This document shows positions 1-39,410 of a stretch of 39,410 nucleotides of DNA, one piece after another. The DNA comes from Terriglobales bacterium (GTDB lineage Bacteria > Acidobacteriota > Terriglobia > Terriglobales > Acidobacteriaceae): positions 1-39,410 of the forward strand of contig DATGGJ010000099.1 in the NCBI GenBank assembly GCA_035308585.1, read 5' to 3'. Under the pieces are notes generated by a model. That model was not told where the DNA came from. It saw only the letters and a program-made list of their open reading frames with translations, and made no database searches. The number at the start of each line of letters is the position of its first letter. The stretch's first letter is position 1. A program made the position numbers and the translations under genes.

Positions 1-133
1 TAGCAGCAGATGGGGAGGCGAAACCCCGCAGGTAGGCCTATTCGTCACTCACCAATCTGCAATCGTCAATCCGGCTGAACTTTTCCTCCCCCACCCCCGT
101 ACCTCCAGCTACAATCCCGCCTCAGGAGCGCCT

Positions 134-841
134 ATGACCACGCTCAGCCGCAACGCCAGAATCGCCGGGCTCTTCTATCTCACCCTGATGACCGCGCCCT
201 TGCGCCTCGTCTACATTCCCACCAAGCTGATCGTCTCCGGCAACGCGGCCGCCACCGCTGGCAACATCGCCGCCCACCAGACGCTTTTCCGCCTGGGCAT
301 CCTCACCGACCTGTTCACCGCGGTAATGGCGATCTTCCTCACCCTGGCGCTTTACCGGCTGTTCAAGGGTGTGGACCAATTCCTGGCCGCCCTGGTTGTG
401 GCGCTCGGCGCCCTGATGGTCACCCCCATCTACTTCCTCAACACTCTCAATGACGCGGCCACGCTGCTGCTGGTGCGCGGCGCCGACTTCCTCTCCGTCT
501 TCGACAAGCCGCAGCGCGAGGCCATGGCCATGCTCTTCCTCCGCCTGCACCACCATGGCGTCGTAGTCAACGAGGTTTTCTGGGGGTTGTGGCTGCTGCC
601 TTTCGGCCTGCTGGTTTACAAATCGCGCTTCCTGCCCCGCTTCCTGGGCGTCTGGCTGGTGCTCAATTGCTTCGCCTACCTGGCGCAGAGCGTCACCGGC
701 ATCATGTGGCCGCAATACGAAGACACAGTAGCGAACTACGCCCTTCCCGTCATGTTCGGAGAGCTGGCTATCATGCTGTGGCTCATCATCATGGGAGCCA
801 AGGAGCGGCAGCCGCTGGCGGCCGCAGCCGCCAACCCGTAA
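134..841 (+). CDS. DUF4386-family integral membrane protein
   Basis: 235-aa ORF with AGGAG upstream of the ATG. It has several hydrophobic helices. The N-terminal pattern ARIAGLFYL...SGNAAATAGNIAAHQTLFRLGI is recalled as typical of DUF4386. The antisense ORF 122..715 is judged spurious. Confidence 0.7.
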   Translation: MTTLSRNARIAGLFYLTLMTAPLRLVYIPTKLIVSGNAAATAGNIAAHQTLFRLGILTDLFTAVMAIFLTLALYRLFKGVDQFLAALVVALGALMVTPIYFLNTLNDAATLLLVRGADFLSVFDKPQREAMAMLFLRLHHHGVVVNEVFWGLWLLPFGLLVYKSRFLPRFLGVWLVLNCFAYLAQSVTGIMWPQYEDTVANYALPVMFGELAIMLWLIIMGAKERQPLAAAAANP

Positions 842-974
842 GCGGAGGGAGTGCGCGCGTGCGGCGAAATGTCAATCTTTTCAGAACATTGCACCGTGTC
901 CCGCTTTTTTCGCCGGGCCCACTCGCCCGCCTGAGCGGCGTATGATAGGCTTTTGCGACGGCTGAGCCTGCCTT

Positions 975-1334
975 ATGGACGAGTCTTTGGTGGTGGAGAA
1001 ATTTCATGGGTCGCTGGATACGCAGCGGGTCTTTCGCCTGAGCGGGCCTCTGACCTTTGAAACTCTCTCCCCGCTGCAGAACGCCCTGCGGGTAGAGACG
1101 GCAACCAGCGTCTTCCTCGACCTCACCGACGTGCCTTATATTGATTCCGCCGGCCTGGGGTCGCTGGTCACCGCCTGCGTCTCCTGCAGCAAGACTGGGC
1201 GCCAGTTGGTGCTCAGCGGGGTGCAGCAGCGGGTGCGGCGCGTCTTCCACATCACCGGGGTGGAGCGGTTGTTCCTCATCTTCGATAACATTCAGGATGC
1301 CCTGGATGCGCTCACCAAACCCGCCAACGCGTAA
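975..1334 (+). CDS. STAS-domain protein (anti-sigma-factor antagonist, SpoIIAA-like)
   Basis: 119 aa. The motif LDLTDVPYIDSAGLGSLV...LVLSGVQQRVRRVFHITGVERLFLIF is a classic STAS fold signature. No partner-switch kinase or phosphatase lies adjacent. Confidence 0.8.
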   Translation: MDESLVVEKFHGSLDTQRVFRLSGPLTFETLSPLQNALRVETATSVFLDLTDVPYIDSAGLGSLVTACVSCSKTGRQLVLSGVQQRVRRVFHITGVERLFLIFDNIQDALDALTKPANA

Positions 1335-1336
1335 AG

Positions 1337-1367
1337 CCAGGAGTCGGTAGCCGGGAGTCAGCAGGGG
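1337..1367. repeat. GGAGTC(G/A)G-type short repeat after the STAS gene stop
   Basis: ccaggagtcggtagccgggagtcagcagggg was read directly. Confidence 0.4.
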
Positions 1368-1422
1368 CGTGTGACGTTGCAGATTGCTGATTGACGAACG
1401 GGCCTACCTGAGGAGTTTCGTC

Positions 1423-1899
1423 TTACTCCTTCACCGCCACTGAGTCGTGCGAGGCTACGCACTTCCACTTCCCGCCGCGCTTCACATAGGTGTCGGTAAA
1501 CCGGCCCGCGGTCATCACGTGCTTGCCCTTGACCTCGCGCTTCTCCGTGTACCGGCCCATGATGACCGCGGCATCGCCATAGCTCTGGGTTTTCATTTCC
1601 GCCAGGTCCACCGCCTTGAGCGTGGGGTCGCCCTTGCCTATTCCGTCCAGCACTTCCTTGCGGGTGCTGACGCTGCCATCGGGATTGGTTTGCACCATGG
1701 TGTCGTCCAGGTAAGGGGCGATCATGGCGGGATCGGCTTTGACCTCCGACTCCGCCCACTTGTGCTCGATTTGCTCAAGTTGGGTGCCGACTGAACCCTG
1801 CACGGGGGTGCTTGTCTCCGGAGCGTTCTTCTTATGCTGGGCGGCGCTCAGGCCTGCGGAGATGGCAACCGCTATCACCATCACAATGACTGGTTTCAT
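1423..1899 (-). CDS. Secreted SnoaL-like / DUF4440 (NTF2-fold) protein
   Basis: The start is moved to the internal ATG at 1899 (MKPVIVMVIAVAISAGLSAAQ signal peptide), which has GGAGAG upstream. The C-terminal FTDTYVKRGGKWKCVASH is typical of DUF4440. Confidence 0.7.
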   Translation of the reverse strand: MKPVIVMVIAVAISAGLSAAQHKKNAPETSTPVQGSVGTQLEQIEHKWAESEVKADPAMIAPYLDDTMVQTNPDGSVSTRKEVLDGIGKGDPTLKAVDLAEMKTQSYGDAAVIMGRYTEKREVKGKHVMTAGRFTDTYVKRGGKWKCVASHDSVAVKE

Positions 1900-2031
1900 G
1901 GCTCTCTCCTTCGTATAGCAGGGACAATATACAGTATGAGTAGCTGGTAGCTGGTCCTGGCGTGCGGGCAACTAGCAATTACCGTCTTGCGTTATCCTGA
2001 TTCAATTCCATCTCGCAAAGGAGATGCACTC

Positions 2032-2505
2032 ATGGCCAAAGTAAAACCTATCCCCGAGGGCTACCACAGCATTACCCCTTACCTTGTCGTCAAAGGCGCA
2101 GCCAAAGCCATTGACTACTACAAGAAGGCGTTTGGCGCGACGGAAATCATGCGCATGGCCATGCCCGACGGCACCGTCGGACACGCCGAGCTGAAGATTG
2201 GCGACTCCATCTTCATGATGGGCGAAGAGGTGCCGCAGATGGGCTATCGCGCGCCCCAGGGCAGCACGCCCGTCGGGCTCATGATCTACGTAGGCGACGT
2301 GGACCGGGTATTCAAGCAGGCGGTGGCCGCCGGCGGCCGGGTGGAGAAGGATGTCATGGACCAGTTCTATGGCGACCGCAGCGGCACCCTATACGACCCC
2401 TTTGGACACATGTGGACCGTCGCCACCCATGTGGAAGATGTTTCGCCGGAGGAGATGAAGAAGCGGATGGCCAAGTACGCCGCCGAGCGCGAGCAGAAGA
2501 AATGA
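2032..2505 (+). CDS. VOC-family (glyoxalase/bleomycin-resistance, PhnB-like) protein
   Basis: AAGGAG lies upstream of the ATG at 2032. ITPYLVVKGAAKAIDYYKKAFGA...GHAELKIGDSIFMMGEE...DPFGHMWTV matches the PhnB/YjdN-like VOC pattern. Confidence 0.8.
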   Translation: MAKVKPIPEGYHSITPYLVVKGAAKAIDYYKKAFGATEIMRMAMPDGTVGHAELKIGDSIFMMGEEVPQMGYRAPQGSTPVGLMIYVGDVDRVFKQAVAAGGRVEKDVMDQFYGDRSGTLYDPFGHMWTVATHVEDVSPEEMKKRMAKYAAEREQKK

Positions 2506-2699
2506 CCGAACCCGTGAGCAAGCCAGGCCAGGGCGAGACCGGGCAGGGGAGTTCCGGCCTTCGCGCGGAGCAGCCAGGGAAGACTGGAGGGCAGCTCATG
2601 CGGGTATGCCCGAACTGCTCGGCAGAACTGCAGGAGGTGCGCTGTAAGCTGAGCTGCCCGCGGTGCGGCTTTTTTCTGAGCTGTTCGGATTATTACTGA
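2502..2699 (+). CDS. Small zinc-ribbon protein (CPNC-x17-CPRC)
   Basis: The 65-aa ORF starts in an ATGA overlap with the VOC stop codon. The C-terminus is RVCPNCSAELQEVRCKLSCPRCGFFLSCSDYY. The N-terminal half is low-complexity, so the call is tentative. Confidence 0.45.
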   Translation: MTEPVSKPGQGETGQGSSGLRAEQPGKTGGQLMRVCPNCSAELQEVRCKLSCPRCGFFLSCSDYY

Positions 2700-2720
2700 G
2701 CACCGCCTGGGCTCGGTGCT
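2699..2720 (+). terminator. Stem-loop immediately after the zinc-ribbon ORF stop (AGCACCG-N8-CGGTGCT), weak U tract
   Basis: A perfect 7-bp inverted repeat was read directly from the sequence. It is followed by gcatctt only, so it is a weak terminator at best. Confidence 0.35.
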
Positions 2721-2908
2721 GCATCTTAGACATTCAGGTCTTTGGGCCAAACAGGCGGGAGCGGGCGGCGCCAGGTTTTTATCGTTTCCCTGGCTTGGGC
2801 GCGGCTGAAGCACAACGATGTCAGGCCGCCCACGCCCCTCCGCCTGATCCTGCTTCCAGAGCTTGCGACATCTCTGCCGCGTTGCCTCTTGGGCGACGCA
2901 GACGGCAG

Positions 2909-3691
2909 CTATGCTGTTGGTTTGGACCGCTGAGTTCGCGCCGCGATCGGCATCGAGGGTGTTGCGATAACGCCGGACCTGCGCCGAACCGCCTCGACAA
3001 ACCGGGGAAGGTGCCTAAGCCCATCACAACCGGAGACGAACTCTATCCCCATCCCTTTGCTGGAATTGGCTACAGCGACGCGGCCATCCACGTGGATTCG
3101 CTGCTTACACGCCTCCAGCGCTAATTCCAGGGGAGTCCCTGGAAGGCACGTGCCCAGAGCCTGAACGTAACATCCCCCCAAGCTGATATCCGTCAGCTTC
3201 CCCGACATGACAGTGCAGTTACCTGCGATGCGAAACTCCACCGTTCCCAGACAGCGATGCCGAGTGTAGCGGCGCCTCTCCGGCGAGGAACGAACAGGTT
3301 TTTCAGAACTGCAATTCGGAGGCCCTGCCGCACCCGCCGCCGCGGATGGCAAGGCGTCGGAAAAAGGCGGGGCTTTGCTCGCCACAGGAACCGGTTCGAT
3401 GCCCCAGATATTTTTTCGCGGCTCCAAGCTTCGCAGCCCAATGTGGCCGTGCTCTTTGCTCCCCGGTTGTCCCATCCACATCACGCGAAACTTCGTGGTC
3501 TTGCGCTTGTATTTAATCTGAATGATGTCTCCCGGTCCCTTGAGACATTCCACGCCATCCACCCGCGCGCCATAGAAACTCGTATCTCTGGCATAAGCGG
3601 TTTGCACAAAGGCATTGCCTTGGGAGTCTCTTCCGCACACTTCTACCCTGAGCCGAACTTGGGATCGTATTTCCCGCCTGTCCTGCTTCAA
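2909..3691 (-). CDS. Tandem PilZ-domain protein (putative c-di-GMP receptor)
   Basis: There are two RxxxR ... D/NxSxxG units: DRREIRSQVR...DTSFYGARV and ERRRYTRHRC...DISLGGCYV. The start is TTG with GGGTGAG upstream. Confidence 0.75.
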   Translation of the reverse strand: MKQDRREIRSQVRLRVEVCGRDSQGNAFVQTAYARDTSFYGARVDGVECLKGPGDIIQIKYKRKTTKFRVMWMGQPGSKEHGHIGLRSLEPRKNIWGIEPVPVASKAPPFSDALPSAAAGAAGPPNCSSEKPVRSSPERRRYTRHRCLGTVEFRIAGNCTVMSGKLTDISLGGCYVQALGTCLPGTPLELALEACKQRIHVDGRVAVANSSKGMGIEFVSGCDGLRHLPRFVEAVRRRSGVIATPSMPIAARTQRSKPTA

Positions 3692-3927
3692 AGCTCACCC
3701 GGTTTAGGCTGAGTTCCTCTCCCGCTCATAGACACTTTGAAGGTCCCTGGTTGCGTCTCAGTATTGAACCGTAACCGGCGCTAAGGCCCAAGTTACCGAC
3801 GTGTAGTCCTTCGGGCTTCCAAAGGTGCAGGCAAACTCCCAGGTCCATTGGCATTACGGGTCCTGGATTGGGGAGGAGATTTGCCCGGTTTGCGGCGCTT
3901 CCCCTGGTGAAGTCGGGAAAGTTGCGA

Positions 3928-4776
3928 TCACACCGGCATTACGCTGCGACCCTGGCCCACTGCCTTCCGCACCGCTAGAATCTCCTGCAGCACACTGCGC
4001 AGGCGCTGCAACTCCAGCGCGTTGGCGCCGTCGGACTTCGCCTGTTTGGGGTGGTCGTGCACCTCCAGAAAGACGCCGTCTACACCCGCGGCGACGGCGG
4101 CGCGCGCCAGCAGGGGAATAAACTCAGGCTGGCCGCCGCTGACCGCGCCATCGCCGTTGCTGGCCGCCGAAGGCAGTTGCACGGAGTGAGTGGCGTCGAA
4201 CACCACCGGCGCGAACTCGCGCATGATGGCCAGCGAGCGCATGTCCACCACCAGATTGTTGTAGCCAAAGGATGATCCGCGCTCGGTGACAAATACCTGC
4301 CCGTTGCCCGCGGCCTGGCATTTCTCTACCGCGTGTCGCATGTCCCAGGGGGAAACGAACTGGCCCTTCTTGATGTTGACTGCGCGTCCGCTCTTGGCGG
4401 CCGCCACCAGCAGGTCGGTTTGCCGGCAAAGGAACGCGGGAATCTGGATGACATCGGCGATTTCGGCCACCCGCTGCACGTCCACCGCTTCGTGCACATC
4501 GGTGAGGACCGGCACGTGCACTCCGCGCGCAATTTTGTTGAGAATGCGCAGGCCTTCGTCCAGGCCCGGTCCGCGGTAGCTCTTCAGCGAGGTGCGGTTG
4601 GCCTTGTCGTAGGAAGCTTTGAAAATGCAGGGCAGGCGCAGGGCGCGCGCCACGCCGGAAATGGATTCCGCCATTTTGATGGCGTGCTCTTCGCTTTCGA
4701 TCACGCACGGCCCGGCGATGAGGAACAGCTCACCCCCGCCGATCTCGACGTTGCCGACTTTGAACTGGGACTTCAT
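3928..4776 (-). CDS. kdsA: 3-deoxy-8-phosphooctulonate (KDO8P) synthase
   Basis: 282 aa. FLIAGPCVIESEEHAI...IFKASYDKANRTS...QIPAFLCRQTDLL...DATHSVQLP is a full-length KdsA pattern. Confidence 0.93.
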   Translation of the reverse strand: MKSQFKVGNVEIGGGELFLIAGPCVIESEEHAIKMAESISGVARALRLPCIFKASYDKANRTSLKSYRGPGLDEGLRILNKIARGVHVPVLTDVHEAVDVQRVAEIADVIQIPAFLCRQTDLLVAAAKSGRAVNIKKGQFVSPWDMRHAVEKCQAAGNGQVFVTERGSSFGYNNLVVDMRSLAIMREFAPVVFDATHSVQLPSAASNGDGAVSGGQPEFIPLLARAAVAAGVDGVFLEVHDHPKQAKSDGANALELQRLRSVLQEILAVRKAVGQGRSVMPV

Positions 4777-4796
4777 CTGCTACCAAGAAACCCTTA

Positions 4797-4867
4797 ACCA
4801 CAAAGGACACGAAGGAAGAAATCAAGGATTCGGGTTTCCTTCGTGAACCTTTGTGACCTTTGTGGTG
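4797..4867. repeat. REP-like imperfect hairpin in the pyrG-kdsA spacer (CACAAAGG / CCTTTGTG arms)
   Basis: cacgaaggaa (4808-4817) pairs perfectly with ttccttcgtg (4836-4845). ccacaaagg (4798-4806) can pair with either copy of a tandem acctttgtg-acctttgtg duplication (4847-4864). Confidence 0.6.
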
Positions 4868-4871
4868 GATT

Positions 4872-6623
<1,752 letters not shown>

Positions 6624-6659
6624 TCACGTCGGGAACTAGCCCCCAAAAAGGACGAAAAG

Positions 6660-7340
6660 ATGGCCTCGGTACCCGAGCAGGCTGATTTCGATAACTCCTT
6701 GCGCTTGTATACCTACCGGCGCATGGTGGAGACCGGCAGGGCGCCGGCCGTGGCCACCGCCGCAAAAGAGATGGGCAGCACTGAGGCCGCGGTTCGGGCT
6801 GCTTACGCTCGCCTGAGCCACTCCCACGCCTTCATGCTCACGGAAATCGGGGAACTGTGGCGCGTGGCGCCTTTTTCCGCAATTCCCACCCCCTTTCCGG
6901 TGAAATCGGGCGGGCAAACTTACTACGCCAACTGCATCTGGGACGCTCTAGGCATTCCCGCCATGCTGGGGCAGGACGCCACCATTCCTGCCTCCTGCGC
7001 GTGTTGCAACCTGGAAATGACGCTGCAGGTGAAAGGGGGGTCGCTGCTCCCGCACGAGGGGCTGATCCATGTTGCCGTTTCGGCGCGCCGCTGGTACGAG
7101 GATGTGGTTTTCACGTGAAAAACCATTCTCCTGTTCCGGTCGGAACTGCATGTGGACCGCTGGTGCCGCCAGTGGAACCGCCAGCGGGGCGGGATCTTCT
7201 CTCTGCAGCAGGGCTGGGACTTGGCGCGCCTCTGGTACGCAGACCGCCTCAGCCCCAAGTGGCGTCCTTTCAATGCTCAGGAGGCGCAAGCCATCTTTGC
7301 CCAAGTGGGTCTGACCAGTGATTTCTGGAGCCTGGGGTAG
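6660..7340 (+). CDS. MerB-like (alkylmercury lyase family) protein with one in-frame TGA at 7116-7118 (candidate Sec codon, or a nonsense mutation)
   Basis: Track ORFs 6588..7118 and 7152..7340 are in the same frame and are separated only by a TGA plus 11 sense codons. The joined product reads ...YANCIWDALG...RRWYEDVVFT-TGA-KTILLFRSELHVDRWCRQW... The start is taken at ATG 6660 (MASVPEQ), which has an AGGA-like RBS. Confidence 0.6.
7133..7146 (+). other. Candidate SECIS-like hairpin GUUCC-GGUC-GGAAC, beginning 14 nt 3' of the in-frame UGA
   Basis: A 5-bp stem with a GGUC tetraloop was read directly. The loop occupies nt +23..+26 counted from the U of the UGA. This is a minimal helix and has not been evaluated thermodynamically. 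Confidence 0.35.
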
Positions 7341-7548
7341 CTCCGCATCAACTTACTGACCCACCACCATGCCCATTCCTCAATGCAGGACTAAAGCCCT
7401 GCTCCACACTCTGAACCCAGCGACTTGGAATAACGCAAAAAGCCGGGGGGATTACCCTCGTGACTTGGGCAAGTGCCTGATTGCACTTACCATGGTGTTG
7501 AACTGCGTACGCCGACGTGTGCCTGTCAGCTCAGGCACAAGCGCATCT

Positions 7549-7980
7549 ATGTCTTATCTGGCCAGGCTGCGGATGAAAGCACAGAGCGGCGGGAGACCGC
7601 TGTTCTACATTCTTTGTGTGCTATTGCTGATGGGGATGGCGTGGTGGCTGCTTCCGGCCCGCGGCCATTCCGGCGCGAATAACGCCAGCGGGCAATCCTC
7701 GTTCCTCAGGCCCGTCGGGCAGCGCGGTGCGGCCACGCCCCCTGCGCCCAAGCTGCAGATCAGCGACGTCCGCCAGACCGGGCAGGTGGTGGAAATCAAG
7801 GGAACCGCCGACTGCAACGCGGCCGTGATGATCAATGGCGAGCGCGCTCCGCTCATTTTTGATCACTGCGGATTCAAGCATTTCCTGCTTCTGCCTGAGG
7901 GTCCTTCGACCATCGCCGTCACCGCCCAGGGGCCCGCCGGCGGGGTGAACACTCAGTTACTAAAAGTGAATATCGAGTAA
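7549..7980 (+). CDS. Hypothetical membrane-anchored protein
   Basis: The start is chosen at MSYLARL...PLFYILCVLLLMGMAWWLL (N-terminal TM helix). The C-terminal part (about 90 aa) looks beta-rich. No family was recognised. Confidence 0.5.
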   Translation: MSYLARLRMKAQSGGRPLFYILCVLLLMGMAWWLLPARGHSGANNASGQSSFLRPVGQRGAATPPAPKLQISDVRQTGQVVEIKGTADCNAAVMINGERAPLIFDHCGFKHFLLLPEGPSTIAVTAQGPAGGVNTQLLKVNIE

Positions 7981-7997
7981 GTGCGAAAGCCCTTCCT

Positions 7998-8017
7998 CAC
8001 CGCCGAGACGCCGAGCC
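7998..8017. repeat. CGCCGAGACGCCGAG short intergenic repeat copy
   Basis: caccgccgagacgccgagcc lies just after the stop of the previous gene. Related copies occur at 10891-10957 and, inverted, at 11003-11020. Confidence 0.5.
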
Positions 8018-8156
8018 TGCCGAAAAAGTTGCTTAAAAATCCTAAAGCCTGATCCCGGCATTGGCAGGTGACGCCTGCACTTGCCCATTCTTCGCCCAAT
8101 CCTATAGAGTGCTGCGCACTCATTTGGACTATGGGGGGCGAGTCAGGGAGGGTCGA

Positions 8157-8972
8157 TTGGTCGGGCAACAGCACGCGACGTACGATTTGCGGCGGTTGGC
8201 GGCTCAAATCCGGCTGAGCGCCACGCGCATGGTCGCCATCCAGGGTTTCGGCTATCTGGGGCAGGCGCTGTCCTCGGCCGAGATTTTCGCCGTGCTCTTC
8301 GGGGGAGGTCTTGTTCGCGCCGGCCGTGACCGCTTCGTGCTGGCGCCCGGCCACTATGTGATCGCCCTTTATGCAGTTGCGGCTGCAGTGGGCCTCCTCG
8401 AGCCCAGAGAACTCGAATCCTACGGCAAGGATGGCGCGTTGCTGGAAGCCATAGGCACGGAGCGCACGCCGCTGGTTGACCTGGTATGCGGGTCGCTGGG
8501 TCAGGGGCTCTCCGGAGCCATCGGTTTCGCCCTGGCGGCGCACTTGGCGGGCGAGGAGCGCGACATCTACGCCTTCCTCAGCGACGGCGAAATGCAGGAG
8601 GGGCAGACCTGGGAGGCCGCCATGTTTGCCGCCCACAATTGCCACCGAATGGGGCGGCTGGTGGTGGTGGTGGATGCCAACAGCTCGCAGGTGGATGGGC
8701 CGGTGCCCTCGGTCTTGCCCATCGAGCCCCTGGCCGATAAATGGCGCGCTTTTGGATGGCGAGTCTTAGAAGTGGATGGCCATGATGTGGACGCGCTCTC
8801 CGCTGCCCTCGCCAGCCGCTCCGACCATTCCGAGCCGCTGGTAGTGATTGCGCGCACGGAAATCTTCGGACGGATGAAATCCATGCCCACCGGCGTGGAT
8901 GGGCATTTCATCAAGCTTGATCCGGCTCTCGAGCGGGCGCTGATTGCCGAGTTGGAGGCCGCGCTTGCGTAA
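8157..8972 (+). CDS. Transketolase-like TPP enzyme, N-terminal (pyrophosphate-binding) subunit
   Basis: A TTG start at 8157 is preferred because GGGAGGG lies 5 nt upstream. LSDGEMQEGQTWEAAMFAAHN...VVVVDANSSQVDG is the TPP-binding motif. The usual SGHxG is replaced by GFGYLG. Confidence 0.8.
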   Translation: MVGQQHATYDLRRLAAQIRLSATRMVAIQGFGYLGQALSSAEIFAVLFGGGLVRAGRDRFVLAPGHYVIALYAVAAAVGLLEPRELESYGKDGALLEAIGTERTPLVDLVCGSLGQGLSGAIGFALAAHLAGEERDIYAFLSDGEMQEGQTWEAAMFAAHNCHRMGRLVVVVDANSSQVDGPVPSVLPIEPLADKWRAFGWRVLEVDGHDVDALSAALASRSDHSEPLVVIARTEIFGRMKSMPTGVDGHFIKLDPALERALIAELEAALA

Positions 8973-9972
8973 GCCGCCCTACGAGATCACGCTCAAGCCT
9001 TACGGTCAGGCGCTGCTGGAACTGGCGCGGCAAAGGCCGGAAATCGTGTGCCTGGGCGCCGATTTGACCCGTCAGACCGAAACCGACATCTTCCGTGACG
9101 CTCTGCCCGGGTGCTTTATCAACGCCGGCATGGCCGAAGCCAACATGATCGGTATCGCGGGCGGGTTGGCGCGCGCCGGGCATGTCGTCTTCGTCAACAC
9201 CTTCGGAGTGTTCTGCACCCGCCGTTGCTTTGACCAGGTGGCCATGTCCATTGCCTATCCCGCCCTGAATGTCAAAATTGTCGGCTTCATGCCCGGCTTA
9301 TCCAGCCCGGGAGGCCCTAGTCACCAGGCGATTGAGGATGTTGCCCTGATGCGTGCCCTGCCCAACATGATGGTGATGGAGCCCGCCGACGCGGTGGAAG
9401 TCCGGCAAGCTGTGGCCGCCATCGCCGATCGTCCCGGTCCCGTGTACATGCGTCTCAAGCGCGGCGAGACCCCCATCATTTTTGACGATGATCACCGGCT
9501 CGATCTGAACCGGGCCCAGGTGCTGACCAGCGGAGAGAGGTGCGATATTTGCCTGCTTGCGGCCGGCATGATGCTCCCCGCGGCGCTGGCCGCCGCGGGC
9601 GTTCTGGAGAGCAGGGGCCTCCATGTCGGGGTGATGAACGTGCCGGTCATCAAGCCGCTTGACGCCGCCACCATTCTGGCCGCCACTCGCCGTAGCCGCC
9701 TGGTAATAACGGCCGAGAACCACAGCATCATCGGCGGGTTGGGCTCGGCGGTGGCCGAAGTTCTGGCAGAAGCTGGACTGGCGGTGCCCCTGCGCCGCAT
9801 CGGCATTGCCGACGTTTTTGCGGAATCGGGCAGCCGCGAGTACCTGTTCCACCGCTACGGCCTGGGTACGCAGAACATTCTCAACGCGGCGTGGCGCGGT
9901 TTGGAACTCGAGGGGCCGGTTCCGGCGGCACCCGTCGTGGAAAGCGTCCCTGGAGCTTATGCTCCGGTCTGA
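8944..9972 (+). CDS. Transketolase-like TPP enzyme, C-terminal (pyrimidine-binding) subunit
   Basis: LGADLTRQTE...FINAGMAEANMIGIAGGLA...GPSHQAIEDVALMRALPNM is a typical split-transketolase C subunit. The exact start is uncertain (TTG at 8944 or 8965) and overlaps the upstream stop. Confidence 0.82.
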   Translation: MPSWRPRLRKPPYEITLKPYGQALLELARQRPEIVCLGADLTRQTETDIFRDALPGCFINAGMAEANMIGIAGGLARAGHVVFVNTFGVFCTRRCFDQVAMSIAYPALNVKIVGFMPGLSSPGGPSHQAIEDVALMRALPNMMVMEPADAVEVRQAVAAIADRPGPVYMRLKRGETPIIFDDDHRLDLNRAQVLTSGERCDICLLAAGMMLPAALAAAGVLESRGLHVGVMNVPVIKPLDAATILAATRRSRLVITAENHSIIGGLGSAVAEVLAEAGLAVPLRRIGIADVFAESGSREYLFHRYGLGTQNILNAAWRGLELEGPVPAAPVVESVPGAYAPV

Positions 9973-10029
9973 ATTGAATTTCTTAGCGTGCAGAGGCAGC
10001 AACAAAGCCAGGCTGGAAAGGAACCCCAC

Positions 10030-10881
10030 ATGTCTTTTATTCCCACTCCTGATTTTGAAGAATACAAAGAACGCTTCAAAGAACACTACAAACTGGAGCG
10101 CCGCGACGATGGCGTCATCCTGGTGCAGGCGCATACCCGCGGAGGCCCCATACAGTTGAGCGTTGAGAACCACCGTTCCCTGGGGCAACTGCTCAAGACC
10201 ATCGGCGCCGATCCCAAGAACGAAATCATGATCCTGACCGGGTCTGGCGAGGAATTCATGATGGATTCCGATAGGGACGGGTTCAAGCTGGAGCAGGAGG
10301 ACCTGGCTTACTGGGCCTATGAGTACGCCTATAAGGATGGCCGCATCAACGTGAGCGCGCTTATCAACGATCTGGAAATTCCTACCATCGGTGTTCTGAA
10401 CGGTCCCGGATTTCACACTGAGATTTGCCTGATGTGCGACCTGACCATCTGCAGCGAAGACGCCATCATCTACGACCTGCACTACGACATTGGCTCCGTG
10501 CCCGGCGACGGCATCCACTGCTGCTTCCAGGAACTGCTGGGGGTGAAGCGCGCCGCATATGCGCTGCTGACCGGTGAGGCGATTGACGCCAAGAAGGCGC
10601 TGGAGTATGGAATGGTGAACGAAGTTGTGCCGCGGGCCAAACTCCTGCAGCGCGCCTGGCAACTGGCCGACCACATCATGACCCAGCCCCGAACCACCCG
10701 GCGGCTAACCACCCAGATCGTACGGCGTCCCTGGCGGCAGCGGATCACCAATGATCTGGACGGTGGCTTTGGCATCCAGATGTTCGGACACCTGGCCAAA
10801 AAGAAAGCGGTGCACAGCCGCAACCACATCGGCGACACGGTGGCCTACGTGCGCAAAGGGAAGAAGAACAATTTCGACTAA
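10030..10881 (+). CDS. Enoyl-CoA hydratase/isomerase (crotonase) superfamily protein
   Basis: The start is ATG 10030 (MSFIPTPDFEEY). IMILTGSGEEF...TIGVLNGPGF-HTE...LLTGEAIDAKKALEYGMVNEVV is the crotonase fold pattern. Confidence 0.78.
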   Translation: MSFIPTPDFEEYKERFKEHYKLERRDDGVILVQAHTRGGPIQLSVENHRSLGQLLKTIGADPKNEIMILTGSGEEFMMDSDRDGFKLEQEDLAYWAYEYAYKDGRINVSALINDLEIPTIGVLNGPGFHTEICLMCDLTICSEDAIIYDLHYDIGSVPGDGIHCCFQELLGVKRAAYALLTGEAIDAKKALEYGMVNEVVPRAKLLQRAWQLADHIMTQPRTTRRLTTQIVRRPWRQRITNDLDGGFGIQMFGHLAKKKAVHSRNHIGDTVAYVRKGKKNNFD

Positions 10882-10890
10882 ACGCGTTTT

Positions 10891-11020
10891 ACCGCCGAGC
10901 ACGCCGAAATCGCGGAGGCAAATCTTTCAACGCCGAGACGCAGAGTACGCCGAGAGGTTTTGATTTAGCAGATGTGGCTTTTCTAGATGTCGTTTTCCGC
11001 GACCTCGGCGTCTCGCCGGT
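10891..11020. repeat. Cluster of CGCCGAG-type short repeats with an inverted copy
   Basis: accgccgagcacgccga is at 10891-10907 and aacgccgagacgcagagtacgccgagagg is at 10929-10957. The inverted cctcggcgtctcgccggt is at 11003-11020. The cluster fills the convergent spacer between the crotonase and the M28 peptidase. Confidence 0.55.
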
Positions 11021-11030
11021 AGATTAAGAA

Positions 11031-12593
11031 TTAATTTCCGCCCGTCTTTGCCTTATCCGGGCTCGCGCCCATATCCCCAAATGGCCACATCCCGAACATT
11101 TTCAGGATCGTGTCTTCATGCTTTTTGGTCAGCATGGCGGCGGTCTGCTGTGGCGACCAGGGACTGGCCAGCCGTTCTGGACGGTCGGCGATCCAGAAGG
11201 CGGTGAGCGCCATCAGCGTGCTGTCGCGGGTGAGCAGGTCGGGTTTCACCTTGTCGAAGGTGTCCACGGCTGAGTGGTGGGTATATTTATATTCCGGGGA
11301 ATCCTGGCCCATATTGATGCCCGGTAGCCCTTGCAGGATGAAGGGCCCGGCGTCGGTGCCGAACACGGTGCGGTCGTCCACCTTGACATCGCCAAACGCC
11401 TTTACCGAATCGGCGAACTTCCTGACGGCGGCAATCAGGTCATCGCGGCCGCCCAGATTCAGGCTGACCACCGGTCCCTGGCCGTTATCCAGAATCACCG
11501 CACCCACGTGGTTCTTCATCTCGTCCTTGTGCCTTTTGGTGTAGGCCAGAGAGCCCAGTAGGCCCTGTTCTTCGCCGGTAAACAAGACGAAGCGCATGGT
11601 GCGGCGGGGCCGCTGCCCCGATTTGATAATGGCCTCGGCGGCGCCCAGCGTGGTGGCCACGCCCACGCCGTCATCGGTAGAGCCTTCTGCCAGGTCCCAC
11701 GAGTCCAGATGGCCGCCAATTACCACGACCTGCTCGGGGTGCTCCGTGCCGGGAATCTCGCCCACCACGTTGGCGCTTTCCACCGGACCGCTGACCCGGT
11801 TTTGCACATTGAGCTTCAGGCGCACGGTTTTGCCATGATCGAGGAAGCGCTCCAGTTGTTCCTGGTCCTCGGCGATCATGCTGACCACCGGGATGTCATA
11901 GTAGGAATCGAAGCCCAGCGCTCCGGTGTGGGTCAGGTGCATGCCGGCAGCCGTCGAACCCCCTTGCCCGCCGATCACACCCACGGCGTGAGCGGCATAA
12001 GCGGCCTTCAGGAAGGGCCCGAATTTTCCAAACATCTTCATCATCTCTTCCCGGCTTGGCTTATCGCCCTTTTGCACGATCATCAGAATCTTGCCCGCCC
12101 ACTTGCCGCTGTTGTCCTTCATCTCCTGGTCAAGCTGATACATATTGACCGGCACCACCTCGCCTTCCACGCCCCCTTCAGGTGTGGAGCCGACCCAGCC
12201 CATGGAATCCACGCTCAGTTGCCTCTGGATGGGAGCGGTGAGTTCGGCGCTGGCGGAAATGCGGGTCCAGCCATGGGACAGCTGCCATTTTTCCGCGTGC
12301 ACGCTGCTCAGCCCGATGGCGCGCATGCGTGCCTGCCCCCATTCGATGGCCTTGGCCGCCTGGGGCGAGCCGGTCAGGCGCCCGCCTATGTTGTCGCTCA
12401 GGTCCTCCAGTTCGTCGTAGGCATGGGTGTTCATCATGCCTTCACCGGCAATGGCGGTCAGGGCCGGCATGGTGCCGTCCTCAGCAGGAGACGGCGGCGC
12501 CGCCGGCGCGGTGCTGGGCCCAGAGGCGCACAGCGCCAGACCGGGAACCAGGCAGAGGACTAGGGCAACAGTCAGGCTAAGAAAAGTTTTCAT
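11031..12593 (-). CDS. M28-family aminopeptidase with PA domain, secreted
   Basis: The true start is ATG 12593 (MKTFLSLTVALVLCLVPGLALCA signal peptide), with GGAGAC upstream. GGHLDSWDLAEGSTDDGVGVA and FVLFTGEEQGLLGS are M28 metal-ligand motifs. The track ORF extension to 13385 is antisense to the next gene. Confidence 0.85.
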   Translation of the reverse strand: MKTFLSLTVALVLCLVPGLALCASGPSTAPAAPPSPAEDGTMPALTAIAGEGMMNTHAYDELEDLSDNIGGRLTGSPQAAKAIEWGQARMRAIGLSSVHAEKWQLSHGWTRISASAELTAPIQRQLSVDSMGWVGSTPEGGVEGEVVPVNMYQLDQEMKDNSGKWAGKILMIVQKGDKPSREEMMKMFGKFGPFLKAAYAAHAVGVIGGQGGSTAAGMHLTHTGALGFDSYYDIPVVSMIAEDQEQLERFLDHGKTVRLKLNVQNRVSGPVESANVVGEIPGTEHPEQVVVIGGHLDSWDLAEGSTDDGVGVATTLGAAEAIIKSGQRPRRTMRFVLFTGEEQGLLGSLAYTKRHKDEMKNHVGAVILDNGQGPVVSLNLGGRDDLIAAVRKFADSVKAFGDVKVDDRTVFGTDAGPFILQGLPGINMGQDSPEYKYTHHSAVDTFDKVKPDLLTRDSTLMALTAFWIADRPERLASPWSPQQTAAMLTKKHEDTILKMFGMWPFGDMGASPDKAKTGGN

Positions 12594-12743
12594 GGCTTGT
12601 CTCCGACGTTCCAAGGGCTGAATGCTGACGGCTGATTGCTGGGCGCTTCTTTTTCGTCCGCCTATTGTACTCGACTCCATTTTCCTAGCCCTGGCGGCCA
12701 GCAGCCCGCATCTAACCAGCGCAGAATCCCTGGAAGCGAGATA

Positions 12744-13793
12744 ATGCTGGATATGCGGAGATGGTTCTCCATCGCGGCAGCCGCCCTGCTCGCCCTTGCC
12801 CTGTTCCCGCAAGGGCAGGCGCAGGAACTGGCCAAGCGGCTCATCCTGAAAGACGGCTCCTACCAGGCGGTCACCAAGTGGGAAATTAAAGGAGACCGCG
12901 TGCGCTACTACAGCGCCGAGCGCAACGATTGGGAGGAGATGCCCAACTCGCTGGTGGACTGGAACGCCACCAACAAATACAACCAGGCCCGGGAGTCGGG
13001 CGCGCCACCGCCGGAAATCCAGCAGCAGCTGGACCAGGAGCTCAAAACCGAAACCGCCGATGAGGCTCCCACCCCACAGGCGGCTCCCGGCCTTAATCTG
13101 CCCGACTTCGAAGGTGTTTTCGTGCTCGATGCCTACCAGGGGCAGCCTCAGTTGCTGGAGTTGCAGCAGGACGCTGGCGACCTGAACAAGAACATCAAGC
13201 GCAATGTTCTGACCTCCGCCATCAATCCCCTGGCATCGGCGAAGCAATCCATTGAGCTGCCCGGCGAGCACGCTCCGGTGCAGATCCACCAGGGCCGGCC
13301 GGCGATCTTTATAAACATGTCGCCCGACCAGCCGGCGGACGCCACCCTGCAGCAGAAAACGCGGGAAGCCGAGCAGGCAGCGCAATCAAAGGAAACAAGC
13401 AAGGCCAAAAAAGACAAAAGGGACAAGGACACAGCCGCGGACGCCGCTCAGTCCTATCGCCTGGTGCGCCTGGAGCCCAAGAAGGGCAAGAGAGTTCTAG
13501 GGAACCTGAAAATTGCGGTTTACGGCAAAGTTACCCAGGAGCAGAAGTTCGTGCCCTCATCCTTCGAGCGCCTCACGGGCAATTGGATTAAGGTGACCCC
13601 CAGTACGGACCTGCAGGCGGGCGAATACGCGGTGGTGGAAATGCTCAATCCCAAGGAAATGAACCTCTATGTCTGGGATTTTGGGGTAAATCCTAACGCT
13701 CCCGCCAACCCGTTGGCCTGGAAACCGGCGCCCACAGCCCCCAAGCCCGCCAGCAATCAGCCTCCGGTTCTGCAGCCGCGGCCTAAAAATTAA
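12744..13793 (+). CDS. Hypothetical secreted protein
   Basis: The start is at MLDMRRWFSIAAAALLALALFPQGQAQ (signal peptide). It has a central Lys/Asp/Gln-rich low-complexity stretch and a Pro-rich tail. No family was recognised. Confidence 0.6.
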   Translation: MLDMRRWFSIAAAALLALALFPQGQAQELAKRLILKDGSYQAVTKWEIKGDRVRYYSAERNDWEEMPNSLVDWNATNKYNQARESGAPPPEIQQQLDQELKTETADEAPTPQAAPGLNLPDFEGVFVLDAYQGQPQLLELQQDAGDLNKNIKRNVLTSAINPLASAKQSIELPGEHAPVQIHQGRPAIFINMSPDQPADATLQQKTREAEQAAQSKETSKAKKDKRDKDTAADAAQSYRLVRLEPKKGKRVLGNLKIAVYGKVTQEQKFVPSSFERLTGNWIKVTPSTDLQAGEYAVVEMLNPKEMNLYVWDFGVNPNAPANPLAWKPAPTAPKPASNQPPVLQPRPKN

Positions 13794-13946
13794 AGAACAT
13801 TATCGCTTCCGCACCGCGCCTGGCGCCGAATTCATGCTAGACTGCCTTAACTTTTTTGCCGGATCTGTACCCTTCGATCCTAAACCGCTCCGCTTGATTC
13901 ACCTACGGGTGGCTGTTCGCCATCCCGCTCAGCCTTGGAGGTGAGC

Positions 13947-14117
13947 GTGAACATCCAGCTGATCGCTGAATTGATTGCCGGAAGTATCGTCCTGGTCTCC
14001 TTAGCAGTTGCGGGGAAGGCTCTCGTCTCACTGGTCCGAATGAATCGAGCGGCGAAGCGCAAGGCCGCTTTGGAAGCCATGCCCCCCTCCGAGGAGCCGT
14101 TGCGGCGTGCCGGCTGA
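13947..14117 (+). CDS. Small single-pass membrane protein (hypothetical)
   Basis: GGAGGTGA lies 5 nt upstream of GTG 13947. The 56-aa product contains LIAELIAGSIVLVSLAVAGKALV (one TM helix). This is weak evidence only. Confidence 0.3.
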   Translation: MNIQLIAELIAGSIVLVSLAVAGKALVSLVRMNRAAKRKAALEAMPPSEEPLRRAG

Positions 14118-14292
14118 TGCCAACCGATGGCCGCACCCGTAACGACGCGGCTTCAATTTTGGGCAACCTTCTACTCTGGAATTTCCCTCTGATGCGCTAG
14201 GCTGCACGCCCAACGGGCCCTGCCAGTACGGTAAATCACCGGCCCGGTGGTAATCTCTCCCGGCACTTGGAATTCAAAAACGAGGAACTGTG

Positions 14293-15363
14293 ATGCGCTG
14301 CCACTTGCTCCTTTTGTGCTGTATCGCCACCCTTTGCTGTAGCTCCAACGCCGACCAGGTTACGCTCCACAATGGCGACCGTCTCACGGGAACGGTCCTC
14401 AAGTTCGATGGCAAGGAACTGATAATCAACACGGACTATGCCGGGCAGGTCACGGTCAAGTGGGCCGCCATCCAAGCCTTAAATTCCACAACCCCTTTGC
14501 ACCTGCTGATGAACGATGGCCGCACGCTCGCGGGCCAGGTTGTGACCACGCAGGGCGGGGAATGGAAGGTGCAGCAGCAGAATGGTGAAGCGGTGCCGGT
14601 TTCCAAGGCTGATGTTTCTCTGATCCGCGGCCAGACGGAGCAGGCGGCCTACGATGAAGCACAAAATCCAGGATGGCGGCAAAACTGGGAAGGCGGCGCC
14701 AATCTGGGTTTTGCGCTGACCCGAGGAAATAGCGCCAGCAAGAACCTGTCGCTGGGATTCAACGCCGACCGCAAGACGCTGCACGACAAAGTCACCCTGT
14801 ACGCCAACTCGGTGTATGCCACGAATGATTTGGCCGGGGCCATTCCCAGCACGACGGCCAATGCCATCTTGGGCGGAGCCAGGTACGATCACGACCTCGA
14901 CTCGCGCTGGTTCGCCTTTGGGGGCGCCGACTTCGCCACTGACGATCTGCAAAACCTGGATTTACGTTCGGTCCTGGGCGGCGGCCTTGGCCTGCACCTG
15001 ATCAACGACCCGGCGACAACTCTGGACCTGCGTTCCGGCCTGAATTACACGCGCGAGGTGTACACCGCTTTCACGCGCAATTTTCCTGCCGCCATTCTGG
15101 CCGAGGAGTTAACCCATAAGCTGGGAGCGAGCACCCTGCTTTCGCAGAAATTGGGTTTCTTCCCCGATCTGACCAGCCTGGGCGAATACCGCGGCACCTT
15201 CGATTTCGGCACCGTGACCAAGATCAGCAAATGGCTGGGATGGCAGAGCTCAATCAGCGATGTCTACGTGACCAACCCGCCGCTGGGAAAAAAGAAGAAC
15301 GACCTGATTCTCACTACCGGTCTCAACATATCGTTCACGCGACCCTCAGAGGCAGGTAAATAA
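14293..15363 (+). CDS. DUF481-family outer-membrane beta-barrel protein (YdiY-like)
   Basis: GAGGAA is upstream of ATG 14293, and a signal peptide is present. WEGGANLGFALTRGNSASKNLSLGFNADRKT plus alternating beta-strand periodicity is characteristic of DUF481. Confidence 0.8.
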   Translation: MRCHLLLLCCIATLCCSSNADQVTLHNGDRLTGTVLKFDGKELIINTDYAGQVTVKWAAIQALNSTTPLHLLMNDGRTLAGQVVTTQGGEWKVQQQNGEAVPVSKADVSLIRGQTEQAAYDEAQNPGWRQNWEGGANLGFALTRGNSASKNLSLGFNADRKTLHDKVTLYANSVYATNDLAGAIPSTTANAILGGARYDHDLDSRWFAFGGADFATDDLQNLDLRSVLGGGLGLHLINDPATTLDLRSGLNYTREVYTAFTRNFPAAILAEELTHKLGASTLLSQKLGFFPDLTSLGEYRGTFDFGTVTKISKWLGWQSSISDVYVTNPPLGKKKNDLILTTGLNISFTRPSEAGK

Positions 15364-15474
15364 CGGTCGCGGGAAAGGTCACCGTCAACGGACCGGCCAA
15401 CCCCCGGTGCAACATTCTCTTTCCGTTGCGCGGCTGATAACTGGCAACTGAGAGGAGACCACTAGCCAACTGAC

Positions 15475-16527
15475 TTATTTCACCAGTCCGCGCTGGGCCA
15501 CGCTGATGTTATCGCGGGTGGTGTTCTTCACTGCGTACATCATCTCGTCGGCCTGGCGGATGATGTCATGCGCGGTTTGCGCGTCGGCGGGGAAGGTCGC
15601 CAGCCCCATGCTGGCGCGCACATTCAGGTTCAGTCCTTCGGGAGCGCAGAAGGCGCTGGTGCGGAACAGGTCGCGCAACCGCTTGGCCACGATCAGCGCC
15701 TGGTCCTTGCCGGTCTGCGGCAGCAGCACCACGAACTCGTCTCCCCCGTAGCGGAAGGCGGAATCAATCAGGCGCAGGTTTTCCTTGATGGCGTTGCCTA
15801 CCTCGGCCAGCAGTTTGCTTCCCACCAGGTGCCCGTGGGTGTCGTTCACCTGCTTGAAGTGGTCCAGGTCAATAAATAGCACCGTGAACTCATGTCCGAA
15901 GCGCGCCGAGCGGTAAACCTCGGCGTCCAGCATCTGGTAAAGATGGCGAGCATTGAACAGGCCGGTGCAGTCATCGGTGATGGTGAGTTCCTGGATTTTC
16001 TCCACCGACTTGGCATTGTCAATGGCGATGGCGGCGTAATCGCACAGGGCCTGCAGGAAAAAGAGTTCGTTCTCGCCAAAACCCTCCATGTTGACATTAA
16101 TCAACTGGATAACAGCCAGAACGCGATGCTTGGAGCGCAGCGGGAGGCAGATGATGGAGCGCGTCTCCCACTTGGTCATTTCGTCCACCCGGCGGGCGAA
16201 GCGCTGGTCGTTGTAAACATCGGGTACCACCAAGCCCTCGCCATGGCGGGCGACCCAGCCGGCTATCCCTTCGCCAACTTTAAGTCTCATGTCTTTAAGA
16301 CTTTGCGCGGCATCGCCCACGGCTATGGCGAAATACAATTCGTCCCGTTCCTCGTCTACCATGAGCAGGGACCAGGTATCGGGGCGGAAGTATTCCGCCA
16401 TCTTTTCCATAATGGTCTGGAGGATGGAATCCAGGTCCAACGACGAGGTCAGGGCTTTAGCCACATCGTGGAAAATACTGAGTTCCTGGAGGTAGCGCTT
16501 CCGCTCGGTGCCCGTGGCCTCGGTCAT
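15475..16527 (-). CDS. GAF-domain diguanylate cyclase (GGDEF) with RxxD I-site
   Basis: The start is ATG 16527 (MTEATGT), with AAGGAAG upstream. There is an N-terminal GAF-like region. The active site is RYGGDEFVVLLP, and RLID lies five residues upstream (I-site spacing). Confidence 0.9.
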   Translation of the reverse strand: MTEATGTERKRYLQELSIFHDVAKALTSSLDLDSILQTIMEKMAEYFRPDTWSLLMVDEERDELYFAIAVGDAAQSLKDMRLKVGEGIAGWVARHGEGLVVPDVYNDQRFARRVDEMTKWETRSIICLPLRSKHRVLAVIQLINVNMEGFGENELFFLQALCDYAAIAIDNAKSVEKIQELTITDDCTGLFNARHLYQMLDAEVYRSARFGHEFTVLFIDLDHFKQVNDTHGHLVGSKLLAEVGNAIKENLRLIDSAFRYGGDEFVVLLPQTGKDQALIVAKRLRDLFRTSAFCAPEGLNLNVRASMGLATFPADAQTAHDIIRQADEMMYAVKNTTRDNISVAQRGLVK

Positions 16528-16802
16528 CACAGCTTCCTTAAAAGCTTGCAAAGGGGGTGCGCGTATTATAGGCAGCGCTCTTGCGCGGGGGCAACAAACC
16601 TTTGTAACCCCGGCATCCCGGGCGGCAATTCTTTCCCGGCAACGCTGGATTCCGTGCCCCTCGATGGCCAAATGGGCCCATCCGCTGAAGGTGCCATTGC
16701 CCCGTGTCCGGGCGCTCTGCTACCCTCAATCAGCCTGTTTTTTCCAGGCCCGCCGTTGGGGTGATAACTCCATCAATACCCAGCTGATAAGGAGATTCTG
16801 AC

Positions 16803-17993
16803 GTGTCTTCTCGAAAGCGTTACCTGTTTACCTCGGAATCGGTCACCGAGGGGCATCCGGACAAAATTGCCGACCAGATATCCGATGCCATCCTGGATGC
16901 CTGCCTGGCCGAGGACGCTTACAGTCGCGTGGCCTGTGAGACGTTGGTGACCACCGGCCTGGCGTTCATTGCCGGTGAAATTACCACCAATGCCTATGTG
17001 GACTTTCCCGCCATCGTGCGCGGCACGGTGAGCGCCGTGGGCTATACCGACGCGACCTACGGCTACGATTGCAATACTTGCGCGGTCATCTCCTCCATCC
17101 ATGAGCAGTCCCCCGACATTGCCCAGGGGGTTGACCCGGGCGGCGCCGGCGACCAGGGCATGATGTTCGGCTATGCCACCAACGAAAATGAGCAGCTTAT
17201 GCCCACGCCCATCATGCTGGCCCATAAGCTCACGCAACGCCTGTCCGAGGTGCGCAAAAGCGGCGAACTGGAATGGCTGCGGCCGGATGGCAAATCGCAG
17301 GTCACCGTCGAATATGACGAAAACCATAAGCCCATGCGGGTGGACGCCGTGGTCATCTCCACCCAGCACTCCGAACTGGTGGACAATCAGAAGATCCGCA
17401 CCGACGTTCTCAAACACGTCATCCAGGCCGTGATTCCCAGCCATATGCTCGACGCCGATACCAAGTACCACATCAATCCCACCGGACGCTTCGTGGTGGG
17501 CGGTCCTATGGGCGACACCGGCCTGACCGGACGCAAGATTATTGTGGATACATACGGTGGCATGGGGCGCCACGGCGGTGGTTGCTTCAGCGGCAAGGAC
17601 CCGACCAAGGTGGACCGCTCCGCCTGCTACATGGCGCGTTACGTGGCCAAGAACGTGGTAGCGGCCGGCCTGGCTGACCGCTGCGAAGTGCAGGTGGCTT
17701 ATGCCATCGGCGTGGCCGAACCGGTCAGCGTGCTGGTGGATACTTTCGGCACCGGCAAGGCGGGTGCGGAAAAGCTGCAGGAACTGGTACGCGCCCATTT
17801 CGACCTGACCCCTAAGGGCATTATCACTTCGCTCAATCTGCGCCGTCCCATCTTCAAGAAGACGGCGGCTTATGGGCACTTCGGGCGGCCCGATCCTGAT
17901 TTCACCTGGGAACGTACGGATAAAGCGGCCAAGCTGCGCAGCGATGCCGGTGTAGGCGAAGTTCGTGAACCCGTTCACGCGGCAAGAAAATAG
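16803..17993 (+). CDS. metK: S-adenosylmethionine synthase
   Basis: GTG start with AAGGAG 8 nt upstream. [26 protein letters not shown]...[16 protein letters not shown]-like motifs show a full-length MetK. Confidence 0.97.
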
Positions 17994-18011
17994 AATTGCA
18001 GGAAAGGCGTT

Positions 18012-18035
18012 AGGGGCGCGCTGCAGCGCGCCCCT
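18012..18035 (+). terminator. GC-rich stem-loop between metK and ahcY (AGGGGCGCGC-TGCA-GCGCGCCCCT), no U tract
   Basis: A perfect 10-bp stem was read directly. It lacks a poly-U tail, so it may be a partial terminator or an RNA-stability element. Confidence 0.45.
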
Positions 18036-18126
18036 TCTCATCCCCCCGGCTTTCCTTTATTCTGATGGGCAGGACGCTTTTGCGGGCAAGGTTGCGCCCA
18101 CCGGTGCCTACCAGGTTCAGATCTAA

Positions 18127-19428
<1,302 letters not shown>

Positions 19429-19430
19429 AG

Positions 19431-19452
19431 GCGGGAGTCAGGAGTCGGGAGT
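19431..19452. repeat. GGAGTCAG-type short repeat after the ahcY stop
   Basis: gcgggagtcaggagtcgggagt lies directly between the ahcY stop and its terminator. Confidence 0.45.
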
Positions 19453-19457
19453 TAACG

Positions 19458-19487
19458 AAGGGCGGCGTAAGCCGCCCTTTTCTTTTC
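19458..19487 (+). terminator. Rho-independent terminator after ahcY
   Basis: GGGCGGC-GTAA-GCCGCCC is followed by TTTTCTTTT. Confidence 0.75.
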
Positions 19488-19736
19488 CGGGACTTCAGTA
19501 ACTCCTAAGCGAATTCCCGGCCAACGAGCCGAAGAACCCCTGTTCACATCCTCCCATCTGTTCCGTGGAGTTCTGCCATTCCTTTGTGATCTTGATTTCG
19601 GTGGAGACCCCCTCGATAGGCGTGGCTCAACCGTCCGAAAGAGGTATTTCGACTCGGGCATTCGCCCTCGCTCAATATGACAGGAGTTAGAGGTTAATGA
19701 ACGTTGCCCAGCGGGTTAGGGGCTTGCTCGGTTTTC

Positions 19737-21440
19737 CTACGAGCGCCTTACCAGGCGCAATTTGCGCGGGGTGGAGTAGTCCTGGTCCGGGGACGGGAAC
19801 GTGCTTTCGAGGGGAACCCCGGCTGCAGCTCCAGGATGAGCTTCGGCGAGAGCGGGAGCGGGCTGTCCAGAGGCTGTAGGCGCGGTCAGGAAGAAACTCC
19901 ACGCTGCTGCCAGCAGGAAGAAGATCACAATAAAAGGACGGTTGGCAGCGATGAATGCCAGTATCAAATCGGTCCAGACGGCGGACGCGGGCGGGAGATC
20001 GGCGTTCCCGGCGGGCATGAGCGCGATGCTCCGGGTTGCCGTGGTGGTAGTGATCGAGGCCGCGGCAGTGGCCGGGGAGGGAGAGGACACCCCGCTCAAA
20101 CCGTTGACGTAGCTGGAAATTCCGTCGTAGAGAGCCTGGGCGATTTGCTGGCGGTAATGAGAACTCTTGAGATTGCCTTCGTCCTGGGAATTGCTCAAGA
20201 ATGAAATTTCGGTCAGGATGGCGGGCATGTTAGCGCCGGTGAGCACGATGAACGGCGCTTCGCGCACGCCGCGGTTGCGCTCGCCGGAGAGATTGTGGGC
20301 GAGCCCCGTCTGCACGTCATCGGCGAATTCATGCGATTCGGCGATGCGGTTCTGCTGAGCGATTTTTTGCACCAGGTCGCGCAATTCACTCACCGGACGG
20401 CGGGAAACCGTGTTCTCGCGGGCAGCCACTTCCAGGGATTCGGCGGAGGTGGTGAAGTTCAGGTAATAGGTTTCGACTCCGCGGGCGTCGCGGTCGGGGC
20501 TGGAGTTGGCGTGGATGGAAACGAACAGGTCCGCGCCTTCACGGTTGGCGATGGCGGTGCGCGCTTCCAGGGGCAGGTAGCGGTCGGTGGCGCGGGTGTA
20601 GATGACCTCCGCCCCCAGGCCCTGCAGCAGTTTGCCCAGGCGCAGGGCCACATCAAGGACAACATCCTTCTCAAACAGGCCGTCGGGGCTCATGGTGCCG
20701 TGGTCATCGCCGCCATGGCCGGGGTCAATCACAATTTTGCCGATCTTCAGGCCGAGAGCGCGAATCAGAGAGCGGTCACCGTTGCCGTCGGGCCGGGCTT
20801 CGTGGGCATCGGAAAAAGCCCGTCGCGCGGTGGCCGGATTCACCTGCGCCAGGCGCACGCCCGGACTGCTGTCGCTGCCCACGACTTTGGGTGGATCAAC
20901 GGTAATTGAGGGGACAATCTGGGCGCTGGCGGCGGCATCCACGTTACGCGATTGGCCGGCGGCACGGTGGAAAGTGATTTCCAGCCGATAAGGATCGGGC
21001 ACCAGGTTGACCGAATACTCCACCGGCCGGTCCAGGTCCAGGGCTACCCGCGTGGTGCCCTTTTCCACATCGCCTACGCGAATGTCGGTGAGAAAGCCAT
21101 CCTGCCCGCTGAGCTTTTTAGCGAGGACGCCGGGCGCGACCGTGACGTTTTCGAGATCGAAATAGAGCCGTTCAGGGGCGATGAGGTGGGCGAATTTGTA
21201 CTTGACCGGCCCGCCCAAGTCTATGGCCACGTGGGTGACGTCGGCGCTCGACCAGTGGCGTAGACCGATAACTGTTACCGGCCGCCCGTTAGCCGGGGCA
21301 GTGGATTCCGCTGCTGGCGATTTGTGTTTGGGCGTGGATTTGTTACGCGCGGCAACGCTCCCCGGCAGGCCGAGAACGGCCAGCATCAGGGCGGTGATAA
21401 CGAGCGACTGAGCGAGCGAAAATGGAAGCGGCGTCCGCAA
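19737..21440 (-). CDS. N-acetylmuramoyl-L-alanine amidase (AMIN + Amidase_3) with a long C-terminal extension
   Basis: It has a signal/anchor sequence, an AMIN-like VTVIGLRHWSSADVTHVAIDL region, and Amidase_3 motifs IVIDPGHGGDDHGT and FVSIHANS. About 130 extra C-terminal residues include a hydrophobic helix. The start (TTG 21440) is uncertain. Confidence 0.82.
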   Translation of the reverse strand: MRTPLPFSLAQSLVITALMLAVLGLPGSVAARNKSTPKHKSPAAESTAPANGRPVTVIGLRHWSSADVTHVAIDLGGPVKYKFAHLIAPERLYFDLENVTVAPGVLAKKLSGQDGFLTDIRVGDVEKGTTRVALDLDRPVEYSVNLVPDPYRLEITFHRAAGQSRNVDAAASAQIVPSITVDPPKVVGSDSSPGVRLAQVNPATARRAFSDAHEARPDGNGDRSLIRALGLKIGKIVIDPGHGGDDHGTMSPDGLFEKDVVLDVALRLGKLLQGLGAEVIYTRATDRYLPLEARTAIANREGADLFVSIHANSSPDRDARGVETYYLNFTTSAESLEVAARENTVSRRPVSELRDLVQKIAQQNRIAESHEFADDVQTGLAHNLSGERNRGVREAPFIVLTGANMPAILTEISFLSNSQDEGNLKSSHYRQQIAQALYDGISSYVNGLSGVSSPSPATAAASITTTTATRSIALMPAGNADLPPASAVWTDLILAFIAANRPFIVIFFLLAAAWSFFLTAPTASGQPAPALAEAHPGAAAGVPLESTFPSPDQDYSTPRKLRLVRRS

Positions 21441-21506
21441 ATCCTTCGAGGCCCAACCGGTTACACCCGGAAATTGCCTGACAGTTTATACCGGAAGGCG
21501 GGGAAT

Positions 21507-23105
21507 TCAAACGGCACGTTCGGGGGATGCCGGTTGAGCGGCACGCAATAGGAAACGCTGCACTTTGCCGGTCGCGGTTTTGGGCAGTTCGGCCACAAAT
21601 TCCACCCAATACGGCCGTTTGTGGGAGGCAAGGCTCGCGGCCACATGATCTTGCAGCTGGCGCGCAAGGTCGGGGGAGCCGAAAGACCCGTTGGCTAAAA
21701 CGATGTAGGCAGCCGGTTTGACGAGTTGGTCGTGGTCCTGGCGGCCGACCACCGCCGCTTCCCTGACCGCGGGATGCTCCAGAAGGGCGTTCTCGACTTC
21801 AATGGGGCTGACCCATAAGCCGTTTACTTTCATCATGTCGTCGGAGCGCCCGGCGTACCAGAAATAGCCGTCCTCGTCCTGGTAGTACTTGTCTCCAGTG
21901 CGCAGCCATTGGCCCAGGAAGGTATCTTTGCTCCTTTCGTGCTGGTTCCAATAGCCGGCGCAGACGGCGTCGCTCCGGATCAGCAGGTCGCCGATTTCGC
22001 CCGTCGCCACCGGACGGCCGCTCTCATCCACCAGGCGGGCCTCGCAGCCGGGAATAATCTGGCCGCTGGAGCCGGGGCGGGCCGCTCCCGGCCGGTTGGC
22101 TATAAACATGTGCAGGGCTTCGGTGGAGCCGATGGCATCGAGAATTTCAACCCCGAAGCGCTGCTGGAAGCGGCGGAAAATGGAGGCGGGCAGGGCCTCG
22201 CCGGCGGAAACACCGTAACGCACCGAGGAGAGGTCGAACTCCGGCCCGCCTTCGCGGTAATGGGTGAGCAGGGCGGCGTAGTTGGTGGGCACGGAGAAAA
22301 GGAGCGAAGGACAGTGGCGCTCAATGACGGCGAAGATCTCGGCGGGGCGGGGCCGCTCGGGCAGAAGGATGCTGGTGCCGCCCACCGCCAGGGGGAAATA
22401 AAGCCCGTTGCCCAGGCCGTAAGCAAAATACAGTTTGGCCACGCTGAAGCAGCGGTCGTCCGCGGTCATGCGCAGAACGCCTTTAGCGTAGAGTTCGGAG
22501 GCGACCACCATGTCGTGCTGCAGGTGCACGCAACCCTTGGGAGCGCCGGTGCTGCCCGAAGAATAGAGCCAAAATGCGGCGTCGTCCTTGCTGGTAGGGG
22601 CAGGTTCCAGATGAGGAGAGTTCTCGTGCAGCAGGTGGAAGAAGGAGTGCATGCCGCCGGGAGCGGAGCCGACCACAATGATGTGCTGCAGATAACGCAG
22701 GCGGTCAGCGGGAATGCGATGAACCTGCGACAGCAATTCTTCGTGCACGATGGCGACACGGGCGCGGCAATCGTTGAGCAGGTAGGTGTAGTCCTCGGGC
22801 CCGAGCATAGTGTTCGCGGGAACGGCGACGGCGCCAATCTTGATGACGCCGAAAAAGCTGTAGGCAAATTCGGGAGTGTCGAGCAGGAGGAGAAAAACGC
22901 GTTCCTCGGGGCGAACGTTCAGGCTGAGCAGAGCGTTGCCCAGGCGGTTCACCCGCTCTTCCAGTTGGGCATAGGTAACGCGCTGCTCGCCGCACTCAAT
23001 GGCGATTTTGCTGGCGCGGCCTCCGCGCAGGTGGCGGTCAACAAAATACGTAGCGGCGTTGAATTCCTGGGGCAGGTCCAGCGCGGGGGTAGGTGGGTGG
23101 AGCAT
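21507..23105 (-). CDS. Benzoate-CoA ligase family (aryl/acyl-CoA, AMP-forming) ligase
   Basis: 532 aa. The N-terminal FNAATYFVDRH, the AMP-binding WLYSSGSTGAPKG, and the C-terminal PKTATGKVQR are typical of benzoate/4-hydroxybenzoate-CoA ligases. Confidence 0.83.
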   Translation of the reverse strand: MLHPPTPALDLPQEFNAATYFVDRHLRGGRASKIAIECGEQRVTYAQLEERVNRLGNALLSLNVRPEERVFLLLLDTPEFAYSFFGVIKIGAVAVPANTMLGPEDYTYLLNDCRARVAIVHEELLSQVHRIPADRLRYLQHIIVVGSAPGGMHSFFHLLHENSPHLEPAPTSKDDAAFWLYSSGSTGAPKGCVHLQHDMVVASELYAKGVLRMTADDRCFSVAKLYFAYGLGNGLYFPLAVGGTSILLPERPRPAEIFAVIERHCPSLLFSVPTNYAALLTHYREGGPEFDLSSVRYGVSAGEALPASIFRRFQQRFGVEILDAIGSTEALHMFIANRPGAARPGSSGQIIPGCEARLVDESGRPVATGEIGDLLIRSDAVCAGYWNQHERSKDTFLGQWLRTGDKYYQDEDGYFWYAGRSDDMMKVNGLWVSPIEVENALLEHPAVREAAVVGRQDHDQLVKPAAYIVLANGSFGSPDLARQLQDHVAASLASHKRPYWVEFVAELPKTATGKVQRFLLRAAQPASPERAV

Positions 23106-23165
23106 GAAGTTTGGCGGCTTTTCGTTCCGCCTTCAGGACGAAAGCTGCAAGACTGGAAAATGCAT

Positions 23166-23224
23166 GGGTCCCTCGCTCGCGCTCCCTGGCGAAGCACAGA
23201 CGCGCTCACTCAGGATGACATCCT
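23166..23224. repeat. CTCAGGATGAC-type REP-like element
   Basis: gggtccctcgctcgcgctccctggcgaagcacagacgcgctcactcaggatgacatcc includes the 11-nt palindrome ggatgacatcc (23213-23223). It resembles a widely dispersed bacterial intergenic repeat, judged from memory. Confidence 0.4.
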
Positions 23225-23251
23225 ATTTCTACTGCCGCTTTGAGTGCGATG

Positions 23252-24106
23252 TCACTTGCGTTTAGCGGCGAGCGCCTCCTGCAGAGCGCGGCGCGTGTAG
23301 ACCTGCGCCAGGTGGCGGCGATACTCCGCCGAGGCGTAATTGTCGCCCAAGGCCTCAACCTTATCGGCCGCATACCTGGCTGCTTCCGCGAGGGCGCTGG
23401 CCGGCTTGCCACGTAAGGCAGCTTCGACCGCGGTGGCGCGATAGGCGATTTCGCCCACGCCGGTAATGCCCACGGCCACTTCATCAATCTTTGCGTTCGA
23501 GCCGCGGACCACGACGGCAACGCCCACCACGGCGTAGCCGGAAGCGGGATGAGCAAACTTCTTGTAAACCGTTCCCGCGCCGGTAGTCTTGGGCACGCGA
23601 ATTTCGGTGATGATCTCGTCCGGGCGCAGCGCGCTGGTAAACATTCCGGTAAAGAATTCGCGCGCGGGAATCACCCGCTCGCCGGATTGGCTGGCGGTGA
23701 CAATGCGCGCGTCGAGGGCCAGAACCGCCGCCGGGTAATCGGCGGAAGGATGAGCCTGGGCGAGGCTGCCGCCGATGGTGCCGCGATTGCGCACCTGGAT
23801 GTCGCCGATATTGCCGGCAGCCTGGGCCAGCAGGGGCGAGGAAGCAAGCAGCAACTGGGAGGAAGCCACCGTGCCGTGCGTGGTGAGGGCGCCGATGCTG
23901 ATGGTATCGCCGGCATCGCGAATGTAGTCGAGCCCGCCAATGCGGCCCAGATCAATCAGCAGCGGCGGGTTGGCCAGGCGCAGCTTCATGGCGGGCAGCA
24001 GGCTATGGCCGCCGGCCAGCAGCTTGGCGTCCTCGTGCGACGCGAGCAGGCTGAGCGCTTCGTTCAGGGTCTTGGGCGATTCGTAATCGAACGATGCCGG
24101 AATCAT
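23252..24106 (-). CDS. Xanthine-dehydrogenase-family FAD-binding (medium, CoxM-like) subunit
   Basis: The start is ATG 24106, in an ATGA overlap with the large-subunit stop. LLAGGHSLLPAMKLRL and VRNRGTIGGSLA are FAD-binding motifs. The protein has no Cys residues at all. Confidence 0.88.
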   Translation of the reverse strand: MIPASFDYESPKTLNEALSLLASHEDAKLLAGGHSLLPAMKLRLANPPLLIDLGRIGGLDYIRDAGDTISIGALTTHGTVASSQLLLASSPLLAQAAGNIGDIQVRNRGTIGGSLAQAHPSADYPAAVLALDARIVTASQSGERVIPAREFFTGMFTSALRPDEIITEIRVPKTTGAGTVYKKFAHPASGYAVVGVAVVVRGSNAKIDEVAVGITGVGEIAYRATAVEAALRGKPASALAEAARYAADKVEALGDNYASAEYRRHLAQVYTRRALQEALAAKRK

Positions 24107-26520
24107 GCGGACCTCCTGGCGGTGCGGGCGGAAGATTTGGTGATTGCCGCCGGCGGCGGGACGGCGGCTTGGGCGGCGGCGATGGCGCGCCACACCCGCT
24201 CCGGTTTGAGCGGCATATCAATGTTGGTGATACCAAGCGGCGCCAGCGCATCGCACACCGCATTCACCACGCAAGGCGTGGAGGCAATGGTGCCGGCCTC
24301 GCCCACCCCTTTCACGCCCATGGGATTCACCGGTGTGGGCGTGACCGTGCGGTCAAGGATGAACTCGGGAATGTGAATTGCTTTAGGGACGGCATAATCC
24401 ATTAGCGAGCCGGTGACCGGCTGGCCGTCCTCGTTGTAAACCATTTCCTCGTACATGGCCTGGCTCAAGCCCTGGGCGATGCCGCCCTGCACCTGGCCAT
24501 CCACCAGCAGGGGATTGATGACGTTGCCGCAGTCGTCTACGGCAACATACTTCTCAATTTTGGTTTCACCGGTCTCCGCGTCCACCTCCACCGCGCAGAT
24601 GTGGGTGCCGAAGGGGAAGGTGAAGTTGGAAGGTTCGAAGAAATGGGTGGCTTCCATGCCCGGCTCGAAGCCGGCAGGAATGCTGCGGGCGGTGTAGGCG
24701 GCCAGGATGACCTCGCCCCAGGACATGGACTTCTTGGGATTGCCCTTTACGCCGACCCGGCCATGAGCAATCACGATGTCTGCGGCCTTGGCGCCGAGCA
24801 AATGCGCGGCCAGGGTAGCGATCTTGGCTTTCAGTTTCTGAACGGCATAGTAGATGGCGGTGCCGCCCACGGCGGTGCCCCGGCTGCCGAAGGTGCCGAT
24901 TCCATAGGGCACAGCCAGCGTGTCGCCGTGAATGACGGTGATGTCTTCTGGGCTGATGCCGAACTGGTCGGCCACCAGTTGCGCGAAGGTGGTTTCCTGA
25001 CCCTGTCCGTGCGGCGAAGCCCCGGTCAGCACAGTAACCTTGCCGGTCGGCTCAATGCGCACGGTGCCGCTTTCCCATCCGCCGGCGGGCGTGGCCGCCG
25101 AGGGCCCAATGGCGCAGATCTCCACGTAGGTGGAAACGCCCACGCCGTAGTACTTGCCCTGCTTCCAGCCGGCTTTCTGGCGGGCGCGCAGCTTGTCATA
25201 ACCGGCAAGCTGCAGGGCGCGTTTCAGGCTCTGCTGGTAATTGGCGGAGTCGTAAGTTAGGCCGGCGGCGGTGGTGAAGGGAAATTCCCTGGGCTGGGGA
25301 AAGTTTTTGCTGCGGAACCTGGCCGCATCCAGGTTGAGTTCACGGGCGGCGCAGTCCATGATGCGCTCGATATCGTAGGCGGCTTCGGGCCGGCCGGCGC
25401 CGCGGTAGGCGTCGGTGGACATCTTGTTGGTGAAGACGCCGATGATTTCGCAGTCGAAGGCGGGAATCTTGTAGCAACCCGGCAGCATGAGCGCGGTGAG
25501 CTGCGGAATGAGCGGCGTGAGCAGTTGGTGGTAGGCGCCCATGTCGGCCAGGACTTTGGCGCGCAGGCCGAGAATGGTGCCGTCCTTCTTGAGCGCGAGT
25601 TCGAGGTAGTTGATGGTGTCGCGGCCGTGAATGGTCACCAGCAGGCTTTCCCGGCGGGTCTCCGTCCACTTGACCGGGCGGCCCAGCTTCATGGCCAGCC
25701 AGGGAACCACGCCATCCTCGGCGTAGACGTTGAGCTTGCTGCCGAAGCCGCCGCCCACTTCGGGAGCGATGACGCGCACCGCAGTTTCCGGCAGGCCGAC
25801 CATAATCGCTACCTGGGTCTTGAGCAGATGGGGAATCTGAGTGGAGGCCCAGATGGTGAGCCGGTTTTCGCCGGGCAGATATTCGGCGACGATGGCACGC
25901 GGTTCCATGGCGGTCGGCGCCACACGCTGGTTCAGCAGACGGACCTTGACCACGCGGTCGGCTTTCTTAAGGGCGGCGTTGATGTCGCCACTCTTCATGG
26001 AGTGAGTGAAAGCCTTGTTGCTGCCGAAGTCCTGGTAGATAAGAGCACTGTCTTTTTCCAGCGCTTTCTCCATGTCCAGCACGACGGGAAGGGGCTCGTA
26101 ATCCACGGCGACCATTTCGGCGGCATCGCGGGCGGTGTAGGGGTCCTCGGCGACCACGGCGGCCACCGGTTCACCCACGTAGCGAACGTGCCCCTTGGCC
26201 AGTGCCGGGTGGGGAGGAACCTTGAGGTCGGGCATCTGCATGGCGCAGGGAATCATGCCCAAGCCTTCCAAGTCGGCCGAGGTTACCACCGCCAGGACGC
26301 CGGGATGGGAGCGTGCGGCATCCGCATTGATGGACAGAATGCGGGCGTGGGCGTGCGGCGAGCGCACGAAGACGCAGTGCGCCAGGTTCGGCAGCTTGAT
26401 ATCGTCGGTGTAGTGGCTGATGCCGCGCACCAGGCGCGGGTCCTCTTTGCGCTTGAAGCGCTTGCCTACCCACTGCCCGTTGCTCTTAGCTTTGCCGTTG
26501 CTCTTTCCATTGCTGGCCAT
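24103..26520 (-). CDS. Xanthine-dehydrogenase-family molybdopterin-binding large subunit (form-II CoxL-like)
   Basis: 805 aa. It carries the AYRGAGR active-site loop (in ...MSTDAYRGAGRPEAAY...). GAGGTG lies upstream of the start. Confidence 0.92.
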   Translation of the reverse strand: MASNGKSNGKAKSNGQWVGKRFKRKEDPRLVRGISHYTDDIKLPNLAHCVFVRSPHAHARILSINADAARSHPGVLAVVTSADLEGLGMIPCAMQMPDLKVPPHPALAKGHVRYVGEPVAAVVAEDPYTARDAAEMVAVDYEPLPVVLDMEKALEKDSALIYQDFGSNKAFTHSMKSGDINAALKKADRVVKVRLLNQRVAPTAMEPRAIVAEYLPGENRLTIWASTQIPHLLKTQVAIMVGLPETAVRVIAPEVGGGFGSKLNVYAEDGVVPWLAMKLGRPVKWTETRRESLLVTIHGRDTINYLELALKKDGTILGLRAKVLADMGAYHQLLTPLIPQLTALMLPGCYKIPAFDCEIIGVFTNKMSTDAYRGAGRPEAAYDIERIMDCAARELNLDAARFRSKNFPQPREFPFTTAAGLTYDSANYQQSLKRALQLAGYDKLRARQKAGWKQGKYYGVGVSTYVEICAIGPSAATPAGGWESGTVRIEPTGKVTVLTGASPHGQGQETTFAQLVADQFGISPEDITVIHGDTLAVPYGIGTFGSRGTAVGGTAIYYAVQKLKAKIATLAAHLLGAKAADIVIAHGRVGVKGNPKKSMSWGEVILAAYTARSIPAGFEPGMEATHFFEPSNFTFPFGTHICAVEVDAETGETKIEKYVAVDDCGNVINPLLVDGQVQGGIAQGLSQAMYEEMVYNEDGQPVTGSLMDYAVPKAIHIPEFILDRTVTPTPVNPMGVKGVGEAGTIASTPCVVNAVCDALAPLGITNIDMPLKPERVWRAIAAAQAAVPPPAAITKSSARTARRSA

Positions 26521-26532
26521 GCATCACCTCGC

Positions 26533-27033
26533 TCAGTCAGCGGCGCGGGCTGCCGCGCGCTGGCGCTGGTTCATCTTGCGGGAGGCCGCTTTCACGGCGT
26601 TGACGATGTGCTGGTAGCCGGTGCAGCGGCAGAGATTGCCCCCTATGCCGTCGCGGATCTCCTCTTCGGTGGGGGAAGCGTTCTGCTGCAGCAGGTCATG
26701 GGCGCACAGGATCATGCCCGGGGTGCAGTAGCCGCACTGCAAGCCGTGCTCCTCCCAGAACGCCTCCTGGATGGGATGCAGGTTCTCGCTCGCTGCCAGC
26801 CCTTCAATAGTGGTGACGGAGCGGCCGTCGGCTTGCACCGCCAGCACGGTGCAGGACTTCACCGCCATGCCATCGAGCAGCACGGTGCAGGCGCCGCACA
26901 GCGAGGTCTCGCAGCCGATGTGAGTTCCGGTAAGCCCGGCCACTTCACGCAGGAAATGAACCAGCAGCAGGCGAGGCTCGACTTCAGCGCGGTGCTCAGC
27001 GCCGTTGATGACGATGCGGACGTTCTTCTTCAT
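26533..27033 (-). CDS. (2Fe-2S)-binding small subunit (CoxS-like)
   Basis: The start is ATG 27033 ([12 protein letters not shown]). [16 protein letters not shown] and CGYCTPGMI...CRCTGY are the two [2Fe-2S] motifs. Confidence 0.9.
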
Positions 27034-27126
27034 AAGGCCCCCAAGGGAAAGAGAAGGTATGCAGGGGTGCGGACTAACGGGCGCCAACGATAGCAAAATG
27101 CGAGGACCATTTACAAGTCGGCTGGC

Positions 27127-27144
27127 TGCACTGAAATCAGTGCA
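27127..27144. promoter_or_regulatory. Perfect palindrome TGCACTG-AAAT-CAGTGCA upstream of coxS-like operon
   Basis: A 7-bp inverted repeat with a 4-nt spacer lies about 95 nt upstream of the coxS-like start, in the divergent spacer shared with the TonB-dependent receptor. Confidence 0.35.
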
Positions 27145-27312
27145 CACTGGCGCGGGATCACATGGCGAGCCGGCCTCGGAATAAGGGGTGCCTGGGCCTG
27201 CCTAATGTCCTGTAGGGCATACTCTTTTTAAGGTTTCCTTAATCTGCGCCGGAGTACCCTCCCCCGCAGATTCTCACCTGAATTTCTGGCCAAACCCTTA
27301 AGGAGTTGCCCA

Positions 27313-30288
27313 ATGACAGCCCCGCGGCGCTTACGTCATGTGCTCGTCCTCTGTTCCGTTCTGCTGTTTTTGACGGCTGTGCCCGCCAGCCTGCTCGGCC
27401 AGGCTTCCTTGGGCAGCGGCCGCCTGGAAGGGAACGTCGTGGACGCCACTGGGGCGTTTGTCCCCGGCGCTGCGGTTACGGCGCGCAATGTTCGCACCGG
27501 GATTGCCACGACCGCATCCTCGGACGCGAACGGGCATTTCGTTTTCCTGTCGCTGGAACCGGGCAGTTACTCGATCGAAGTTTCCAAGCAGGGCTTCGAG
27601 AACGTCGTTCTGAATGACGTGACGGTGAACGTAGGTACCACCACCACGCTGCAGCCCAAGCTGGCGGTGGGAAATGTGCGCCAAACCGTGACTGTAACTG
27701 CCGCCTTGCCGTTGGTGGACACGAAACAATCCGCATTGAGCACAGTAGTAGACGAAAACAGCATCCGCTCGCTTCCTCTAAACGGGCGCAACTTTACGGA
27801 TTTCGCGCTGCTCACGCCGGGCGCAACCACCGACGGTGATTTTGGCATGGTCAGTTTCAACGGCATTGCCGGCAACTTCAACAACTACACGGTTGACGGC
27901 GTGAACGACAACAACGCGTTTTTTGAGCAGCAGATTGGGCGCACCAGCATTCCCTTTCAGTTCAGCGAAGACGTAATCCAGGAATTCCAGGTGACCAGCA
28001 CCGGGTTCGAGGCTGAGTTCGGGCAGGCGGGCGGCGGGTTGGTCAACACCGTCACCAAGAGCGGCGGCAACGATGTACATGGCGACGCCTACTACTACAT
28101 TCTCGATTCGGCGTTCAACGCCAATGATTCCATCAACAACTCCTCCGGCATTGCCAAGCCCAGCAACCGGCGGCAGCAGTTTGGAGGCACCCTGGGAGGA
28201 CCCATCCGCAAGGACCACCTGTTTTATCTGGCCAATTACGAAGGCCAGGTCCGAAACGAGCCGCTCACGGTGAACAACGCACCCGCGCTGGTGGGGCTGC
28301 CGCCGAACTTCTTCACACAAAATCCGGCCCTGGCTACGGCCGTGGATAGTGCTTCCGGCTCGTTCCCGCGCAGTTTTAACCAGAACGCGGCGTTCTTCAA
28401 GGTCACGGGCATGCTGACCCCGAAAAATACCTTCAGCGCCACCTACAATTTTGAGCGGTTCCGCAGCCCGCATGGGTATTTCAACACGCCTACCTCTACG
28501 GGAGATGGACTGTCGCTGACCGACGGAAACAACAGCCATTTCGCGCAATTTTCGCTGGTTACTGCCATCAGTCCTACAACCTCGAACGAGCTGCGGCTGC
28601 ACTTCGGCAGCGACGCGCATTTCGATTTGCCCGCCACCCCGCCCGCCGGCCCCGCCGTTACCATTCAGAACCCCGACACCGGCTTCGTGTTTGGCGGAAA
28701 CCGCTTCCAGCTCTCGACTTCAGACCGCCGCTACGAAGTGACCGACAATCTGACCAAGGTGGTGGGACGGCACACCATCAAGACTGGTTTGGACATCAAC
28801 ATCAATCACGACCGCGATTACTTTGTGTACGGTCCCAAGGGCGAGTACCGCTTTGGCAGCCTGGCGGACGTGGCCAGCGGCGCCTTTGAGCTGTACCTGC
28901 AATCCTTCGGAGAAACGACGGCCAAGTTTACGTCCCCGACTTATTCACTGTTCGGCCAGGACCAGTTCCGGGCCACGCAGCGGCTCAGCTTTAACTTTGG
29001 CGCGCGCTACGATCTGCAGGTGCTGCCGCAGCCGCCGGTTTGCAACCCCGCATTCACCCTGACCTGCAAAATCAATTACGGCAAGCACAACATCGCGCCG
29101 CGCGCCGGCTTCGCTTACGCGCTCGGTTCGCGCAACGCTACCGTGGTGCGTGGTTCGTTTGGGCTGTTTTACATCCAGGAAGACCTGCTGGACGTTTCCG
29201 AGGCTACGCTGTCGAACGGCATTTCGCGGCAGTTTCTGGTGGGGACCGGGCCAGGGTTCGGCAACACCAGCCCCATCGTGAACTTTCCCAACAGCCTCAC
29301 CAGTTTTCCGGCGGGCGCCGGGGGGACGCCATCGCTGCTGATATTTGTGCCCAACTTCCGCAGCCCCTATGTGGAGCAGGCGAATTTCGCGGTGGAACAC
29401 CAGTTCGGCAGCCGCACCGCACTCAGCGTGGGCTACATTTACAGTCATGGGCTGGCTCTGCTGGGGAATTCCAATGGAGTAACCCGGCAGGCGAATGGCA
29501 ACTTTGGGCTCGACCTGAACCTGGTTCCTCCGGCGCTGCAGACGCTTCCGCAGTTTGGGGGCGCGTTTACCAATGACAACGTGACTCTGCCCAGCGGCGT
29601 TACCTATAACGTTCCCGATTTCGAAGCCATTGACGGCATCCTCAACCCGAATTTCAGCACCATCAACGCGGTGGACAACTCTGGAAAATCTAAGTACAAC
29701 GCGCTGCTGGTTTCCTTGCGCCACAGTTCCCGGCAATTTCAGACGGCTGTGGCATACACCTTCTCCAAGGCAATTGACCAGGGCACCGGCTACTTCAACC
29801 AGTTCGACCAGGCCGCGCAGCGCGGCCCCTCCCAACTCGACCAGCGCAACCGCCTGGTTCTGAGCGGCGCCTGGTCTCCCCAATTTCATGTTTTGCGCGA
29901 TTTCACCTTCGCGACGGTCGCGAATTTCGCCAGCGGGCGGCCCTACACCGCGGTATTCGATACTCCGCAGCTGAACTTCTCTATTGTTCCCGGTGAGGGA
30001 TACAACTCCTTCTACGGCCCGGGGGTCGAGGATATTGATTTCAGCGTGTCGCGAGCGGTCAAGATTAAAGAACGCATGAACCTCAAATTCAGCGCTGAAG
30101 CGTTCGACCTTTTCAACCACGCGAATTTCCAGCAGAACGCGGTGGACAACGTGCAGTACACGACCACGGAGATCGGCTCCAGCAACAACTGGACCGCCAG
30201 CCCGAATCCGCACTTTGGAGCCGGCCTGGCCATGGCGCCGCGCTACGGCTCACGGGCGTTTCAGTTCTCCACCCGTTTCAGCTTTTGA
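27313..30288 (+). CDS. TonB-dependent outer-membrane receptor with N-terminal carboxypeptidase-regulatory-like domain
   Basis: AAGGAG RBS and a signal peptide. GRLEGNVVDATGAFVPGAAVTARNVRTGIATTASSDANGHFVFLSLEPGSYSIEV is the CarboxypepD_reg fold. It also has plug-like IRSLPLNGRNFTDFALLTPG and a terminal aromatic residue (...RFSF). Confidence 0.88.
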   Translation: MTAPRRLRHVLVLCSVLLFLTAVPASLLGQASLGSGRLEGNVVDATGAFVPGAAVTARNVRTGIATTASSDANGHFVFLSLEPGSYSIEVSKQGFENVVLNDVTVNVGTTTTLQPKLAVGNVRQTVTVTAALPLVDTKQSALSTVVDENSIRSLPLNGRNFTDFALLTPGATTDGDFGMVSFNGIAGNFNNYTVDGVNDNNAFFEQQIGRTSIPFQFSEDVIQEFQVTSTGFEAEFGQAGGGLVNTVTKSGGNDVHGDAYYYILDSAFNANDSINNSSGIAKPSNRRQQFGGTLGGPIRKDHLFYLANYEGQVRNEPLTVNNAPALVGLPPNFFTQNPALATAVDSASGSFPRSFNQNAAFFKVTGMLTPKNTFSATYNFERFRSPHGYFNTPTSTGDGLSLTDGNNSHFAQFSLVTAISPTTSNELRLHFGSDAHFDLPATPPAGPAVTIQNPDTGFVFGGNRFQLSTSDRRYEVTDNLTKVVGRHTIKTGLDININHDRDYFVYGPKGEYRFGSLADVASGAFELYLQSFGETTAKFTSPTYSLFGQDQFRATQRLSFNFGARYDLQVLPQPPVCNPAFTLTCKINYGKHNIAPRAGFAYALGSRNATVVRGSFGLFYIQEDLLDVSEATLSNGISRQFLVGTGPGFGNTSPIVNFPNSLTSFPAGAGGTPSLLIFVPNFRSPYVEQANFAVEHQFGSRTALSVGYIYSHGLALLGNSNGVTRQANGNFGLDLNLVPPALQTLPQFGGAFTNDNVTLPSGVTYNVPDFEAIDGILNPNFSTINAVDNSGKSKYNALLVSLRHSSRQFQTAVAYTFSKAIDQGTGYFNQFDQAAQRGPSQLDQRNRLVLSGAWSPQFHVLRDFTFATVANFASGRPYTAVFDTPQLNFSIVPGEGYNSFYGPGVEDIDFSVSRAVKIKERMNLKFSAEAFDLFNHANFQQNAVDNVQYTTTEIGSSNNWTASPNPHFGAGLAMAPRYGSRAFQFSTRFSF

Positions 30289-30398
30289 GCCGATGCTGTG
30301 ACCTAGTGTGTTCGCCCAAGATCGCGGGCGGATATTCCCTACGGTAACTTCCCCGGCCGGGGGGCGGTTCGGGCATACTACAATGACTTAACCGACTC

Positions 30399-32282
30399 AT
30401 GGGGAAATCTCACCAGAAGACTATTTTTGCGGCGCTAGCGGCGCTGCTGCTCCTGGCCATTGTGGGCCTGATTCTGACCAGCGGCGGAAGCACGCCCGCG
30501 GTGGTGGCGAACCACAGGCGCACCCAGGCGGATGAGGCGCCGCTGGTGGACCAGGGTCCTTTGCGGACGGCGCGCAGCCTGGCCAGCACGGCGGCCACTC
30601 CAGCGGAGAGGGAACTGGCGCAGGAAGCCGCCCGGGTGGCCGACCACGAGGTGGACCTGGCCTTCGCCAGCGCTTTGCGGGAGGCGGCGCAGCATCCGGG
30701 CGCGGTGTCCCCGGAAGCCCGCCAGTTGCAAGCCCGGGTGAAGAAGCTGACGGCGAAGGTGGCGGCGGAACAAGACTGGGAAAACAAGCTGGGTCAGCTC
30801 GCGGCCAAGGCGCCGGACACGGAGAAGGCCCGACTCGAGCAGCAACAGCAGTTGGTGGCGGCGCAGCTGGAGCTGGACAAGGACGAACTGGGGGATGCGC
30901 AGAACGACCTGATGCGCGCCGGCGGCAATCCGGCGGGAAAAATTGAGCGCATGCGGGAGGAGCATGAAGACGCGACCCATGCGCCCGCCAATACGCCCTT
31001 GGCCAACAGCGTAGCTGCCAGTTCGGCATCGGCGGCCAACGCGGCAGCCGGCAGCACCGGCAGCCTTATAGACGAGGTGCAGGCGTGGAGTTCGGTTCGC
31101 GGCGCCCTGGGCCAAGTCAGGCAGGCACAACAGGAGGCCTCAAGCGCCGCGGCGGCGCTGGCCCGCGGCCACGAAGCTCTGGAGCAGGAGACGCAGCAGG
31201 AGCAGGCGCAAAGCAGCGCTTCCGCGGCAACGCCGCAGGCGGGGAGCGCCGTGCCCTCAGGCTTGAGTGCGGCCGGAACCGCGCCGGCGGCAGGTGCGGC
31301 AGAAACCGGCAACGCGGCTGGGCCCAGTCTCGCCACCTTAAAACACCTCGCCGGCGACCAGAAAACCCTGGCGGAGTACGACCAGCGCGTGCAGGACGAA
31401 CAGGAATTGGCGGATGTATACGGCTCCTGGGTGGCGGTGCTGCAGGCGCGCGAGCGGGCGGCGGCGCATGCCATGCTCCGATCCCTGACATGGATTTTGC
31501 TGGTGCTGCTGGCGGTGCTGGTTGGCGACCATCTGATTGACCGCTTCGTCAATAAGCTGGGAACGGACCGCAAGCGGTTTCTGGACCTGCGCGTGGTGCT
31601 CCGCTTCACCGCACAGGCGCTGGGGGTGCTGGCGGTGGTGTTCATCGTGTTCGGCAAGCCGGCGCAAATGCCCACGATTTTGGGCTTGGCGGGCGCCGGC
31701 CTGACGGTGGCGCTGAAGGACTTCATCGTCGGCTTCTTCGGCTGGTTCGTCCTCATGGGGCGCAACGGTATCCGGGTCGGGGATTGGGTGGAGATCGAAG
31801 GTGTGGGCGGTGAGGTAGTGGAGATTGGACTGCTGCGCACGGTTCTGTTGGAGACAGGGAACTGGACCGATGCCGGGCACCCTACCGGGCGCAAGGTGGC
31901 CTTCGTCAACAGCTTCGCCATCGAAGGCCATTACTTCAACTTCTCCACATCAGGACAGTGGCTGTGGGACGAGCTGCGGTTGTCCATTCCCGCCGACCGC
32001 GACCCCTATCCGTTCATCCAGGAAATACGGGAGATTGTGACCAAGGAGACAGAGGCCAGCTTCCGGGAGGCGAAAGACGAATGGCAGCGGGTGACGCGGC
32101 ACTATGGGGTGAAGTCATTTTCCGCCGAACCCGCCATTGACGTTCAGCCCACCGGCTCCGGCGTGCAAGTGGTGGTGCGCTACATCGCGCGGGCTCAGCA
32201 ACGGCACGAACTGCGGGCGCGGCTGAACCATGCCATCGTAGAGCTGCTGCACGGCAAACGGGCGGAGGCCAGCACGCGGTAA
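30399..32282 (+). CDS. Mechanosensitive ion channel (MscS family) with long N-terminal coiled-coil/Ala-Gln-rich region
   Basis: One N-terminal TM helix, about 330 aa of coiled-coil/low complexity, and then the MscS core GLAGAGLTVALKDFIVGFFGWFVLMGRNGIRVGDWVEIEGVGGEVVEIGLLRTVL. Confidence 0.85.
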   Translation: MGKSHQKTIFAALAALLLLAIVGLILTSGGSTPAVVANHRRTQADEAPLVDQGPLRTARSLASTAATPAERELAQEAARVADHEVDLAFASALREAAQHPGAVSPEARQLQARVKKLTAKVAAEQDWENKLGQLAAKAPDTEKARLEQQQQLVAAQLELDKDELGDAQNDLMRAGGNPAGKIERMREEHEDATHAPANTPLANSVAASSASAANAAAGSTGSLIDEVQAWSSVRGALGQVRQAQQEASSAAAALARGHEALEQETQQEQAQSSASAATPQAGSAVPSGLSAAGTAPAAGAAETGNAAGPSLATLKHLAGDQKTLAEYDQRVQDEQELADVYGSWVAVLQARERAAAHAMLRSLTWILLVLLAVLVGDHLIDRFVNKLGTDRKRFLDLRVVLRFTAQALGVLAVVFIVFGKPAQMPTILGLAGAGLTVALKDFIVGFFGWFVLMGRNGIRVGDWVEIEGVGGEVVEIGLLRTVLLETGNWTDAGHPTGRKVAFVNSFAIEGHYFNFSTSGQWLWDELRLSIPADRDPYPFIQEIREIVTKETEASFREAKDEWQRVTRHYGVKSFSAEPAIDVQPTGSGVQVVVRYIARAQQRHELRARLNHAIVELLHGKRAEASTR

Positions 32283-32472
32283 GGGGCGGCAATTCCCCGG
32301 TTCCCAGTTTGCAGCCCGCGATGTTTGAATACGCATGAACCGCGAAAGCTGAGAACTGATTCCGCTTCTTGCAAAAGCACGGCAGACGGGTGTATGCAGG
32401 ACGGTAGCAACGGCGGTCTGAGCCGCTGAATCCAAGCTGCGGTGAGAACCGCATGCGGGAGCCGACCAGCCC

Positions 32473-33198
32473 ATGAGCACTGCCGAACTGAAGAACCCCT
32501 CGCCCGATGAATCCTACGAACAGCTGCTGAATTCCAGTTTGCGCGGGTTTGACGCCGCGCGGGAAGCCGCGGAGGCGCTGGCCAAAGGGGTAGCCTCGCC
32601 CACCGGCGCCCTGGCCGAGAAGGTGCGCCAGTACGAAGAAGAACTGGACAAACTCGACCATGACATCAATGACGCAGTAACTGCCGCCATCAGCCAGGCG
32701 CCGGCGGAGCGCACGCGGGGGTTGCTGGCCTGCCTGAAATTCATTATCGAACTGGAGCGGATCGGAGACCTGCTGCTGAACGTCGCCAACCGTGCGGTGG
32801 CGGTGGGCTCGCGGCTGGAGGCACAGGAGGTGAAGGAACTCTCCACCATGGCCGGCATCCTGGCCCGCATGCTGGCGGAATCGCGGGAGGCGTTCGCGCG
32901 GCGGGATGTGAAGCGGGCGGTGGACGTGCTCAAGGCGGACGCGGAAATGGACCGCTTGCGCAACCTGGTTTTTGTGCGCCATATCGAGAATCCGGAGCAC
33001 CAGTTGCACCGCGAGAGCTTTCACGTGGTGTTCATGATCCAGAGCCTGGAACGGGCGGGGGACCACGCCAAGAACCTGGCCGAGGAAGTGGTTCACCTGG
33101 TGAGCGGGCGCAGCGTGCGCCACGTTTTGCGGCAATACGACAAGCCCGACGAAGTGGTATTTGTGGAACGTATGCGGCGGCAGGCGGGGAAGAGGTAA
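32473..33198 (+). CDS. PhoU-family phosphate-signalling regulator
   Basis: Two PhoU repeats carry ELERIGDLLLNVA and SLERAGDHAKNLAEEV. No pstSCAB genes are adjacent. Confidence 0.82.
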   Translation: MSTAELKNPSPDESYEQLLNSSLRGFDAAREAAEALAKGVASPTGALAEKVRQYEEELDKLDHDINDAVTAAISQAPAERTRGLLACLKFIIELERIGDLLLNVANRAVAVGSRLEAQEVKELSTMAGILARMLAESREAFARRDVKRAVDVLKADAEMDRLRNLVFVRHIENPEHQLHRESFHVVFMIQSLERAGDHAKNLAEEVVHLVSGRSVRHVLRQYDKPDEVVFVERMRRQAGKR

Positions 33199-33378
33199 GC
33201 GGTCCAGGGCCGGAATGGGAAATCCACAATTTTTATTTTGCAGGCGGCCGGCATTCTGCAACCGGGTGCTATGGGACGGCGTCTAATTCGCCGAATGAGG
33301 GTCGAAGCGGCTACCGCAGGAACCTGGCAAGCGCATAAACCGCGGCGTGTTGGCTTGCGGCCGACCGGGGTGAAAGAA

Positions 33379-33747
33379 ATGGACCGGGTCAGACTGGCAA
33401 ACTTCAGAAGCATGTTGCAGACGCGACAACAAGAACTGTCGCGCATTGTGAATGTCAGCCAGGAACATGGGCGTTCGGTGGTGGAGGATTACCCGCAGGA
33501 CGCCGCTGAGCGGGCCAGCATTTTTGTCAGCAAGGAGTTCTTTTTTGCCCACAGCACGCAGGAGCGGCGCCTGCTGCAGATGGTGACGGATGCGCTGGAA
33601 AGGATTGAAGACGGAACGTACGGGCAATGCCTGGCTTGCGAGGAAAAAATCAATGACAAACGCCTGGAGGCTGTGCCCTGGGCGCGCTTCTGCCTGCAAT
33701 GCCAGGAGCGCATGGAGCAACTTATGGCGGAGCGACGCGCGGCTTAA
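33379..33747 (+). CDS. TraR/DksA-family C4 zinc-finger protein
   Basis: The start is ATG 33379 (MDRVRLANF). The C-terminal DGTYGQCLACEEKINDKRLEAVPWARFCLQCQE is the DksA/TraR CxxC-x17-CxxC finger. Confidence 0.85.
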   Translation: MDRVRLANFRSMLQTRQQELSRIVNVSQEHGRSVVEDYPQDAAERASIFVSKEFFFAHSTQERRLLQMVTDALERIEDGTYGQCLACEEKINDKRLEAVPWARFCLQCQERMEQLMAERRAA

Positions 33748-33960
33748 TCCCGAAAGCCTTTTCACAACAGTCCTGAAGTATCCACCCGGTTGTAAATAAA
33801 TCTTACAGTCCACATATTTTTTATTTTCGCAATGCCCCATTAGCGCGAAAGCAAGGGATAGGTATATACTTTCCCAACTTGCAGCTTGGGGCTGTCTCAA
33901 CAATCACAAAGACGGAACAACGGCACAATGGCAAATCGAACGAAAAGGAAGAGTGCTGAT

Positions 33961-34173
33961 ATGGGCTTGAGACAAAAATTTGCTCGGCACCTGCGTAAAC
34001 AACGAGAACAGCGTGAATGGTCGCTGCGGCAAATGGCGCAGCAGAGTGGGATTTCTTTGACCCGGCTATGGAATTACGAACAAGGCAATCATAGTCCCAA
34101 CCTGACCGCCTTGTCGAAAATGGCCCGGGCCTTTGATACCCCCTTGTGGAAGTTCATCAAGGCGCTGAGCTAG
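33961..34173 (+). CDS. XRE-family helix-turn-helix transcriptional regulator (about 70 aa)
   Basis: AAGGAAG lies 10 nt upstream of ATG 33961, with ATG 33928 as an alternative. LRKQREQREWSLRQMAQQSGISLTRLWNYEQGNHSPNLTALSKMARAF is a canonical HTH_XRE. The gene and its upstream region have visibly lower GC. Confidence 0.75.
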   Translation: MGLRQKFARHLRKQREQREWSLRQMAQQSGISLTRLWNYEQGNHSPNLTALSKMARAFDTPLWKFIKALS

Positions 34174-34251
34174 CCAATACGGCCCGAAAAGGCACCGGCA
34201 GCTGACCGAGAAGGTTTCCCGCGACTATGATGTCGCGAAGGAGGCCGAGGT

Positions 34252-34737
34252 ATGCTCGAACTGCAAAGTGTGCGCATGGCGTTCCCGGCAGACGCCAACA
34301 TCATCGTCGGCCAATCGCACTTCATCAAGACGGTGGAAGACTTGTATGAGGCGGTGGTCACGACGGTGCCGCAAGCCAGGTTCGGCTTGGCCTTCAACGA
34401 AAGCTCCGGACCCTGCCTCATACGGTCGGACGGCAACGACGAAGAACTGAGGAGCGCGGCGGTGCAGAACGCCCGGGCGCTGGGGGCGGGGCACGTCTTC
34501 GTGCTGCTGTTGCGCAATGCCTATCCCATCAACCTGCTGGCGGCGGTGCGCAACACGTCGGAGGTGTGCTCGATTTTCTGCGCCACGGCCAATCCAGTGG
34601 AGGTGATCGTGGCGCGCAGCGAGCAGGGCGGAGGCGTGCTGGGAGTGATTGACGGAAACGCGCCCCAAGGTGTGGAAGGTCCGGCGGAGGTTACGGCCCG
34701 GCACGAATTCCTGCGCAAGATTGGTTACAAGAAGTAG
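34252..34737 (+). CDS. PF04008-like 'adenosine-specific kinase' family protein
   Basis: GGAGG RBS. IIVGQSHFIKTVEDLYEA...FGLAFNESSGPCLIRSDGNDEEL...GAGHVFVLLLRNAYPINLLAAVRN..EVCSIFCATANPVEVIVA...GVLGVIDG...RKIGYK matches my recollection of the PAE2307-like family. Confidence 0.78.
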   Translation: MLELQSVRMAFPADANIIVGQSHFIKTVEDLYEAVVTTVPQARFGLAFNESSGPCLIRSDGNDEELRSAAVQNARALGAGHVFVLLLRNAYPINLLAAVRNTSEVCSIFCATANPVEVIVARSEQGGGVLGVIDGNAPQGVEGPAEVTARHEFLRKIGYKK

Positions 34738-34778
34738 AAAGAAGTCAGGGGTCAGCAGTCAGCAGGAGCAGAGGAGTG
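34735..34778. repeat. GTCAG(G/C)AG-type short repeat immediately after stop codon
   Basis: agaaagaagtcaggggtcagcagtcagcaggagcagaggagtgg. Related strings occur at 1337-1367 and 19431-19452, each directly downstream of a + strand stop codon. Confidence 0.4.
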
Positions 34779-35185
34779 GCTGCACCGGCGAAATTTTCAT
34801 CGCAGAAAAAACCAGCTTCGGAAGTGGCGGGGAAAAGGGCGGGAAAAATTAAAAGGGCCGTGACATTGGTTATGCTCTAGCCGCCAGCTCCTGCGAGGGA
34901 GCCAACAGCGTGGAAACATGCACCGTCACAGCCCCTGATGCGACCACTGCTTTCGCAGTTCCAAGCCCCAGCGGCTTCTCGCAAAGTCTGCCGGTTTTTT
35001 CGGGCCTGGTTGCTCAGCGGCTTGCGCCGCCCAGCTGATCACCCAGCCTACTTCGGACTGGCCATATTGTGTACGCCAACCCTTTCAGCCGTCGACGGGA
35101 GCTAAGGTACAAGCGCTGCCAAATGGAGTCAATGCCCGTTTTTTGTGCAACTGTGGAAGAATTTGTGGAAATTGCGGCGAAAATT

Positions 35186-35221
35186 GCAAAAAACGCGGCT
35201 GCGCCAACCTGCACGCGCAGC
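35186..35221 (-). terminator. Putative rho-independent terminator downstream of the XRE-like gene
   Basis: On the minus strand, GCTGCGC-N10-GCGCAGC is followed by CGCGTTTTTTGC, about 45 nt after the stop at 35266. Confidence 0.5.
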
Positions 35222-35265
35222 AAAATCGCGGCTCCGGCGGGAGCTACCCGGGAAGAATGCCGCCC

Positions 35266-35715
35266 TCATCGGCGGGAGCGGCGGGTGGCCGGTTCAGGCA
35301 ACGTGGTGCCGCGGGCCGGCTTGCGGGCAACCCGATTGGCTTCCGCCACGCTGCGAATCTCGATGCGGAAAAAATCCTTCTGTTCCCGCGTGAGCATGTC
35401 CCACCAGGGAGCCAGCAGCGAAAGCTCGGGGTGGTGGCCGGCGAGAGCGTGGGGAATGCCGCCATATTTTTTTTCGATGCGGTCGGCGACCGCCAGGCTC
35501 TCCATCTCTTCCGCTGGCAACTGCAGGGCCCGGCAGACTTCCTGCAGGGACAAGCGGGAAGGGTGAGCTTCGCCTTTGGCCAGCTTGCGGATGTGCTCGT
35601 AGGTCAGGCCGGTGCGCTGGGCGAGCTGCCGGATGGTGAAATCAAGCTGGTTCATGCGCTCAACCAGAGCGCGAGCCAGACGTCCTTGCGGGTTGAGGTC
35701 CACAGCGAGCGGCAT
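35266..35715 (-). CDS. HTH (XRE-like) domain protein with uncharacterised C-terminal half
   Basis: LARALVERMNQLDFTIRQLAQRTGLTYEHIRKLAKGEAHPSRLSLQEVCRAL is an HTH_XRE-like region. ATG 35715 is preferred (AGGAAC upstream), with 35736 or 35784 as alternatives. The Arg-rich C-terminal tail is less convincing. Confidence 0.6.
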   Translation of the reverse strand: MPLAVDLNPQGRLARALVERMNQLDFTIRQLAQRTGLTYEHIRKLAKGEAHPSRLSLQEVCRALQLPAEEMESLAVADRIEKKYGGIPHALAGHHPELSLLAPWWDMLTREQKDFFRIEIRSVAEANRVARKPARGTTLPEPATRRSRR

Positions 35716-35806
35716 TTTTTGTTCCTGGCCTGCCATCCTGGGCAGGTGGGAGAGAATCCTAAATTTTTTGCGGCCCTGGTGCAAGAAGATAAACAGGTAC
35801 TATGGG

Positions 35807-35825
35807 TACACATAATTTTTGTGTA
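35807..35825. promoter_or_regulatory. Inverted repeat TACACA-N7-TGTGTA overlapping a TATACT -10-like box in the divergent XRE-like/RNase H spacer
   Basis: A 6-bp perfect inverted repeat was read directly. TATACT (35824-35829) ends 8 nt before the RNase H ATG. Confidence 0.35.
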
Positions 35826-35837
35826 TACTCCGGTATT

Positions 35838-36287
35838 ATGTCGTCGCCCTGGGTGGCATACGTGGACGGTGGTTCGCGGGGAAGCCGCGGCCCGGCAGGC
35901 ATCGGAGTGGTGATCGAGCATCCCGGCGGCCGCCGGGTGGAAATCAGCGAAACCATCGAGGCCGGGGACAATAACTACGCTGAATATTCCGCGCTGCTGG
36001 CGGCGCTGGAATATGCCGCCGAGAACCAGTGCTCCCGGCTGTGCGTGTTCAGCGATTCCGAGGTGGTGGTCAAGCAGATCACCGGGCACTACACCTGCCA
36101 GAGCGCGGGCTTGCGCGAAATTCACGAAATGTGCAAGGAACTGATCCAGTCATTGCAGGAGTTCACCATCCTGCACATCCGCCGGCAAGCCAACAGTGAA
36201 GCCGACCGGCTAGCCAACGCGGCCATGGACCGGGCGCGCAAGCTGAAAACGCGGGTCGGCGCGGCCATGGTGCCGGAGCCGGCATAG
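35838..36287 (+). CDS. RNase H (type 1, archaeal-like RNase HI family) protein
   Basis: The start is ATG 35838 (MSSPWVAYVDGGSRGSRGPAGIGVV...). The DEDD-type residues are YVDGG, NNYAEYSAL, FSDSEVVVKQI and NSEADRLAN. Confidence 0.85.
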   Translation: MSSPWVAYVDGGSRGSRGPAGIGVVIEHPGGRRVEISETIEAGDNNYAEYSALLAALEYAAENQCSRLCVFSDSEVVVKQITGHYTCQSAGLREIHEMCKELIQSLQEFTILHIRRQANSEADRLANAAMDRARKLKTRVGAAMVPEPA

Positions 36288-36355
36288 AGGCAGTGGTCAG
36301 TTGCCAGTGGCCACTAAGAGCTGCCCTTAAAACATCCCCTGCGGCCGTCCCCCCA

Positions 36356-36941
36356 TCATCTTCCTTTGCGCAATTCCTCCAGCTCAGCCTTAAAGAACTT
36401 CTCATAGCATTCGGGGCAGATGCCGTGGGTAAAGGTGGCCTGGGAGTGCTCACTCATGTAGGTTTCCACCTGTTGCCAGTAGTCATGATCATCGCGGATG
36501 CGCTTGCAGTAGGAGCAGATGGGCAGCAAACCCTGCAGCTGCGTGACCCGGGACAGGGCATCCTGAAGCTGGGCCACGCGGCTGGCGAGGGCGGCCTGCA
36601 GTTCGATGACGCGACGGCCCACACGCAAGCGGGCGCGCAGTTCCTGGGCATGAAAGGGCTTGGTGATGTAATCGTTGGCGCCGGCCTGGAAGCCGGCCAG
36701 CACATCGTCCAGGCTCTGGCGAACGGTGGCCACGACCAGGTAGAAGCCGTCCATGGCGGGATGGGCGCGTACCTTGCGGCAGACTTCCAGGCCATCCAAG
36801 CCGGGCATTTGCCAATCCAGCAGGGCGAGGCGGGGAGCCCCGTCCGCCTGCAGTATTTCCCAGGCGCGGTTGCCATCGGCCGCGATGACGACTTCATACT
36901 CCTCGCGAAGCACGCTTTCCAGAATGCGGCAGTAAAAGCCG

Positions 36942-36967
<26 letters not shown>
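36356..36967 (-). CDS. Response regulator: REC domain + coiled-coil + Cys-rich C-terminal module (CxxC...HGICPxC)
   Basis: The start is ATG 36967 (MKVLVAEDD), with GAGGTG upstream inside the kinase gene. [11 protein letters not shown] and DYITKPF are REC motifs. The tail is [46 protein letters not shown]. Confidence 0.85.

Positions 36968-39410
<2,443 letters not shown>

Follow-up and report, generated by a model that had tools for sequence, protein, structure and literature searches.

The locus examined here raises the question of whether a TGA codon lying in frame within a MerB-like gene terminates its translation or specifies selenocysteine (Sec). The gene lies on a 39,410-nucleotide (39.4-kb) contig, hereafter the window, from a soil bacterium of the Terriglobales (Acidobacteriota), of whose genome these 39 kb were at hand. 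We conclude, with a probability of about 0.9, that the two open reading frames flanking the TGA form a single gene, whose product is a selenoprotein of 226 residues in the MerB superfamily, with the UGA decoded as Sec (Table 1). A first-pass annotation of this DNA had proposed a Sec-containing MerB-like lyase, and the proposal is supported by the pairing of Sec with Cys at the TGA column, the presence of the TGA across phyla, selection on the downstream codons, a covarying hairpin that Cys-containing forms lack, and the use of TGA as a normal stop elsewhere.

Table 1. Features of the predicted selenoprotein gene (positions in the window)
Feature	Position	Strand	Remarks
Complete predicted selenoprotein gene, MerB family (PF03243)	6660..7340	+	226 codons including Sec153; TAG stop 7338-7340; based on translation, Pfam span and homologue layout
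N-terminal 152 codons	6660..7115	+	Recorded in databases as a shortened "alkylmercury lyase-like" protein; identical to P0002 (152 aa)
C-x-x-D motif, C92-I-W-D95	6933..6944	+	Columns invariant in alignments A1 and A3
CxxC motif, C113-A-C-C116	6996..7007	+	C113 corresponds to MerB Cys117 by alignment
UGA, predicted Sec (U153), position of second catalytic Cys	7116..7118	+	TGA in 84/84; Cys in 55/63; aligns with MerB2 Cys and SaoL U
C-terminal 73 codons	7119..7337	+	Made only with UGA decoding; homology to MerB2 and SaoL C-terminus continues here
SECIS-like hairpin, CUGUUCC-GGUC-GGAACUG	7131..7148	+	Perfect 5-bp stem 7133-7137/7142-7146; loop 7138-7141; from folding and 78-sequence alignment

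The layout of the gene proved to be as first described. Translation starts at an ATG and reaches the in-frame TGA at codon 153, and the two predicted reading frames share one frame, separated by the TGA and 11 sense codons (7119-7151) that are followed by a GTG. The 3' frame then stays open to the TAG, giving 73 codons in all, and a C-x-x-D motif (CIWD) is present with the TGA 61 residues downstream of its Cys.

The protein read through the TGA matched the Pfam MerB family with 97.7 bits (cut-off 27; E = 6.5e-28) over residues 72-193, a span that crosses the TGA and covers profile positions 1-125 of 126. In MerB, Cys96 is the first metal ligand and Asp99 the proton donor. The family profile aligns the segment yygnCiWdal with lyaWCaLDtl of E. 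coli MerB, and U153 aligns with the Cys of TCKQIHYF in MerB2, which places the TGA where the second catalytic Cys had been expected. A profile search of the PDB stopped short of the Sec column, since the majority of the aligned sequences are truncated at that point. We also compared an AlphaFold model of a Cys-containing homologue (P0056; pLDDT 79) with the PDB using Foldseek, and the top 11 matches were all MerB or MerB2 (E 3e-9 to 2e-7, TM 0.4-0.5), while the next match had E > 0.05; the pLDDT of this model falls below 50 at residues 156-161, right around the Cys/Sec site. From these alignments, the catalytic triad is conserved, with C92, D95 and predicted U153 corresponding to MerB Cys96, Asp99 and Cys159 and Sec replacing Cys at the last of these.

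We asked how the TGA column behaves among relatives, using a set of 84 DNA sequences. Besides the window and 5 contigs almost identical to it, the set drew on 78 species-level genomes of Terriglobia, Blastocatellia, Thermoanaerobaculia, Actinomycetota, Chloroflexota and other groups; a relative is encoded in 476 species-level genomes. A TGA stands at the aligned codon in every one of the 84, so that at least 78 further genomes, spread over several phyla, show this arrangement. Among 63 full-length homologues, 55 carry Cys at this column; Cys thus predominates there, although the column is not invariant, as the first-pass annotation had considered it might be. Two of the Cys-type homologues, P0056 and P0067, were checked at the DNA level and have TGC. 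One homologue, P0001, is listed with Trp, and we rejected it as a natural variant because its underlying DNA reads TGA. The residue that precedes U was T, N, S or A in all members examined.

Downstream of the UGA, the reported hairpin GUUCC-GGUC-GGAAC was confirmed, and folding with ViennaRNA returned it as the minimum-free-energy (MFE) structure. It begins 12-14 nt past the UGA and presents a GGUC loop at +23..+26 (the U of UGA being +1), a UGA-loop spacing of 19 nt. A published model of bacterial SECIS elements (PMC13188914) specifies a loop of 3-9 nt with a G within its first two positions, a stem of 4-16 bp, a UGA-loop distance of 16-37 nt and an MFE of -7.5 kcal/mol or lower, and the window element falls within all of these bounds (GGUC, 5 bp, 19 nt, and -9.9 kcal/mol in its 46-nt context; the minimal hairpin alone has -5.9 kcal/mol). 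The window hairpin is weaker than that of most relatives, with a perfect stem of 5 bp where they have 7 bp; a U.U mismatch occupies the second of the seven pair positions, and the weakening results from the change of CAG to CUG. An MFE of -7.5 kcal/mol or lower was reached by 69 of the 78 relatives. On both strands of the 39.4-kb window, a TGA followed at 16-37 nt by a stem of at least 5 bp with a GGTC loop occurs once, at the 7116 site, which argues that the hairpin is not a product of chance. Rfam returned no SECIS family in a gathering-threshold search of the window or a permissive search of 7000-7300, a result of little weight because Rfam may have no model suited to such a hairpin.

The hairpin is also conserved as a structure. 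Across the 78 sequences its helix is paired at 96.7%, compared with only 36-51% for shifted registers, and the full GGUC loop is present in 76, each loop position being kept in 77-78. At pair 18-31, 42 sequences have GC and 34 have CG; at pair 22-27, 64 have CG and 14 have UA. No shuffle among 500 attained the observed covariation score, but the compensatory changes are common to whole clades and so represent few independent events. An Arg-to-Trp change (CGG to UGG) in the Blastocatellia comes with a synonymous UCG-to-UCA change that preserves the SECIS stem, a clean case of RNA structure shaping protein sequence. Over all loci, synonymous diversity also declines at the hairpin, with pS dropping to 0.48 across the 11 hairpin codons from 0.71-0.72 elsewhere in the gene. 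The Cys-type homologues retain the LLFR peptide that this region encodes and lack the hairpin. The compensatory pairs, together with this absence from the Cys forms, indicate at the level of comparative sequence that the hairpin is maintained by selection.

A different way to obtain the full-length product would be to read the UGA as an amino acid other than Sec. A suppressor or near-cognate tRNA could insert Trp, Cys, Arg or Gly, the hairpin then being a general stimulator of read-through, or the genome could use TGA as a sense codon. That some gene callers place W at this codon, as in P0001, would agree with such decoding, as would the lack of Sec machinery in the window, where Pfam scans of 20 ORFs and an ARAGORN search that found no tRNA revealed no selA, selB, selC or selD, nor any mer genes, in 39 kb. 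A tblastn search with approximate E. coli SelA and SelD queries likewise gave no match, either in the window or across 1.3 Mb of flanking sequence, a weak result because of the nature of these queries and because linkage is not expected. We nevertheless consider non-Sec decoding very unlikely. TGA is the ordinary stop of 7 of the 19 other genes in the window and the final stop of the selenoprotein gene itself in 47 of 78 loci, and on these grounds we rejected a genome-wide code change. Furthermore, Cys in the homologues without a TGA makes this a classic Sec/Cys pair, the GGUC loop lies at almost the distance seen in the fdhF SECIS, and a tRNA-Sec gene was found 9 kb from the orthologue in one locus (L082). 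Sec use is documented for Occallatibacter riparius, a cultured member of the Acidobacteriota.

Decoding of the UGA as Sec further predicts that the codons beyond it are translated. In 77 of the 78 loci the frame continues past the TGA for 73-89 codons, and pN/pS over these loci is 0.44 downstream of the TGA compared with 0.41 upstream. The peptide immediately past the TGA, K/R-T-M/I-L-L-F-R-S-E, is the best conserved of the gene. Purifying selection is therefore as strong on the 73 downstream codons as on those upstream, which shows that the 3' part is translated. These results could in principle also describe a split gene, in which the TGA is a true stop that leaves a 152-residue MerB N-terminal protein and a separately initiated C-terminal peptide, or none. 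Gene callers annotate the locus in this way, and in most relatives an in-frame ATG follows the TGA at 6 nt; however, that ATG is replaced by ATT or ATC in the window and the relatives closest to it, the next candidate start (alignment column 37-39) is unconserved, and the best-conserved peptide sits between the TGA and any start. In addition, no frame shift separates the two parts in 78 loci, the Cys homologues are single polypeptides, and a stop at this codon would cost the protein the catalytic residue itself. A split gene is thus highly improbable, and one Sec-containing polypeptide remains the reading that we prefer.

The first-pass annotation had named a nonsense mutation and a sequencing error as the alternatives to Sec, and both are effectively excluded by the TGA in 84 of 84 sequences, the independent samples and the selection on the downstream codons. 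In the former case the gene would be a pseudogene, derived from a Cys-type MerB-like gene by a recent change of TGC or TGT to TGA and with a decaying 3' part. One base change would be enough, and Cys-type homologues with TGC exist, but a shared TGA in several phyla together with an intact, selected downstream frame that shows no further stops or frameshifts makes this extremely improbable; nor are the relatives assembly chimeras of one sequence, as their identities of 42-84% exclude this. The chance of an error confined to the window contig, which had only its prior possibility in its favor, is vanishingly small given the DNA of six contigs from six different metagenome samples (JGI, ENA and Logan), all with TGA, out of the eight contigs that carry the identical 152-aa N-terminal product, and given orthologues that all have TGA.

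In the mechanism that we propose for the Sec-containing protein, the GGUC hairpin past the UGA would bring SelB, loaded with Sec-tRNA(Sec), to the ribosome. Sec153 would then occupy the position of the second catalytic Cys, with C92 and D95 supplying the other two catalytic residues, and its selenolate would replace a thiolate as one metal ligand. Carbon-metal bonds would be broken by protonolysis, with organomercurials as the default guess for the substrate. SelB dependence, actual selenium insertion and the substrate are what we infer from the gene and its relatives. Judged from its family and catalytic residues, the enzyme is most likely an organometal lyase, and we give the narrower function of organomercurial lyase only about an even chance because no mer genes lie nearby. 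The neighbors are housekeeping genes such as pyrG, kdsA and those for transketolase and PEP carboxylase, with neither a mer operon nor any other genes for metal handling among them. Clustering of the neighborhoods of 78 loci revealed no linkage to merA, merR, merT or merP, no recurrent metal-related gene cluster and no functional partner; the only pattern was a Terriglobia-wide synteny with a downstream hypothetical gene, pyrG, kdsA, ppc, rodZ and metK.

Decoding of the UGA also accounts for how these proteins appear in databases. Among the best 120 homologues, counted as clusters at 90% identity, 116 have lengths of 147-174 aa and span only 62-67% of the query, and the truncated homologues that we aligned or inspected stop at a common column, ...VVFT. 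At 50% identity, 89 of the top 150 clusters are cut short, and among the matches listed the NCBI-sourced entries are cut at 150-154 residues. There is no NCBIfam model for the clade of the window protein, so annotation pipelines will go on truncating its members. Because the entries are cut at the UGA, merB surveys and annotation would miss the clade, as would merB screens that demand both catalytic cysteines in the called protein. Should these enzymes act on methylmercury, soils rich in Acidobacteria would have a greater potential for demethylation than is now estimated. We tentatively raise the broader possibility, which we regard as rather doubtful, that the window protein belongs to a large unrecognized, SAO-independent clade of MerB-superfamily selenoproteins in soil Acidobacteriota, Actinomycetota and Chloroflexota, whose members would act as Sec-dependent organometal lyases that stand alone, perhaps as methylmercury lyases, and that Cys was replaced by Sec in two MerB lineages.

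These features can be compared with those of known systems. Like the SECIS of E. coli fdhF, the element described here is a hairpin within the coding sequence just past the UGA with a GGUC apical loop. The position given for the fdhF loop in the first-pass annotation, about +22..+25, was confirmed when we located the SECIS sequence in the fdhF of 5419 of 5426 E. coli genomes and folded it, and is nearly that of the loop in the window gene (+23..+26). The window stem differs from the fdhF SECIS in being a plain helix of 5-7 bp with no predicted bulged U and a shorter lower stem. With canonical MerB (E. coli plasmid R831b, PDB 3F0P) and MerB2 (PDB 5C17), the window protein has family and, judged from the modelled homologue, fold in common; it differs from canonical MerB in its predicted Sec in place of the second catalytic Cys and in an additional CxxC motif, and it scored only 38 and 31 bits with the two canonical MerB equivalog HMMs (NF009710 and NF033555), for which cut-offs of 193 and 200 apply.

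The closest precedent is SaoL, a MerB-like organometallic lyase selenoprotein (NCBIfam NF040728; Haft & Gwadz 2023, bioRxiv 10.1101/2022.07.06.499078), which appears in selenoproteome reviews under the name "Alkylmercury lyase MerB-like protein" (PMC9312934, PMC13188914). The view that a Sec MerB-like protein belongs to no described selenoprotein family therefore does not hold in general, since SaoL was published in 2022/2023. The specific clade of the window protein, on the other hand, appears to be undescribed in the literature that we searched, which covered work on Sec MerB, Acidobacteria selenoproteins, and the deep-Sep and BSepDB papers and yielded only SaoL as a MerB-like selenoprotein; BSepDB itself and Haft & Tolstoy 2025 lay outside this search, so prior cataloguing is possible. 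The main texts of GOS 2008 and Peng 2016 do not mention MerB.

SaoL is found in anaerobic Firmicutes, spirochaetes and deltaproteobacteria, within a nine-gene SAO neighborhood and with a C-U motif at its Sec (10.1101/2022.07.06.499078). The clade of the window protein instead has T/N/S/A-U at this site and inhabits soil Acidobacteriota, Actinomycetota and Chloroflexota, and near the window gene we found neither the SAO neighborhood nor an ABC transporter or SaoC/T/E-like genes. The window protein has only 23% identity to SaoL and scored 39 bits with the SaoL HMM (cut-off 140), compared with 203 bits for a control SaoL (WP_238493467.1). As the SaoL model failed and both the motif and the gene context of SaoL are missing, we rejected membership in SaoL. 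The two proteins nevertheless share the MerB superfamily (PF03243), the C-x-x-D motif and, about 20 residues further on, a CxxC motif (SSCIEC in SaoL) that is absent from canonical MerB, and both are cut at the UGA in databases. Their U residues align with each other by BLASTP at the column of MerB Cys159, to which the authors of SaoL had aligned its Sec162 structurally (10.1101/2022.07.06.499078). The clade of the window protein would thus be a further MerB lineage, besides SaoL, whose Sec occupies this catalytic site, and it would add a widespread selenoprotein to mostly soil phyla, whereas SaoL, the other known Sec MerB-like protein, occurs only in anaerobes. If the broader reading of this clade is correct, a switch from Cys to Sec at one site in two MerB lineages of 23% identity would point to a specific advantage of selenium-metal chemistry.

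Two ORFs that had been proposed to form a single selenoprotein gene (6588-7118 and 7152-7340) are in one reading frame, separated by TGA and 11 sense codons. The hairpin described downstream of this TGA was found exactly at the proposed position and is the predicted minimum-free-energy structure, confirming the observation made in the first-pass annotation. The Pfam MerB match spans the TGA (residues 72-193, E = 6.5e-28, 97.7 bits; cut-off 27), and when both strands of the window are considered, the site at 7116 is the only one at which a TGA is followed, at a spacing of 16-37 nt, by a GGTC loop on a stem of 5 bp or more. Just 3' of this hairpin (7157-7175, + strand), the codons for R-W-C-R-Q-W contain another stable hairpin, whose stem is 8 bp long. 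From the data described below, we estimate a probability of about 90% that this UGA encodes selenocysteine (Sec).

Features of the MerB-like gene in the window
Feature	Position	Strand	Basis
Start codon (ATG)	6660	+	window translation
C92-I-W-D95 motif	6933-6944	+	window translation
In-frame TGA (codon 153)	7116-7118	+	window translation
Hairpin GUUCC-GGUC-GGAAC	7133-7146	+	predicted minimum-free-energy structure
TAG terminating the 73-codon open frame after TGA	7338-7340	+	window translation

A sequencing error at this codon is rejected, as eight contigs encode an identical 152-residue N-terminal product and TGA was present in all six contigs whose DNA was read, each of them from a different sample (JGI, ENA and Logan). 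Searching 5.8 billion proteins recovered 554 homologues; 116 of the best 120 were 147-174 residues long and covered only 62-67% of the query, and the truncated proteins that we aligned or inspected shared the end column ...VVFT. The few full-length homologues in this search contained Cys at the TGA column (database proteins P0056 and P0067: VVFTCKTILLFR). One homologue with W at this position, P0001, is a gene-calling artefact, since the underlying DNA reads TGA (locus L093, 140-820) and the caller applied to this short contig a genetic code that reads TGA as Trp; W is also found at the Sec position of database proteins P0123 and P0132.

A scan of one genome per species in GTDB identified a relative in 476 genomes, with the best 80 loci distributed among Terriglobales and other Terriglobia, Blastocatellia/Pyrinomonadaceae, Vicinamibacterales, Thermoanaerobaculia, Actinomycetota, Chloroflexota and Gemmatimonadota. 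The TGA codon is shared by other taxa across several phyla, being present in 84/84 sequences with a locatable column, and it is followed in the same frame by a strongly conserved peptide, [KRAS]-T-M-L-L-F-[RW]-S-E-x-H-[VI]-x-[RK]-W. A contig labeled as a Chlamydiota MAG (L011; JBLMXE010000003.1, 5.8 kb) contains a gene that shares 77% identity with the one from Terriglobales; this contig is probably acidobacterial and mis-binned. When 50%-identity representatives were searched exhaustively using a Cys form as the query, the top 150 clusters included 89 truncated proteins, mostly terminating in [IVL]-x-[FY]-[TNS], and 60 full-length ones. Of 63 full-length sequences, 55 have Cys in the column aligned with TGA, which is a classic Cys/Sec pair.

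The downstream frame extends for 73-89 codons in 77/78 loci. Its pN/pS (0.44) matches the value upstream of the TGA (0.41), and synonymous sites are close to saturated (pS about 0.7), from which we conclude that the 3' part is translated. Together with the invariance of the TGA (84/84), this rejects a pseudogene. Reassignment of TGA to a sense codon is also rejected, as it serves as a normal stop in 7 of 19 other Pfam-supported window genes and as the terminal stop of the MerB-like gene itself in 47 of 78 loci.

The hairpin was evaluated in a gapless nucleotide alignment of 78 distinct sequences starting at the TGA. Columns 16-22 and 27-33 pair in 96.7% of cells, falling to 36-51% when the register is shifted by 1-3 columns, and none of 500 shuffles reached the observed covariation score. 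At pair 18-31, 42 sequences have G-C and 34 have C-G; at pair 22-27, 64 have C-G and 14 have U-A. The top four stem pairs are never broken, and RNAalifold independently recovers the same core. The full GGUC loop is present in 76/78 sequences (exceptions: AGUC and GGGC). The U-A variant at pair 22-27 requires a change from CGG (Arg) to UGG (Trp) plus a synonymous change from UCG to UCA, and thus RNA pairing is preserved at the expense of the protein. These two changes always occur together (loci L053-L081, from Blastocatellia/Pyrinomonadaceae and some Chloroflexota), keeping the top pair, so that RNA structure seems to have driven the Arg to Trp change. Synonymous divergence is lowered in the 11 hairpin codons (pS 0.48 vs 0.71-0.72), and Cys-type homologues keep the LLFR peptide with TGC, different next codons and no such hairpin.

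The window element fits published constraints on bacterial SECIS elements (PMC13188914): its 4-nt loop starts with G and lies 19 nt from the UGA, and its stem has 5 bp or more. In a 46-nt context the minimum free energy is -9.9 kcal/mol. A CUG after the GAA codon, where most relatives have CAG or GAG, puts U.U at the second of the seven stem pairs. Taken alone, the window hairpin therefore reaches only -5.9 kcal/mol, compared with -9.6 in near-identical contigs with CAG. The loop given in the first-pass annotation for the E. coli fdhF SECIS (GGUC at about +22 to +25) was borne out: a 46-nt fdhF segment, found in 5419/5426 E. coli genomes within a gene whose annotation is selenocysteine-containing formate dehydrogenase H, folds with GGUC at +22 to +25, and the window hairpin presents the same loop at +23 to +26. 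On this comparative evidence, the predicted hairpin behaves as a SECIS.

We found no tRNA genes in the 39-kb window, no sel gene in the 20 window ORFs scanned and no SelA or SelD match by tblastn with E. coli queries, a weak test. Such absence is expected and uninformative either way for 39 kb out of a several-megabase genome. The orthologous locus of an Acidobacteriaceae MAG (L082) has a tRNA-Sec gene (14143-14239, - strand, anticodon TCA) ~9 kb from its TGA-containing MerB-like gene; no selA or selB was recognised in the ORFs adjacent to this tRNA gene. Among cultured Acidobacteriota, Occallatibacter riparius is recorded as a user of Sec that has three selenoproteins.

The MerB-like gene lies outside any mer operon, among pyrG, kdsA, a split transketolase, a peptidase, ahcY and similar genes, and all that recurs across 78 loci is synteny shared throughout Terriglobia, with housekeeping genes and a single hypothetical gene conserved downstream. 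The latter (7369-7980, + strand) follows directly on the same strand, occurs there in 28 loci of Terriglobia, matches no Pfam family significantly (a sub-threshold Glucodextran_B match only), and may be co-transcribed with the selenoprotein gene. Elsewhere in the window are an Rfam match to CyVA-1 RNA (RF02965; 2762-2838, + strand) and a molybdenum hydroxylase-type cluster of the xanthine/CO dehydrogenase family (23206-27147, - strand), which includes genes for a MoCoBD large subunit and a [2Fe-2S] subunit and would fit an aerobic lifestyle. The CyVA-1 match (48-51 bits over loci; gathering cut-off 41.4) occupies the same syntenic place, just 3' of PilZ/kdsA genes, in four related Terriglobales loci (L001 3034-3110, L007 2637-2713, L009 3314-3390, L087 7056-7132), and L087 also has an Rfam match to Acido-Lenti-1 RNA (174-222, - strand; 39.9 bits vs 37) upstream of a ribonucleotide reductase gene.

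By sequence, the closest relative of solved structure is MerB2 (PDB 5C17), whose Cys in TCKQIHYF is the counterpart of position 153 and whose Cys in AWCAIS aligns with C92; a family profile equates C92/D95 with Cys96/Asp99 and C113 with Cys117 of E. coli MerB. These alignments indicate that the catalytic triad is conserved, with Sec replacing the second Cys. For P0056, a natural homologue with Cys, the AlphaFold2 model (mean pLDDT 79, pTM 0.65, low confidence around the Cys) had only MerB and MerB2 among its 11 best PDB matches (E 3e-9 to 2e-7). The likely chemistry would be MerB-like protonolysis of a carbon-metal bond, with the metal held between Cys92 and the Sec153 selenolate and Asp95 as proton donor. 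The protein scores well below the NCBIfam MerB equivalog cut-offs (38 vs 193 bits and 31 vs 200), and with no mer genes nearby we rate an organomercurial lyase function at about even odds. In 29 of 63 more distant full-length MerB-like homologues the D95 column is Cys, and this C-x-x-C in place of C-x-x-D suggests a further candidate active-site variant in the family.

The first-pass annotation had proposed a Sec-containing MerB-like lyase of a selenoprotein family not known to have been described. The Sec reading is supported, but the concept is already known from SaoL (Haft & Gwadz, bioRxiv 2022 / J Bacteriol 2023), which has a C-U motif with Sec structurally aligned to MerB Cys159, is encoded in the nine-gene SAO operon of strict anaerobes, and is listed in two selenoproteome reviews (PMC9312934, PMC13188914). 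WP_238493467.1, which is catalogued as "Alkylmercury lyase MerB-like protein", is a SaoL (203 bits on NF040728). The window protein is not SaoL, scoring 39 bits on that model (cut-off 140); it shares 23% identity with two SaoL sequences, its U aligning with theirs. No NCBIfam model covers the window clade, and we found no description of it in the searchable literature; homology-based catalogues may already hold its genes as "MerB-like". NCBI-sourced entries among the homologues are cut at 150-154 residues, and none of those looked up is named as a selenoprotein. Members of this clade appear to be systematically mis-annotated as 150-residue fragments. The window protein and SaoL share a CxxC ~20 residues after the first catalytic Cys that canonical MerB lacks. 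However, SaoL has C before U, an SAO neighbourhood and strictly anaerobic hosts, whereas the window clade has T (or N, S, A) before U, lacks SAO and is found in soil Acidobacteriota, Actinomycetota and Chloroflexota. This clade, widespread, SAO-independent and with a T-U motif, appears to be an unrecognised variant.
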